Translations under genes and position numbers: made by a program
The notes under the pieces: generated by a model
The model's database searches: none
The model's input: only the letters and a program-made list of their open reading frames with translations
What the model was told of the DNA's origin: nothing
Shown here: positions 1-64,000 of the stretch, piece by piece
Position numbering within the stretch: position 1 is the first letter of the stretch
Layout of the letters: every line of letters begins with the position of its first letter
DNA from: Barthelona sp. PCE
Lineage: Eukaryota
Length of the DNA: 64,000 nucleotides
Direction of reading: 5' to 3'
NCBI GenBank assembly: GCA_040285745.1
Contig: JAUFOR010000008.1
Location: 1,054,001-1,118,000 of the forward strand

Positions 1-2181
1 CATGAACGTTGGGAAGAACGACCACAGTCCCTTGATGAGCATACGGTGGAAGAAGCTCAGAAAGACACGGACGGGGGATGGAAATGTCTCGCATAATTCA
101 ACAAGATGTTGCCCAACATGAAAATCAAAGCTACATATACGGTCGGGACTATGGAGTGGAGTGGAAATTCTGTTAACATTAATAGCTTTACGGTCTTCCG
201 CGGAGAGTATGACGAACATCAGAGGAGGCATATCTAATGCCCTGTAAAGGGTCTCGCAATGTGAGAATATCGTCTTAGTATTATTGGGATTCTCCTCGAA
301 AACACGAAACTTCCTTGCACCCATATCAATCAAGCCCAGGAAGCGCTCTTCGTCGCCAACTGTAGATTTTCGGGTGGGTTCAACGGGGTTTGCCTCAAAA
401 TTGAGTAACGGAAAATAAACCTCTTCGAGGAAATGCAAAAAAACTGCTTCATTCTCACAACTTCCAAAGAGCTGCAGTGAAAGGCTGTGTAAAACATCAA
501 TGAAGATATGAGATCTGTCCAAGTTCGCTTGTAAAACGTCAAAAAGTGCTGAGAATACATTGTAACCGGACAAACTGGTCTTTTGGAAGAATCCGTCCAT
601 GTTGTCACGCTGTTTCCCCACCAGGGAGCACAGAGCGATGGACATATGGGTAAAACTGGAATCGTTTAGTCGGTGGGTCGATGAAAAAAACTGAGAGTAT
701 AAAAGCACCCTAAACTTATCATTTCTGTAATCTCCGTTGAATAAAACGTCTAGAACAACCGTCCATACCGTCATTATCCAGTCAGGGAGGCAATGCAACA
801 CGAAAAGAATGATGTTGACTGTCTTGTGATGAGAGCATCCCATTAGCACTGTGAGGCAAGTTGTTAACAACTCCATGTCCTCCTTTAGCACGATGCAGAG
901 CATCAGATGCATGAAGCAGAACGAGAGCGTGTCAAGGGAGTAGGATGCAATAAGGTCGATCATGCCATTCGTAAAGGTGCGCAAAACAGTTCCGGAATAA
1001 TCATCAGCAATTGAGGGATTGCAGCTCATGTACACGATTGAGTTGCTCAGTATCTCCAGCGTGTAGACGCACGTTGATATAAGAGAAGAAGTGGTGTACA
1101 TCGATGGGTCACGAACAGTAAAAACGTTAAAAATTTTGTGCTTAAAAACCTCATTTTCAGCTTGAAGTGCAGTCTTACAAATGGATAAAATCTGCACTAT
1201 TCTCTTAATTGCGACGTGAACTGAACGCAAAAAGAAGCAGCGATCAATAACTGTGAAAACACAGCAAATACCATATACTGCAAGACCAGTTCTCAGTAAA
1301 TTTAACCTTTTAGTATTTGCGTTGAGGATACTGACCAGCCCATCGAACAGTTTATCTGCCATTTCATTTTTACCTTTCGAAGAAAAACCAATAATTGCAC
1401 CACTAACCAACTTGATATAACCAACGAATAAATCATTAGGAATATTTTTTGAAGTGATGACACGAATTAACTTTCTATATAACATATGATCAAAGTCACT
1501 TTGGAAATCAATCATCGTGTCTCCGAATCTTAGAAATATATTACTCAACAATGTTAATGCTAATACAGGTGTAAAAGGTCTCGAAACATTAGGGTCTATG
1601 ATGCTTGTTGTGAGTAGTACGAATATTTCATAGGCGTAATCCTTACTTTCGTTAAAAAAGTGATCAATAATTTGTTCCAAAACAGCGAGTGCAGTATTCC
1701 TGCTAAACCCGCTATAATTTCGATCACATAGTCCTAGGACGACCAGCATCATCCTCATGTACTTTAAGGAGATGTTTTCTGACGGTACAGTGGTGCCCAA
1801 CAAAAGAGTGAGTTGAGAAATACGAAGAATTACTTCTTCCTGTGCACGACCTCCCGAAACAATCTCATGGAGTTCACTAACGATGGTCCCAATGGCAGAT
1901 GACGGGTATGCGTTGTGCTGAACGAGAAGTTGAAGACTATTGAGCACTGGAATGTGCACCTTAGAATACTTTGGGTGCAAGCATAGCAAAAATGGACGAA
2001 TTATGTCATCATCTGTGGCGTTAGCTTCGCGGAAATCGTTGACTGAAACAGATTCTTGCCCCAAAAGCTGTAACAAGCGAACATTAGCAATATCACATGC
2101 CTGTAAGATCAATGTTTGTCGTTTAAGGCCGTCTCTGACAGCCTGTAAACTGCCCAGAAGGCTCTTAACCGTATAATTCAT
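1..2181 (-). CDS. MON2/Sec7-family N-terminal DCB/HEAT protein, partial (runs off the left edge; absent from the ORF track)
   Basis: ATG at 2181 gives MNYTVKSLLGSLQAVRDGLKRQ...IIRPFLLCLHPKYSKVHIPVLNSLQLLVQHNAYP...EEVILRISQ...RNTALAVLEQII, matching the DCB pattern (RPFLLAC..K..K....L..LQ.L..H; NTA.A.L.Q). The same frame is open at positions 1-60; not every intervening codon was checked. Confidence 0.7.
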   Translation of the reverse strand, partial: MNYTVKSLLGSLQAVRDGLKRQTLILQACDIANVRLLQLLGQESVSVNDFREANATDDDIIRPFLLCLHPKYSKVHIPVLNSLQLLVQHNAYPSSAIGTIVSELHEIVSGGRAQEEVILRISQLTLLLGTTVPSENISLKYMRMMLVVLGLCDRNYSGFSRNTALAVLEQIIDHFFNESKDYAYEIFVLLTTSIIDPNVSRPFTPVLALTLLSNIFLRFGDTMIDFQSDFDHMLYRKLIRVITSKNIPNDLFVGYIKLVSGAIIGFSSKGKNEMADKLFDGLVSILNANTKRLNLLRTGLAVYGICCVFTVIDRCFFLRSVHVAIKRIVQILSICKTALQAENEVFKHKIFNVFTVRDPSMYTTSSLISTCVYTLEILSNSIVYMSCNPSIADDYSGTVLRTFTNGMIDLIASYSLDTLSFCFMHLMLCIVLKEDMELLTTCLTVLMGCSHHKTVNIILFVLHCLPDWIMTVWTVVLDVLFNGDYRNDKFRVLLYSQFFSSTHRLNDSSFTHMSIALCSLVGKQRDNMDGFFQKTSLSGYNVFSALFDVLQANLDRSHIFIDVLHSLSLQLFGSCENEAVFLHFLEEVYFPLLNFEANPVEPTRKSTVGDEERFLGLIDMGARKFRVFEENPNNTKTIFSHCETLYRALDMPPLMFVILSAEDRKAINVNRISTPLHSPDRICSFDFHVGQHLVELCETFPSPVRVFLSFFHRMLIKGLWSFFPTFM

Positions 2182-2256
2182 GTTAAAAAAAAGTAAAGAA
2201 ATACACAACAATGTTTGTATCAATGCTTTTTCATTGTAACACCTTTTCACATATAA

Positions 2257-3486
2257 ATGAGTACGAAAAGCAGACAGATCTTTTACAGGGCACTTCTCAC
2301 ACAGCTTGAAGACGACTTACTCTTCGATGTTGCTGAGAAATTACAGGAGGCAACTGGACTCACTAAATTGGACTGTCCCTCAAACATTTTGGTCCAAAAC
2401 ACCAGGGAAGCACTACAGGACTATGATAAACAGATTGTGAGTGATGAATTTTTCGACATTGATCGTTTTGGTTCAGAAAGACCTTCATTCATCAACTTTG
2501 ATCAGACCTCAAGGGAGCATCTCTTTGCGTTCAACCACCACAAGTCAGTTTCATCCACCAGCTTTAGCTCAGACGGTTTGTTTTTTGCTAGTGGCAGTCA
2601 TGATGCCAGTATCCGAATTTTCAATGTACCAAAGGTCGCTTCCGTCATACACAAGCGCAAAACAGACGGAGATATTGTGAACAACATTAAACCACTCATT
2701 CACACAGTTTCATGCTTCAATGCTCCAGTTACAAAGTTAAAATTCCACCCTGAGGCACCTTTCCTCGCCGCTGCAGCCGAGAACGAGCTGCGACTGCTTA
2801 ATTGTATGCATGATGGAGCTCATGTTCGTAAGGTAGACTGGACCTTCCAAAGTGTTAAGACAAATAGGAGAATCAGGGATTTCTCCTTCACGTCAGGTGG
2901 CGAATACATCGCTCTGGCATGCGATGACCCTAGTTACTATCTTTATTCACTTGAAACTGGTGATATCCTTACACATAGCAGCGATGAAGTTCCGAACGCT
3001 TCACTCACAGCCATCACTACCAACAGCGCGAACTCTACAATAGTTACTGGATCACAGGACGGTGTGGTGGCCTTCTGGCAGAACAGTCAGATGGTCTATG
3101 GTCTGCAGCCTCATGAAGGTCAGGGTATTGCGCAATTAGAACAACAAGGTGATTACCTAATCACGAGTGGATATGATAACAACCTGTGCGTTTTCGATGT
3201 TCGTAACATGACTGAGCCAGTATCGAGGTTTATTATCGACAGAGAGGGTAACACCCCTTGCTTCACCCTCGCCCGTAATTGTCTAATCACACCCACTATT
3301 CTGCATAAAGGCAATCGTAAATCAGTTGGACTTGCTGTCTGTGATATTTACTCATCGCAGATAAAGACCGTTGAGTCGGGACACACTGATGTAATTCTCA
3401 GTCTTGATTACAATCCTTCCCGTGGTCTTCTTGCAACTGGTTCTAATGATACATACTGCAGAATCGGACCTAAAATGAAGAAATAG
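2257..3486 (+). CDS. CSTF1: WD40 protein, cleavage stimulation factor 50 kDa subunit-like
   Basis: N-terminal RQIFYRALLTQLEDD resembles the CstF-50 dimerisation helix. WD repeats FSSDGLFFASGSHDASIRIF and KPLIHT...VTKLKFHP follow the CstF-50 order. Confidence 0.7.
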   Translation: MSTKSRQIFYRALLTQLEDDLLFDVAEKLQEATGLTKLDCPSNILVQNTREALQDYDKQIVSDEFFDIDRFGSERPSFINFDQTSREHLFAFNHHKSVSSTSFSSDGLFFASGSHDASIRIFNVPKVASVIHKRKTDGDIVNNIKPLIHTVSCFNAPVTKLKFHPEAPFLAAAAENELRLLNCMHDGAHVRKVDWTFQSVKTNRRIRDFSFTSGGEYIALACDDPSYYLYSLETGDILTHSSDEVPNASLTAITTNSANSTIVTGSQDGVVAFWQNSQMVYGLQPHEGQGIAQLEQQGDYLITSGYDNNLCVFDVRNMTEPVSRFIIDREGNTPCFTLARNCLITPTILHKGNRKSVGLAVCDIYSSQIKTVESGHTDVILSLDYNPSRGLLATGSNDTYCRIGPKMKK

Positions 3487-3587
3487 AATAAATCACGTTT
3501 ATTTAATTAGTTTTGCTCAATACATGTATTATATCTGACCCAAAAAAATTTGTTACAGAAAACAGCATTATGAAAAAGCATAATAAT

Positions 3588-5102
3588 TTAACCTTTTACG
3601 ACTGCGACAGGACGCAGACGAGCAACCTTCTTAGAGAAGCCAACAGTGTGTACTGTGTCAATAACATCCTCAATGTTCTTATAAGCATCAACTGCCTCCT
3701 CCTTTACGAGGTTCTGAGAGGCAACCTTAAGAACAATCTTCTTTTCCTCGAGATCCTGCAAGATGGCATTGGTATCGAGTTGGCGACGTGCGGCATGACG
3801 TGAACGAGTACGGCCAGCACCATGACAGGTTGAGCCGAAAGTCTCGCCCCACTTTTCTGTACCGACCAGGATGTAAGAGGCAGTTCCCATTGTACCACCA
3901 ATGAGAACGGGCTGACCGATCTCCTGATAATCTGCTGGAATCATGGGGTGGTGAGGAGGGAATGCACGTGTAGCACCCTTACGATGCACAAGTAATCTCT
4001 TTGTCTCTCCATCTACAATGTGCTCCTCCATCTTGGCGATGTTGTGGGACACATCATAGATGAGGTGCATGTCAAGCTCCTCTGGGGTCTTGTCAAAAAC
4101 GTTAGCAAACGACTGACGGGCGAGGTGTGTAATCACCTGACGGTTTGCAAATGCGTAGTTGGCAGCGGCGCCCATTGCCTTGAGGTAGCGCTCACCGGCC
4201 TCAGAGTTGATATGGGCGCATGCAAGCTGGGGATCGTTGGTAGGGATGGTGGAATCCTTCATCTCACGAAGAGAATCTGTGGCGACCTGATGGCCGAGAC
4301 CACGGGAACCAGTGTGGATCATGAGGACGATCTGGCCGATCTCAAGACCCATAACGGCGGCAGCCTCTTCATCAAAAATCTCATCAATTCGCTGAACCTC
4401 AATATAGTGGTTTCCGGCACCCAATGTACCGAGTTGGTTACAGCCACGCTTGAGCGCACGCTTAGAGATGACACGGGAATCAGCAGACAACATACGGCCC
4501 TGTTCTTCACAGTGTTCCTTATCCTCAGGCCAAGCATAACCGGCCTTGATTGCCCAATCGACACCCTGCTCGAGAACACGACGGAGTGCGTCAGTTCCTA
4601 ACTTAACAGGACCCTTCTGACCAACACCGACAGGGATATTGTTGAAAAGCTCTTGTGCCAACCGATTGATTGTTTCCTCATCGAGGTCCTCGTGCTGCAG
4701 GTTGGTACGGAGCATACGAACACCACAGTTGATGTCAAAACCAACACCGCCTGGTGATACAATGGCTTCTTCATCATCCATGTCAAAAGCAGCTACACCA
4801 CCAATTGAAAAGCCATAGCCCGCGTGGATATCGGGCATGGCCATACTGTTGCCCACAATACCTGGAAGGCTTGCTACATTGGCAACCTGCTTTAATGCGG
4901 GAATAAATCCGTTGGCTCTGGTTTTGGCAGCGGATAACTCTTCGAACATGAGGGGAACAAGCTCATCCTTCAGATAGAAAGTTGCGCTAGTCTTCATCTC
5001 AGGGACGAAACCTGGCTTGATTACATATGTACAGTCTGCGACTCGTTCGATGAACTCCTGATATTCCTCAGGGATTTCGAATACTTCAGCTTGCTCAGAC
5101 AT
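3588..5102 (-). CDS. RTCB: RNA-splicing ligase RtcB
   Basis: [62 protein letters not shown] motifs. Confidence 0.98.
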
Positions 5103-5287
5103 TCTTTAAAAAAAAGAAGAAAAGAAGAAAAAAAAGGAAAAGTACATAATCAACTATTTTACTCCGCTCACAGTTGTTGTGTAGCTTTGAAAAAGAAAAA
5201 TGCACCTGTCCTATTAATACAAAGCGTGAGTAGTTGCTAGAAAAGTTGCCTGACTGAGAGCTCACATGTGGATCATGTCTTTTTTAC

Positions 5288-7144
5288 TCATTCCGGTGAA
5301 AGGGGTGAAAGAGGAGGTGTGAAAGGTGTCAGTGGTGAGATTGGAACAGCAGATGGTTGAATTGTAAGAGGAGTTAAAGGACTTTCAAGAAAATCATTCT
5401 TCTGCTGACCATGTACAGGAGTTACCAATGTATCTTCCATGAATGAGATCTCTGGCACCATTGAAGGGGTGGATTCCGGCACTTTATAGTCCTCAATACG
5501 CTCCATTTCTGCACGTTGGATTTCTGCACCATCTGTTTTAGCCAATAGGGCTTGTAAAACCACATGCCATGCCACCTTGTCTGCCCTATGCTTTTCTTCC
5601 TCGAGGGAGAGCTGTGCTACCCTTAACCTTTGATCAAAAGCAAACACCTCGCTCTCAAACAACCTTTTCTTTAAATTCTCGAACAATTCCGAAAAATCAT
5701 CAATATTTGCGGGCTCTATGACACGCGGAAGCTGTGTTAGAGGCCTGTGGGTGAGTATCTGAGGTGTATATGCGTTTTCATGGTCGTCTTCCAAAAACAA
5801 AGCTTGAATTTCGCTCTCAAACTGCCGCTGCTCCTTCTCATACTTACCCAACAAGAAATGCCTCATCTCCGCATCGACCTTTGCCAGGGAGTTGTACATG
5901 TTACTGACTGTGGGTGGTAACTTTGCTGGTTCAAAAAGACCTCGCCTGAATGATAAAGCTTGTGGTGATTGCGCATTACCTCCACCCTTGCTCTCCACCA
6001 AGCGCTGCTTTAGTGACTCTACCTCGGCCCTCAGCCTCACTATCTCAACGTTAGCTTCGTTTATGTCTGTGTATCCCAAATTCTCAAAATTATTCTGCAC
6101 ATTAGATCTAATACCCATGCATCTGTTTCCAAATTGAAGCGTGCTATATGTCTCCTGAGACTGAAATATTGAACTCGATAGACAACATATCATACTAGTC
6201 AGTCCTTTACCGCTCAACTGATCGCGTAACAAAAACGTTAGTTTCGAGTCTCGATAACCAATATGTGATGCATTCTCGTTCGTTAATGCTGCTACCACGT
6301 TACCGAGCGCATGTAGCCCTGTGTTGATAGCCTTGGCCTCCTCCAAACGCTGTCCCTTACTCTTTGTTTTCTTAACACGCTCACTTCCTGCCAGATCAAC
6401 CAACATCAACTTGGAATACGTAGATTTGTAGTGGAACTTCAGTTCTATGATGGTGTGCGCGCGTGAACTGGTAAGATTCATCCATGTGGGGGCCATAATT
6501 CGGTTGTGTAAGGCTCTGTTCAAAGTTCCAACAGCTGCTTCATAACAGTCAACGTCAACTTCCCTCACATTCTGCAAATACGTGCCCTTTTCCGGGTGAT
6601 TTCGGATCGTAATGGTGGAAGAGGGTGTATCTGGCTCCAGTAAATCCTGAAATGCACCAGTATACAACTGAACCATCGACATTGTCAACCGCCATTCACT
6701 CTTTTCAACTTCTGACAGTAATTCAAATACATGCGACAGCGCACGCGGCACTATGCCCGTCGCTGATGTGATTGGTGCACTAGCATCAGTCTCATTGAGG
6801 AGGCCCATTGTGTAAGTCTTGCCTGTTCCCGTTTGTCCGTAGACCAGACAAGCGCAATGGTATCCACGCAGGAAAAAGTTAACTACGTCGTCGACTGACT
6901 CATCGTATACTTCTTGCTGGGTACAGCCCTCCGGAAAAACGCTATCAAACTGAAATTGTCGAGTCTCATCCCCCAATGCGTATAGGACCGAATCACCGTC
7001 GTGTGGCGATGGAGCAAGGACTGGAATGAATCCTGGCGTTTCCGCTTCAGATCTAAAAACGGGTTTGATGCGAACCGCGACCTGTACGCACTCCGGTACG
7101 TCGTACTCTCCGCTTTCGCTGTTTGGTTTGCCGTGTGTGCTCAT
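5288..7144 (-). CDS. Kinesin with N-terminal motor domain
   Basis: VAVRIKP, P-loop GQTGTGKT, SSRAH, LVDLAGSE, HIGYRDSKLT; coiled-coil tail. Confidence 0.97.
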   Translation of the reverse strand: MSTHGKPNSESGEYDVPECVQVAVRIKPVFRSEAETPGFIPVLAPSPHDGDSVLYALGDETRQFQFDSVFPEGCTQQEVYDESVDDVVNFFLRGYHCACLVYGQTGTGKTYTMGLLNETDASAPITSATGIVPRALSHVFELLSEVEKSEWRLTMSMVQLYTGAFQDLLEPDTPSSTITIRNHPEKGTYLQNVREVDVDCYEAAVGTLNRALHNRIMAPTWMNLTSSRAHTIIELKFHYKSTYSKLMLVDLAGSERVKKTKSKGQRLEEAKAINTGLHALGNVVAALTNENASHIGYRDSKLTFLLRDQLSGKGLTSMICCLSSSIFQSQETYSTLQFGNRCMGIRSNVQNNFENLGYTDINEANVEIVRLRAEVESLKQRLVESKGGGNAQSPQALSFRRGLFEPAKLPPTVSNMYNSLAKVDAEMRHFLLGKYEKEQRQFESEIQALFLEDDHENAYTPQILTHRPLTQLPRVIEPANIDDFSELFENLKKRLFESEVFAFDQRLRVAQLSLEEEKHRADKVAWHVVLQALLAKTDGAEIQRAEMERIEDYKVPESTPSMVPEISFMEDTLVTPVHGQQKNDFLESPLTPLTIQPSAVPISPLTPFTPPLSPLSPE

Positions 7145-7459
7145 CTGTGCCCCATAAAACCAACAAAAATGTGTGAAAAGAGTTAGCTATGTAATAATGC
7201 TATATGATGAGCTAATTTGTGTCAGAGCCCGATTAAACGCATCAAGTTCAACTGAGCATTATGCAAATACTGTGTATAATTAAATGTAATGCCAAAACAT
7301 GAACAGGTTGTCACATCATGCCTCTATACTTTTTAAACGTAACAGTTGACATCGAATTGGTGAGTTAACGCTGCCAAGAGAAAGTAAAATTTCAGTAAAC
7401 CTGCATTCACAAAAACATATCCATTTCTGTACAGTTTTTATGGACTAGCATATTTCAGC

Positions 7460-9325
7460 ATGAGCGTTTATCGAGCCCCTGCATTCCAGCTTAAACCACC
7501 ACCTAAGCTGTCCCGAGTACTTGAATTCCACCAAGTACCATCTATACAGGCTATCACAGCTCTTTTACAGTGGCATGATGGGTATCTCAAAGGCGAGCGT
7601 GAGCTAGAAGACCACCCATGCGCGGTAGAACCAGTTGCGCGAAACAGCGATGAGAGCCTGCTCTTTCAAGTTCTTAGCAAAAACGTTTCTAGTCTTGTTC
7701 GTGCAACCCTCGTTTACAACGGGTTCCTGCACACGTCCACGTCCAAAGCAAACCTTACTTGGTCTTCAGATTGTCCTCGACTGGACAAGTTCTCAAAGCT
7801 AAAGCAGCACACATGGATCAACCACCACCCCAGGATATACGAACTCACGCATAAAGACCGCATGATTGTTAATTTTGAGCGGATGATGCAAATCAATGGT
7901 GATGCTTTTGGAGATTTTTTACCTAAATCATTTATCCTACCTGCTGAAGAGGATCTTTTGTGTGAATACATGGACCCAAACAGCAAGTATATCATCAAGC
8001 CTGCCCGTGGACGTAGGGGAGAACGCATCACAGTATCACTAGGAAGAGACATTTTGATTAGTAATCCTTGGGAAGAACGTAACAGTCAGCAGCCGACGAT
8101 GTTCGTTGTGTCTGATTACGTGGACCCGCCTTTTTTGGTTCGCGGACGTAAACATGACATACGAATTTATGTACTGCTATATTCAGTTAATCCCATGGTT
8201 GTTTTCATCTATGAAGAAGGTCTTGTCCGGTTAGCAAGCGAGGAGTACGATGAAAACGCCACAGAATTTAATGAAATGAGAGATTTGACAAATTTTTCTC
8301 TTAACAAACACAATGCAACTTCTGATGATATTAAAATGTGTATGAAGGAGTATATGAGGACATACCCAGCAATATGGGAGCAAATTAAGACAATCGTGTT
8401 GCGCTCATGTACGGCTTACACCCATCACTATCCTAGCGTGAATTATGAAAAGTACGAAAGCCCAAAGTGTTTTAGTTTATTAGGGTTTGATGTTATGGTC
8501 GATGCGAACATGCAAGCGTGGTTGTTAGAGGTAAATATGTCCCCTTCTTTGAATCACAACAACTGTGAACTGGATTTTAAGGTAAAAAGTCGTTTGATGA
8601 GTGATATATTTAATATAATTGGAGTCAGACGTATATTTAGAAACCAGAGCATCAAAAAAAGAAAGAAAAAACGTAAAGAATGGCAGAATACTGTTACAAG
8701 AGATGAAAGTATAACTGCAACAGAACGCATGATCATAACCTCCAAATCTACCGCTTCATTGCGTTCTCCTATGAACAGGTCCATGGAAAACATCATTGAG
8801 TGTCAGGGAATTGAAGAGGAAAAACAATATCTTGAAGGTTTAACCAAAGATAAACAAAGAATGCGTAAAGAATTATTTAGTGTATTAAAACGATCTGAAA
8901 CAACCCAATTTGAGTGTCTGTTCCCCACTGTAGAATCTAAAATTACAGAAGAGCTCATTTCATGTATGCCAGAAAAAATGTCTCTCATTAACTCGATTTT
9001 ACATGAATGGGTGAAAGAGAATCCTTTAAAGAAATGCCCAAAGCAGCTGATCTTCCCAGAATTAGATAAAGAAGAGATGAGTGAATTCTTCAACGAGAAA
9101 ACACTGTCTAAATCGACATCGTCGCCTGTGATTTCTTTGCATAGTAATAATAAGGGTAAAAGAAGGTCCAGGAAGGTAACACAGAGTGCTTTATTGAGGC
9201 AATTGCACACATCTAGAGAATCTGTGAGTAGGCAAAAGAAGAAACGTAAAGAACGTGCAACAAGTGCTATCCCTAAGAAACGACGCCCTATCTCAATTCG
9301 AAGTGTTGAGTTTTCAAGTAAATAA
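7460..9325 (+). CDS. Tubulin-tyrosine ligase-like protein (probable polyglutamylase)
   Basis: YIIKPARGRRGERI, KHDIRIYV, EGLVRLA, LTNFSLNK, LLGFDVMVD...WLLEVNMSPS. Confidence 0.93.
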   Translation: MSVYRAPAFQLKPPPKLSRVLEFHQVPSIQAITALLQWHDGYLKGERELEDHPCAVEPVARNSDESLLFQVLSKNVSSLVRATLVYNGFLHTSTSKANLTWSSDCPRLDKFSKLKQHTWINHHPRIYELTHKDRMIVNFERMMQINGDAFGDFLPKSFILPAEEDLLCEYMDPNSKYIIKPARGRRGERITVSLGRDILISNPWEERNSQQPTMFVVSDYVDPPFLVRGRKHDIRIYVLLYSVNPMVVFIYEEGLVRLASEEYDENATEFNEMRDLTNFSLNKHNATSDDIKMCMKEYMRTYPAIWEQIKTIVLRSCTAYTHHYPSVNYEKYESPKCFSLLGFDVMVDANMQAWLLEVNMSPSLNHNNCELDFKVKSRLMSDIFNIIGVRRIFRNQSIKKRKKKRKEWQNTVTRDESITATERMIITSKSTASLRSPMNRSMENIIECQGIEEEKQYLEGLTKDKQRMRKELFSVLKRSETTQFECLFPTVESKITEELISCMPEKMSLINSILHEWVKENPLKKCPKQLIFPELDKEEMSEFFNEKTLSKSTSSPVISLHSNNKGKRRSRKVTQSALLRQLHTSRESVSRQKKKRKERATSAIPKKRRPISIRSVEFSSK

Positions 9326-9704
9326 GCACCCTGCTATGAAAATGCTCAGCATTGCTTCCTAAATGTCAAAGTGTTGTGTATCATCTTTCATAGGTGACAA
9401 ATCTTTCTCACTGAGATAAACATGTTCAGAATAAATGTGGTCAGTGTTAAAAAACTTTTTTTGCATTGTAGTTCTAATTTAAAATAAGCTAATATACTTT
9501 TTGGGTGATTCAAAGTTCTTAAAGTTTGAGAATGCTAAAAAAGTTTTAAAAAAAGCTCCTTCACATTCATCCACATCACCTTTTATAATAGGCTTCATAT
9601 ATTATGATTCATCATAACGTACTTTAAAAAATCTCATCAATCAATGCATTATAAAGTTTATAAACCGAATTTTCTTTGAATAATTTTTTTTTCATATCAT
9701 TCAA

Positions 9705-10913
9705 ATGGTATTTGTTGTTCGCGCCCAGTTAACGAGTCAAGAATATGATAACCCTGTCCATGTTACAGTCAGTTTTACCGAAACAGAAAGAGGATATGTG
9801 TCTATTCATTTCGACAACATAGAGCATCCACAGAAGGTTTTTGGAGTTCATCAATTTTTCAAGGACCTTGATGTCTCTGCAAAGCGATTAAAATCACCAG
9901 AAATTGGAATACTGGATTTTGAAATTAACGATCGCGAAAGTCTTGAGTTATCTCAACTTTCTCTAACCCATTCTCAGTCCCATATGGATAAACTTGTACA
10001 AGAAACTGACAGTATTGAACTGAACGAAAACTTTGATGAATTCAGTTTCGTTGAAAGTGAAAGTGAAGGCGACCCCTTTCCGGTATTGAACAATAATGAG
10101 TCCATGAACAATGATTTCAATCATTTGATTAATGGTGTTATCCATGCACGTAGACAACCTTCCTTTCGTCTTGAACTTAACCGTGGTAATAGTTCAGTAA
10201 GAGAAAGAACTCTTCAGAAATCCGTAAGTGATCTGAATACAGCTGCAATAAGTGATTCGATTTGGGATAACCCAGGCAATCAGTTTATGGGACAAGCATA
10301 CGAGGAACCTTCATCAGAAGAGAGTATTAGTGGTGCTAATATGAGATCTATCGTCACTGGAGCAGGCCAAATGGTCAATTCGCCATATATTGAGAGGGAA
10401 CTGGACACACAACATGGCACACCAGAACAGATTAACGGCAACATGATAAATTATGGCCCAATTATAAATGAAGACGATAAGATACATAGCGATACTAAAA
10501 CTGAAGGAGTAGTTGTCAATCAACTTGATAGTAATGGTTCATTCAACTCTTTTGAACTTGAACAGCCATATAATATCAACATTGTTCTTACTGGACAGAA
10601 TTCTTCTGAAATATCACAAAAAAGAGAAGCATCCACAGCTGATGAGCAATTAAATAAGTTTAAAAAGCTTCAGAAAAGGTTTCAACAACAACAAAAATTT
10701 TTCAAAAGATGTGGTGTTTCTCAAGAATATCTATATTCACTATCTGGAATCAATGCATTTCTTTCAAATAAGAAAGGCTACCTCAAAGTTTATGGAGAAG
10801 CTGAAACTTCCAACAGTACCGACGTAATAACTTTAATACATAGGAGAGAGGCTATTGATATGAGCCTGGTAACGCAAAATGTTGACATTACAGGTGTTCC
10901 TCGCAACATTTAA
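9705..10913 (+). CDS. Hypothetical protein
   Basis: 402-aa ATG-initiated ORF between AT-rich spacers; no motif recognised. Confidence 0.6.
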   Translation: MVFVVRAQLTSQEYDNPVHVTVSFTETERGYVSIHFDNIEHPQKVFGVHQFFKDLDVSAKRLKSPEIGILDFEINDRESLELSQLSLTHSQSHMDKLVQETDSIELNENFDEFSFVESESEGDPFPVLNNNESMNNDFNHLINGVIHARRQPSFRLELNRGNSSVRERTLQKSVSDLNTAAISDSIWDNPGNQFMGQAYEEPSSEESISGANMRSIVTGAGQMVNSPYIERELDTQHGTPEQINGNMINYGPIINEDDKIHSDTKTEGVVVNQLDSNGSFNSFELEQPYNINIVLTGQNSSEISQKREASTADEQLNKFKKLQKRFQQQQKFFKRCGVSQEYLYSLSGINAFLSNKKGYLKVYGEAETSNSTDVITLIHRREAIDMSLVTQNVDITGVPRNI

Positions 10914-11250
10914 GGAGATTAAGTTTTGTTTTTTCATTGTTTTTTGCTGATTTCTTGCAGTAATTATAATCTAAAAATCACGTGTAAAATTTGTTTCAAA
11001 CACCTTAAGCTCATTTGAATTTAATCAGACACTTACAGTATTTCTGAATTCAGCAAATATTCTTCAGCATTAGCATGTGTCCCGTATCGCATTAAAGAGG
11101 TGTTTCAATGTTACTCGAAGAAATTAAAAAAAAGCTCACCCTTACAGTATACTTTTTTTTCTTTAAACAGAATTACCGTTAATTTTGGAAAGTCCAAAAC
11201 AAAAAAAGGCCAAGCATTACTTAAAAATTAAATTTTCGCGTTAGAACAGA

Positions 11251-13407
11251 ATGATTAAGTGTTTAATTGTTTTTGTACCTTTTATGAATTGCATTGAATC
11301 AGAACAGGATCAGGGAAGCCTTGAAGTTGATCTTCCGTTAGGCAGAGACTTAAAAATGCAACTACAGAAGGAGAAAATGAAATCGAAACCCTCAAATCTT
11401 AGAAAGAGGATTATTTCGACATTACCTGCGAAGATGCAGTACGTGGAAAGGGCAGTTGAAGATGATATTTTGACTACCAAAACCGAAATGGTGTCACTGG
11501 GATTTACACAAGATCAGCGTCAAAAACAAGATGAAGAGCGTGATATGCGACGCAGAAAGCGTCAGGCACAGTTGGACAAATGTAGGCTTAATCCTGAAGA
11601 CTTTGACATGATGAACATAGATGATCTTGGTGAGAAACTTGATGATGTTGCCAAACTTGGTATGTCCATCCTCAGAGATGCGAAGTCCGACCACTACTCC
11701 ACGCTGCAGAGCCCCCATCTGTATGGAACACTCACAGATTATCAGCAGATTGGCTTTTCCTGGCTTTCAGTTATGTTTGATCAAGGACTTAGTGGGATCC
11801 TCGGTGACGAAATGGGCCTAGGAAAGAGTGTGCAGACAATAGCGCTGTTGAACTATATGAAATTCGGTGTTCCAGAACAGAATTTATCAGTCATTATTGT
11901 ACCAGTATCGACAATTGAGAATTGGGAAAGAGAGATCATCAGATTCGCCCCCGGGCTGAACTACATGCTTTATTACGGAAGCCAGAAGGAGCGTGGAAGG
12001 CAGCGTGATTTCTTACGTTTTTCTCAAACTGACGCAATTGATGTGATCGTTACAACGTATTCTTTGTTTAATCTAAAGAGCGACCAGGTGTTCTTCAACA
12101 ACCTGAGCAAGAAGAAGCCGATAGACCTGCTTGTTTTGGATGAAGCTCAATTCATTAAGAATTTTACATCGTCTCGCTTTCAGAAAACCAAACAGTTAAA
12201 TTCAAAGAGACGTTTACTCTTGACAGGAACCCCTCTGAGTAACTCTCTGTTAGACTTGTACACGCTTTTACACTTTTTAATGGAGCATCAATTTTTCATG
12301 AACGACAATGTACGAAAATTCTTTGCTGATTACGATGGTAACAAGAACGTAATTATTGACAAACTTAAAGCATGTCTCAATCCTTTTTTGTTGAGAAGGC
12401 TCAAGGATGAAGTGTTGAAATTACCAGAAAAGGAGGAGATTTTAGTTCGAATACCAATGACACCTGTTCAGAAATCGCATTACGTTGAAATGGTAAGAGA
12501 ACACCGTGAACAGATGCAAAAGTCCGAGAATAACACAGGGCAGACGTCCAATCTGATGATGAAGATGAGAAAAATGGCAAACCACGCACTTCTTTTCCAC
12601 ACATATCACAAGGGAAAAACTGATGATTTGGTTAGCCTTCTCGTTCAAACAGACATCAACGTCCTCAACAAGATCGCAGGCAGCATGACGTATGTGGATG
12701 GAGGGCTTTTAGAGAGAGAAAAGATGGTTACCACTGTACAAAAATGGAGTGATTTCGATATCAGTGCATTGGCACGAGACGCCGTTTTCGTCCATGGAAA
12801 GGAAGAGTACAGGCCGTACATCATCCCTGACGAGTGCTTCACAACATACTCGTCAAAGATACAGAAGTTGAAGTCATTAGTACCAAGGCTTGTTGCTGAG
12901 AAACACAAAATCTTGCTGTATTCCCAGTTCACAACAGTATTAGACTTCCTTCAGTATCTATTTGATGCAGAGCTCAACATCAAATACCTGCGTATCGACG
13001 GTAGCACACCGCAAAATCAAAGACAGCAGCGTGTGGACGTTTTCAACCGAGAAGACTCAGAATTTCCTGTTTTCCTATTAAGTACAAAGGCAGCAGGCCT
13101 GGGGATCAATCTCACGGGTGCAGATACTGTTGTTTTTTATGATAGCGATTGGAACCCGAGCAATGATCTTCAGGCGATCGACCGTTGTCACAGAATGGGT
13201 CAGGAGAAGGAGATTAAGGTGTACAGGTTGGTTTGTGTTGACTCTATCGACGAGATTATGGTTGATCGAGCGATAAAGAAGAGAGAGATGAACGTTAACA
13301 TGTTAGAGGATACAAAGCTTATTCACCAAGTGTTTGATGGTGACTCTGAGGCGCAAGATTTGCTTGAACGTGCTCTGAATCAGGTAACAAAACTTGAGAA
13401 CGAATAA
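11251..13407 (+). CDS. SNF2-family ATPase, SMARCAD1/Fun30-like
   Basis: GILGDEMGLGKS, DEAQ, LLTGTP, PFLLRRLK, MRKMANH, YSQFT, FLLSTKAAGLGINL, QAIDRCHRMGQ. The start may be the ATG at 11284. Confidence 0.92.
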   Translation: MIKCLIVFVPFMNCIESEQDQGSLEVDLPLGRDLKMQLQKEKMKSKPSNLRKRIISTLPAKMQYVERAVEDDILTTKTEMVSLGFTQDQRQKQDEERDMRRRKRQAQLDKCRLNPEDFDMMNIDDLGEKLDDVAKLGMSILRDAKSDHYSTLQSPHLYGTLTDYQQIGFSWLSVMFDQGLSGILGDEMGLGKSVQTIALLNYMKFGVPEQNLSVIIVPVSTIENWEREIIRFAPGLNYMLYYGSQKERGRQRDFLRFSQTDAIDVIVTTYSLFNLKSDQVFFNNLSKKKPIDLLVLDEAQFIKNFTSSRFQKTKQLNSKRRLLLTGTPLSNSLLDLYTLLHFLMEHQFFMNDNVRKFFADYDGNKNVIIDKLKACLNPFLLRRLKDEVLKLPEKEEILVRIPMTPVQKSHYVEMVREHREQMQKSENNTGQTSNLMMKMRKMANHALLFHTYHKGKTDDLVSLLVQTDINVLNKIAGSMTYVDGGLLEREKMVTTVQKWSDFDISALARDAVFVHGKEEYRPYIIPDECFTTYSSKIQKLKSLVPRLVAEKHKILLYSQFTTVLDFLQYLFDAELNIKYLRIDGSTPQNQRQQRVDVFNREDSEFPVFLLSTKAAGLGINLTGADTVVFYDSDWNPSNDLQAIDRCHRMGQEKEIKVYRLVCVDSIDEIMVDRAIKKREMNVNMLEDTKLIHQVFDGDSEAQDLLERALNQVTKLENE

Positions 13408-13555
13408 ACAAGGAAAGATTTTAATTTTATGAATACTCTTATTTGGCATATTTCCATCCGTCTGGCACCGTTGATATCGTGTTTGAGGAGTGTTTGCCCT
13501 TCAAAAATTAAGGGATGCCCGTTTTTGCTTAATTCAAACTTTCACACAACGCAAA

Positions 13556-14374
13556 ATGTCTGAAGAACTCCAATCTCGCTTGCAACAGTTCATAAAGGCC
13601 AGAAACCCGGAGCTTCGCACCGCCTTTACCGATTACTCCTTAAAGGGACTTACAAAGTCTAGATTTATGCGTGTTCTGTCAATTGTCGGGTTCCCACTCC
13701 TTCCCGGTGAGCCTGAGGAGCTTGCAGACATGTTCATGCTCGAAAATGAGCGCTTTGTTAACTGGAGGAGGTTCATTATTTGGTTAGGCGATGTTGAAGA
13801 GGAAGACACCATTCCTACAAAGAAAAAGGGAGCCACAATCACCGTGTACCCCGAACCTAACATCCAAAACCTGAGGAACCTTCGTCTTAAGGAACACTTT
13901 CTGCCTTTCGATCGTCATAATCATGGACGTCTCCCTCTTGCCACATTCACCCGTGTCCTCGGCCAGATGAACGTGAACATGGAGACTGATAAGGCCAAGG
14001 AGCTAGTTGGTGAGGCATACATTGCTGAGACCGATGAAGTTGACTGGAGAATGTTTATTGCTAATTTACCTCAAGAAACTGTTGACAACCTAAAGGACAC
14101 CAATCCCATTGGTCCATCAGACGATGAATTGTTGCGCAAGATTAAGGACTATGTCGATCAGCGTGGTTTGATTATCAAACCGATTTTTGATGATTTTGAC
14201 GCTCAAAACCGTGGTAGAATCACTGAGGATCAATTCCAACGTTGTTTAAAAATGTTGTTTCCTCTTAACAGCAATCAAATTAATCAGCTTTGTACTATTT
14301 ATTTACATGAAGAAGAAGGGCTTATCAGATACCTTCCGTTCATCTCAGAAGTGGATCCTCTTTATAAATTCTAA
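13556..14374 (+). CDS. EF-hand calcium-binding protein
   Basis: Degenerate EF-hand pairs (FDRHNHGRL, FDAQNRGRITEDQF, VNWRRF/VDWRMF/IRYLPF); first ATG at 13556. Confidence 0.8.
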   Translation: MSEELQSRLQQFIKARNPELRTAFTDYSLKGLTKSRFMRVLSIVGFPLLPGEPEELADMFMLENERFVNWRRFIIWLGDVEEEDTIPTKKKGATITVYPEPNIQNLRNLRLKEHFLPFDRHNHGRLPLATFTRVLGQMNVNMETDKAKELVGEAYIAETDEVDWRMFIANLPQETVDNLKDTNPIGPSDDELLRKIKDYVDQRGLIIKPIFDDFDAQNRGRITEDQFQRCLKMLFPLNSNQINQLCTIYLHEEEGLIRYLPFISEVDPLYKF

Positions 14375-14437
14375 TGAGATAGATCGAATTTTGTAATTCA
14401 CTTTAATTTGTGCATATTTATGTAATATAACAGTGTA

Positions 14438-14866
14438 TCATACAGTAAAATCTCTGCGCTTATCACGTTTTTGAGTTAATCTTATGCAAAAACGATGTAC
14501 AATGGGAATTCTAAAAAATCTACCAATTATTGGAGTATTTCGAAGTACTGTTAAGGCAGCAGGTAAAAAGTTTCCAAAGAGATTGATGAATCCAAAACCT
14601 TCTAAAACAATGCCAAAAAATGGCCAACCAATAAAAACTAAGAAAATTCCTAAACACATTATAATTGTACCTCTAAGTCTCTTCTTGGTGAAGAAGAAGC
14701 TGGTTGCGTTCTTTGGGCCCACAGTTAGAATTGCACCTGCAACGAAACATAAGTTACCAATGGTTAAAAGTACTTTGTCCAGTAATAATATCATTCCAAG
14801 CAGTGTGAGGCCTATGCCAATGCCCACGAGCATCGTCCCCAACTTTTTTTGCTGACTCATAAACAT
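14438..14866 (-). CDS. GOT1: Got1/Sft2-family vesicle transport protein
   Basis: QKKLG.MLVGIG...LGMILLLDKVLLTIGNL...GWPFFGIVLEGFGFINLFGNFLP...LRNTPIIG; first ATG at 14866. Confidence 0.92.
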   Translation of the reverse strand: MFMSQQKKLGTMLVGIGIGLTLLGMILLLDKVLLTIGNLCFVAGAILTVGPKNATSFFFTKKRLRGTIIMCLGIFLVFIGWPFFGIVLEGFGFINLFGNFLPAALTVLRNTPIIGRFFRIPIVHRFCIRLTQKRDKRRDFTV

Positions 14867-15146
14867 AGGATGTAGAGAAAATGGTAAAAAAACCCAAAAC
14901 AATTCAATGTTCTTTACAACAATATCCGCGTTGAGAACCGGTTCAGCATGAGTATTTTTCCTTGTAAAGAACAAATGGGGATCGAATGCACAATGCGCAC
15001 CTTAATCACTTTACCAGAAGATAGGCTCATTTATAGATTATTTCTACATGTAAAGGTAGATTATATCAGAATACTCACCTAAATACAGTGCCAATGTTCA
15101 TGAAACACTGTGATTAAGAGAAAATATTTATAAATTTGTTTATTGC

Positions 15147-16355
15147 TTACCATTCAAAATGCTTTTGCTGCTTTCTCTTGCTACGACCCTTCTTACTCCT
15201 CTTCACAACCACAGCTCTCTTTTTCTTATTCTCTTCTTGTCTACGAACTCTTTTCATAACCTCATCATATCTGCGTTCACCTCTCCGCCTCTTTTGCTTA
15301 GGCTCTGGTTCTTCTTCCTGCTCTTCTTCGGTCTCTTCAGCCTCATCCTCATCGAACCTTTCCTCACGTAGAGTATCAATAGTGTTGGGATTACCATCCA
15401 TATTCTCTAATGCACTGATGTAAGTATTTAGCTCATTCAATTCTTCAACACTGATACCCTTCTCAACGTCTTCATCAAGTGAAACAGCAAGGCTTTCAGG
15501 GAAAGAAGGTACTCCAGGACCTTCATAATGAAATCTTCTCAAAAAGAATTTGTGTAACTCATTGCAGTCTCTTTCAAAGTATTCTCTCGCTTTATGATGC
15601 GTCAAAGGGATCATCTGAGGGAAATCAATCACAGTGACACGAAGATCATCAGTGACCATGATGTTAAACTCGTTAAAATCACCATGAACTAAACCGTGCA
15701 ATGCTAGTCGGCTAATGATGCCCATCAACCGGGTGTAGAGCAACTCGGGGTCTCCACAGTCTGTGATCTGCTGCAGTGGGTATCCCTCAGCCAATGACAT
15801 GACAAGGCAATGACGGTTGCAAGCAATTGGAATTGGAACTGGAAAATCATGATCAAGAAGGGTGGTCATGTACGCGAACTCTTTGAGGGTGGCAAGACGA
15901 CTCAGGTACATCCAGCCAACGTGTTTACGGTTACCGTGGTAATCACGAACGTTCTTAACACCTCTAAATGAGATACGACCTAATCGCTCAAATTTGAGAA
16001 CGACAGGAGCATCTGCTTCATTGTATCCCATGTAAATGTCAGCCTCTTTGCCCACACCGATCTGTGAACCAACGCTGACAAGATGCCCCTGCTTGACAAG
16101 TGCGTTTAAAGCTAAATAATCGTAACCTCTCCATGTAAGTGCATACCCATCATATACTTTGTTCTCGTGTTTCACAAGCTTCATCTTAAGGCATTCTCTG
16201 ATTGCATGATGTGCTGATCCCCTTTTGAGTGCAGCAATTCTTTCAATAATCTCAACTGGTGTGATTTCGTGGTTCTTCATGCCCATTTCGACAGCTACGA
16301 GGATCCTCCACATTTCAGTAGTGACCGCTCGAAACATACTAACGTCGAACTTCAT
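15147..16355 (-). CDS. RIO2: RIO2 kinase
   Basis: N-terminal wHTH VEMGMKNHE, YDGYALTWRGYDYLAL, IGVGKEADIY, HGDFNEFN, IDFPQM. Confidence 0.97.
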   Translation of the reverse strand: MKFDVSMFRAVTTEMWRILVAVEMGMKNHEITPVEIIERIAALKRGSAHHAIRECLKMKLVKHENKVYDGYALTWRGYDYLALNALVKQGHLVSVGSQIGVGKEADIYMGYNEADAPVVLKFERLGRISFRGVKNVRDYHGNRKHVGWMYLSRLATLKEFAYMTTLLDHDFPVPIPIACNRHCLVMSLAEGYPLQQITDCGDPELLYTRLMGIISRLALHGLVHGDFNEFNIMVTDDLRVTVIDFPQMIPLTHHKAREYFERDCNELHKFFLRRFHYEGPGVPSFPESLAVSLDEDVEKGISVEELNELNTYISALENMDGNPNTIDTLREERFDEDEAEETEEEQEEEPEPKQKRRRGERRYDEVMKRVRRQEENKKKRAVVVKRSKKGRSKRKQQKHFEW

Positions 16356-16648
16356 AGTAAAAGAAAGGTTTCTGAAAATGGATTTATTACTGTACTAGCC
16401 TGTTCTGAGAGGCACAAATAGTGAAATGATCACAGAAAAACACTAATTCATCCATGTGACAATGGAAACTCCGTGTTTAGTTCCATACCAACGATAGCCC
16501 ACTTTTAAGGTTTTATAAGCGGGCCACGGAGCCAAAAAGATATTTTAAACGTATTTACCCACATTTTCGTAACTAAAAGTGAAAATAAGCTGCTTTACTG
16601 TTTACAGCCTCCTCCTTCATTTTTTCTTTTTTGCACAATGTCCAGGTG

Positions 16649-17302
16649 ATGAGCATAAATCGACACAAGCGTACATGGGCCGAAAGAAGCGACCCAACCC
16701 CAAAATTAGAGAATTTTCGAACAAAGACTAACAATATAACGTGCGATTCAATATTTAGTGAACTTTTCATGTGCTACAAGATGATTGATGATGTTGACCT
16801 CTTTAATTTAGATACCCACACAATCGAGAGCACTACTTCTCCATTTTTAGATGAAGACAGCCCTTCAAACACACAAATAGTAAGTCCCAGGAGAAAAAGA
16901 CCGACAAGTCCTCGCAACGTAGAAGGTCCTGCTACCTTTTTTGACGTATACAACAAACATATGACCAATTCCAAGAATTACTCTCATTATTTCTTAAGAA
17001 ATGAACCTGTTTTCACCGAAGATTGCGTTGAAAGCGAACCTTTTGATCTGGAAGATCTTCAAAGACGGAACAAAACTCCTCAGGTTTTTAATCAATCTTG
17101 TAGTGTTTACACAAGAGAAAAAGCACGTTATTGCTGTAAGAAGCATGACGGTGAATTCATTTACATATCAAATCTCAGTGCTTTTCAGCACATTTTTGCT
17201 GCTGAGAAAAATATTCGTAAAAGAACAATAACAAAATCTGAACAACCCATGAAGATTCAAACTACTTCAAATGACCAATCTTTTACACTTGATTTCTTTT
17301 AA
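16649..17302 (+). CDS. Hypothetical protein with weak YL1-C-like motif
   Basis: CSVYTREKARYCC...YISNLSAFQHI loosely resembles YL1 C-terminal C.ITG..ARY.D....Y....AF..I; first ATG at 16649. Confidence 0.45.
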   Translation: MSINRHKRTWAERSDPTPKLENFRTKTNNITCDSIFSELFMCYKMIDDVDLFNLDTHTIESTTSPFLDEDSPSNTQIVSPRRKRPTSPRNVEGPATFFDVYNKHMTNSKNYSHYFLRNEPVFTEDCVESEPFDLEDLQRRNKTPQVFNQSCSVYTREKARYCCKKHDGEFIYISNLSAFQHIFAAEKNIRKRTITKSEQPMKIQTTSNDQSFTLDFF

Positions 17303-17496
17303 AGTGATAATAAAATACAATAGTCAGGTCTTACAATAACCCACCACTTTCTCTTACAGATCAAATATTCATATACACAATATTTCACACACCATACAGA
17401 CAATGTATCCGCAAACTAACATGCATTAACCAAGTGATATGGTCTTATAATAAACAGTTTGTGTTTCGCTTATTTTACCCTCTCTATAAACATATA

Positions 17497-20400
17497 ATGG
17501 TAGAAGCTGGGGAAATTGATGTGTATGTTCGGGAATACCGCAAGCTACTGCAACAATCAATTGAAAATAGTAATCCTGAACACGGGGAAGAGCGAAAAAT
17601 TGCTCTTTTAACGTCAATCTGTTCATTGATGCAGAGAGACGTGGGGCTAATCGTCACAGAGGCCTTCTTGTCGGTGTTTTTTGAAGCTTCAGTGGAGAAA
17701 TCTTACAAAGTAGTTCAATGTGCTACGAAATCTATTTCTACACTTATTCAAACCAATCTCTCCGTCACACAGCTGGTCCTCACTGCTCCTTCGGTACTTT
17801 TAACAAAATTTATCCGTACAGATGTTGAGTATGATTATCTCACTGCCGTCATGGCAGAATGTGGTATCTGGATTTGGTGTTCCTTTTATTATCAAGTGAA
17901 AAACCCCGATTCGCTCCCTACAAACATCATACGTGGCTTGTTTCCGAAGTTTGGTAGACTATGCAGTCTTGTTGAACAAGTTGTCCGCCACATAGGAAAG
18001 TTATCTGCAAAGATTGGATCAAGTCAATCAAGTGCCATGCTCTCTAGTGTTCACTTTGTTTCCATCTTTGCTCACATCGGATATTGTTTGGATACGAATG
18101 TTTCAGCTCTCCCAACTAATTCAATTCAACGAAAATTCGTAGTACCAGGAAGTTTTCCTGAAAAAGCCAAATCTCGACTAATGACAATGGCTGGATCCTT
18201 CCTAAAGCATATAACGGCGTGGATTCTGCCGCGTAAGGACATGGCTCACGTTGGAATATTTGTCGCAAAGTGTATTATGGAACTGGTTCCACATGTGCAC
18301 CACGATTTTTTCGGAGATTTCGTTGGAGTTATTGACTCCCAGGGATGTGTCACGGGCGTTGTATCCATGTTGGATACGGTCCAGAAGCGGACCTTGATTC
18401 ATTTAATGAGCAAATTTGTTCAGAACTGTAGACGAATATTAAGTAGAATGGCTACTCGTCAGGTTGATCTGTTGCGCATAGTCCAGACTATGGGCCTTGC
18501 GCTGGGCGTTCGAGGAGCCAAGGATGATTTGACCGAAAACGAAAGGCAGGAGGAGCTTCGCTTTTTGGTGGACCTTTTTGAAAATGCCCTGGAGAAGAAA
18601 ATGATTGACAGAGAGCTGCTCATCAGTGTTGTCATGGACAATCTCAAGAGAAACATACCAACGCTGAGCGTGCTTCAGGAGTTTCAATTGGATGAGAGTG
18701 ATATCGAAGATGACATTCATGAAACCCTCGATTTATGTACACCAGCAGCCCCATACCGCGTGGAAGAGGTTGAAGTCGACGAGGGAGCCCTCTTTGATGC
18801 GATGGCTGCCCTGAAACCCGACGATTCCCTTTCCGCCTCTGTTAATTTGGTCAAAGAGATGCTGATGGTGGCAGCGCAGGTTGATGATAAAAAGCAGTTC
18901 AGGTTGGTTTTGGGTGTCCTGCGCTCCATCCCGCTCAAGAATCCGCAGTGGATGGAAGCCGTTGTAGAAACTCTGGCGTCAGTTGAGAGCGGACCGATCG
19001 TTGCGTATATAATGGATCATGATCCCGAAATCGCAGCCCCTGTGCTGCGGGAGCTCGTACAGATGGGAGTTGACGTAGTCCCTGCTGTCTCAAAGGTTGC
19101 GAAACACGTAGAAGTGTACATTGAGACTTTACGCAGCACAAAGTCTGAGAACGCACTGTCGCCTATGATCCACCTCGCCAAGCGCCCCGCCTACGCGGAG
19201 GCTGCGTTCTCTGCGTTTTTTGAGCTTGCAATACAGATGGAGACATCAGCTCTAACGTGCTACAACACTGACTATCTGCAATCATCGTTTGCGACATTCA
19301 CCCGACAATACATGGATACGGGCTGCGACCGCGTGTTCGATGCGATGGAGGAGCAGGACAACACATTGGTTATGAAAGAAAAACAGGTCAGCATAGAAAC
19401 GTTCCTGCAGTTTTTGATCCAGGTCAACGCCAATGGATCTGCTGGTATCCTCGGTCTGATGAGGCTTGCTGCCCGCATGGACAACGTGCAACCGCTCATC
19501 AATAGCCTAAGTCGGATTAACTTTTCATACCGACTGACGTTGTCAAGAACCAGAGAGTTTTTGGTGCAAGAGCTACCAGTTAATATCCTTGAAGTGATGC
19601 TTTCGTGCCCGTTTGAGGCCGACCCACATGTTTTTATCTCATTGGCAACAGCAATTTTTGGTTATTATCAAAATAATAAGGATTATCTGTACTCTCTACT
19701 TCTGACCAGTAGAGGTCTGAACCGTGATCAACTGCTGGAGCTTGCTCGTATTTACGTGGAGCATATCCAGAACTGCGAGGAAGATGACGACGAATCTGAC
19801 GATGACGATGAAGACATCGACTTGGATGCGTTTGAAGCCGGAATGGTTTCCACTGATATGCAAGATGAGAAGGGTATCGATATTGAGTTGTTCACTAAGA
19901 ACCTATTTGACGGTATTCACTCGAATTTCTATGAGAAATTGGATAGTGGTGTCTCAACAGGAGAGGAGATGATGTCAGTTGACAACTTTGTTGTGCCTGC
20001 TAAGGACCATGCTTATTTCCAAGGACTGTTGGATCAACGCGAAACAGTTAGTCTTGACGAGTTCCTTTTGCACGGTTTTAATATTTGTGCGAATACAAAT
20101 GAAACACTAGACACATTCACTCAGTTTATTCGCCTCATGTCGGTCAATGAGCCCATACGGGAGTGTTTCTCAAGGTTCTTTGTTGCCCTTTCAACCGAGG
20201 AGAGGGTTTCGAATGATCAGCCAATATTCCTTGCGTTTTTGGCCGTTCTGCGTGTCATGACTGAGGCACAGCTGAACATATACACCTCAGAGCTTCAAGA
20301 TCTGTTGTTCGGTCATTTGTTAGGTAAGTTACAGAATCTTGAGTACTACGAAAAAGAAAATGTTTATTCATCGTCCATGAGGCTTTTTGAGTGGATTATT

Positions 20401-20565
20401 AACTTCTCTGATAGCAAATGGGCTATATCCCTACTCATGACGATGCCGATTACTCTGGCACAAGAATCTATTGCAAACCTCAGTGAAGATAATCTGGAAA
20501 CGTTTAGAAACAGTACTGCCAACCTTGATGTGCCAATGTACCTACAGGAAAGCCTGAGAGGCTAA
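17497..20565 (+). CDS. Large alpha-helical (HEAT/ARM-like) protein with acidic loop
   Basis: Uninterrupted ORF of about 1020 aa, Leu-rich helical composition, acidic patch EEDDDESDDDDED as in importin-like proteins; family not assigned. Confidence 0.6.
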   Translation: MVEAGEIDVYVREYRKLLQQSIENSNPEHGEERKIALLTSICSLMQRDVGLIVTEAFLSVFFEASVEKSYKVVQCATKSISTLIQTNLSVTQLVLTAPSVLLTKFIRTDVEYDYLTAVMAECGIWIWCSFYYQVKNPDSLPTNIIRGLFPKFGRLCSLVEQVVRHIGKLSAKIGSSQSSAMLSSVHFVSIFAHIGYCLDTNVSALPTNSIQRKFVVPGSFPEKAKSRLMTMAGSFLKHITAWILPRKDMAHVGIFVAKCIMELVPHVHHDFFGDFVGVIDSQGCVTGVVSMLDTVQKRTLIHLMSKFVQNCRRILSRMATRQVDLLRIVQTMGLALGVRGAKDDLTENERQEELRFLVDLFENALEKKMIDRELLISVVMDNLKRNIPTLSVLQEFQLDESDIEDDIHETLDLCTPAAPYRVEEVEVDEGALFDAMAALKPDDSLSASVNLVKEMLMVAAQVDDKKQFRLVLGVLRSIPLKNPQWMEAVVETLASVESGPIVAYIMDHDPEIAAPVLRELVQMGVDVVPAVSKVAKHVEVYIETLRSTKSENALSPMIHLAKRPAYAEAAFSAFFELAIQMETSALTCYNTDYLQSSFATFTRQYMDTGCDRVFDAMEEQDNTLVMKEKQVSIETFLQFLIQVNANGSAGILGLMRLAARMDNVQPLINSLSRINFSYRLTLSRTREFLVQELPVNILEVMLSCPFEADPHVFISLATAIFGYYQNNKDYLYSLLLTSRGLNRDQLLELARIYVEHIQNCEEDDDESDDDDEDIDLDAFEAGMVSTDMQDEKGIDIELFTKNLFDGIHSNFYEKLDSGVSTGEEMMSVDNFVVPAKDHAYFQGLLDQRETVSLDEFLLHGFNICANTNETLDTFTQFIRLMSVNEPIRECFSRFFVALSTEERVSNDQPIFLAFLAVLRVMTEAQLNIYTSELQDLLFGHLLGKLQNLEYYEKENVYSSSMRLFEWIINFSDSKWAISLLMTMPITLAQESIANLSEDNLETFRNSTANLDVPMYLQESLRG

Positions 20566-20574
20566 TAAAACCAA

Positions 20575-21693
20575 CTATTCTACCGTTTCTTCTTTGTAGG
20601 CAAAATACTGTGTCGTCCCCAGCACTGGATCAACTCTGTAATCTGTGCGCATGTACCATTGGAGAGCAGACAGGGACCTGAATGTGTGATACGGGTCTAT
20701 GCCGTTTGGAGGATGATCTGTAAAACCTTTGTATTGCTGGGTGATAAGGAGCAGAAACCCCTTCTGATAATCAACACTGATAGGAATATCCATTATTTGC
20801 ACGCATGCACCGAGCCAATACGAGTAGCACGAGTCTGGGAGCTTCTGTGGTCGGCCGTTGAATCCACCGCACAAACTGCACTGTCTCCTCATGATCCATC
20901 TCTTGGCAGCCTTCTTGTTAAACGTAACTGGGTGGCCCAGTCGGCCCAGTAACCCGCTGAGCGCGATTGCACAGTAGGTATAGCCTGCGTGCGCTTCACA
21001 ATCTATCTCTGGGGCAAATCCTCCATCGTGTCTCTGTAACAACACAATGAATCTGGAAAGCCGGCTATAGAAGTCGTCTATCGTATCTTCCAACATATCC
21101 ATCACCCCAAAAAGGTGCGCAGACATTATAATGGAATATGTTGTTCGCATGTCATACTCGCCATTTAGTTCTGTTCGAAACGCAATCCAGTCATCCTTCT
21201 CAACCAGCAGGTGCTCCATCAGGGCAATAAACTCTCTTTTTAACAGTATGCTGGGTGATTTCCCAAAAAAATATAGTATACAAGCAGCGGCATAGTTGCT
21301 AGTACCCAAAAATGACAATCCAGGACCTCCACCATACCCTCCATATGTCCTGCACTTACATAAATTATCTAAAATGACCTTTCTGAAAGTAGAATTAAGT
21401 GGAACTCCCAAATAATACATTATATGAACAATCTCATACAAACGCCAAACATAGTTTGACAACATACCATCATGTTCGATTATGCTCCCCATGAGATCCG
21501 CAACGTATGCTCTGATACCCATATTATCAATAACGAGATCATTTTCTTCAGTTCTTTCCAAAACATCGCTACATGCCTTCATGGTACTCAAAAACATCGC
21601 CATGCTGGGCTCATTCCCCAAATTTGACTCGCCAAAATATTCTCTCTGCGTGTTAACGCTTGAAAGTCGGTGAAAATGCATTAATGGAATCAT
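20575..21693 (-). CDS. Protein prenyltransferase beta subunit (farnesyltransferase-like)
   Basis: GGYGGGPG, GEYDMRTTY, EAHAGYTYC, GGFNGRPQKLPDSCYSYW, DPYHT (Zn ligands D, C, H). Confidence 0.88.
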   Translation of the reverse strand: MIPLMHFHRLSSVNTQREYFGESNLGNEPSMAMFLSTMKACSDVLERTEENDLVIDNMGIRAYVADLMGSIIEHDGMLSNYVWRLYEIVHIMYYLGVPLNSTFRKVILDNLCKCRTYGGYGGGPGLSFLGTSNYAAACILYFFGKSPSILLKREFIALMEHLLVEKDDWIAFRTELNGEYDMRTTYSIIMSAHLFGVMDMLEDTIDDFYSRLSRFIVLLQRHDGGFAPEIDCEAHAGYTYCAIALSGLLGRLGHPVTFNKKAAKRWIMRRQCSLCGGFNGRPQKLPDSCYSYWLGACVQIMDIPISVDYQKGFLLLITQQYKGFTDHPPNGIDPYHTFRSLSALQWYMRTDYRVDPVLGTTQYFAYKEETVE

Positions 21694-21848
21694 GACAGAT
21701 AATTCCAATACAACTACAACTATTGGCCACTAAGCTCTAACAAACAGGCAATGGGCCAGATTTCTATCGTTATTAACCGTAAGAACCCCGTAAAACATTT
21801 TCCTTCCTTTTCTGAGGTAAAAAAAGATTAATTTTTAACCAAAGGGCT

Positions 21849-24212
21849 ATGTCCACGCTCAAGATCACCAAGAAAAAGGTAAATGATTGCCTAGTAGCAC
21901 TTATTGGATATCTATTTCTTGAAAGAAGAGGGAAAGATCTCATAACACTGCTGCAAACAATGGAGAAAGAGTCCAAGCGAGGATACAACAGAATTTTACA
22001 AAGGTTTTCAGATAAATTCGACAGTATATTGGACGATTGCAAAATTTATGGTGTTATTCCATTGTTTGAATGTACAGAGCAAGCTTATGATGATTTCAAG
22101 GACGAATATACATTCTTCATCCAATGGTTGATGATGAATATACCGGAATCCACAGAAAAAACTTATGCTTTAGATGAAGATTTCTCAGAAGACCGAATAG
22201 AAGCTTATGTAGGGTGGATTAGTGAGCAATTACCTGAATACTACGATGCAAAGAGCGAGAACATGCCGAAATCCATTAGAGATGAGATATTATCACAGTG
22301 CAAAAGAAAACTAAGAAGTCGTAGTTACATCTTTGCATACCCCCAATTCAAAGAAGAGTTTTGTAATAGGCTTTCCCACTCTTATGTAGATACTGAGATG
22401 GCAGAATTCTGCTATAATTCCCTAGTTGATATGAAGAATACATATAATTGCAAAGGTAAGATTGAGAAGAAATTTTTTGAAGATTATCCGATTCTTGTTG
22501 AAAGCTCCAAACTAATCGATGAGGAAAAGGAAACTGCAATCGATGAGGAAGAGGAAACCGCAATCGAGGATGAAAAGGAAACCGCAATCGAGGATGAAGA
22601 GGAAAGGAAAAGAATGGCGAAATTCGAGACAGAGCAGATGGGCCTTGTCAAGAAAATCCAAGCAACAGATAAGACATCCCGTATACCCTTTGTTGATGGA
22701 AGTAAGAAGGAGGATGCTGCTTTTCCACAGATAATGGATAGTTTAACCCCTAAACTAAAATCAATTTTGTTTGAGAAGTATGGTGAGGCATGTTACATCG
22801 AAAACGATGTGTATAAGCTTGATGTACGCATCGACCAGTTGCTTTTTGATGCGCTCATGGATGCACATTGTTTGCACCAGTCAAGAACTGTCGACGATAG
22901 CATCAAATACAGGGGATGTGGAACAGATATTATTGAAAGTGTGCCACTACAGACGACAGAAGGGCATGGATATCTGGGAGCAGGCTTGTTCGATCAGGAT
23001 CACACGTTGATGGCAGGCTATAAGTCGTACAAGTCAACACACTTAACCTTAAATATTTTCAATAGTGTTTATTCAACAAAGTACAGAACATTCTTCAGCT
23101 CGATGGGTGGAAGGAAGATGGGGTTTAATTTGTTCCATAAAACCCAGAAAGCACTCGGCAAGTATGTCAGGGATGCGTACATTCAATTAGAGAAAGAAAT
23201 GCTTGATCCTAGACTTCCACAATTGGTTTTAGTGGATCCAAACACTTGCCCTGAGACCGAAGAGGTAACCAGAAGCCATATGTGGACGGACATTGAGCTT
23301 CTCTGGCTTTTAAAGGCGAAAAATGATAGCTCTGTTCCTATTTCAGATTACCCACGTTGTGCGTGGTACACATTGCCGTATGGGTGTATTGGGCTTGGAG
23401 ACCACATTGCAACGGTCCTGAAACGTGAGTACAACAACAGAAGATTCATTTTTGATCCCATTCTAAAGCTATTCGTTCCAGTTTCCTTCTATTTGCGCCC
23501 GAGTATTGCAGCTGTCAACGAGATGCTTTCAACACAGTCTATGGCTGACGTGGATGAGGAGGAGAAGCTTGCGGGACTCAGTTCAGTCGTTCAGAATCGT
23601 CTCAGGTGGCGGAGTATGATGGTCTTCCTTTTTAGGGAGCTTGAGATCAAGTGCCCCTTTCATGTGCTCCATCACGGTAGGTTACACATTGATATGTACG
23701 CAAATGCAACTGAATGGCAGAAAAGGAGAAGGAGTAAGCTCTATGATGTTCACCATAGTGATGGCCAAGCAATATGGGGAGATATGTTCTCATTGGGTAA
23801 TGTACAACCCGTTAAGAGGCGTGACTACATAAATCCTTCAGAAATAGAGCATTCAGAGAACGTAAAAAGGAAAAAACGAGTGAAAGAGAGACAACTACAG
23901 ATAGAGAATGCAAAGAGAAAACAAATATTAAAGAAACAAAGAGCAAAAGAAAGGGAAGAATTTGAGTTGGAAGAGGAAAGGGAAAGGAAAGAACTAGAGG
24001 AGGAGACGAAGTCTGCTCCTACACGTGTCCCTGTTGTAGCCAAGCTTGCTCCTGTTCCAGATCGGTTGCAAATGTCCACACTGGTAAGAAATGTTAACTT
24101 ACACGATCGACCAACAGTTGTGCCCTTTGGTACTGGTAACGAAACTGAGGATGATGTGAAGAGAAGGGTTGCATTTAATATGAACTCGGATGAGTCAGAA
24201 GAAGAAATTTAA
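21849..24212 (+). CDS. Orphan 787-aa protein with acidic tandem repeat and C-terminal HNH-like motif
   Basis: Long ORF; (IDEEKETA)x4; YDVHHSDGQAIWGDMFSLGNVQPV motif followed by a basic coiled coil. Confidence 0.6.
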   Translation: MSTLKITKKKVNDCLVALIGYLFLERRGKDLITLLQTMEKESKRGYNRILQRFSDKFDSILDDCKIYGVIPLFECTEQAYDDFKDEYTFFIQWLMMNIPESTEKTYALDEDFSEDRIEAYVGWISEQLPEYYDAKSENMPKSIRDEILSQCKRKLRSRSYIFAYPQFKEEFCNRLSHSYVDTEMAEFCYNSLVDMKNTYNCKGKIEKKFFEDYPILVESSKLIDEEKETAIDEEEETAIEDEKETAIEDEEERKRMAKFETEQMGLVKKIQATDKTSRIPFVDGSKKEDAAFPQIMDSLTPKLKSILFEKYGEACYIENDVYKLDVRIDQLLFDALMDAHCLHQSRTVDDSIKYRGCGTDIIESVPLQTTEGHGYLGAGLFDQDHTLMAGYKSYKSTHLTLNIFNSVYSTKYRTFFSSMGGRKMGFNLFHKTQKALGKYVRDAYIQLEKEMLDPRLPQLVLVDPNTCPETEEVTRSHMWTDIELLWLLKAKNDSSVPISDYPRCAWYTLPYGCIGLGDHIATVLKREYNNRRFIFDPILKLFVPVSFYLRPSIAAVNEMLSTQSMADVDEEEKLAGLSSVVQNRLRWRSMMVFLFRELEIKCPFHVLHHGRLHIDMYANATEWQKRRRSKLYDVHHSDGQAIWGDMFSLGNVQPVKRRDYINPSEIEHSENVKRKKRVKERQLQIENAKRKQILKKQRAKEREEFELEEERERKELEEETKSAPTRVPVVAKLAPVPDRLQMSTLVRNVNLHDRPTVVPFGTGNETEDDVKRRVAFNMNSDESEEEI
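22514..22605 (+). repeat. 24-bp coding tandem repeat, about 3.8 copies
   Basis: aatcgatgaggaaaaggaaactgc / aatcgatgaggaagaggaaaccgc / aatcgaggatgaaaaggaaaccgc / aatcgaggatgaagaggaaa. Confidence 0.95.
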
Positions 24213-24446
24213 TAGCAAAATAAAAACTTTTGAATCTTTAAGTATAAGAAGGATAAATGCTTAAAACTGATACGTGATACAGCTTAAACAATGGTATGAT
24301 AAATAATTGACTAAACAAACCAGCTAGAAAAAACCTGTCACAAAAGTAAAAATTGAGAGTTTGGGGTATTTACAAATCTAAATGCTAGTCGTGCGTGTGA
24401 AGTGTTGCTTTACTTTTAAAAAGGTACGAATAGCTTTAAAAAAGAA

Positions 24447-24793
24447 TTACAAACCACCCCTCAACCTAAGAACGAGATGGAGAGTTGCTTCCTTCTGGAT
24501 GCCGTAATCGGCAAGGGTGCGGCCCTCGTCGAGCTGCTTACCAGAATAAATAAGTCTCTGTTGATCTGCGGGAATACCTTCCTTAGCAGAAATCTTTTGT
24601 TTGACGGATGTGATGCTTTCATTCTGCTCACATGTGATGGCGATGGTCTTCTAGGGGTTAGAACCGGATAAAATACTACAAAAACAAGAATAAATCGTGT
24701 GACTTTAAAAAACGTTGACAGTTAGTTCAAATCACTCTATATTCTTGTTAGAATGGGTCATACACCAGTAAGGGTCTTAACGAAAATCTGCAT
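24447..24793 (-). CDS. Divergent ubiquitin (77 aa) in two exons: 24764-24793 and 24447-24650
   Basis: Spliced translation [77 protein letters not shown]; missed by the ORF track. Confidence 0.95.
24651..24763 (-). other. 113-nt phase-0 spliceosomal intron
   Basis: GTATGA...TTCTAACCCCTAG; removal restores the ubiquitin G10-K11 junction exactly. Confidence 0.93.
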
Positions 24794-25199
24794 TTGACGT
24801 ACAAAGGATGAATACAGTCGAAAAAAATATTGCAAGGTGAATTAAGTTTCTCGACATTCAATGGGTAGCAACGAAGAGCAAACAGCAAAGAAACGAGATC
24901 CCATGGGTCATAAATGCAAAAAGAGAGGGTAGTGGTAACTTTTCGAATGGGCCTTCAACAAGTTGATATATTGTAGGAGCTTCTTGTGAGTGTGAATATC
25001 AGTTTCGGGTAGGCTCTTGAATCAAATATCGCCACAATAGCGGTGAATAAAGTTTCCATTTTCGTATTTGTTATAGTTCACTAATAACAGACTTTCTGCA
25101 TCTTTTATCCGCTTTTACTGGTAAAGAATCCACTTTGCCTCAATGAAATAGAAAGAATCGTATTTTGTGCAATTATTTGTTAAACACTTCTTTTTATTC

Positions 25200-26171
25200 C
25201 TATTTTCTTCCTTGTACAAATAAATATGCGAAAAGAAGAGAAGACAGAACCATGTACCACATGAAACGCTTCCTCTCCCTTTTCAATTGGGACCTTAGTT
25301 CTGCAACACTCCGACTTAACCTGATCTGTTCTTCGAAAACTCCCTCCTCGTCGTGGTCGACTGATTCCGTCTCTAACTTCGATATCTTCTCAATACAAGT
25401 CGTTAATGTGCTGTGAATGGTGGGAATGTCTTGTAATTTTCCAAAAATCAATCCTACATCGTTTTTAAGGGTATTCATCTCGTTCTGCAACGTGTCTATT
25501 GTCTCCTGGTACTCTGTCTTGTGTACTTCTTTAAACTCTTCGTGTTCGCTAACTTCTTCCTCGACTGTCGTTGTTGACTCTTCAACTGCAATTTCATCGT
25601 TAATCAACGTCGATGGCTCCTTGTTTTCAACCGCAGGGGCCTCGAATTGGGCTGCGATTGGACTTATCACATTGCCATACACTGGAATTGGTTCACTCAC
25701 CAACGGTGTTCCTCGAGCAATCGGCATTTCACGATTTGCTGGTGACTGCCTGCTTCTGTCTGCCTCGTCTGCGGGGTGAGCCCTAATCGGTATAGATTTT
25801 AAGGCTCCTGGTTGATAAGTACCATTGTTATAAAAAAGATATACATCCTTTGCTTTTTCGTTAAGTTGCGCTTCCTCTAACACCGGGAAATACATTATTT
25901 TAATGGAGGCCCCCCTCTTCCTGGAATTCGAAGGAAGTCTATTAGTTCTGCTGAAACTGACCTCCAATTTATGCTCCCCTCCACGTTCTATGAATGCACA
26001 GCTGCTGCTAATACGAATGATTGTCTCATCTTTCGGTTTCTTAAGGAACGCTTTAAATACAATGCTGTGATTGGAATTGTTACAAATAGTAAAAGAGTCC
26101 CTCAGCTCGCTAAAGTCGGTTAGCGTAAAGTAAAAGTCAATGGACGTCGAGTCTATTAATACCTCGCCCAT
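25200..26171 (-). CDS. VAP-like protein (MSP domain, coiled coil, C-terminal TM)
   Basis: N-terminal FTICNNSNHSIVFK...CAFIERG MSP-like beta domain, coiled coil, tail anchor FMWYMVLSSLLFAYLF. Confidence 0.7.
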   Translation of the reverse strand: MGEVLIDSTSIDFYFTLTDFSELRDSFTICNNSNHSIVFKAFLKKPKDETIIRISSSCAFIERGGEHKLEVSFSRTNRLPSNSRKRGASIKIMYFPVLEEAQLNEKAKDVYLFYNNGTYQPGALKSIPIRAHPADEADRSRQSPANREMPIARGTPLVSEPIPVYGNVISPIAAQFEAPAVENKEPSTLINDEIAVEESTTTVEEEVSEHEEFKEVHKTEYQETIDTLQNEMNTLKNDVGLIFGKLQDIPTIHSTLTTCIEKISKLETESVDHDEEGVFEEQIRLSRSVAELRSQLKRERKRFMWYMVLSSLLFAYLFVQGRK

Positions 26172-26442
26172 AATATGCCGATATCAAATGAAAAATGTGA
26201 AACAATGCAACTTTAAACTTTAATGTTTCACACTTCTGCAAGTCTGCATTTTTGATATGGTTTTATCTTGTGCAGCCATAGAAAGTTCCTTAAATACCAT
26301 AACAGATGATTCTTTACTACTCTCATTCTTGAATGTGAAATGAAAAGTATTCACGCTCCAAATCCCACCTGTTGCCTAATTTTTGTGCTGCCTGCCTGAA
26401 AAAATCTTGCTTTAAGCAATATTCTCCTCTTCTCTTTCTAAA

Positions 26443-27444
26443 ATGTCTGACATTGAGCAGTCGGGGCGTTTGATCAGTCCAGATCATGTGAAGGTTGAGT
26501 TTGATATCCTCAGGCGGCAACCTAGTTCTGAAAACACATTACACAGTAGACCAACAATTATTAAGGGTGCCAAAACCACAACAGAATTCAATGTATTTGA
26601 CAACACAATGTTTCGATGGATCTTATACATCCTCACGGGCATCCTAATGATATATTTTGTTTTTGCAGCAAAACATTATGATGAATCAGTAATGTACGAT
26701 CATTATATTACTTCAAAGAAGAGTTTCGTACCCGGGAACCTCATGGGAACTCGGTGGCCACGCCTTTTAGCTGGATTGAATGGTGGAGCACAGGATACAT
26801 CATCTTTGGTTTATGCAATAGATAAAGAGGTTATTCAGGTTGGGATCAATCCCGAAATACATGGAATAGTCACTATTGTGAAGTCCCATGCAGAAGCAGA
26901 AGCTGCTGACCGGTTGTTTCAGACCTGCATTGCTGTTGGTTCAAAAGCTTCTTTTCATGTTATTTTTCCATCTGCTCTTCCGATCAATTCGAAACAACCG
27001 CTAGAGAATGCCATGTACAACTACACAACACACAGATCGGATGATCCAGAGCCGTACATCTTTGGCATGTCATTGAAAAAGGTTTTATACCTTCGTAATG
27101 ACACGATTGCAGTCAAAAATCCTGATAACCTCCTGATCTCCGCTAATCCGATCATGTGGGCGTGCGACATAAAGGATAGGAGTGTCGTTAATCCAGTTTC
27201 TTTCGCTGTCAACTCAGGACCTAATGCTTATTATGATTTTTCAAAGATTTATCACGATTACGATGGCAGTCTAGCCGATTCTCTCTTCGCAATGCACTTT
27301 GTTGGTGGGTTCTGGGCGCCCAGTACTGTAGTGGACTTTCTCACGTACGGTAAGGAGTCTCTGTGGTTCAATCAAAAATCAATTTATTTGATCAGCAATA
27401 TCCCACTTGATAGCGACTTTATTCTATTCATCACACATGATTAA
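26443..27444 (+). CDS. Type II membrane protein, degenerate glycosyltransferase family 8-like
   Basis: Single TM (WILYILTGILMIYFVF); KKVLYLRNDTIAVKNPDNLL resembles GT8 KVLYLDAD.LV..NID.LF. Confidence 0.5.
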   Translation: MSDIEQSGRLISPDHVKVEFDILRRQPSSENTLHSRPTIIKGAKTTTEFNVFDNTMFRWILYILTGILMIYFVFAAKHYDESVMYDHYITSKKSFVPGNLMGTRWPRLLAGLNGGAQDTSSLVYAIDKEVIQVGINPEIHGIVTIVKSHAEAEAADRLFQTCIAVGSKASFHVIFPSALPINSKQPLENAMYNYTTHRSDDPEPYIFGMSLKKVLYLRNDTIAVKNPDNLLISANPIMWACDIKDRSVVNPVSFAVNSGPNAYYDFSKIYHDYDGSLADSLFAMHFVGGFWAPSTVVDFLTYGKESLWFNQKSIYLISNIPLDSDFILFITHD

Positions 27445-27458
27445 ACAATTAAATCAAA

Positions 27459-28439
27459 CTACTCTTGGATGATAGGAGCATTGTCAGGCGCTTCTATTTG
27501 TGAAATAATGCTCAGATAGTTTGCAAGTTCCATACCGCCATGATCTTGAACGATCTTGTGAATATCTGCTTTTAGCTTAGAATACTTCTCTGTTTGGCGT
27601 GTATGATGGAACAAATTCAAGAAATCCGCTCCTGTACCTATTAAAACAGGTATATTAGCTTTAATAAGCATATTAGCTTGTAACTTACTAATTTTATCGT
27701 TGTGATAGTTTCTTTGCGCGGTATCGATATGGTGCTTCACTAAGTTCACGAGTCCTTCCGCTAAATCACGTTTAATCTCAATTTCTAAAGCTTCTTTAAA
27801 TCGAAGGTTTCGAATAAGTCCAATGATGCCTGATTCTCCAATAAAAATACTCAATTTCTCGTTTCTCTTCTTTAAACGCTCGATCTGAGTCGGTGTAAGG
27901 CCAGTAGCTTCATTGAAATCTGCCTCACGTAAAGCATCATAAAGCGAGTAGCAAAAACCATCACCGAGCGTAATGTACAACTCATCACATTGGACAGCAA
28001 ACACTGGGCGGCGCTGGCTGGGGACAACGGCGGATGAACTTGATGTGACAGGATCTAAGTTACCTGTTCTAATTTTGCACAAAAACTCGTGTGCCAACAA
28101 CGGATTAATAGCGTTGTGATCTAATAACAGCTTGAAGAACACTGTGAAGAAAGCAAACACCAGAGGATGAACGTTCTCATCCAAAAGGACGGGGTCAAAA
28201 CACTTGAGCACCTCATCCATTAGCTCATCAATTTTCCAGTGGTTGCTGAATGCCAATTCGCCCAAATAACGCACCAGCTCAGCGATTTTATCACGCTGCT
28301 TGCTGAAATCGTCATCATACATGATCTCTCGATCCATGTCAACACTAATGCCCCTTAAGAATGAATCAACGGTCTGAAACAATGCGCGCATCTGCACATA
28401 CAGATCTTCGACGTTACTTGAACTCAATATATCCTGCAT
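27459..28439 (-). CDS. Hypothetical protein
   Basis: 326-aa ATG-initiated helical ORF; no motif recognised. Confidence 0.6.
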   Translation of the reverse strand: MQDILSSSNVEDLYVQMRALFQTVDSFLRGISVDMDREIMYDDDFSKQRDKIAELVRYLGELAFSNHWKIDELMDEVLKCFDPVLLDENVHPLVFAFFTVFFKLLLDHNAINPLLAHEFLCKIRTGNLDPVTSSSSAVVPSQRRPVFAVQCDELYITLGDGFCYSLYDALREADFNEATGLTPTQIERLKKRNEKLSIFIGESGIIGLIRNLRFKEALEIEIKRDLAEGLVNLVKHHIDTAQRNYHNDKISKLQANMLIKANIPVLIGTGADFLNLFHHTRQTEKYSKLKADIHKIVQDHGGMELANYLSIISQIEAPDNAPIIQE

Positions 28440-28498
28440 TAGAGTGTTTTTTTTGATAACACTTTTTCAACCGTTTACAACATACTAATTTCGTTTAT

Positions 28499-29845
28499 AT
28501 GGAGTCAGCCCTGAAGATTGACTACGCAGCATCATTTTGGGATCGCCCTCAACCCACATTAGATCGTTTGCGCGGTTTAAAAAAAATTACCTCTTCATTT
28601 CTAATTCTCTTTGATCAATGTTTTAAAGCAGAGGAGCGATACATTTCATCGCTAAACAAAGCACGTGCGAGTTTTGAACTTGCAATTAAGGATGTACCAG
28701 ATGAAGTTGGCGGTTTTCACATTGTTTTACAAAACTTCGAAACAGATCTTGCCAATCGCATTGATCGACACAAGCAGCTGAAGAATCTCTTTGGAGATCA
28801 GTCGCAGCCTTTGTTAACGAAATGGAAGACAGATATAAAAGCGAAACTCAAGAGCTGGACTCAGTTAGCTAATTCGTGCCTCAGCAACTATATGTCATGT
28901 CGCGAGAGCCTCCTCCGTGCAGAGAAGGCGTTCAATGACCGTAGTGAAGAGCACGAACTGCTGGATATTGAGAAGCAGAAGGTGGAAGTTCTAGGTGGAA
29001 GTGCTGAGCAGAAGAGTGAGGCTCTAAGGAAGCTACAGAATGCTGAGCGCTCCCTGGAGGCGTCCAAAACAAAATACAGCACCGCAATCAGATCAATCCA
29101 GCAAGTGGAGAGCGAGTTCTTCGAGACCATGAACTCGTGGCTTAATGAATTGCAGCAAAGAGAGGGGGAATTCTACGACCAGATCATTGCGCTCCTGAGC
29201 CTGTATCCGATGCTCTTCAAACGCCATAACACCAACGACAGTATCCAAAAACTAGAGGACTGTTTGAGCAACTTTGCGCTTGACGAAGATAGGAACATCT
29301 TTATCTCAAAGCATGCGTCAGGTGCGATGAGACCCATGCCAGCCATCTATGTCCCATACACCCCCAGGCACGAGGGTAAAAGACCGAAGGTGGAGACGAC
29401 TATTGATGAATTTGGAGCAACAACTGTTGTCGCGAATACTTATGAACTAACCGCTGTGGCTGATGAACACACTATTTGCACTGTCTTGTTTGACTGGGAG
29501 GCCGAAAACGAAGGTGATCTCGCACTCGTCCGTGGTGATGAAATTTTACTCCTAAGTAAGAACGAACATGATGACCCTGACTGGTGGTTGGGACAATCGC
29601 AGACGACTGGGCGCAAGGGAATGTTCCCCCGTGTGTACGTCCGTATTGGAGATCTTTCTGAAGCAACTGCTGGGTCATCATTGAAAGCTCTTTTCGATTT
29701 CGCTGCCGAAGGTCCTAACGAACTCACCATCACTGCACATGAGGTGCTGGAGGTGTTAGAGCCCGAAAAAGACGACTGGATCCTTTGCAAAAACTCTTTG
29801 GGTGCCAGTGGATATGTTCCTGTTGACTACGTCCAATTAGAGTGA
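28499..29845 (+). CDS. F-BAR domain protein with two SH3 domains
   Basis: DYAASFW...AEERYISSL F-BAR start and coiled coil; SH3s VLFDWEAENEGDLAL...DWWLG...GMFPRVYV and ALFDFAAEGPNELTI...GYVPVDYV. Confidence 0.92.
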   Translation: MESALKIDYAASFWDRPQPTLDRLRGLKKITSSFLILFDQCFKAEERYISSLNKARASFELAIKDVPDEVGGFHIVLQNFETDLANRIDRHKQLKNLFGDQSQPLLTKWKTDIKAKLKSWTQLANSCLSNYMSCRESLLRAEKAFNDRSEEHELLDIEKQKVEVLGGSAEQKSEALRKLQNAERSLEASKTKYSTAIRSIQQVESEFFETMNSWLNELQQREGEFYDQIIALLSLYPMLFKRHNTNDSIQKLEDCLSNFALDEDRNIFISKHASGAMRPMPAIYVPYTPRHEGKRPKVETTIDEFGATTVVANTYELTAVADEHTICTVLFDWEAENEGDLALVRGDEILLLSKNEHDDPDWWLGQSQTTGRKGMFPRVYVRIGDLSEATAGSSLKALFDFAAEGPNELTITAHEVLEVLEPEKDDWILCKNSLGASGYVPVDYVQLE

Positions 29846-31330
29846 TTGCAAAGCACTTAAATCACAAACAATTTGCTTATCGAGTTCTGCAATGGGGTCG
29901 CTGTTTGTAAGAACAACGTCTGTTCCGAAACGCCTCAACGATTCGAACAACTGAATAGTTTTGCTACGAACCTCGGCTGTTTCCCGCCTGTAAAAATCCA
30001 CACTCTCTTTCGCCAGTATGCGCTCGTCAACGCCTGTCTCCTGACTTAGATCAAAGCAAATTGATCGAATCAAGCCAACAACGCTGCTTGTGTTGCCATC
30101 AAACGGTTGGTGCCTAAAAGATGTGGAAAATGAGTTAATAGCACGCTCCAGTTCTGCGCTTGCCCCCATACGGGTGGTCAGTAGGCGATTTATGAATGAC
30201 ATATGAGAATCTATAAGTCTGCTTTTCAGAGAGTCAAAAACCTCCATACTGACGCAACAGTTCGTCAGCGCTTTCAGTGTTTTATCGGCGCTGCTTGGGT
30301 TTAGGGTGCTTTCTTCACCAAAGAAATACGTTATAAGCGCATATAAAACTGTAAATCTTGTTTCAAAAACTAACTTTGGTTTCAGTGATAACAGAACATC
30401 CATCCTCTTTCCCTGTTCGTATATGGCATCCCAGCATGCTTCTGGGTTGGAAATAGCGCTTACAATCATGTCATCCGCAACAATTTCGAAATACTCAATT
30501 ATTGGCAGTAGTTCCTCAAAACGACAAACGCTCTCGTGTTGGGACAGTTTGTTTGTGCGCACAAAGGAATGGAACGCAGAATATACACCAGGAAATAAAG
30601 CAGCTGAAGGTGAGAAATGAGCGAGACACTTTTTATCCAAAAAACTAACAAATTGGTCACAAAATACACCCATAAATGCATTGGGGACGGCGTATAAGAA
30701 CTCCTGGACTGTTTCCAACATCTTACCAAAATCATCAACTCCAATAGTACTAAACTTCTTCTCTGTCAATTGTTTGAAAGTTTCTCTAACGGCAGAGACA
30801 CTGTTCACCTCCAATAACTGATCCCACAACCGTTTATCGGCCAAATCAGCTACGGAAAAAATTCGAAAATTTCTTCTCAAAAAAGTATCCATCACGTCAG
30901 TAGAGTACTGTTTAGTGCTCAGCAGTGCGAATCTATGTGACATTAGGGCCACGACAAGCTCAGTTGAATTGGAAGGATGACAGCTTGCAGCTTTGGTATT
31001 CATCCTCTTGTCATTAGAGTCTAATATTGCATCAATCATGGACTTACATGTGTCAATGGCGCCCTCGAGGCACACCAGATTATCTCGCATTTGTTGATCT
31101 AAAGCTTCAACATCAATCTTTATAACCGAAAAACTCTTATGAAACGCTCCCAAATCATTAGTTAGAGATATGAACTCCTGGTATTCGCTGTTTGTCAAGT
31201 TTGATGCTCGTTGCTTAACACGTACCTCAAGAAGGTGCAATTTTTTCAATAAATCTTGTGAGCTTTCATTAAAATTCTGTAAAAACGTGGTGGCATCGAA
31301 GCCCTCGTCGAGAAAGGTATCGACTTCCAT
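29837..31330 (-). CDS. COG2: Conserved oligomeric Golgi complex subunit 2-like
   Basis: FLDEGFDATTFL...LTNSEYQEFISLTNDL matches the COG2 N-terminus (LIN.DY.DFV.LS.NL); HFSPS..LFPGVY..F..FV also fits. Confidence 0.65.
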   Translation of the reverse strand: MEVDTFLDEGFDATTFLQNFNESSQDLLKKLHLLEVRVKQRASNLTNSEYQEFISLTNDLGAFHKSFSVIKIDVEALDQQMRDNLVCLEGAIDTCKSMIDAILDSNDKRMNTKAASCHPSNSTELVVALMSHRFALLSTKQYSTDVMDTFLRRNFRIFSVADLADKRLWDQLLEVNSVSAVRETFKQLTEKKFSTIGVDDFGKMLETVQEFLYAVPNAFMGVFCDQFVSFLDKKCLAHFSPSAALFPGVYSAFHSFVRTNKLSQHESVCRFEELLPIIEYFEIVADDMIVSAISNPEACWDAIYEQGKRMDVLLSLKPKLVFETRFTVLYALITYFFGEESTLNPSSADKTLKALTNCCVSMEVFDSLKSRLIDSHMSFINRLLTTRMGASAELERAINSFSTSFRHQPFDGNTSSVVGLIRSICFDLSQETGVDERILAKESVDFYRRETAEVRSKTIQLFESLRRFGTDVVLTNSDPIAELDKQIVCDLSALQSL

Positions 31331-31414
31331 TCACAAAGTTGTGAAGAACGAAGTAAAAAAGCGTAAAACAATAGATAGATTTTATCCCATCATGTATTAT
31401 TTCTTACGTACTTG

Positions 31415-31443
31415 TGCATCCCAAATGTGGGAATGATGCCTAC
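31415..31443 (+). repeat. Left terminal inverted repeat
   Basis: tgcatcccaaatgtgggaatgatgcctac. Confidence 0.75.
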
Positions 31444-31577
31444 TTTACGAATAAACTATAAATATTTGAACAATCTTCCAGTCTCTTAATGCAAAGCGCT
31501 TCAATTTTATTTACAGAATCTAATTTATGGATATAGTATGAGAACGTAACATCAATGATGGTGAACAACTGTCTGTT

Positions 31578-34500
31578 TCACTCTTCATTTCCCATTAAAC
31601 TAACTATATCATCAGAATAACTAACAAATGGTGCATGACTTAGCATCTTCAAATATAACAAATCAGTTGAATTATTTTTGTCATGTTCTATCACCTTTTC
31701 AAACATTTGTCCAATCTTAGAAAACGCTCTTTCGACACCTGCATTGCCCGCTGGTGTATTATGGTATTGATTTACGATATCAAAAAATGCAGAACATTTT
31801 TCTAACCCTGGCATATTAAAACCAAAAAGCACTGCATCTGATACGTGTTGCATTGTAACATATTTGCAATCAGTTGATTCGGTACACTGCATTTTTCTTG
31901 CTGGACTTTCCATCATAAAAACCTGCATATCACTTATTCTTTTTGCTTCTTCATTAATAGCTTCATACAGTTCACCATACCCATAATCCACAGAATCGTT
32001 CTCTGAATCACTCCTTTCTTCATCATACAGATATGGTATAGCGCTTGGATCGTTTAAAGAATCGGGCGTCACATATTTTGCATCATAATGACTACACAAC
32101 ACGTTAATAATGTAAGCAAACAACCCCTTATATTTGGAAATGCTAACCCACTCATAATTTGGTTCCACAATCACAAAATAATTGCTATCCATATTCTTTG
32201 GGAAGACGAATCGCAAAAATGTAAATGCCATAACCATCTTCAATCGTACGTGATAGTACTGTGTCTTATTAGCATTAATAAACATCTTCGTATTATTTAC
32301 CACAGCTGTTCTAGTACGTCTACCAAATCGTGCAGTGAGAAAATTACGATGATCATCAAACACTTCCTCTTCAAATTTTGATATACATGGAGTTTCTTCA
32401 GTGCCTGCTTCAGTGCTGATCATCGTCTCGGGTATATCAACAACTAACATGTCTGCTATTAAATATGCTGCTAAAGCTTCGGGTCTGATGAAGTAACGTG
32501 AAAAATAATTTGAAAGATAAGATCGAAGACCAACAAGATATTCATAAAGAAAAGTAAATCTCATTACATCTGCTTCTATCCCACGTCCTGTGCTTTTCAT
32601 AATCTTCCTCTTGGTTAAATAAATATCTGTTTGTAAATTTGTGAAGAGCGTTGCTACCTGATGATAAACAGATAGAACAGAAGTTTCATCAAAACTGGCA
32701 AGACGAGTGATCATCGACAAATGACGTGCAACGGAAAGATAAATCTTACAGGCTTCCCACATGTGCAAACCCAAAGAAAATTCCTCAGGGACTTGCCCAT
32801 CATCAAGGCTGTCAACGATTGCACTGCAAAATGGTGATGCGAACACACGAACCACATCATCTGCCTCTTCATTATTGGTGCGTGAAAGTATTCTGTATCT
32901 CTTCAGACCCTGCAGAGAGGGATTTAAACGATACAGAAAAAAAATTTGTTCAAAATGTGTCATTTCACTCATTCCTAGCTCATCAAACAACTCCTGTGGT
33001 ACATCAATGTATACAGAACCACACAAATAATCCAAAACCAAGGTTGTTGCTTCCCAACCAGCAAGTAGGGAACTACATGTATCTCTGGCTGCCTGATACT
33101 TGTAGAAAGTATCCATCAACTCAGTCGAAAGAATGGATTGTATCTTGGAAAATACAGACACCTCACGCTTTTGCTCCTGAAGAATGGGTTTCATCTGATA
33201 CATCGTTAACATTCCCAAGTTCTCACAGTATTGAGTGTAATACTGGGAACTCGGCTGTGGAAATTCTAACCATGGTTTCATTCGGTGTGTACGCAAATAC
33301 TGCAACATTTGTATTTCAGTGCTGACAGCATAGTTGAACTGAAACATCAAAGATTTATCATCGCAGATCGAAAGATCTTCCATTGCCGAAGGGTATTCCT
33401 CCTCAAACTCTTGGAAAGTCATATTAGATAGGTCATGATTTTCCACCAAAAAAGAACTGACGTTTATCATTTCAGGAATTGTGAGAACTGTGTTCATCCT
33501 TGTGATTGGAGAAGTCAACGGTGTCAAATTGGTAAACACTTTATGAATCAACAGGGTTAGTGATTGCAGAGTTTTTACCCCATCACATGAGCCAATATCG
33601 TCGAATACTTCATTCACTGTATTTAACGTATTGATAACTCCATCTTGATGTTGTTCTAACTTCAAATTATAAGCACACTTTAACGGAATTCTGACTTTAT
33701 CCACTTTTTTCTCCGAATATAGATATTTAATACCCAAAAACTTGATTAGAGTATTGTGACCAACGTGGCACATACAGGAGTTTCGATGAATAAAATTACA
33801 AGCATCACATAAATCTTCTATTGCTTGAACTTCAGCAGTTCCATTATCTGTACCAATATTAATATGTACGGTGGAATCCTCAGGCATTTTAACTATACAT
33901 GAATCATATGCAAACTTTAGTTCTCCAGCTACTCTAACTGGATGCTCGAAAATTGAGTATGAATCTATCAATCCATTTTCTTTAAAAAAAGACAGTATAT
34001 GCTCAGCAACATCTTGTCCACCCTTTCCATGCACTCCAAGTCTAACATCCACTTGTAAACAACGTGTACCTTCAGGTGTGTACTCTGGTATAGTATCATT
34101 TTCAGCCATAACTTTTGAATAAACTACATAATCAATTTTGGCAACAATTACATTTCCACGAAGACTGTTGAGATACTCACCTAATGTGATTGGCTCAGAC
34201 ACATCCATACTCACCTTGAAATCTGATGAAAACGTGGGGTGATCAGGAAATTCAATGTGTAAATCAAGCGGTACACTCATCATAATGACGTAACTACCAT
34301 CTATGACATCATACTGAAAGAACAAAAAAACGTTACCTTGCCTTTTCGCTGAATGAACAATGGTTTGAACAACATATTTATGAAAAATGCGGTTGAAACG
34401 CATGAATAGTTCCATTCTTAGGAGATACTCGCCTCCGGAACTCTGACTAATGTCGTCTAAAGTTTTGCCCCTATTTTTATATGCAAACCATGATAACGGA

Positions 34501-35057
34501 TAACTTATAATCTCTGAATGGCGACTTGAACAAGTGATCTTAACAATTTTTTTTTCCGAATTTATGTAAGGGGAAAGATTCAATTTTTCGATAATTTCTT
34601 CGTTCGTGCATGTCCATATTCCTCTTCTGCTATCGTAATTTATACCTGAAGTTAAATTTCTTGTTGTTTCAGAGCCTATATAAGTGTTGAACTTATTTAG
34701 CTCAGCATTTGGATTAAAGTTCTCAGCATATTTAGCCTCTTTGGAATTGCAACCATTCAGGTATTGAACATATAGTATCTCCAATCTTTCCATGTCAAGA
34801 TTTTCAACAAAAGTTAATTTATCATCGTTCCTGATCGAACACAGAACATGTTTGAACCGTTCTTTGTCCGACATATACTGGCTCAATGGCATTAAACTGA
34901 ATAGATGATAGCCAGCATATACAAGTTTCGGTTTGGTCAGTGTTCTTGAACGTACATTACTAACTTTCTTTCTTACCAACCTACGTGCATTACAGATTCT
35001 TTCACTCATAATATCAAAAGTAGGTTCATAGCGTAAGAGAGGCAATATCTTTCGCAT
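31578..35057 (-). CDS. Large hAT-like DDE transposase (1159 aa from first ATG; frame open to 35258)
   Basis: Hermes-like motifs in order: FFQYD (D1), GQDVAEHILSFFKENGL, IGTDNG (D2), CMCH (CxxH), AGWEAT (W), TPAGNAGVERAFS (E, dimerisation region), DLLYLK. Confidence 0.8.
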   Translation of the reverse strand: MRKILPLLRYEPTFDIMSERICNARRLVRKKVSNVRSRTLTKPKLVYAGYHLFSLMPLSQYMSDKERFKHVLCSIRNDDKLTFVENLDMERLEILYVQYLNGCNSKEAKYAENFNPNAELNKFNTYIGSETTRNLTSGINYDSRRGIWTCTNEEIIEKLNLSPYINSEKKIVKITCSSRHSEIISYPLSWFAYKNRGKTLDDISQSSGGEYLLRMELFMRFNRIFHKYVVQTIVHSAKRQGNVFLFFQYDVIDGSYVIMMSVPLDLHIEFPDHPTFSSDFKVSMDVSEPITLGEYLNSLRGNVIVAKIDYVVYSKVMAENDTIPEYTPEGTRCLQVDVRLGVHGKGGQDVAEHILSFFKENGLIDSYSIFEHPVRVAGELKFAYDSCIVKMPEDSTVHINIGTDNGTAEVQAIEDLCDACNFIHRNSCMCHVGHNTLIKFLGIKYLYSEKKVDKVRIPLKCAYNLKLEQHQDGVINTLNTVNEVFDDIGSCDGVKTLQSLTLLIHKVFTNLTPLTSPITRMNTVLTIPEMINVSSFLVENHDLSNMTFQEFEEEYPSAMEDLSICDDKSLMFQFNYAVSTEIQMLQYLRTHRMKPWLEFPQPSSQYYTQYCENLGMLTMYQMKPILQEQKREVSVFSKIQSILSTELMDTFYKYQAARDTCSSLLAGWEATTLVLDYLCGSVYIDVPQELFDELGMSEMTHFEQIFFLYRLNPSLQGLKRYRILSRTNNEEADDVVRVFASPFCSAIVDSLDDGQVPEEFSLGLHMWEACKIYLSVARHLSMITRLASFDETSVLSVYHQVATLFTNLQTDIYLTKRKIMKSTGRGIEADVMRFTFLYEYLVGLRSYLSNYFSRYFIRPEALAAYLIADMLVVDIPETMISTEAGTEETPCISKFEEEVFDDHRNFLTARFGRRTRTAVVNNTKMFINANKTQYYHVRLKMVMAFTFLRFVFPKNMDSNYFVIVEPNYEWVSISKYKGLFAYIINVLCSHYDAKYVTPDSLNDPSAIPYLYDEERSDSENDSVDYGYGELYEAINEEAKRISDMQVFMMESPARKMQCTESTDCKYVTMQHVSDAVLFGFNMPGLEKCSAFFDIVNQYHNTPAGNAGVERAFSKIGQMFEKVIEHDKNNSTDLLYLKMLSHAPFVSYSDDIVSLMGNEE

Positions 35058-35273
35058 TTTTGTGTTCCACACATCGATGCTGGTATTTTTAACTGTGTAT
35101 TCAAAAAGTACAAACTCTAGACCATTGTCAGTTTTACACCAAAGCTTCCAAATCGGTGTGTTTGGGGAAATATTTTCTGTGGATTCAATACACTCAATTT
35201 CATCATACAACCCTACCGGGTTAGTTTTTGTGTTAAATAAAATGAACTTCAAAAACTTTTAGTTATTAATAGT

Positions 35274-35302
35274 GTAGGCACCATTCCCACATTAATGATG
35301 CA
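35274..35302 (-). repeat. Right terminal inverted repeat
   Basis: Reverse complement reads tgcatcattaatgtgggaatggtgcctac. Confidence 0.75.
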
Positions 35303-35368
35303 TTCAAACATTAATGCTTGACAGAATGAAGTCTACATTATTTCCTTAAACATTGATATTTACAGCAA

Positions 35369-36037
35369 ATGACAACTGAATCACCTGCCACACCTGGCAT
35401 TGATGAGTTTTTGAGTGCTTCGATTGCAAAAAGGGCTGAATTAAGGGTTCTATTCATTGAAACAAAGTCCATTGATTGTTTTTATCAGTATATGGACCTT
35501 GCAACAGAATGCAGCTCAATCGTTGACAAGATTGAAGAGCCTTGCATTGAGCTTGTGGATGAATTCACAAAGCTTGTAGCGAATACATTGGTAACTCGAT
35601 TCGCTTGCTTTACAGGGGACATTCAACCTACTGTGACGAATGATGACCTCATTATTCTTGGGGAGAAGGCCTTTGCTCTGTGCAAGACGCACGTACGTCT
35701 TGCTTTAAAGCTTTGTCAGTTATATGAAGCGAAACAAAATTTCGAAGATTGCGAACGAATTTTGGATACATTTACAACAACAGACGCATCTAAGACCAAG
35801 CTAGTTGATGATGAGAAGCAGCGCATCACTGCTGAAAAAGAGAAATACCAGAAAGAATTGCTTGATAAAGGTATCACAACAGTTAAGAACTTTGGTAGGA
35901 AATGGCTCGGAAAAATAGGAATCGACATTGATCAATTCAAGCTCCAGCCCACCGCAGAAGGAGGATACAGCCTGCAGTATGGCGATGGATCCAATCAAAA
36001 CCAGAATGGAGGCTTCACATTCAATTCTACGTCTTGA
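35369..36037 (+). CDS. TTC1-like TPR protein
   Basis: C-terminus KNFGRKWLGKIGIDIDQFKLQPTAEGGYSLQY resembles TTC1 K.LGN..L..FGLS..NF.......G.YSI.F. Confidence 0.6.
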   Translation: MTTESPATPGIDEFLSASIAKRAELRVLFIETKSIDCFYQYMDLATECSSIVDKIEEPCIELVDEFTKLVANTLVTRFACFTGDIQPTVTNDDLIILGEKAFALCKTHVRLALKLCQLYEAKQNFEDCERILDTFTTTDASKTKLVDDEKQRITAEKEKYQKELLDKGITTVKNFGRKWLGKIGIDIDQFKLQPTAEGGYSLQYGDGSNQNQNGGFTFNSTS

Positions 36038-37442
36038 GATCGGTTCTCAGTTCCAAGCATTTCTCCATCGTCTTCTTTGTAATGTACCAGTCAATGCTCT
36101 CGCTGATTTGGTCAAAGATTGTCCGTGATTGTAGTGTTAAAACATAGACGATCTGATTGAGCCGAGAATTCCGATTTTTTGGGATACCGAGGCGCTGTGC
36201 GAACGTGGAGAAGCAGTATGCAAGATCTCTTTCCAGTTGAAGAGCGCAAAATAAAGTATAGTAACGTGAAAGTACAGGGGCTTCAAACAACTTGTATATT
36301 GCAACAACGACTTCATCGAAAACAGCTGTTTCTATCGCTGCTGGGACGCCTAGCTCCTTCAGCTGACCGATAAGACCGTCTATAAAATCACAGAACTCCT
36401 CTCTGGGCCCGTCAATTAGTAGAAAATCAACCTCAGTCATTGTAAACCGAACTACATGTCCGAAATCGCTCAGTATATAGTCTCTGAGAGATGCTGTTAT
36501 TTGCCTGCACACTGTTTTGAGCACGTTTAGCTCCGCTATGGCATCCACAACAATAGAAAAATGTTTATCAAAACTGGCCTTGTCTTTAGCAAAGGAAAGA
36601 ATGCTGAACAGAATACCTGATCGCTCCAGCGCCACCTTTATCGGTTGGTTGGTCAATGAAAGCAAAGGAATAAGATTATGTACTATGTATCCACAGAGAC
36701 TGGCTGAAATCGTTGAATTAGCCTGAAACCCACAATTGGCACTTCTTACCAAAGCGGCGTTCACCAAGCTGAACAGGTTAGATGCTATGTGTCCTGTTAT
36801 TTCTTCTTCAGGGCCGAACAACTTCATAACAAAAGCATCAAACATACCCAGCTCTTTTCTCGCATACGCACCGATAACATCGCTCAGCAGTCTGTACTCT
36901 GTCATTGGGATGGTTTCGTCTGTCTTTGAAGCAAGATAATCGAAAAATATGTTGATTCGACTGAGTAAAACTTCAAATTCAGAAAGTTCATTGCATTCTT
37001 CAGTAAGCGTTTGTTGAAGAATCCACTCAAGGTTTTCAACGACAGCAGCTGCCATGGCCGTTGCTGTTTCGGAGCGCTCAATCTCCTCTGCAATTCGCTG
37101 ACCATACAACTCAAAAAAGGCAATACCGGTACTGTCAGTGAACGTAGCGTTAAACTCTTTCAACCAATTCTTGCACCGCTCCCTAACCGCTTCATCACGC
37201 TCCTGGTGTACCTGAGTCTCAATTATTGAACGTGCAGCAGAAATGTTCTTGCTAGCAACACGCAAACCAACCATATTCTCGCTAATCTTGGTTCCAAACG
37301 CATGTTGCTTCTCTGCATGGTTGCGTAAAGACTGTGACTGGTTTATGAGATCGTTAATATGATTGCTCTGCATTACTGTAAATTCGCACTTTGCCAGTGC
37401 ATTGGACAGAACCTGTGTCTTACTTTCATACAGTGAATTCAT
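36027..37442 (-). CDS. COG4: Conserved oligomeric Golgi complex subunit 4-like (shortened)
   Basis: C-terminus ALQLERDL...SRLNQIVYVLTL...WYITKKTMEKCLELRTDL matches COG4 GLQ.D.ELR...RL.Q...IL.L...W.LT..E....L.LR.DF. Confidence 0.7.
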   Translation of the reverse strand: MNSLYESKTQVLSNALAKCEFTVMQSNHINDLINQSQSLRNHAEKQHAFGTKISENMVGLRVASKNISAARSIIETQVHQERDEAVRERCKNWLKEFNATFTDSTGIAFFELYGQRIAEEIERSETATAMAAAVVENLEWILQQTLTEECNELSEFEVLLSRINIFFDYLASKTDETIPMTEYRLLSDVIGAYARKELGMFDAFVMKLFGPEEEITGHIASNLFSLVNAALVRSANCGFQANSTISASLCGYIVHNLIPLLSLTNQPIKVALERSGILFSILSFAKDKASFDKHFSIVVDAIAELNVLKTVCRQITASLRDYILSDFGHVVRFTMTEVDFLLIDGPREEFCDFIDGLIGQLKELGVPAAIETAVFDEVVVAIYKLFEAPVLSRYYTLFCALQLERDLAYCFSTFAQRLGIPKNRNSRLNQIVYVLTLQSRTIFDQISESIDWYITKKTMEKCLELRTDLKT

Positions 37443-37518
37443 AGCAAAAAGCCCAAAAACCCAAAAAGGTAAAGGAAAGAGAAAGCATCAAAAACTTATC
37501 AAAAAACAATTCTGCTAT

Positions 37519-38724
37519 TTACAAATCATCCAGGGATATGCCCTGCCCATTACTCTTCCACAACTGTGAGTAATCAACCTTCTCCTCCTCTTCATTCTGA
37601 TCAGTTTTAATCGCAGTGAGATAATCATTAAAGTCAAAGTCTTTCTCACGTAACATGCTGCGAGATGTGCTCCTTGGCGCCATGGATCCGACTGACGACG
37701 AACGAGACATCCTTCTAGGTACTTTAGCACGCAAACCATTAACTTTCGCTTGCATTTTAGTGTTTAGAAGCTCTAATTTTCTTATTTTAGTCTCCATTTT
37801 TCCTTTTTCAGACATATAGGCAACTTTTTCTTGCTCTAATTCATCATTTAAACGATTATTCTCTCTCTTTAAACTGTTATTCTCTCGCCGGAATTCTTCT
37901 CTCTCAATATTCCTAGAACTACTCTTTTGGAGTTCCTTCGCCAATACTGATTTCATCTCCTTCAGTTCCTGCTGCAATAACTCACGCAAACTCCGTTCCT
38001 TCTCACACTGCCGAACAACTTTATCAAACTTTGTGTTCACATAAGCAATGCTCGCCTCCTGTCTGCTTAACTGTCCCTCTAGCACTCTACGTTGCTTGAT
38101 TGCATCAATACTGACGTCATCCAGTTCATTCACAGCCCTCTGATACTCTGTACTCCTATATTCATCGAGCGCTTTGGCATGCTCTTTTAAAACCAATAAT
38201 ACATGTGTGGTTACTTCTTTTGCGTTGTTCTCACCGTCTAGGCGGATCGCCTCTCGTAAGTTATCGCATAAATTGATGAGATCTGCCTTTTCAGTCTTCA
38301 ACTTGATGTTTTCGGATGTTATCCTTTGCATGTGCTTTAATTGCACAGATTTAGAATCTATATCCATCTTGAGCATCTCTTTTTCGTGCTGAAAGTCGGC
38401 TTTTAACGTCTCTAATTCTTCTTGAATAAGAATTGTGTGTCTAGCAAATTTGCTTTGTTCATTTAAAAGCTGCTCTTCAAGCAAACTGATCTGCCCGTCC
38501 CTCTCTGCAGTCTGTCGCGTACGGAGCATAAGCTCTTTTTGTCTTACATCGATCTGTGCTTCGGTTTCTTGCAAAATTGCCCTTAAATTTCTGTTCTCTT
38601 GTTGTAATACGTCCACCTGCTGTTGAGACTCCTCTAACTGATTCTCAACCTCACCTAGACGTTTGCGATTCTTTGTCCCCATTGTGGAAAAGGTACTATT
38701 CGATGAAGCATTATTTTTGAACAT
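37519..38724 (-). CDS. Coiled-coil protein (possibly cilia-associated, CFAP157-like)
   Basis: Continuous heptad-rich E/K/L/Q sequence; the family assignment is tentative. Confidence 0.55.
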   Translation of the reverse strand: MFKNNASSNSTFSTMGTKNRKRLGEVENQLEESQQQVDVLQQENRNLRAILQETEAQIDVRQKELMLRTRQTAERDGQISLLEEQLLNEQSKFARHTILIQEELETLKADFQHEKEMLKMDIDSKSVQLKHMQRITSENIKLKTEKADLINLCDNLREAIRLDGENNAKEVTTHVLLVLKEHAKALDEYRSTEYQRAVNELDDVSIDAIKQRRVLEGQLSRQEASIAYVNTKFDKVVRQCEKERSLRELLQQELKEMKSVLAKELQKSSSRNIEREEFRRENNSLKRENNRLNDELEQEKVAYMSEKGKMETKIRKLELLNTKMQAKVNGLRAKVPRRMSRSSSVGSMAPRSTSRSMLREKDFDFNDYLTAIKTDQNEEEEKVDYSQLWKSNGQGISLDDL

Positions 38725-38828
38725 GAAGCACCGTTAATTCGCTACTTGGATCTGCCTTAGGATTGTAAAATTCTTCATTGGTAATCCCACGAATAATACT
38801 TTTTTACCCATTTCTTGCTTGTATAACG

Positions 38829-40004
38829 ATGAACGACTTCTATGATGAGGACAACTTCGACTACGCAATGTCAACCTCATCTGAAACTAGTTCAGTTATG
38901 CGCAAAACACCATCTTTTCTGCATGATTTGAACTCCGACCTGCAATGGCGAGAAACTGTTGAGACATTCCGTCGGATTGAGGCTGCACGAAGCAATGTAG
39001 ATAACAAAAAGCCTGAGTCTTTGAAATACCGCAAATACTCGAAGCAAAGGAAAATTTCTTACGAACAGAAGGAGCATCAAAGGCGCCTAAAGCATATGTG
39101 GCGCCGCATTGGTGACCAGGGTACCCTACAAGAGCGTAAAAAGAACAGATTTGATCCTATTGCATACCCTGTTTTGGTTCGCCGTAAGAAGAAGAAGAAG
39201 AAAGCATTGCGCACGTTAGATCCACGTCTTGAAGCCAGCAAGATGTCACCAAAGAAGCGCAAAAGACCCCGCACAGCTCAAGGCAAAAGAAAACGACCAT
39301 CAACAAGTTTGGGTTTGCGTAGACCAAAGAGCCGCAGAGACAAGCGGTCTAGGAGCAACAGCTCCTCTGTCTTTAATGATTGGGGTGTTTTTGATAACGC
39401 AGATGAGCTGTGGTTGGCCGCAGTTAATCAAATAGTGGTCAACAGATTGTACAAAGACACACAGTTAGAGGCTCTCTTTGCAGAGATCCAGATCAAGAGC
39501 AAGTTAGAGGAATACGAATTGAGAGACATAGTTGCTAAATTGCGCGTCCAGTTTGATATGCCCGCTTTCTCTGGTCGAAACAGACCTCAAAGTGCATTGG
39601 ACCACGTGCACGAGTTCTCAGACGATGAGGATATTGTTGAACAGAAAGAGGAGATGGAGGTTGTTGACTTGAGCTCAACGCATACCTCTTTATTTGAGCA
39701 TGTTAAAAACAGTAGTGAAAGGACTTCTCCCAAGCCTGAGGAGGCTCCGCAGCAACGCCCTCAGTCAAGGGATATTGATGAACTCATCAGGGAACACGTT
39801 GTCGATAAAGATGATGACACCAGCGAAGACGAAAAGGAGGAGAAGAAGGAAGAAGAAATGGAAGTGAAGGAAGTGGAAGAGCGAAGTTATAAACAACCTT
39901 CAATTTTAGAGGAAATTGTTGATCATGCTAAGGAATCTGTTTCTATGAAACGACAAGCTATTGATTTCAGTGATAGTTCAGATGAGTTTTATGAGGATGC
40001 CTAG
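38829..40004 (+). CDS. Low-complexity basic/acidic protein with SPATA7-like helical segment
   Basis: AVNQIVVNRLYKDTQLEALF...LEEYELRDIVAKLRVQF resembles the SPATA7 conserved block; RP(S/R)TA motifs typical of ciliary proteins. Confidence 0.5.
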   Translation: MNDFYDEDNFDYAMSTSSETSSVMRKTPSFLHDLNSDLQWRETVETFRRIEAARSNVDNKKPESLKYRKYSKQRKISYEQKEHQRRLKHMWRRIGDQGTLQERKKNRFDPIAYPVLVRRKKKKKKALRTLDPRLEASKMSPKKRKRPRTAQGKRKRPSTSLGLRRPKSRRDKRSRSNSSSVFNDWGVFDNADELWLAAVNQIVVNRLYKDTQLEALFAEIQIKSKLEEYELRDIVAKLRVQFDMPAFSGRNRPQSALDHVHEFSDDEDIVEQKEEMEVVDLSSTHTSLFEHVKNSSERTSPKPEEAPQQRPQSRDIDELIREHVVDKDDDTSEDEKEEKKEEEMEVKEVEERSYKQPSILEEIVDHAKESVSMKRQAIDFSDSSDEFYEDA

Positions 40005-40030
40005 CATTTGCTGTTTATTTAATAAATCAA

Positions 40031-40621
40031 TTAATGTCTACTCCTTCTCTTTGCACGGCTCCTCCTCTTCTTCTTCTTCTTAGGGTTCCTCTTGTGTAAA
40101 TCTTCCTTATATTTATCAAATTTGGATGCGACAAAACTACTTGCACCTGCATCATCCAAAACAAAATCAACTAAATTTTTCTTTTTATGACGATTTAGTA
40201 TAGCATCGCTCTTCTGTGTAAGTGATCCGTCTATATCCTGACCAATTGCAAAGAATTTTGAAGTTTCATGGACACCACTTCGAATTCTAAAGTGTCTTCT
40301 GTCTTTGTTGAGTAATGATTGGTGCTTGAGGATGCGCATTTCCTGCTCTAGTTCCTTTGTCATCTTCTGTGACTTAAAATTGAACCATTTAGGACCTGCA
40401 CACCGTTCATCCTCTGCTGCTTTCCTCTCCAGCTCTTTTTCAGTGTACTTCTTTGGCAGAGGCTCGGCCTTTAGCACCTTCTTAGTATCTGTAAGTGCTT
40501 TTGATGACTCATCGTCAGAATCGTCAAATTTCTCCTCAAAAGCGTACGGATCAAAGTATAAATCGTTCTCTTTCTTCGTAGCTAGCTCCTTTGAGACAAG
40601 CGATAGCAGTTTTGTACTCAT
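40031..40621 (-). CDS. FCF2: Fcf2 pre-rRNA processing protein
   Basis: AGPKWFNF...MTKELEQEMRILK...RHFR...KFFAIG...KKKNLVDFVLDD. Confidence 0.85.
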   Translation of the reverse strand: MSTKLLSLVSKELATKKENDLYFDPYAFEEKFDDSDDESSKALTDTKKVLKAEPLPKKYTEKELERKAAEDERCAGPKWFNFKSQKMTKELEQEMRILKHQSLLNKDRRHFRIRSGVHETSKFFAIGQDIDGSLTQKSDAILNRHKKKNLVDFVLDDAGASSFVASKFDKYKEDLHKRNPKKKKKRRSRAKRRSRH

Positions 40622-40789
40622 AATATTGCCCAAAAACAGAGAAAAAGTATAATATCAAACTACACCTTTCTGACATTAGTTATATCCTAAGAGTGCTTTA
40701 AATGGTCACTTAGAACCAATTACCACACTTTAAATTGCACTGCAGCATAAATTGAAGAAAAAAAGCATGCAGGTATTTGATTTTACTAT

Positions 40790-41227
40790 TTACACTTGAG
40801 ATACGGAAGGGCTCTCCTCTGTTGTGTTAAGAGAGTGAGAAGCTTGTGCATCTAACAATTCCCTAATACGTTCAGCTTCTTGATCAATCCTAATACGCTC
40901 TTGATGTCTATGTTCTCTGATCTCAGAGCTATATCTTGACTTTGTTATACCCAGAAAACTGCAAATTTTACCTCCAGTCCAATAAGCAGCGTTATATCCC
41001 TTTCTAAGTACTTTATATGCAATGTCGCGCTTTCTACGAACAGGACCCTCGCCGAATCCGTATGGGACATCAGCGAAAAGTTCGTCTGCCTCAAGTTGAA
41101 GCTCGGATTTTGGTACAGGTGGTAAATCTGGAACTGTCCCCCGCCTGGCAATGATTGCAGGCTGTGATTGATGACTTATGGCAGGTGCTGATTCATGCAA
41201 CTCCTCATTTATGGTATTGTCAGACAT
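40790..41227 (-). CDS. FAM177-like protein
   Basis: WTGGKICSFLGITKSRYSSEIREH resembles FAM177 FLGEKIAS.LGI..PKYQY.IDEY. Confidence 0.6.
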   Translation of the reverse strand: MSDNTINEELHESAPAISHQSQPAIIARRGTVPDLPPVPKSELQLEADELFADVPYGFGEGPVRRKRDIAYKVLRKGYNAAYWTGGKICSFLGITKSRYSSEIREHRHQERIRIDQEAERIRELLDAQASHSLNTTEESPSVSQV

Positions 41228-41527
41228 TGGCTGAAAAGGGTAAGATATTCAGAAACACCATTTAAGAAAATTACACCTTAGCCTTCTTCCGTTAGAGCAT
41301 TTACTTCTTAAATTCACCATACACAAAAACATAATTACTTAAAACAAGGAAAATTCAATTATCATTTTTCCCAAAACAGTATCTTACTTGCAACCCTGCT
41401 ACCATTCTCTAAAAACTGATTTGTGCAGTGTAGTCTGTTTATTCTTTACAAATATTCACAATTTCAACTTTGTCGATTTTATCCCTTTTCTTTCTTATTA
41501 AATGCATTTTACACTTGTTAAAAGGCC

Positions 41528-43786
41528 ATGTGTATAACAAAAACTGCGCCATTCATATTGTTTCTTTTACTGTCTAGTTATGCTTTGGGAATGCCTTGTA
41601 GTACTCTCAATCAAAGGGTACACGTTCCAGAAAACAGGATGGTGGGCTTTATAGGGTTCCCTATAACTGTTTTAACAACAGAAAACAGCAATAAGACATT
41701 CAATTTGACACTGCTTTTAGCAAATCCTAACCACAACTTAACATTGAAAGTTAATTCTATAGGAACGTATTATCTGTCGCCGAAAGTTGCCGGTTCATAC
41801 GATGTTGGGCTGGTACTGCCAAACGGTGAAACCTGCATGCAGGAAGCAGTTACTGTCATCGACCCATACTTCACACACGCGCTAACACTTGCAATACCAC
41901 TGTTTTTCATCATGGCGATGTTTGCTGTCGTTGAATTTTCTGAAGAAAGACAATCACATTTGTATGTTTTCTGTTACTCAATAAGACGGTTCATGCTATT
42001 TGTTTTGGATGCTTGGATTTTTACGTTTGTCCTCATCATCTCGATGGGAAGTATCTTTAAGAATGCAGCAACTTTGAAAACCAATTTATTCATCACAATG
42101 ACCAAGTTTTTCAATTTTTTCCCTGACGCATCAGGTCAGATACTCTTGAATATGTTACATTTTGCATTCAAACTTTTTGATAAATCAAAGGATTTTGCTG
42201 AAAACTACATGCTAATCAATTGGATTGTGCTCTTGCTGCTACTATTCCTCAGCATTGCATTTATAATATTTTGGATGCGACTTGTATCTATCCCTTATCA
42301 CAGATCCTCGTTTAAGGTTACATTCAAGCTATTGGTGCTTCGACTGGCTATGTTCAGCAGCTATTCAATAATGGTTTTGATTTACAGCAATAGTACGCAT
42401 ATGTTCGAAAAAGCACTCTTGCAGGTATTAGGAATTACATTATTCTTAGTAATATACTTTGTGCAGATGGTATGGATGCCTGTTTTGAACAGAAAAGTTA
42501 TTTTGGAAGAGCTACCGGAACTCGAACGTAGAATCCTGGTAATTCATGATTTTTATGTCGACACTGAAACGAAAGATCTGTTTACAATCCAGAATATTAA
42601 TCGAATTGCAGCGAAAATAGACTATGCAGTCGATTTCACACAAACTACCATTAAGCAAAAATTTAAAATGTCGGAAAGAACAGCAGAATTATCAAGGAAC
42701 CAGCTCAAATCACTCTTCGGTATCCCCTCCAACAATGACCTAAGAATTTTAAAGTACTTAAGAGAACTTATTTTGCTAAGAAGGTTCAGGAAACATCATA
42801 ATTTACGGAATGCTCCTGTTGGAATGGATCAAATCACATACCTTGAAGTCAAGGCCTTGCGGCGCATGATTATGGACTTTGAGGCACAGCATCAGCGGTT
42901 CCAGTCCGTTTTTTTTTACTTTACACCAATTTATCTTTTTCGTCTTTTTCACTCAATAGCGTGTCGTCTCGGACGTGCAGCTGTTGGAGGTAAGTTGTTT
43001 ATTCATAACGTCATAGACCCTAAAGCAAGTCGAGGCCTGGGTCTGAACAGCAAGTTTTTTCAATCTCGAACGATTTTTTTCATGAGTCTCTGTTTTCTTA
43101 TAGTTGAGTTTTTCGTTGTATTCTCGTTTTTCGTACAATCTGACTTTGCCCTTGTTATTGTTTTCCTGTATAATCTAATGTGGATTATACCAACAGTCGT
43201 GGCTGTGAAAGAACACAAAAAACAAACGCTTTCTTCCTGGAGTAGTTTCGTAGCACTCCATCAGGACCTGAAGACCAGCGCGGGCCTCGCCGCTGTTTCT
43301 GTTATCCAGCGTTCTTCATCTTTCTTGGACAGCTATCTTCGCGTCAGCGGGAGTGAGCATCATTCACCAACCACTAGTAGACCTGCTTCACGTCTTGAGT
43401 CAATCGCGGACGAAGTGCACTGGGCTGAAGGTGAAGATTGGTCGATAGGAAGCGCTTCTGAGATGTCAGATATAAACCCTGAAGTAGTGGAGGTTGCTGA
43501 GAATTTGGCAACTACGCTTGGATGGCATGATGAGGGTACCGTCAAGGAGCTTGCACATGGATTACAACGGTCCTCAAGTAGATTAAGTGACAGAATTGAT
43601 GAAACAGGAAGATCTTATGAAATTGGAGAATGCGCAGTTGAATTTGAAGAATTTCTGCAAACTATGCACACTAATCGTAGCAACGTGTCAGAATGTGCAT
43701 ACGATAGTGACCTTAGTTATACTGGAACTGGATTTACTATCAACTCTGATATTGAGAGTGATTTTAATTTTTCAGATATAATGTGA
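41528..43786 (+). CDS. Multi-pass membrane protein with signal peptide
   Basis: N-terminal signal (ILFLLLSSYALG), small beta-rich ectodomain, about 7 hydrophobic segments, acidic tail. Confidence 0.7.
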   Translation: MCITKTAPFILFLLLSSYALGMPCSTLNQRVHVPENRMVGFIGFPITVLTTENSNKTFNLTLLLANPNHNLTLKVNSIGTYYLSPKVAGSYDVGLVLPNGETCMQEAVTVIDPYFTHALTLAIPLFFIMAMFAVVEFSEERQSHLYVFCYSIRRFMLFVLDAWIFTFVLIISMGSIFKNAATLKTNLFITMTKFFNFFPDASGQILLNMLHFAFKLFDKSKDFAENYMLINWIVLLLLLFLSIAFIIFWMRLVSIPYHRSSFKVTFKLLVLRLAMFSSYSIMVLIYSNSTHMFEKALLQVLGITLFLVIYFVQMVWMPVLNRKVILEELPELERRILVIHDFYVDTETKDLFTIQNINRIAAKIDYAVDFTQTTIKQKFKMSERTAELSRNQLKSLFGIPSNNDLRILKYLRELILLRRFRKHHNLRNAPVGMDQITYLEVKALRRMIMDFEAQHQRFQSVFFYFTPIYLFRLFHSIACRLGRAAVGGKLFIHNVIDPKASRGLGLNSKFFQSRTIFFMSLCFLIVEFFVVFSFFVQSDFALVIVFLYNLMWIIPTVVAVKEHKKQTLSSWSSFVALHQDLKTSAGLAAVSVIQRSSSFLDSYLRVSGSEHHSPTTSRPASRLESIADEVHWAEGEDWSIGSASEMSDINPEVVEVAENLATTLGWHDEGTVKELAHGLQRSSSRLSDRIDETGRSYEIGECAVEFEEFLQTMHTNRSNVSECAYDSDLSYTGTGFTINSDIESDFNFSDIM

Positions 43787-43787
43787 T

Positions 43788-45791
43788 TTAATTTTTTTCT
43801 GCTAAAGTCAAGGCGATGTTGCGTAGTGAACCGAGCCTTTGAGCCTCATCATTAAGTAAACTATCATATTGGAGATTGGACAATTTCCTAAAGAAACGTT
43901 TCGCCTCTCTGCAATATCCTAAGGCTGTCTCAGCATCCCTCAAAGGGAAGAGAGCTGCGTTGGCTGCCATGGAGCATAGCAAAATGCGGTGGTAGATAAG
44001 GGGTGTGCTGTCCAACCCGAATTCGCATATCTCAATAATACGTTTGCTTGTGGCCGCAACAGGTAAGAACTCGTTCTTGTATACGGTGAGCAGCTTCGCG
44101 TACGACTTGCACACGAAGGGAGAAACATCGTAATGCTTTTTGTACACTGAATCATAGAAAGCTACAATTGTGTCGAAATCAACACCAAACTCCGTTTCGA
44201 AATCCTGAGGCTTAACAAAGCGAGATGTGTTTGACCAGTGCACGTTTGTCGGGAAAAGTCTGTTGTCTATGTAGTGCAAATGCATAGGCGTGTCACCTGT
44301 CAGCCCCATTCTGATAACCTGAGATGTCTCCAACAACAAATCCCACAGGTTGGCCTCCTCCTGGAACTCCACTATGCGGTCCCTCTTAATGGCAGCCAGA
44401 ACATCAGGCTTCACCGACTCAGTGGCTAACGTATGCTCCCCACTTAACATATCGAAGCAAAGAACGGGGTGCACGCCTGCATAACACCCACCGCCTGCGA
44501 CGTAGACGCTGTTAGAGCACGGGTCGAACACTACTGTCTCAAGCGTCAGTTCAAAATTGATTGTTTGGTAATACGGCAGAAGACCGCTCGAGTTGTTGTA
44601 CATTGTAGTGTCGCCTAAACAAAGAAACATGTCCCGAACAACGGGATCTCCTTCCCACTCACAGCCTGCGCGAAGCTCTGCTATTTTCTCAGGAGAGATA
44701 CGAGGTGGTTTAAAAATATTTTTGATTGATGGTAGATTGCACTGCTCTGCGTCGGAAAAATAACGGCCCTCCTCAAAGACAAGGGGCTCAAGTGTGTACC
44801 ACCGCCTGTTTCTGGCCTCCACGTGATGCGAAAACGACTGAAATCCCCAGCAATCACAAGCCAATTCAGAAGTCGCAAAACTATTCGTCGCGAAAATGTC
44901 GCTCTCCTCAAGTTCTAGCCATCCACGGCGCTGCCCGTAGATCTCCACGAGGAACCCCTCGGTTTTGTCAACAACAGAAACCATCCAACCATGCATAGAA
45001 TTTGGGTCTCGTCTTAACCACTCACGTGCTGACCTGACATTGTCGCACTGCTCCACGACCTCGCGCAGTGTCCACATTATGCTGCCTGGATTCGTATTTC
45101 CACTGTTGGCGTTGCACACATTTGCAGTCACACACAATCCATACTCATTAAAGCCATGCAATGCGCCTGGGTAGCCCATGAAGCCTACGGTACCAAACTT
45201 GCGGCCCATGACGTTGTAAAAAACAATGCAGGCGAGGCGGGAGCCAATAATATTTGGTGTGAAATCCAAATTATGGCCTAGGTAACGCTTGTCACCTCTC
45301 TTGGTAAGAACTGCGGAGCAGCCGCACTCGGGGGTCGTCCTGCTCATCATCTCACCAAGAGAAAGCATAAAGAGCATGTGCCTTGGTAATTCTGTGGCTG
45401 CAGCTATGCCTCTGAGCTCCTCCCTGTGGTTAGGGTGCAGCAAATTGTAGATCTTGCGGCATTTCATCCTCAAATATATAGGACCAGCGATAGATGCAAC
45501 AAGTCCCATCGCTCTTAGCTGTCTGCGCAGCATTAAGTGCAAAAAATCTATCATAGCTTCAAGTTCTGGCTTGAAAAGCATACCATAGTGGTATCCTGCG
45601 TCGTAAAATGAGTCTAGTGGTTGTAGTTTGCAAACAGCAACTCCATTTATGTTTTCAACTACTGAGCCCTCATATTGTCTGCGAGAGAATCCTCCCAGCC
45701 TGTTAAGCAAGCGTTCGACGTAATTCTTATTGAGTAAAACCATAATAATAGAGATAATTGTGAATACAGCCATAAGTGTATTTTCATGCAT
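43788..45791 (-). CDS. Ntn-hydrolase, peptidase C45 (acyl-CoA:6-APA acyltransferase-like) family, N-terminally membrane-anchored
   Basis: GYHYG, EELRGIAAA, autoprocessing GCSA, GHNLDF, GFNEYGL, ATNSF. Confidence 0.82.
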   Translation of the reverse strand: MHENTLMAVFTIISIIMVLLNKNYVERLLNRLGGFSRRQYEGSVVENINGVAVCKLQPLDSFYDAGYHYGMLFKPELEAMIDFLHLMLRRQLRAMGLVASIAGPIYLRMKCRKIYNLLHPNHREELRGIAAATELPRHMLFMLSLGEMMSRTTPECGCSAVLTKRGDKRYLGHNLDFTPNIIGSRLACIVFYNVMGRKFGTVGFMGYPGALHGFNEYGLCVTANVCNANSGNTNPGSIMWTLREVVEQCDNVRSAREWLRRDPNSMHGWMVSVVDKTEGFLVEIYGQRRGWLELEESDIFATNSFATSELACDCWGFQSFSHHVEARNRRWYTLEPLVFEEGRYFSDAEQCNLPSIKNIFKPPRISPEKIAELRAGCEWEGDPVVRDMFLCLGDTTMYNNSSGLLPYYQTINFELTLETVVFDPCSNSVYVAGGGCYAGVHPVLCFDMLSGEHTLATESVKPDVLAAIKRDRIVEFQEEANLWDLLLETSQVIRMGLTGDTPMHLHYIDNRLFPTNVHWSNTSRFVKPQDFETEFGVDFDTIVAFYDSVYKKHYDVSPFVCKSYAKLLTVYKNEFLPVAATSKRIIEICEFGLDSTPLIYHRILLCSMAANAALFPLRDAETALGYCREAKRFFRKLSNLQYDSLLNDEAQRLGSLRNIALTLAEKN

Positions 45792-45917
45792 GTCAGCGAG
45801 AATTTTGTTGTGAAAACTCACCAACTATACGAGAAATTGACTGTCATGAAGTAGCAGTTCTATATCTCTTTTCTCATCCATTCAATCACATAGGAACATT
45901 ATTTTCCTTCCCTTGTG

Positions 45918-46253
45918 ATGTTTGGCGGAGTTACTTCACAATATGAGCAGATGTTGGCTCTAACATTCAGTGGGAGTAGTACAGAAGATTCAAGGGCATA
46001 TTTTGATGAACCAATAACTCCACAAGAAGCTTTTCGAAACAGAAACCAGCTCTTTGCCACAGAACTTAACGATTCAATAGTAGGCCTGCCTCATACACAT
46101 GTAATGGATTTTTCCATGCCACCTTCTTCCCCTGATTTAGATTTGGATCCCTTGTCTGACATAAGTGGAAGAACAACCCCCTCCTTGCCAGGAACTGCCT
46201 CTTTAACTAGTGTTCTTTCCTTGGTTCCGGATTTTTCTGAACTTCCGAATTAG
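45918..46253 (+). CDS. Small hypothetical S/P-rich protein
   Basis: 111-aa ORF filling the intergenic gap, followed by AATAAA. Confidence 0.45.
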   Translation: MFGGVTSQYEQMLALTFSGSSTEDSRAYFDEPITPQEAFRNRNQLFATELNDSIVGLPHTHVMDFSMPPSSPDLDLDPLSDISGRTTPSLPGTASLTSVLSLVPDFSELPN

Positions 46254-46318
46254 TATATCATGTTTTTGTGTTTACTACAATATATTCGTTGGTCTATAAT
46301 AAAGCATTAATCTCTTTA

Positions 46319-47095
46319 TTACTCTAATACATTCCCAAATCTCCTTCTTAAGTAAGTTTCCCACTCAATATGAACATGGTTCTGCTGAAAATTGACTGTC
46401 AACTTCACATTATTCTCAAGTCTATCTGAAATAACCAAAAGCATAGCTGAGACGTCAATATACTCATCTGTAGGATTATTATCCGTTTCCATTTGTTTTA
46501 TCCAATCATTTAATAGCAAAAACTGCATGTACTGTGCTAGTAACCTTTGATCATCGTTTCTACATAGTATTTCCAATCTTGATAGATGTATAAATGCGTT
46601 CTTATGTCGGTCAACTAATGATGAACGCAAAAAAATTTTAGCCAGCCTTTTCAAGTTTTCGGGCTTCTCTGGCTCTCCACACATAGCTAAAACATTCTTC
46701 TGCGCCTCCATGGCCATGTCTATCATGCTTCTTTCGCAGTACACGTCCACAATGAACTCCAGAACAGGGAGGGATGTTGGGTACTTCTCAATAAAACCCT
46801 CCAAAATCTTCAATGCATCCATGGGCTGTTCATTTAGACACAGACACTTGTATAGGATTATTACAAATGTAGGATGAACGTTTTTACGCATATACTCACG
46901 AGTTTTTTCAGCTACTGCGAATGGAGGCTGTGTTGCAAGCAAAAAATTTAAGTGTACAATCTGAACTGAGACATTTTCGGGTGCCCGCTCAAGAAGAACC
47001 TGCAAATTGCGATGACAGGCTTCAAAATTTTTTGTCTCAATATGTCGAGTGGCTGTAGCCACTAACGCTTCAATTTGCCCATCAACTGTGGCCAT
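46319..47095 (-). CDS. TPR-like helical protein
   Basis: TPR-like segments (LLERAPENV, ALKILEGFIEKYP). Confidence 0.55.
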   Translation of the reverse strand: MATVDGQIEALVATATRHIETKNFEACHRNLQVLLERAPENVSVQIVHLNFLLATQPPFAVAEKTREYMRKNVHPTFVIILYKCLCLNEQPMDALKILEGFIEKYPTSLPVLEFIVDVYCERSMIDMAMEAQKNVLAMCGEPEKPENLKRLAKIFLRSSLVDRHKNAFIHLSRLEILCRNDDQRLLAQYMQFLLLNDWIKQMETDNNPTDEYIDVSAMLLVISDRLENNVKLTVNFQQNHVHIEWETYLRRRFGNVLE

Positions 47096-47189
47096 TTATG
47101 ATACAAAATAATTTAAAACCAAAGTGAAATGGAGAAAAGTAGCGAAAACAATTTTAAAGGAGTGTTTTCCATTTCTGTACCCAATACAT

Positions 47190-49358
47190 ATGGACTGTAG
47201 TCACTCTCTACTGCAAGTGGACGACACTGGCTTTGCCACCTGTATTGAATGCGGTAAGGGACCCATCCCTGATTTTTCCAAATCCAATTCTCCATATTTG
47301 CTTCAAAGACGTGGAGCCACGGGCAAAGTATCATATTACATCCACGAAAGTGCTGTCGAGAAATGTGGAGAGCAGGCTGTTACCAACATGCTCAACAATA
47401 ACAAACTCATGATAATCTTTGATCTTGATCATACACTGATTCACTGTCACCATGTCTGTTTTGCACGCTCCATTGCAGATTTTCAACAAGCACTGCAGAA
47501 ACCACCACCATTCCACATCCAAAATTTTAAGGAAGAAACTGGCTTTTTACCTTGGAATCTACCCCATAACAAACTGCATGTGTGCACCATAGCGGAAGAA
47601 ACACATGGTGTTTTCATTGTTAAAGATGTCATGCATGTTGTATCGGTGAGACCGCACGTAAAAAACTTGTTTGACCAGCTTAAGGACTTATTCACGTTCA
47701 GGGTTTTTACTGCGGCCCAGACAGAGTACGCAATCCATGTTTGCGAGCTCATAAATTACGTTTGTGGAGAGGAAGTCTTGCCCCCACGGCTACAAGATGT
47801 TGTCTTCACAAGAAGTGATATGCAGAACAACATCAAGGCGTTCGACCGCATCCTCCCAAAGAGCAAGGACGTGGCAGTCATGGTTGATGATTCGCCAAAG
47901 GTTTGGGAGGATCTTTCAAAATTACTAATCTGTCCTCCGTATATGTACGGTAAATCAGACGATTATTTGCTGGTTTTCGTTCAACAGATGGTGTACATCC
48001 ACACAGAGTTTTTTAACAGGGATATGAAGTGCGGTGTTAGTAATCTTGTGTTGGAAATGTTCGCTGACTTTTTTGAGGAGCATGAAATCCAGACAGCCGC
48101 ATGCTTTTCGCTGGATAAGAAGCGGTGGAAGAGCGATACGATGGCTGATTTCCTATCAATGATTGAAATTGATTGTCTACCAAGAATCGAACCTGGAGTT
48201 CAGGCTTGTATTGTGTCTGGAGAGAATCATCCCCTCGCTTACGATGGATTCTCTGCAGGGATTCCTGTTCTCCGGCTCAATGACGTGTTACTGAGGAGAT
48301 TTTTACCGTTGCAACCATGTAACGTTCTTCTAAGACCAATTGAGCAATTCATTGATGATGATTCATCTGAGGAGCCGGAGATTGAAGCTGATGCCCCTCC
48401 TTCCCGCACAGAGCTTACGTTTTACATGACCTATCAGGCTACAAAGAAGGTAAAAGAAGTAGCTGTTGTTCCCCACGAAGGTTTCTTCCCTGCTGTTTTT
48501 ACACCGACTGAGCATCGTGCAAAGGTTGAATCTCTCGGTCAGTTGAAGAAGGCTGTACAAGATCCACACTACCACCACGTCATGACACCAGATTTCGAGT
48601 ATGGTGCGTTGGGCGACGCTTTCTTTGTCACAGAGCTTATGCTCACAAGTTTCCACTCGCACACCGTTGAAATGCCACCAAATATCAGATCCCTTGGCCT
48701 CCAGATGTCGTTCCCCACCTTTGAGGTTTTCAAAAAAATCATTAACACCAGACCTCAGTTTCCGCCAGCAAGGAAGACGCCTTTAGATAGACTTATGATC
48801 TTTGTTGAGTGCAGATACGCTGGATACTTCCAGAGTTACATGTACGGAGCCTGGATATCGCTGCTAATGCGCTGTCACAAACCCATGTGGGTCAGAACAG
48901 ATGCATACATCTTTGCAACAGAGATACCTGAACGAACTACACTTTTTGGAGGTCGTCTATGGCTCAATGGCCCACTTCAAAATGTCAAAACGCTGCTTCT
49001 TTACAATTTTGACAAATTCGGCACCTATGATACTTCGAGCGTTGAGTGTCTGATTTTCGAACAGTGTGCCGCTGATCATGATGACGTTGTCTTCAGAGCA
49101 ATGGCAAAGATGGATAATATTTTCCCATCAACAAAGATCCTGGTTCTGAGAGGTGCTGCTGCATTTTTTAGTGATAATGAGCATATTAAAATTCTTGATG
49201 ATTTCGTTGATAATCACAAGCATATTGCTCACATTTGCTTCAGTGTGCGTGATCTTGATCGCTTGCAGGAGATGCCTCCTCTGTATGAGTATGCGCGTAG
49301 ACGCTTCAAGGATATTAGAGTTGAGGTATCGAAAGGGTTCAATTTTGAGCCTATATAA
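47190..49358 (+). CDS. FCP1: FCP1-like RNA polymerase II CTD phosphatase (HAD family)
   Basis: CSH...CIECG N-terminal motif, catalytic DLDHTLIH (DxDxT), VRPHV, VFTAAQTEYA, MVDDSPKVW; first ATG at 47190. Confidence 0.82.
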   Translation: MDCSHSLLQVDDTGFATCIECGKGPIPDFSKSNSPYLLQRRGATGKVSYYIHESAVEKCGEQAVTNMLNNNKLMIIFDLDHTLIHCHHVCFARSIADFQQALQKPPPFHIQNFKEETGFLPWNLPHNKLHVCTIAEETHGVFIVKDVMHVVSVRPHVKNLFDQLKDLFTFRVFTAAQTEYAIHVCELINYVCGEEVLPPRLQDVVFTRSDMQNNIKAFDRILPKSKDVAVMVDDSPKVWEDLSKLLICPPYMYGKSDDYLLVFVQQMVYIHTEFFNRDMKCGVSNLVLEMFADFFEEHEIQTAACFSLDKKRWKSDTMADFLSMIEIDCLPRIEPGVQACIVSGENHPLAYDGFSAGIPVLRLNDVLLRRFLPLQPCNVLLRPIEQFIDDDSSEEPEIEADAPPSRTELTFYMTYQATKKVKEVAVVPHEGFFPAVFTPTEHRAKVESLGQLKKAVQDPHYHHVMTPDFEYGALGDAFFVTELMLTSFHSHTVEMPPNIRSLGLQMSFPTFEVFKKIINTRPQFPPARKTPLDRLMIFVECRYAGYFQSYMYGAWISLLMRCHKPMWVRTDAYIFATEIPERTTLFGGRLWLNGPLQNVKTLLLYNFDKFGTYDTSSVECLIFEQCAADHDDVVFRAMAKMDNIFPSTKILVLRGAAAFFSDNEHIKILDDFVDNHKHIAHICFSVRDLDRLQEMPPLYEYARRRFKDIRVEVSKGFNFEPI

Positions 49359-49361
49359 AGA

Positions 49362-50249
49362 CTACAACGTCTGTAATGGATGTATCAAGACTTCTTTTCT
49401 CTTTTTAAGTAGGCGACATTGTGGTTTAAAGATAGAAAAAATAGTATTCTTATCAGTACCAGTTGTTTCAGGCAAGGATAATTTAAACCCGCTTAATTTC
49501 TCCAGATCCTGACCTTGACCTCCCCAACTCGTCCGCACAAGGTCCGAAGGGTACCCCATTAACGGATGCATGGCTGCCTTTAGCATCTCTACAGTTCGCT
49601 CATCGCTTGCATAACCGCTGCACTTTGGTAACATATTCAACCTTGAATACCCAGGCATTGTTTGCTGATAGTTCTCCATCCACTTATCGCGGGTCACCTT
49701 GGCAACAATGGAGGCGCCACCGGTCACTGGATAACGCTCATCTGCTTTAGATTCAACGGTGTAATCAATAAGAGGATGGAACTCGTTCAAATCCTTGCGC
49801 CATTTCAGAGGATCACCAACGGTATCCACATATCCGCTAACAAGGTTAAAGCCCTTGTCAAGAGCTCTCTGCACTAGCTCTTGAGTTGCTAGTAATGCTA
49901 CTTTGTTTAGATTCACTCTATCAACCTGCATTGCATGGCTCAATTCCAGAGCTCCAATCGACTTTGTGTCGAAGTAAATGACACCTGCGTCAACAATTCG
50001 TGAAAAAATTCGCTCACGAACTGAAGCATCAAGCTGCTTAGAATCATAAACGCCCATCCCCTTTAATTCCTCTTGAAAAGAAACTGGTATAACCATGATT
50101 CCGTAAACCATCGGTCCCAGGATAGGCCCACGTCCCGCTTCATCGATACCAAAGATGTAGTCGATGTTTGGATCGGGATTTGTGTAAAAATGATTTGGAA
50201 AGTCCTCTATCTTTTGTGCTTTGGGGTTCTCGTGGCTAAATTCAGTCAT
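49362..50249 (-). CDS. RNASEH2A: Ribonuclease H2 catalytic subunit A
   Basis: GIDEAGRGPILGPMVYG, DSKQL, YVDTVG, KAD..YP...ASIVAKVTRD, SGY.SD. Confidence 0.96.
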   Translation of the reverse strand: MTEFSHENPKAQKIEDFPNHFYTNPDPNIDYIFGIDEAGRGPILGPMVYGIMVIPVSFQEELKGMGVYDSKQLDASVRERIFSRIVDAGVIYFDTKSIGALELSHAMQVDRVNLNKVALLATQELVQRALDKGFNLVSGYVDTVGDPLKWRKDLNEFHPLIDYTVESKADERYPVTGGASIVAKVTRDKWMENYQQTMPGYSRLNMLPKCSGYASDERTVEMLKAAMHPLMGYPSDLVRTSWGGQGQDLEKLSGFKLSLPETTGTDKNTIFSIFKPQCRLLKKRKEVLIHPLQTL

Positions 50250-50409
50250 GTGTATGAGAAATGGTACAAAAAATATCAACAAAGTTCATAGTTTACTCTT
50301 TGGAGAATCTAATACCACAATGTGGTAAAATCTTCATGTTTTTTAACACAAAGAGCAGTCAAAAAGAAACAATCGGCCACTTGATTGTTATTGGGATTTC
50401 TTCTTCTAT

Positions 50410-51393
50410 ATGGACGAACCTCTTCTCTATCGTATGCCCAGAACACAAACACAACTGTTCACACCTCTCAAAGCACCACACGACGATGAAACATTAAAAT
50501 TCACAGCAGCCCTCATTTATGAGTTCGATGAAAACGAAGGACAACGTATCCTCGTTTCCAGCGGGGCAGTAGGCGACAGGGTAAAGCGTCTCAAGTTTCT
50601 TGCAATTGCATCTTCTTTCCAGGATCATAACAGCGATTGGGGTCTTTTTAAATGGGAAAATGAATTTGGACTGACTGTATTCGAACAGAGATACGACGAA
50701 AGCGCACGCAGGAAGAGAGCTATGCGTTCTGTTGTTGTTTTTAGCCACAGCACTTTCCATCTACTCAAATCGGTAGATCAATCGTTGAACATACTTAAGC
50801 ACTGCTGGGAGATGTCAAAGGAGGAAATGCAGACGGCAGTTGACATGCGTGTTGAACCGATCGTAACAAACAATCAAAAAATACATTTCAACCACTTGTT
50901 CTCTCTTCCTCCTCCCAAATTCAATGTTGATCCTGGTCTCCTGGTGGCACTGTCGATGCTGGGGCTCCGATCCCTGGTCATAATACCTCGTCATCTGCCT
51001 ACACAACACTACATCGCCATGCTCCACCCAATCCACTGCCTGTTCCCCGACTCCACCTTGTTTATGGTCGGGGTCGACCAGACGGAAGCTCTCATGCTGA
51101 TGCCTGCATTTTTGGCCTGCACAGCGGACGTAATTATGGTGGAGCTGGCTAAACCTGATGTTGTTTTCATTGATGGTGAAATGCAACTTCTAAGTCCCAG
51201 AGCGAAGGAACTGGTGGCAGAGGGTGGCACATATGCCACTGTTCCGACGTTCCTGAGAGCTTTCGAAACGTTTGCCAATGAAGACATTTATACCGTTCCT
51301 TTACCACCATTCACACACAGAGGTGTTGAGAACATCGTTGCCAAGTATAAGTTGGATCTGCATCGAGCCAAAAATTGTTGCTTTTGCTGTTAA
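50410..51393 (+). CDS. DENN/longin-like protein with C-terminal CCFCC lipidation motif
   Basis: IYEFDENEGQRI, LKFLAIAS..., FGLTVF...RRAMRSVVV resemble uDENN (DENND11/LCHN-like). Confidence 0.6.
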   Translation: MDEPLLYRMPRTQTQLFTPLKAPHDDETLKFTAALIYEFDENEGQRILVSSGAVGDRVKRLKFLAIASSFQDHNSDWGLFKWENEFGLTVFEQRYDESARRKRAMRSVVVFSHSTFHLLKSVDQSLNILKHCWEMSKEEMQTAVDMRVEPIVTNNQKIHFNHLFSLPPPKFNVDPGLLVALSMLGLRSLVIIPRHLPTQHYIAMLHPIHCLFPDSTLFMVGVDQTEALMLMPAFLACTADVIMVELAKPDVVFIDGEMQLLSPRAKELVAEGGTYATVPTFLRAFETFANEDIYTVPLPPFTHRGVENIVAKYKLDLHRAKNCCFCC

Positions 51394-51452
51394 TAAAACC
51401 AAAATGTATTAGCTCATTTCACCCTTTTTCTTTTTACGGTGTTCGGTGATGT

Positions 51453-53450
51453 ATGTCAGAGAGGCAAGTTATTATTCTTGACGATTCTGATGTTGAAAGC
51501 GAAAGCGAACAACAGATTCCTACTTTTACGGTAACAAACATCGCTTTTGGGTCATTTTTACTATTATCTCACCCAATGCGGTGGTGTGTGTGTAACAGCC
51601 AGGGAGCACAATTTTTCTTTAAGCGTAGCGAAACAACAATTTCTTTTTTTTTGAAGTTTACTGAGATCGTATCCATATTATATTTCGAGGATAGCACTCG
51701 CCCTGCCTGCAAGAGCGTAGTGTGCATATTAAACAATAGCATGAGCGACGCTTTGGATGCGTTTTGCCAGCAGCACAAGTTTGAATCGTCTGAATATCTT
51801 TCTGATGAGCGTATGGGCCCATCACTCGTATTTCAAACAGATAATCACGCTTCAATGTCACTATTTATCGAATTCATCAAGAAAAATACAGTAATTGATG
51901 TTTTGCCTGATTCTGTCACTTGCCACAATGTTTTCAAGGCAATTCGCACAGTAGAGGATGGTAAGAAGCAGGTAAGGGGGCATATAACTCTGGACGAACA
52001 CCAGTGGGTTTCTGAATTACAAACACTCAGCACAGATCTCGCCGCCCTGCAAAAGACTGTTGCTCGATGTGAGAGCGAGCGTCTTACACTAGGAGATGTT
52101 CTCTCGTTGCAGGACGTTAACGAAGAGAATCAGTTGGACGGTTACATTACTGGAGGCACAGTTTCTTTCTTCCTCCGATATTTTGCACATTTGCACAGTT
52201 ATTTTCAACGAAATACTCTCCTTTCTGCCTGCCAAAAGGCCCAAATGGTGCAGGGAGTTAAGAAGAAAAAGGGAACCATTTTTTCGAAGATTGGCTCAAT
52301 TCTGCCGTCTTTTCCAGCTTGTACAGTTTCCTTGGTCAACAGTGCTTCAGGAGCTACATTTAGGAGCGGTATATCGGATATACTATTATCATCTTTGCTC
52401 CCACAAGCGGTCACTGTCTCCACTTCGTTCTTCCCACTGTTCATGCGTGCGTTGGAGCGCCCTGTTCCAAAGAACACAAGCCTTCCGCATCCCTTCCTGC
52501 AATTTACAAAGTGGCCGCAGTTCAGAAATGTGAGAGACTTCTTTTCCCACACTTTCTTCCTTGTTCCCCTTCACAACCCCGAGCGCCATCATTGGACACT
52601 AGTTGTTGTCAAAGATCTGCCACTTTTAAGCCCGTATATTGATCAGAAGAGGGTGCACGCAAAAACTTTTAATGTTGACAGAGCTTCCATTTTTTACTTA
52701 GATTCTTTACGATATAGGTGTGACTACGCCCATTTCAAGGTGCGCAGGTTCGTTAAGTACATGCACGAGCGAGTTTCAACCACATCATTCAACATAAACG
52801 GAATGTGCCAGACCGCAACAGTGAACCCCCCTCAACAGACTAACTCATACGATTGTGGTGTTTACATTCTGGTCTACGCGCTGCTTTGCACGTTCGGTAT
52901 GACCTTCAAGCGGCCCGGGCTGAGGTTTATGGAACCGATAAAGAGCAGTGATCAGAAGTTTAGGAGCAGATACAGCACGAAATGGGAGAATTGGTTTGAC
53001 TCGACTGATGATCTGGGATCTAACTTTAGAGCAATATTAATCGATATGGCCAGTGATCTGAGGTTGTTGAGCCCCTCCTCCTCGAATATTTTTGATATTT
53101 CAACCGATAACCTTTCGGATTTACAGAAAGAACCTTTCGCGACGCATATGCGAAGGATTGTTGTGTTTCTGAAGAGTATTGAGAGGAGTGGGGAGATTAA
53201 TTCGAGTGAAGAAAAAAAAAGAAAACCATTGTCACCTTCACATGAACTACCAAAGAAGGAACAGTGTGTTAAGGTGATGCAATCGCCCTGTAGAACATTG
53301 TGCAGCTCAGATGACCATGTGTCCAAGTTTATACAGATGGTTTCGCCTCAGAAGAAGGATGAGAAGAAAAGTTCTAAGAAGAAAGTAACGGGAAAGAAGA
53401 AGGGAAGACGTAGGTTAACCCAGTTGTTCAAGTTCAAGAGCGAGTTGTAG
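51453..53450 (+). CDS. Ulp1/SENP-family (C48) ubiquitin-like-protein protease
   Basis: Catalytic triad motifs HHWTLVVV, FYLDSL, PQQTNSYDCGVYIL. Confidence 0.92.
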   Translation: MSERQVIILDDSDVESESEQQIPTFTVTNIAFGSFLLLSHPMRWCVCNSQGAQFFFKRSETTISFFLKFTEIVSILYFEDSTRPACKSVVCILNNSMSDALDAFCQQHKFESSEYLSDERMGPSLVFQTDNHASMSLFIEFIKKNTVIDVLPDSVTCHNVFKAIRTVEDGKKQVRGHITLDEHQWVSELQTLSTDLAALQKTVARCESERLTLGDVLSLQDVNEENQLDGYITGGTVSFFLRYFAHLHSYFQRNTLLSACQKAQMVQGVKKKKGTIFSKIGSILPSFPACTVSLVNSASGATFRSGISDILLSSLLPQAVTVSTSFFPLFMRALERPVPKNTSLPHPFLQFTKWPQFRNVRDFFSHTFFLVPLHNPERHHWTLVVVKDLPLLSPYIDQKRVHAKTFNVDRASIFYLDSLRYRCDYAHFKVRRFVKYMHERVSTTSFNINGMCQTATVNPPQQTNSYDCGVYILVYALLCTFGMTFKRPGLRFMEPIKSSDQKFRSRYSTKWENWFDSTDDLGSNFRAILIDMASDLRLLSPSSSNIFDISTDNLSDLQKEPFATHMRRIVVFLKSIERSGEINSSEEKKRKPLSPSHELPKKEQCVKVMQSPCRTLCSSDDHVSKFIQMVSPQKKDEKKSSKKKVTGKKKGRRRLTQLFKFKSEL

Positions 53451-53505
53451 TAAAGTTAGCATTAGATACGATGATTTATTTTATTACTAGATATATATAA
53501 AAGAG

Positions 53506-54759
53506 TTACGAAGGAAGTACTAGTAGACTGGGGTCACATTTGTACAAATAATATGTGTTGGCAAACGTGTCTTCGATGTGATGACAATGATTCCGCATTA
53601 TTCTGCGGTTCAGAAAATCAAGCTCGTTGCTGGATAGGACGGTGTTTATATCAACACTTAACTTTTCGATGTAGTCAACAAAAATCTCAAAAACACCAAG
53701 ATTTTCTTCTACAATACTGTAATAGTTCCTGAAAACTTCCAATGCTTTCTTTATGATCCCCTTGTGTACATGATATTCAGCTCTGGAAAGAAGGAAACCA
53801 AAGAGCTTGTGCTGATTCTCGGTGATCATCATTGCCTCTTCCAGAACAAAATTGGAAATCACCCACAAAAAAAGCATTTCCTCAATTATAGGAAGTGGAC
53901 CGTTGACATTTGCATCCATAACTGCAAACAATAAGCGCCACAGACGAGAGGGAGCTGCGAAAGAAGCAAAGTTCCCAATAACTGATAGCATCGGATTTAA
54001 ACAAATTTCATCGACGTGATCCAGACAATATGGTAAAATATCGTCCTCTGCCCACCGTACAAACTGGTCTTCAACATCACCTTGTCCCACAGAATCAAGC
54101 AAAAATGAAACTGCTCTCAAAGTATTTGTATTTTGATCTACTGGAACTATATTACAATAAGACATTAAAAATTTGCCAATATCAACCCAACAAGCCCTGC
54201 AGTACCCACTAACGTGAATTTTTTTCAGAAATCCAAATATGATGCTCTCAACAATACCTGCATCTAAACTATCAAAAATATCCTCTTGTCTGCTAATATA
54301 ATTTATGAAACGTTTAAGCGTCTCCTCGTAACAAACCGAGTGCAACTTTTTGATTGAAATAATGTTGGTAAACAACCATACAAGTTGAATGAAAAGAAAC
54401 TCTGTTTCACAGTCTAAAGAACATGCGTTCTCTACCCACCGCACAACAGTCCCGTTCAACATCATCTCGGTAGTCTGAGAATCAAAAAGACTAGGAGATA
54501 ATTGAGAGATGCGTTTTAGAATAAGAACAATATCAGAATAAGTACTACTATCAACAATATCCAGCCATTCCACAAGCTTATGCAAGACACGGACGTCCTC
54601 CAATCTGTAGTCTTCCCTGCCAGTTTGCTGTTTTAACAAAACAATACATGAATTGATATGTTTGTGAGACAGCTCTTTGTTTTCTGCAAATAATATTAGT
54701 CTTAAAATGTCCCTTGCCTGCTCACAACAGCCGTTTCTGTCGTCATCAACAGTTGGCAT
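53506..54759 (-). CDS. ARM-repeat-like protein
   Basis: Repeated W..(T/S)N helices (VWLFTNI, LWVISNF, VIGNFAS) as in importin-alpha-like ARM repeats. Confidence 0.55.
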   Translation of the reverse strand: MPTVDDDRNGCCEQARDILRLILFAENKELSHKHINSCIVLLKQQTGREDYRLEDVRVLHKLVEWLDIVDSSTYSDIVLILKRISQLSPSLFDSQTTEMMLNGTVVRWVENACSLDCETEFLFIQLVWLFTNIISIKKLHSVCYEETLKRFINYISRQEDIFDSLDAGIVESIIFGFLKKIHVSGYCRACWVDIGKFLMSYCNIVPVDQNTNTLRAVSFLLDSVGQGDVEDQFVRWAEDDILPYCLDHVDEICLNPMLSVIGNFASFAAPSRLWRLLFAVMDANVNGPLPIIEEMLFLWVISNFVLEEAMMITENQHKLFGFLLSRAEYHVHKGIIKKALEVFRNYYSIVEENLGVFEIFVDYIEKLSVDINTVLSSNELDFLNRRIMRNHCHHIEDTFANTYYLYKCDPSLLVLPS

Positions 54760-55065
54760 TGATTTGAAAGAGGTGAAAAAAACTCACTATCAAATACTAA
54801 ATGAATTTAAGTCTATTTCCAAAATTTAGCTTTTTCTCAGAATATTATTGACCATACTGACGTGAAAAATACCTAGATCGAATAATATGAGATTATTTGT
54901 TTTTCAAGCTTTCTTTGACGAAAGGTACAGCATTCGAACAAAGAAACAGCGTTCTGACCACAAAATATTATGTATAGAGCTGCATCACAAAAAATAGCTG
55001 TGACAGAATAATCATGCTAAGTATTTTTCCACCTCTATCAAGAGTTTTACTACTTTAAAAGTTTC

Positions 55066-56256
55066 ATGGAGCACCAATTCATACAATACGTTCGAATATA
55101 CACCTACAAACCTCACACACAAGCATTAAGAATTATTGAAACTATAAATGGTTTCAAAGAAGATAAAACTATGCTTCCAATCGGCTATGCATACTCCTGT
55201 ACTCTACACACAGATGAGAAGCACACAATTGAAGTTGATGGCAACACAATGAATCTTGTAGATATCATTCAAACACCATTTGTTGACAACAACACTGGAC
55301 TTGTAGTTGCAGCCGAAATTGCAGGGCAGAACGTTGATCATTTTTTGTTTGAAACCGGCAAAGACCATCTCCACTTTGTGCGTATGGTTAACAACGTTCC
55401 TTTGCTTGTTTATGAGGCTCACCCAAATCAGAAGTGTGTTGTTTTCATGGATCAGCTTTTCCGTCACCCAGAACAGGAACTCACCGTATATCGCATTAAT
55501 CGTGGCGACAAGGCTGTTTTCAACGCACAAAACATTACACAACTAGGATTCAACACAAAGAGACACGAGATCCGTGAACGCAAAAATGTTGATGATATCC
55601 TGAAAGAAGTTTCAGTTCAAGTAACTGTCGCAATCGACTTCACGGCGTCGAATGGCAAACCTTCCAATCCAACATCCCTCCACCACGGTAATAACAATGA
55701 ATACACAAAGGTAATAGAGTCCCTGAATGTTTTTAACGACTACGACGCTGATGGAATGATTGACGCTTTTGGTTTTGGAGCCATCATCCCTCCACAGCGC
55801 CAGGTACAGCACGTGTTTAGACTGAGTCAAAACGGTTGTCATGGTGTTGAAGGCGTGCTGAACAGGTACAGGGAAATCAAAAACACAATCAGGTTTAGTG
55901 GGCCCACTCTTTTATGCCCTCTGCTGACCGCATATGGCTCTCTGGTCGATCCCTCCGAGTATAACATCCTTGTAATTGTTCTAGACGGTCAGATCAACGA
56001 TATAGATGACTGTTTCAAGGTGATAAATGAACGCCTCTGCATGCTGCCAATTTCTATTGTTTTGGTAGGTGTAGGAAACGCTGATTTCGGTTTGTTAGAG
56101 CAACTTGATGGCGACGGTGAGCTTTCCTTCGCCAGGAGAGATATTGTACAGTTTGTGCAGTTCTCTCGCTTTGCTAACCTAGATTACAGCCTCACAAACG
56201 AGCTCTTTGAAGAAATCCCGATGCAGGTTGAAGAGTGGTATGCATCACGTAGATAA
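55066..56256 (+). CDS. Copine family protein (vWA domain)
   Basis: VAIDFTASNG.P..PTSLH, YDADG.I.AFGFGA, FSGPT, LDGQIND, LPISIVLVGVG, RDIVQFV, EIPMQV. Confidence 0.93.
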   Translation: MEHQFIQYVRIYTYKPHTQALRIIETINGFKEDKTMLPIGYAYSCTLHTDEKHTIEVDGNTMNLVDIIQTPFVDNNTGLVVAAEIAGQNVDHFLFETGKDHLHFVRMVNNVPLLVYEAHPNQKCVVFMDQLFRHPEQELTVYRINRGDKAVFNAQNITQLGFNTKRHEIRERKNVDDILKEVSVQVTVAIDFTASNGKPSNPTSLHHGNNNEYTKVIESLNVFNDYDADGMIDAFGFGAIIPPQRQVQHVFRLSQNGCHGVEGVLNRYREIKNTIRFSGPTLLCPLLTAYGSLVDPSEYNILVIVLDGQINDIDDCFKVINERLCMLPISIVLVGVGNADFGLLEQLDGDGELSFARRDIVQFVQFSRFANLDYSLTNELFEEIPMQVEEWYASRR

Positions 56257-56715
56257 AACACGTGTTTGAACCCATTTTGATGTAAATATTATTTTTTTTA
56301 ACAACCGGCACAAATCACCATTAATGACTTCACAGGGGCTGAGTTCTCTCGGATACATGCATGTTTACTGACAGATATCTAGTTGGATGGCGTGAATAAG
56401 TTCCTAAGCTCGAGGTCGGGTAATTGAGTTCCCACCCCATAAAAAATAGTAAAAAAGAGAAATCCGGAATGTACGATAAAGGACGTAATTCGGACAGCAC
56501 ATTCATGAGTCACAGATTCACTCTGCCATGAGTTCCGTCAACCACATGCTTCCATCATTCAACAAACATCATTCAACAATATCCAAGAATATAAAAAGTG
56601 ATCTTTTTTTTATTAATCCTTTTTCTTCCCCTTTTCAGCAATGCGCACATGGATAATCGATTAAATGATGACGCAAAGTGGTTAATTGGCAAAAAAAATA
56701 TTTGACAACAAAAAG

Positions 56716-56788
56716 TACTCAGAGGGAGACTCGAACTCCCGACCGTTCGCTTATTAGACGAATGCTCTACCGACTGAGCTATCCAAGC
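56716..56788 (-). tRNA. tRNA-Ile (anticodon AAT)
   Basis: GCTTGGA TA GCTC AGTCGGTA GAGC A TTCGT CT-AAT-AA GCGAA CGGTC GGGAG TTCGAGT CTCCC TCTGAGT A folds as a 73-nt cloverleaf with A/B boxes; T5 Pol III terminator at 56710-56714. Confidence 0.95.
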
Positions 56789-56920
56789 AATGTTCCATTA
56801 TTCAATGAAGACGGAAATGTTCCAATGAATATATCAAGTTCCATGCTGGTTATTCACAATTTCCGACAACCATTTTCTCGTCCATCTCACGTAATTAGAG
56901 GTTAAGTATACTGAAAACAG

Positions 56921-57033
56921 TTATCCTCTATCCTACACCTTGGATGGTTTACTGAAGTGACAGCCTGCATGTTGGGAGGGCAGACAGAACGAACCGTTAG
57001 ACAGGACGGGTACGGATCAATCAAGATACCGCC
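56921..57033 (-). repeat. Split direct repeat B2 (113 bp, 3' terminus)
   Basis: Identical to 57443-57555. Confidence 0.97.
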
Positions 57034-57303
57034 GCACGCTACGTACCCGTAGAGCCATGATTAGTGGCTAACTGTCTCGCTATTGAGAAAATATGACGAA
57101 ATTTTATGTAAAATTTCTTGATAAAACTTACCTGCGTTCTTTCTGCACTAGGATATAATTTATGCAGAAGATGATGAAAGACTTTCTTGGATAATCCAGC
57201 ACAGAATGTGTGCGGAGTAGTTTTTTCCAAGCTCACGGAAAAACAACAAAAAGTTTCGAAGATTATGTTGAAATTTAACTTTCTGGTTTTTTGTCTTTTT
57301 TAA

Positions 57304-57444
57304 TTTTTTGAATTCAGGAAAGAAATCGAAAAGCAGTTACTCGAGTCCGAGTAACTTAGCTAGGATTATTCTTTAACTCTCACTATCAGTGTATGTCATC
57401 TAGGTTTCGGGTGCATCAAGATTCCGATTGCCATCAACTACATT
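57304..57444 (-). repeat. Split direct repeat A2 (141 bp)
   Basis: Identical to 63335-63475; contains 9-bp hairpin agttactcg-agtc-cgagtaact (57335-57356). Confidence 0.97.
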
Positions 57445-57555
57445 ATCCTCTATCCTACACCTTGGATGGTTTACTGAAGTGACAGCCTGCATGTTGGGAG
57501 GGCAGACAGAACGAACCGTTAGACAGGACGGGTACGGATCAATCAAGATACCGCC
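57443..57555 (-). repeat. Split direct repeat B1 (113 bp)
   Basis: Identical to 56921-57033; shares TT (57443-57444) with A2. Confidence 0.97.
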
Positions 57556-58762
57556 CATTCTCGTATCTGGTTTATACTGTACAGTTCCCCCGGCATGGCG
57601 TACTCCAGGTCGTGAATATCCAGGTAATACTTATTCATGGTTTCATTGGCGCTCCAGCCCCCAATCTGTCTGGCTGTGTCTTTGTCACCATGAATTTTGA
57701 TAATATCTTGGCATCTCCCCGCTCTTATGGCGTGGGGGTTGAATCTCGCTCCAGGCGGTGCACCTATGAGGTTTGGATCGTCAAAGACGGTGTTAAACCT
57801 TTTAGAATTTTTGCTTCCCGGTCTTTTGCTCCTCTACTGAGGAGTAACGCGGTGCCCTGCCGCTTTGTTTCGAGTACATGCACAGTAAACGGCGCAAATA
57901 CACTTTCGTACCAATATTTTTTGGGGAGTTGCTACAAAACGTCCTTTTCGGCTTTTCCCATGCGTTTTATGCTTTGGGATTATCACTGAGAGGGATTGCT
58001 CCATGCTGTTTTCATGAAGAGTGATCTCAAGGTGTCGTTTTTCTATAAAATTCAATTCTCCCGATCTACAACCGAGAATGTAGTGGATCGACAGTATTTG
58101 GCAGTCCAGGATGCATTGTTCCACCTCCTGTGAGACCATAGCACTTATTTGGTCTCGTGGAGAAATTTTTTGTCCTTTTGGGGCTCTACGATAGTCTCGT
58201 GGGCTCTCTCTTGGACGAGGAACAGCAGCTTCTGGACCACAGACGCTCTTATAGCGCATTTATAACTGTGTGATTTGGGGATTGCTCCGCTTTCGTCGGT
58301 TATGATCTTTGTACGAGCTGAAATGAGGTACTGCCTGTCTGTATCTCAGGCGTCCTCCCAGCAGCCGGTTGTAAGCAGTCTAATAACTCTTAAAGAGTTT
58401 CTTAGAAGGGATCCTTATGCATCAAGAGTGCTACTCTTGTAATGCAGGATTTGGGCTGTGTTGCCTTCGGGCGATTCGCCCTTTTCGGCTCTCTCCACTA
58501 GGTCAGCTATGCGTAAACCTACTAACAGTTTGCAGTGGCTTGGATTTTTTATCCAGCCATACATCCTCCTTATTGCATTCTGATTAGCTTCAATGTACTG
58601 TCTAAATCGCTTGATGGCGGTCCTGGCTGTGCTTAAGGAACCTTTTCTTAAGAACAGCGCCAGGAGTTCGTCTACTCTCATTATTTCGGCTGGAAACCTG
58701 AAATGTTTCCTCACTATGAAGGGGACATCTATCCTTACGAAGTCAGTGTCGCCCTTCCACAA
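57543..58762 (-). pseudogene. Tyrosine recombinase, frame-disrupted in this sequence
   Basis: SAM-like LRKGSLSTARTAIKRF; ILGCRSGEL (R), PKHKT (K). The C-terminal piece 57543-57833, not in the ORF track, reads FNPHAIRAG (HxxR), IGGWS (W), MNKYY (Y) and ends at a TGA inside B1. Confidence 0.9.
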
Positions 58763-59181
58763 GCTTCCTGCTTGTACAGCCTTTGATTTGACAGGGAAAA
58801 ATTTTTTCCGGGTTGATGGTAATTTCGCACATTTCTTTCCATGGACGAACGAACTGCGATACCATACCCCACACGGGTGTGGATGGGAGAGGTTGTGGTA
58901 ACTTCTCTGATAGTAACACCGGTCCTAAGGGCCGCTAGTAAAATAATTTCTAACGCCGCTGCTGCTGACTGGGCAGGGACCATCTGTTCGACTGTGTGGC
59001 TCTCTCTTCCGATCATATCTATCTCAAACTTCGGTTTAGAGCGGGGGACTGTGTATATTATATCTTCCAGTCCCTCAAACACTGGTGTTGTATCAATTTT
59101 GTCTTCTCTCAGTTTTAAGAAGGGTGCCATTAACTTGGGCAGTCCCTGTCGTCTCGATACGGGCATAAACACTAAGTAGTT

Positions 59182-61260
59182 TTAGAGTGTTTTTCGAAAC
59201 AAGTTCATTACCCGGATGCAGCCAACTGAGCGGCCGCTCTTGTCCTGTTTTGCTCTCGCTATGAGGGGGCTGGTATGGCCCGGCTCATAAGCGCTTGGGA
59301 CGACAGAATTTAGAATTATAATCTCCTTTGGGGGAACGAGCTCTTGAAGGAAGGTTCCCCTCGATTGTTTCCAGCAGACTGGCTCTCCACGCGAGGCCAT
59401 GTCCGAAAGGTGATTAAGTACAGAGGGAACGTAAATCGCTTCCACAACAAGGTCCTTCTCTCGGCAGAATATTCTTGCCAAGGTCCGGGCAGCATCATTG
59501 GGGACAGTATTGCACGACGTTAGTTTGTACGTCGCAGCTACCACATAAGTGTTATCGCAATACTAAAACGAGATATCCGTTGGATAGCTTGGACCCGAGG
59601 CTGTGCAGCATAGCCATCAGGGGTTCCGTCTCTGCATAAGCGATCGACAGTTTTGTTTTCTGGATCGCTTTCGCTTTATCTTTTGCTGATAGCATATTCA
59701 GCCTATCGATGAGTTCATTCTTGGCAAGATCAATGCCGCCTCCACTGCGAAGTAGCAGGTGTTCGAAACAGGTTTCGTCAACATCATCCGTTGCGAAAGC
59801 TGTGCCTGCGATACTTATTTTCTCTTCACTTACAGCAGCGTCACTTATTAAAAACCCGCTTTTTCCTGGTGGAAAGAAGGGGTTGTGGTGGAAAATCGTG
59901 ATCGGCTAAACTCGCAAGGGTACACGCGAGGTGGTGTGCCTCGTTTGTACCAATGAATCCAAGTGGAGACCCGCTGGTAGGGTCTGTTGCCTTTGGCTGG
60001 GCCTCGATCTGGCCGTATTCATGATGCTGGACCTCCTTCAGGTCTTGATCGCCGATCGTGAGCGATCTCGTCATGAGCCACTTGGTTATTTTTCCAGGAA
60101 TGCCATCTTTATCCTTTCTTCTTTTCTTTAGTGCTTCGTGTATGATGGCATTGATCGTAATGGCGGAGACATGTAGCTTTCTGCTAGCAGCTCTAAACGC
60201 CGTGCACTTCGATGCAAGTTCTACGAAGTCTTTTTTTCCTTGCATGAAGCTTGTGGGCCAGTTCTTGAGCCCTTAGCGCGATCTTACGGCAATTAGCATC
60301 ACTTGGTGCTAATGCCACTTTCATATTTGGATCGTCCGGCGGTCCAAAGGTAGATGTGATGGTGAAACCTATCACATCTAATTTCTTACATGGTTCGACA
60401 GATTTTTTCTTGTTGATAGTGATATCCAACCAGAAACAGATTAGCTTGAGCAGACGCATGGCGTCGCTGGCACTACGGTATCTGCCTCTTCGATCTGGGG
60501 ATTGCCATCCGAAAACATCGTCTATGTAGGCCCATAGTTGGTAACCTAGAGCACGCATAGGCGCTAGGGCTAGGTTCATCAACACTGAGAATATAGCGGG
60601 GCCAAACGTGACTCCGAAGCACAACTTTGTGCACCGGTAAAAGCCACCGTTGAGGGAAAATGTAAAGAACTTTTGAAAGTCTTCCGCAATGGGGATGAGA
60701 TGGAAGCCGTTGGATGCATCGATGGAGAACAAATCATCGTTCGGGTTTACCAGGTTAAATAACCGCACCTTGGGCAGTTCCATTGGGAACATGTTAAACA
60801 TGTCGTTAATCGGGGTGCAATCAGTAATAATTCTTATATCACTTACTGAGACATCTTCGAAGTACTCCTCAATGTCTTCTCGGCTGGCCCAGTCTTGGCT
60901 GAGGGCGACAATGGCCGATTGTTCGATGCCTTTGGGCACCACACCGATTTTAATAAAAGCTGTTTTTACGCCAACAGGAGGTTTCGACATTTCCCAAGCT
61001 GGGTCATGATCCAGCTTAACAAAGGCGTCGCTTTTTTCTATCTTTTCCTGTACTAGGAGGGAGATGCGCGATCCATCCTCAAACCAGTTTTCTTATGGAC
61101 CGTTAAACGGTCTTTTACGGATTTGAGAAACGTTTTTTGATTACTCATGACGTGATGGGCGCTTATTCCGTGCGTCAACATCGATTGGAGGTTGGTGGAA
61201 TGGTCGTCACTTAAACCTGCGATTTTTTCATAGTATCGATGCGTTGACGGGTTTGACGAG
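59182..61260 (-). pseudogene. Reverse transcriptase-RNase H, frame-disrupted in this sequence
   Basis: RT: VVPK, RIITD, SIDASNGFHLI, LCFG...GPAIF, AYIDD, INKKKS, VIGF. RNase H across frames: ISDAA, IAYAE, YCDN, YVPSVLNHLSDMASR (DIRS-type). The 5' boundary is approximate. Confidence 0.9.
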
Positions 61261-61499
61261 GCGCATGTGGGCTCGTCTGTAACGTATACTCCATGAATTT
61301 CTCTGCCTTGTCTAGATATATTCCTAGCTCTCGTATTTTTAGGCCGGGGATAGCGTCCACAAGAGACGCTGGCGGAGATGGCTCAGCCCAACCAGTTAGG
61401 TCAGGGGCCTGTATACTTACTATCTCACTCGCTCCACGCTGGGGTTCATCCATGCTGGCTGAGAATGGCCTGGCATTTTTCTGCACCGCAACGTTAAGG

Positions 61500-63286
61500 C
61501 GGTTTTGAACCACTCAGCACTCAGGGTAGGTCCTACTGGGCCTACAACTGGGGATATGTGAGGTTGTGTTGGTGTTGGTGTTGGTGGCAACTCCTCAACA
61601 GGTTCTGGTGCGATAATGTGGGATTATAGGGATGCGACAAGCGCTATATCCATGTATAAGTCCCTATCGCGGGAGGCAGCCGCTAGATCTGCCTTAAGTT
61701 TGGGGATAATGACGCTTTTTTTTCGTGCTTCAGCTTTACGCTTTCTGCGCCTTTGATCCTCCAATAAACCTCGAATTTCGAGAAAAAGGTGTCGTTATGC
61801 GGGCCAACTAGCGCCTCACGGTGCTGTGGCGGCATAACAGATGCGGACAGTTTCTCAACTGGGATTTACAAGTGAGAGATTCGTCATCTCACTTTCTCCT
61901 GCCTACACTCTCCTGGATTGCTTGCGCTTAGGGACATCAGGAGGGGGCGGGAGGTCGACGAATAGCGTCGAGGTGCTGGTAGGGGGTTGCACAGGGGAGT
62001 TTATGACCCTCGTACAATCTGCCATAGATGTGGCGTCGGTTACCGAGATTTTTTCTCAAGGCCCTCATGAAACTAGACTTTTCATGGGTGACGCCACGGC
62101 CGATGATGGTGAGTAGGATGATCTTCATCAGGTACTCAGCCACTGCCTATGGCTACCGTCAGCTCCAGGACGCGGTGGGTTAGGACCACTGGGACTACCG
62201 TTTTTAGACGACTAGCGTGATACTGTCTTCTCTTTCAAGAATTTGAGGAGTTGCTGGGGAAGCTGACGCTCTCGTTCAAGGCTCTTTGCCGAGAGGAGCT
62301 GTCAGGGATGACCCCCATCCTGTCTAAAACGTCCGGGATTCCCGGGGAGGACTTACAGCCGAGGTAGCTGCTGGTCCTGGTAGTGTCAAAAGTGGTTATT
62401 ACGGATTTCTCACAGTTTTTTCAACGTGGTTTTCTACGGATTTCTCACAGTTTTTTTCAACGTGGTTTTTTAAGGATTTCTCACAGTTCTCAAGTGTGGT
62501 TCTTAAGGGTTTCTCGCAGTTCTTCCATTACTGGAGGAGCCTTCGGGCTTGGACTGCTATCAGCGAGGTAAGGAAATCATTCATCCTTACCCTGGCCTCT
62601 GGGTCTGTGCCCCCTTGTGGTGTGACCAAAGTGGGGCCTCAGGCTCCTCAGGCGCCTCATCGACATATCGGGAGACGCCGCGAGATTTCACCTTGAACGT
62701 TGGGACAATCTCATCACGTACTTCCGCGACGTTACTCGCGGGCTTGAGGACTGCCTTAAAGGCTGCCTCGTCAAAGTCACTGGCCGCCTGGGGCTTCCTA
62801 CGTGTACTTTGTGCTAGATGTCTGACGCGATCTAGCTGAGGAATCGCAAGCTCAAAGAGCATATCCCAAGCTTTTTGTGCGATTCCTGCACGCGACCTGG
62901 TAAGGTCGGCTGTTGCCTTTCTTATTATCCCAGCGGTGGCCTCCGCTGTGGGCATGCCCATAAAGAGGAGGAGTAACGCGTACTGCTCCCCTTTGCCGCC
63001 CTCGCTGCTGCCTCTGTCCCAAACCCGCTGGGGCTGGGCTCATTGTGGTTTAGCAGCGGTATTTCATCTACAGTGTGCACCCAGGATGCCAATAGGACAG
63101 GTAGTACTATGCCGCTCAAGTGAAACGATTTCTTGAGCTTCCCGAGGTCTGGGGTGTCCCTGAGGCTGTACATAGTCTCAAAGGTGGCGACTACCATGTC
63201 CCTGGCCCTCAACAAGGGCTCCTTACAGTATGTTTTTAAATTTCAAAACTTAGATATTCTATTCCCTCATTTACATAACCCGACAT
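61500..63286 (-). pseudogene. gag-like ORF1, frame-disrupted; boundaries approximate
   Basis: ATG at 63286 just inside A1; successive coding-like fragments (62925-63215, 62587-62961, 61937-62143) at the position expected for gag; the first two are joined by a single-base shift. Confidence 0.55.
62386..62523 (-). repeat. Tandem repeat of about 33-36 bp, 4 copies, in ORF1
   Basis: Plus-strand core ggatttctcacagtt...caacgtggtt recurring; minus strand encodes NCEK(P/S)-containing units. Confidence 0.9.
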
Positions 63287-63334
63287 TGAACAAAGGATTT
63301 AAATCTCAATGTATATCAATCTTTGACGGGTTTT

Positions 63335-63475
63335 TTTTTTGAATTCAGGAAAGAAATCGAAAAGCAGTTACTCGAGTCCGAGTAACTTAGCTAGGATTAT
63401 TCTTTAACTCTCACTATCAGTGTATGTCATCTAGGTTTCGGGTGCATCAAGATTCCGATTGCCATCAACTACATT
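63335..63475 (-). repeat. Split direct repeat A1 (141 bp, 5' terminus)
   Basis: Identical to 57304-57444. Confidence 0.97.
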
Positions 63476-64000
63476 GTATAATCAAACGGTAGAGACCCAA
63501 AATCGATTAAAAATTGTTAATTAACTTTTTTTTTTCAATAAATTTTACAACCCTTAAATTAACTTATACAGCTTAATCATATACACACACACAGCTAATG
63601 TGTTATATATAACTCAAAAGCACTGCTTGAAAATAAATGCTACTGAATATTGCATACCGGCCATCCCTCTGCCGTTTTAGCCGACGAGGTGTGCCGTTGA
63701 TCACATTGACCATCCAAAGAGTCTTACATCATGCTCTTTAATGGTGAGAAATCGGAGTACACATTAACAAGACAGATAAAGCGTTAATTAGAAGAAAAAA
63801 AGTTTTTTTTTTTAAAAATAAAGTGTTTATTGTGCTAGAATAATATAAATACTAAATAAAACTTCCCCTGCGCAGTTTGTAACTATTTAAAAAATAGAAT
63901 AGAAGCTTTACTTTTCTTATTTCGTTAAACCATTACAATATATCATCATCACTACCGCTGCCATCTACATTTGTACTCCATTAACTAGCTCTCCAATTAC

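Follow-up and report, generated by a model that had tools for sequence, protein, structure and literature searches.

A very divergent DIRS-order retrotransposon candidate with split direct repeats and a tyrosine-recombinase-like domain in the metamonad Barthelona sp. PCE

In the accounts given in PMC4157794 and PMC6681497, retrotransposons carrying a tyrosine recombinase (YR) are rare and patchily distributed, and a single versus several origins is debated. A split-direct-repeat layout of the form A1-[ORFs]-B1A2-B2 is described for the elements Ngaro, PAT and VIPER (PMC4157794, PMC6681497, PMC8547959). For Metamonada, no description of such elements was found in the literature searched. The locus presented here lies in a window of 64,000 nucleotides, the whole stretch of DNA that was analysed, from the metamonad Barthelona sp. 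PCE, whose genome measures 10.2 Mb; a first-pass annotation, made from the letters alone, had rightly guessed at a compact, metamonad-like genome. Among free-living eukaryotes this genome has been described as the smallest. The region very probably represents one insertion, in the nuclear genome, of a DIRS-order retrotransposon with split direct repeats of the Ngaro/PAT type from a very divergent, Barthelona-specific lineage, the likeness to Ngaro, PAT and VIPER being drawn from published descriptions.

Repeat arrangement and junctions

A repeat search, together with a self-blastn comparison of the element with the entire window, revealed two pairs of repeats, of 141 and 113 nt, the members of each pair being 100% identical. 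On the minus strand they are arranged in the order A1, coding region, B1A2, a 270-nt spacer and B2 (Table 1), which is the A1-ORFs-B1A2-spacer-B2 layout of the first-pass annotation down to the exact coordinates. Exact repeats of this length within 8.5 kb cannot be chance. The repeat search of the window found no inverted repeats at the ends of the element, and none that could serve as recombinase-binding arms were found around the B/A joint. Neither a second copy of the element nor a solo repeat was detected elsewhere in the window by self-blastn, and the open frame within the spacer had no Pfam match.

Table 1. Features of the element, in window coordinates numbered along the plus strand
Feature	Coordinates	Strand	Remarks
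A1, 5' terminal repeat, 141 nt	63335..63475	-	100% identical to A2
Polyprotein coding region	57543..63286	-	ATG 63286-63284; TGA 57545-57543 inside B1; intact relatives P0153, P0002
N-terminal Gag-like region, ~700 aa	61141..63286	-	middle (~62600-61790) differs from P0153-type copies
Four tandem copies of a 33-36-nt unit	62381..62520	.	inside the Gag-like region
RT ORF piece, 299 aa, YIDD	60196..61092	-	RVT_1 core ~60741-60358
RNase H, SDA...AE...CDN...D..SRG (D-E-D-D)	59383..59865	-	split by a frameshift and a TAG near 59568
Domain X, ~230 aa	58690..59382	-	conserved in F1, F2 and F3; lies between RNase H and the YR-like domain
YR-like domain, helical N-terminal part and catalytic part with R, K, HxxR, W, Y	57546..58680	-	two frame changes; read with X at stops
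B1, internal repeat, 113 nt	57443..57555	-	holds the last codons of the polyprotein and the stop
A2, internal repeat, 141 nt	57304..57444	-	2-nt overlap with B1 at 57443-57444 (TT)
Unique spacer between A2 and B2, 270 nt	57034..57303	-	includes an 86-codon open frame
B2, 3' terminal repeat, 113 nt	56921..57033	-	100% identical to B1

On the plus strand the left end reads CTGAAAACAG-TT-ATCCTC, the internal joint CAACTACA-TT-ATCCTC and the right end CAACTACA-TT-GTATAATC, letter for letter as quoted in the earlier annotation. The outermost two nucleotides of A1 (63475-63474; minus-strand AA, plus-strand TT) are the dinucleotide common to B1 and A2, and the same plus-strand TT stands at the internal joint and at both outer ends. 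Because A2 overlaps B1 by 2 nt, B1A2 has exactly the sequence that joined element ends would give, in agreement with the earlier reading of the internal join as a copy of them. In this one copy the flanks CTGAAAACAG and GTATAATC have nothing in common beyond the TT that is also present in the internal joint, and the target-site duplication that the earlier reading had denied is indeed absent beyond this dinucleotide. One assembled copy underlies the repeat order as well as the predicted circle, empty site and crossover dinucleotide. The shared TT is compatible with a strand exchange inside a short common core but not significant from a single copy, the chance of an overlap of at least 2 nt amounting to ~0.16-0.22 by our own calculation; the designation as a TT crossover core was borne out as to compatibility of the sequence and overstated in what it made of a single coincidence. 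No ORF of at least 40 aa spans the predicted empty site, and the insertion is therefore intergenic. With 0 differences in 254 nt of repeat it is therefore also recent.

A scheme for the movement of the element can be taken from the published model for split-direct-repeat elements. An RNA extending from within A1 to within B2 would be reverse transcribed and, with A and B each present twice, the growing cDNA could jump from the A at the 5' end of the RNA to A2 in the interior and be extended from there into B1, which would yield a B-A joint closing the cDNA into a circle. The recombinase would then cross the B/A joint of the circle with a chromosomal site, leading to an insertion without target-site duplication.

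Coding region and its frame breaks

All close relatives are entries named 'hypothetical protein [Barthelona sp. PCE]'. They form three divergent families of the same build, F1 to F3, with seven, five and one annotated loci, respectively; together with the window copy, which belongs to F1, these 13 gene models give at least 14 loci. Intact members encode one polyprotein of ~1,500-1,900 aa (1836 aa in the intact relative P0153), composed of a Gag-like region, reverse transcriptase (RT), RNase H, domain X of ~230 aa and the YR-like domain.

The window ORF and all three families have an RT of the LTR-retroelement type. The Pfam family RVT_1 was detected in one of 13 minus-strand ORF pieces of the window (E 2e-12, 47.7 bits at a cut-off of 29.6) and above the cut-off in all three families (P0153, 4.5e-9; P0156, 2e-14; P0020, 1.9e-13). 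In a comparison of the polyprotein profile with the PDB the best match was 8r0s_A, an 'Enzymatic polyprotein' of the caulimovirus type (E 6e-15), followed by the RTs of foamy virus, Ty3 and HIV. Among 1.84 billion proteins, the best RT match outside Barthelona showed 28% identity (E 8e-17), and the best database matches outside Barthelona were of the Gypsy type. Two RT trees were calculated, both quick and unrooted, with long branches, with metagenome proteins as neighbours and with no named Ngaro, PAT, DIRS1 or VIPER references among the rows; in both, the Barthelona families stood outside the clade holding all methyltransferase-, motif- or YR-labelled DIRS/PAT-like rows (114 rows, SH-aLRT 87; 39 rows and SH-aLRT 94 in the reduced tree) and also outside the Gypsy-type clade.

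Downstream of the RT, the D-E-D-D residues of RNase H are kept in the three families. A local HMM of this domain finds the RNase H of other RT proteins at E-values of 4e-10 to 2e-8, and matches weakly the same stretch that Pfam assigns to RT_RNaseH in P0112 and P0150 (domain E 0.016 and 1.3e-4). Two RT+YR proteins, P0101 and P0095, are included in the stronger group of matches. Pfam itself reported at E <= 0.1 none of its RNase H families and neither rve (DDE integrase) nor protease or Dam families; a D[TS]G motif and a Pfam protease are absent from all four polyproteins analysed, and the Gag-like region displays no Pfam family, zinc knuckle or protease motif. Domain X matches no known family, and the ESM Atlas gave no usable match to it. 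A relationship to Dam found no support (E 0.54 in a profile comparison with Dam regions, no PF05869 at E <= 0.1), and neither did one to a 'PPF...PxW..W' module from 22 sequences (E 0.55, on a par with the 0.66 of the reversed control). A look-alike motif in domain X, LP.PLPS.P.W, was dropped, the reversed control having scored the same.

The window copy is not one ORF. It is composed of ~12 ORF pieces with ~14-15 frame changes and additional stop codons, including a TAA at 59184-59182, where intact copies encode Lys, and the TAG near 59568, where they encode Trp. Reading TAA and TAG as Gln (table 6) restored no long ORF. As assembled, the copy is unable to make the polyprotein, and the element, introduced in the first-pass annotation as complete, is so with respect to its repeats only. 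Because the repeats are 100% identical, the frame breaks are either older than the insertion or not real. The copy is accordingly either defective and moved by the proteins of intact copies, or it contains in part uncorrected homopolymer errors, or both.

We regard it as rather probable that the copy is truly defective and belongs to a sub-lineage of F1 in which the frame was already lost and which later multiplied either through the proteins of intact elements or through segmental duplication. The proteins P0003 (PCE1_000257) and P0166 (PCE1_000926) are 98-100% identical to the out-of-frame readings of the window and break off or shift frame at the same places, among them a 2-nt loss outside any homopolymer near 58906 ('IREVTTTSPIHTRVG') and the 'LVLVLR' stop near 59567; the TAA and TAG in place of Lys and Trp point in the same direction. 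Both proteins are gene models from a contig of 2,128,580 bp other than that of the window, on which they occupy different loci. Against inheritance of all breaks, however, stands the position of five of the ~14 frame changes in A runs of 6-7 nt, of which there are 14, making up 1.5% of the coding region, while at least four others fall in runs of 3-5 nt. Near 58171 an A run has six residues in the window, is read as A5 in the P0166 copy and would have to be A7 for the frame, a conflict which looks like miscalling, not inheritance. Moreover, the assembly is described as based on Nanopore R9.5 reads with short-read polishing, which performs poorly in repeats (PMC11316075). Some of the frame breaks are probably Nanopore homopolymer errors.

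The opposite extreme, a copy that is intact in the cell and in which every frame break is an assembly error in repeated sequence, appears improbable to us. It would agree with the strong enrichment of frame changes in homopolymers, with the one A run that differs in length between near-identical copies, with the long open frames of the host genes around the element and with the complete identity of the repeats, which points to a young insertion. The 2-nt loss outside homopolymers and the two nonsense substitutions, however, are atypical of Nanopore consensus errors, the former is also found in P0166 at another locus, and P0003 ends at 'LVLVLR' whereas P0166 begins just past the TAA.

The tyrosine-recombinase-like domain

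In the C-terminal domain R205, K238, H316, R319, W342 and Y352 (P0152 numbering) are invariant in three families that share only 20-23% identity. Their spacing of 33, 78, 3, 23 and 10 is close to that of Cre, with 28, 88, 3, 23 and 9. The R-K-HxxR-W-Y residues had been claimed by the first-pass annotation, together with an RT bearing YIDD and an RNase H within the coding region, and all three were recovered, the RT as a clear RVT_1 match and the other two with residues kept in the three families. A profile-profile alignment (hhalign) with the YR portions of three RT+YR proteins from animals covered 141 columns at E 0.0019, with R, K, HxxR and W aligned; E was 0.75 for the reversed control and 0.035 for the best among 30 shuffles of the columns, so that the real alignment surpassed 31 of 31 controls. 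Neighbours of the domain in the ESM Atlas reached scores of 0.97-0.98, and several of them carry Phage_integrase. Cre and XerH were ranked at the top by Foldseek, but with E 0.33 and on a poor model, and the search with the first model yielded nothing at E <= 0.001. On motifs and on weak profile matches that lie below curated thresholds, we call the domain tyrosine-recombinase-like.

It is quite unlikely that this domain is no YR at all and that the locus derives from some other retroelement, for instance an LTR element that has been rearranged or an element that integrates by means of an unknown enzyme. Such a view could draw on the curated profiles, all of which remained below threshold: Pfam PF00589 was scored with E 0.013 and 15.7 bits in the read-through of the window (cut-off 27.1) and with E 0.071 in P0153, Pfam reported no recombinase in P0156 and P0020, and PHROGs and NCBIfam reported none at E <= 0.1 in any of the four proteins. 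It could further draw on the PDB, in which sequence (phmmer) and profile searches with the domain returned no recombinase and no solved relative, on a word-based search that found only another Barthelona fragment, on the two poor AlphaFold models (mean pLDDT 43.9 with a 2-row and 38.2 with a 5-row alignment) and on the caulimovirus-type and Gypsy-type affinities of the RT. The full catalytic pattern with its Cre-like spacing in three families and the colinear profile alignment that outscored every control argue against it, however, as do the lack of an rve integrase, of LTR-type terminal direct repeats and of a target-site duplication in a layout that is exactly that of split direct repeats. 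That the A1...B1A2...B2 order is an artefact of collapsed or chimeric repeat copies, as might be feared from a long-read assembly of a repeated element, is highly improbable, since the layout is the canonical one for the element class, the internal joint equals both ends base for base, unique host sequence lies on both flanks and a chimera is not expected to yield such a layout.

Lineage and comparison with described elements

The DIRS-order assignment with Ngaro/PAT architecture, already put forward in the first-pass annotation, is in accordance with the literature as regards the layout, and it agrees with the presence of RT and RNase H, the C-terminal YR catalytic pattern and the lack of a DDE integrase and protease. 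The suggestion of a new lineage with very divergent proteins is likewise supported, both by the 28% identity of the next RT match and by the position outside the labelled DIRS/PAT-like clade in the two trees. The lineage is very probably a new and very divergent one within the DIRS order; the build itself is that of a known class. Tentatively, and with more doubt than confidence, we propose that it is the first such lineage in Metamonada, characterized by a single polyprotein of ~1,500-1,900 aa in which a domain peculiar to the lineage separates RNase H from a highly derived recombinase, and that it still transposes in a genome which is the smallest known among free-living eukaryotes.

A protist lineage that branches deeply and has the split-repeat layout, but whose RT and YR-like domain stand far from all sampled relatives, represents a distant data point for the debate on origins. 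A genome of 10.2 Mb still harbours at least 14 loci of three retroelement families, and at least one of the insertions is very young. These elements are annotated merely as hypothetical proteins, produce chimeric gene models and flag places where the assembly is probably under-polished.

From LTR retrotransposons (Gypsy/BEL/Copia) the element differs in all of their hallmarks, none of the long terminal direct repeats, rve, protease and 4-6-bp target-site duplication being present. With DIRS1-like elements (Dictyostelium DIRS-1) it shares RT, RNase H and the absence of a target-site duplication, and its C-terminal domain resembles their YR; neither their inverted terminal repeats with the internal complementary region nor their methyltransferase was found. 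In VIPER the ORF for the YR lies upstream of RT/RNase H, and the ORFs are separate, whereas the polyprotein of each of the three Barthelona families carries the YR-like domain on the C-terminal side of RT/RNase H and the host is a metamonad. Common to both are a protist host, the order A1 ... B1 A2 B2, repeat pairs of up to 100% identity and very divergent proteins, as described for VIPER/TATE of kinetoplastids (PMC6681497).

PAT-like elements (Pat1, Toc, Kangaroo) are described with the same A1-B1-A2-B2 order, with an additional domain behind RT/RNase H and with a YR (PMC4157794). The same source reports a Dam-like methyltransferase (Pfam PF05869) for PAT elements, of which none was detected here at E <= 0.1, and in the quick unrooted trees the Barthelona RTs lie outside the clade of all Dam- or motif-labelled rows. 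With Ngaro, in the description available for Cafeteria burkhardae (PMC8547959), the element has in common a length of ~6-7 kb, the order Gag-like, RT/RNase H, YR or YR-like domain and, as far as that description extends, the lack of protease, DDE integrase, detectable methyltransferase and target-site duplication. The split direct repeats, the internal ones being situated downstream of the YR (PMC4157794, PMC8547959), are a further Ngaro-like trait; the lack of a methyltransferase holds here as well, although the conserved domain X occupies that position. Cafeteria Ngaros are described with three ORFs and with RNase H and YR recognized by Pfam (PF17919, PF00589; PMC8547959). Unlike them, the Barthelona element encodes one polyprotein of ~1,850-1,920 aa with RNase H and the YR-like domain below the Pfam thresholds and possesses, as traits that set it apart from Ngaro, the conserved ~230-aa domain X between RNase H and YR and the 270-nt spacer between A2 and B2.

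Layout of the element and its insertion site

A repeat search over positions 55500-64000 and a blastn comparison of the element with the window both returned two perfect direct repeat pairs of 113 and 141 nt (100% identity each; Table), which coincide exactly with the layout proposed in the first-pass annotation. The internal copies B1 and A2 share 2 nt (57443-57444). On the plus strand the left end reads host CTGAAAACAG, TT, ATCCTC, the internal joint CAACTACA, TT, ATCCTC and the right end CAACTACA, TT, host GTATAATC, so that all three junction strings quoted earlier were recovered. Beyond TT the flanks of this one copy have no common sequence and there is therefore no target-site duplication, as had been claimed. 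When the whole window was searched by blastn with the element, neither a further copy nor a solo repeat was found.

No ORF of at least 40 codons was found across the predicted empty site and the insertion is thus intergenic. The insertion is situated 664 nt downstream of a copine gene. The G+C content of the element is 0.47-0.49 (58001-62000) versus 0.39 in the adjoining host sequence (54001-56000), with a range of 0.36 to 0.49 for all 2-kb bins across the window. The host part (1-56256) consists of tightly packed long ORFs in the standard code; 30 ORFs of at least 250 aa lie outside the element, and 11 of 20 scanned host ORFs had no Pfam family at E 1e-5. The spacer between A2 and B2 is mostly filled by an open frame of 86 codons (57039-57299, minus strand) with no Pfam match.

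Features of the element, its polyprotein blocks and the frame-change sites of the window copy
Feature	Coordinates	Strand	Description
A1	63475-63335	minus	141-nt repeat, first in coding-strand order; plus strand 63335-63475 = 57304-57444
Coding region	between A1 and B1	minus	
B1	57555-57443	minus	113-nt repeat; plus strand 57443-57555 = 56921-57033
A2	57444-57304	minus	141-nt repeat
Unique spacer	between A2 and B2	minus	270 nt
B2	57033-56921	minus	113-nt repeat, last in coding-strand order
Polyprotein block 1			long N-terminal region without zinc knuckle or protease motif
Polyprotein block 2			RT, YIDD or YVDD
Polyprotein block 3			RNase H, SDA/TDA ... AE ... DN ... D..SRG
Polyprotein block 4			domain X, about 230 aa, conserved
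Polyprotein block 5			recombinase-like domain, C-terminal
Frame-change sites, A runs	near 61228, 61138, 60237, 58171, 57922		
Frame-change sites, T/C runs	near 59850, 59567, 58797		

Element families in Barthelona and their polyprotein

The coding region is composed of ORF pieces in shifting frames. In a Pfam scan of 13 minus-strand pieces, one (60193-61092, 299 aa, with the YIDD motif) carried RVT_1 above threshold (E 2e-12), which confirms the reverse transcriptase read from the sequence before; the last piece matched Phage_integrase below threshold (E 0.024). An alternative code with TAA/TAG as Gln was rejected, as the pieces stay unjoined under it.

Among 1.84 billion representative proteins scored with the RT piece, 2,883 matched at E ≤0.001. 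Only three of them reached E ≤1e-30, namely P0002 (1127 aa, 95% identity), P0003 (712 aa, 94%) and P0004 (1923 aa, 42%); these three and their cluster mates P0152-P0159 belong to Barthelona sp. PCE and are annotated as hypothetical proteins. Behind them the best match was 28% identical (E 7.8e-17), and the three matches ranked directly after this trio were Gypsy-type “K02A2.6-like” proteins of a pseudoscorpion. The compact, metamonad-like host suspected earlier is indeed Barthelona sp. PCE, described in the available text of PMC11316075 as a deep-branching metamonad with a 10.2-Mb genome, said there to be the smallest known among free-living eukaryotes. The terms “retrotranspos” and “reverse transcriptase” do not occur in the main text of this paper, nor do six transposon terms in three text files of its supplement.

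By locus tag, seven annotated loci belong to family F1, five to F2 and one to F3, with the window copy as an additional member of F1. The intact F1 relative P0153 (1836 aa) aligns end-to-end with the F2 proteins P0156 and P0004 (1876 and 1923 aa). F3 is represented by P0020 (1518 aa, Barthelona sp. PCE, on the same 2.17-Mb contig as P0002), the RT of which is about 29% identical. The conserved blocks follow each other in equal order in all three families (Table). A further protein, P0159 (2533 aa, PCE1_004918, outside the window), is a complete F2 polyprotein fused to an ABC-transporter-like protein, either from an F2 copy directly upstream of an ABC-transporter-like gene or by annotation read-through; chimeric gene models thus arise from these elements.

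Judged by its conserved residues and profile matches, the C-terminal domain is very probably a tyrosine recombinase (YR). R205, K238, H316, R319, W342 and Y352 (numbering of the Barthelona protein P0152) are invariant in the three families, which are 20-23% identical in this region, and their spacing is close to that of the Cre active site. A three-family profile aligned with the recombinase portions of animal proteins, three in number, each combining RVT_1 and Phage_integrase (P0095 of Allacma, P0101 of Antedon and P0017 of Trichogramma), with E 0.0019 over 141 columns and with R, K, HxxR and W in register; with the profile reversed E was 0.75, and 30 column shuffles gave 0.035 at best. Neighbours in the ESM-Atlas scored 0.97-0.98, with Phage_integrase in several clusters, and the ten best Pfam-bearing matches all belonged to the family or clan of the top one. 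Foldseek ranked Cre and XerH first, at an E of only 0.33 and from a poor model (pLDDT of the two AlphaFold models, both poor, 43.9 and 38.2). Pfam PF00589 stayed below its cut-off for the window copy (E 0.013) and P0153 (0.071), and no Pfam recombinase match was obtained for P0156 and P0020. A recombinase was likewise found for none of the four proteins in PHROGs and NCBIfam and was absent from the PDB sequence and profile search results, and a word-based search with the YR returned a Barthelona fragment only. According to the available text of the respective papers, fungal DIRS and Ngaro elements (PMC3783388) and Cafeteria Ngaros (PMC8547959) have YRs that are reportedly recognised by PF00589; since this model remains below cut-off here, the Barthelona YRs appear unusually derived.

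Frame breaks of the window copy and proposed insertion mechanism

Frame changes were mapped by ungapped tblastn of P0153 onto the window, with inspection of each switch. About 14-15 frame changes were counted relative to P0153, in addition to two stops, TAA at 59184-59182 (Lys in P0153) and TAG near 59568 (Trp in P0153). Part of these breaks may have been passed on in a sub-lineage comprising at least three copies, which would have been mobilised by the proteins of intact elements. This is favoured by P0003 and P0166, gene products of two other loci on a 2,128,580-bp contig, which are 98-100% identical to the out-of-frame translations of the window and whose gene models stop or shift where the window copy does, including a loss of 2 nt at a non-repetitive site near 58906. 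Some defects therefore seem to be real and inherited. Other breaks look like Nanopore errors left in a repeat beyond the reach of short-read polishing, the assembly being based on Nanopore R9.5 reads polished with Illumina data, as stated in the available text of PMC11316075. The frame changes are concentrated in homopolymers: five lie within A runs of 6-7 nt, of which there are 14, making up 1.5% of the coding sequence, and at least four more within single-base runs of 3-5 nt. In the A run near 58171 the frame requires seven A, against six in the window and five in the P0166 copy (read from the protein); such disagreement between near-identical copies suggests that the repeated sequences of the assembly are under-polished. 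Real defects and assembly errors are thus probably both present.

Within the Gag-like region, a 33-36-nt unit occurs four times in tandem (62381-62520; 64-100% identity to the reference copy). These copies fall in the stretch ~62600-61790, where the window copy and P0153-type F1 copies do not match, and this region therefore varies among F1 sub-lineages.

The split-direct-repeat model demands that A1 equals A2 and B1 equals B2 at insertion. No difference was found in 254 nt of repeats (95% upper bound of divergence about 1.2%, own calculation), so the insertion is young. Directly observed are the arrangement of the repeats, a B1A2 joint that equals the sequence expected of joined ends, the lack of a target-site duplication and the enzyme set, in which the YR is very probable. 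The steps connecting them follow the published model, in part as summarised in the available text of PMC6681497. A transcript would run from within A1 to within B2; minus-strand cDNA that has reached the A at the 5' end of the RNA would jump to the internal A2 and copy into B1, which would yield the B-A joint. The cDNA would then be closed into a circle, and the YR would exchange strands between this joint and the target. Inverted repeats flanking the joint were not found. The TT common to the joint and the two outer ends, previously read as a crossover core, fits an exchange within a shared core of 2 nt; with blunt true ends, an overlap of at least 2 nt would arise by chance in about 16-22% of cases (per-base match 0.25-0.3, own calculation), so that in this one copy the TT itself stands and its role as core is a candidate.

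Relation to known tyrosine-recombinase retrotransposons

In the available parts of the literature on Barthelona and on DIRS, Ngaro and metamonad retrotransposons, neither for Barthelona nor for another metamonad was a YR retrotransposon found to be described. Elements of this type, with the mechanism presumed for them, are already known; new are their host phylum, how deeply they diverge, a polyprotein that is single and carries an additional conserved domain, and the presence of three families in a 10-Mb genome.

For phylogenetic placement, 147 RT matches other than the top ones were labelled by their Pfam partners: seven had rve and/or an integrase zinc domain (Gypsy type), three Dam and three Phage_integrase. 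Barthelona itself contributes two of the 147, P0020 and P0088, the latter judged so from 72% identity alone. A quick maximum-likelihood tree built from 129 RT rows pairs F1 with F2 (SH-aLRT 98); F3 is attached to them weakly (83), along with another long branch. The rows labelled by Dam, motif or YR are all contained in a 114-row clade (87). The three families fall outside this clade, in a loose set with long branches that are Gypsy-type or unlabelled. A quick tree of 50 rows places the families on one side of a branch (64), outside a 39-row DIRS/PAT-like clade (94) and a Gypsy-type clade (100). P0071, an unlabelled RT neighbour, has only metagenome proteins as relatives. Both trees are unrooted quick searches with long branches and with the labelled matches as reference rows; the earlier claim of a new lineage is accordingly supported relative to those groups that were labelled here as DIRS/PAT-like and Gypsy-type, and is provisional with regard to Ngaro and VIPER.

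A module “[NFH]PP[FW] ... (18-50 aa) ... PxW..W” is conserved behind RNase H in many DIRS/PAT-like proteins, with 22 examples among the RT matches (e.g., P0010, P0101 and P0112). Only two of the 22 reach the Pfam Dam threshold applied here, and this domain may be marked more sensitively by the motif than by the Pfam model. An equation of domain X with Dam had no homology support (E 0.54 against the Dam regions of three RT matches), and comparison with the 22-sequence module alignment gave E 0.55 (reversed control 0.66).

As described in the available text of PMC4157794, PMC6681497 and PMC3783388, DIRS1-like elements have inverted repeats and a Dam-like methyltransferase, PAT-like elements split direct repeats and a methyltransferase, and Ngaro and VIPER split direct repeats without methyltransferase. 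No Dam domain was found in the Barthelona polyproteins with Pfam. Because of its split direct repeats, the lack of Dam and a domain X without homology support to Dam or the module, the element is Ngaro-like by structure, with a single ORF and the extra domain X, which occupies the position of the methyltransferase in PAT and DIRS1 elements.
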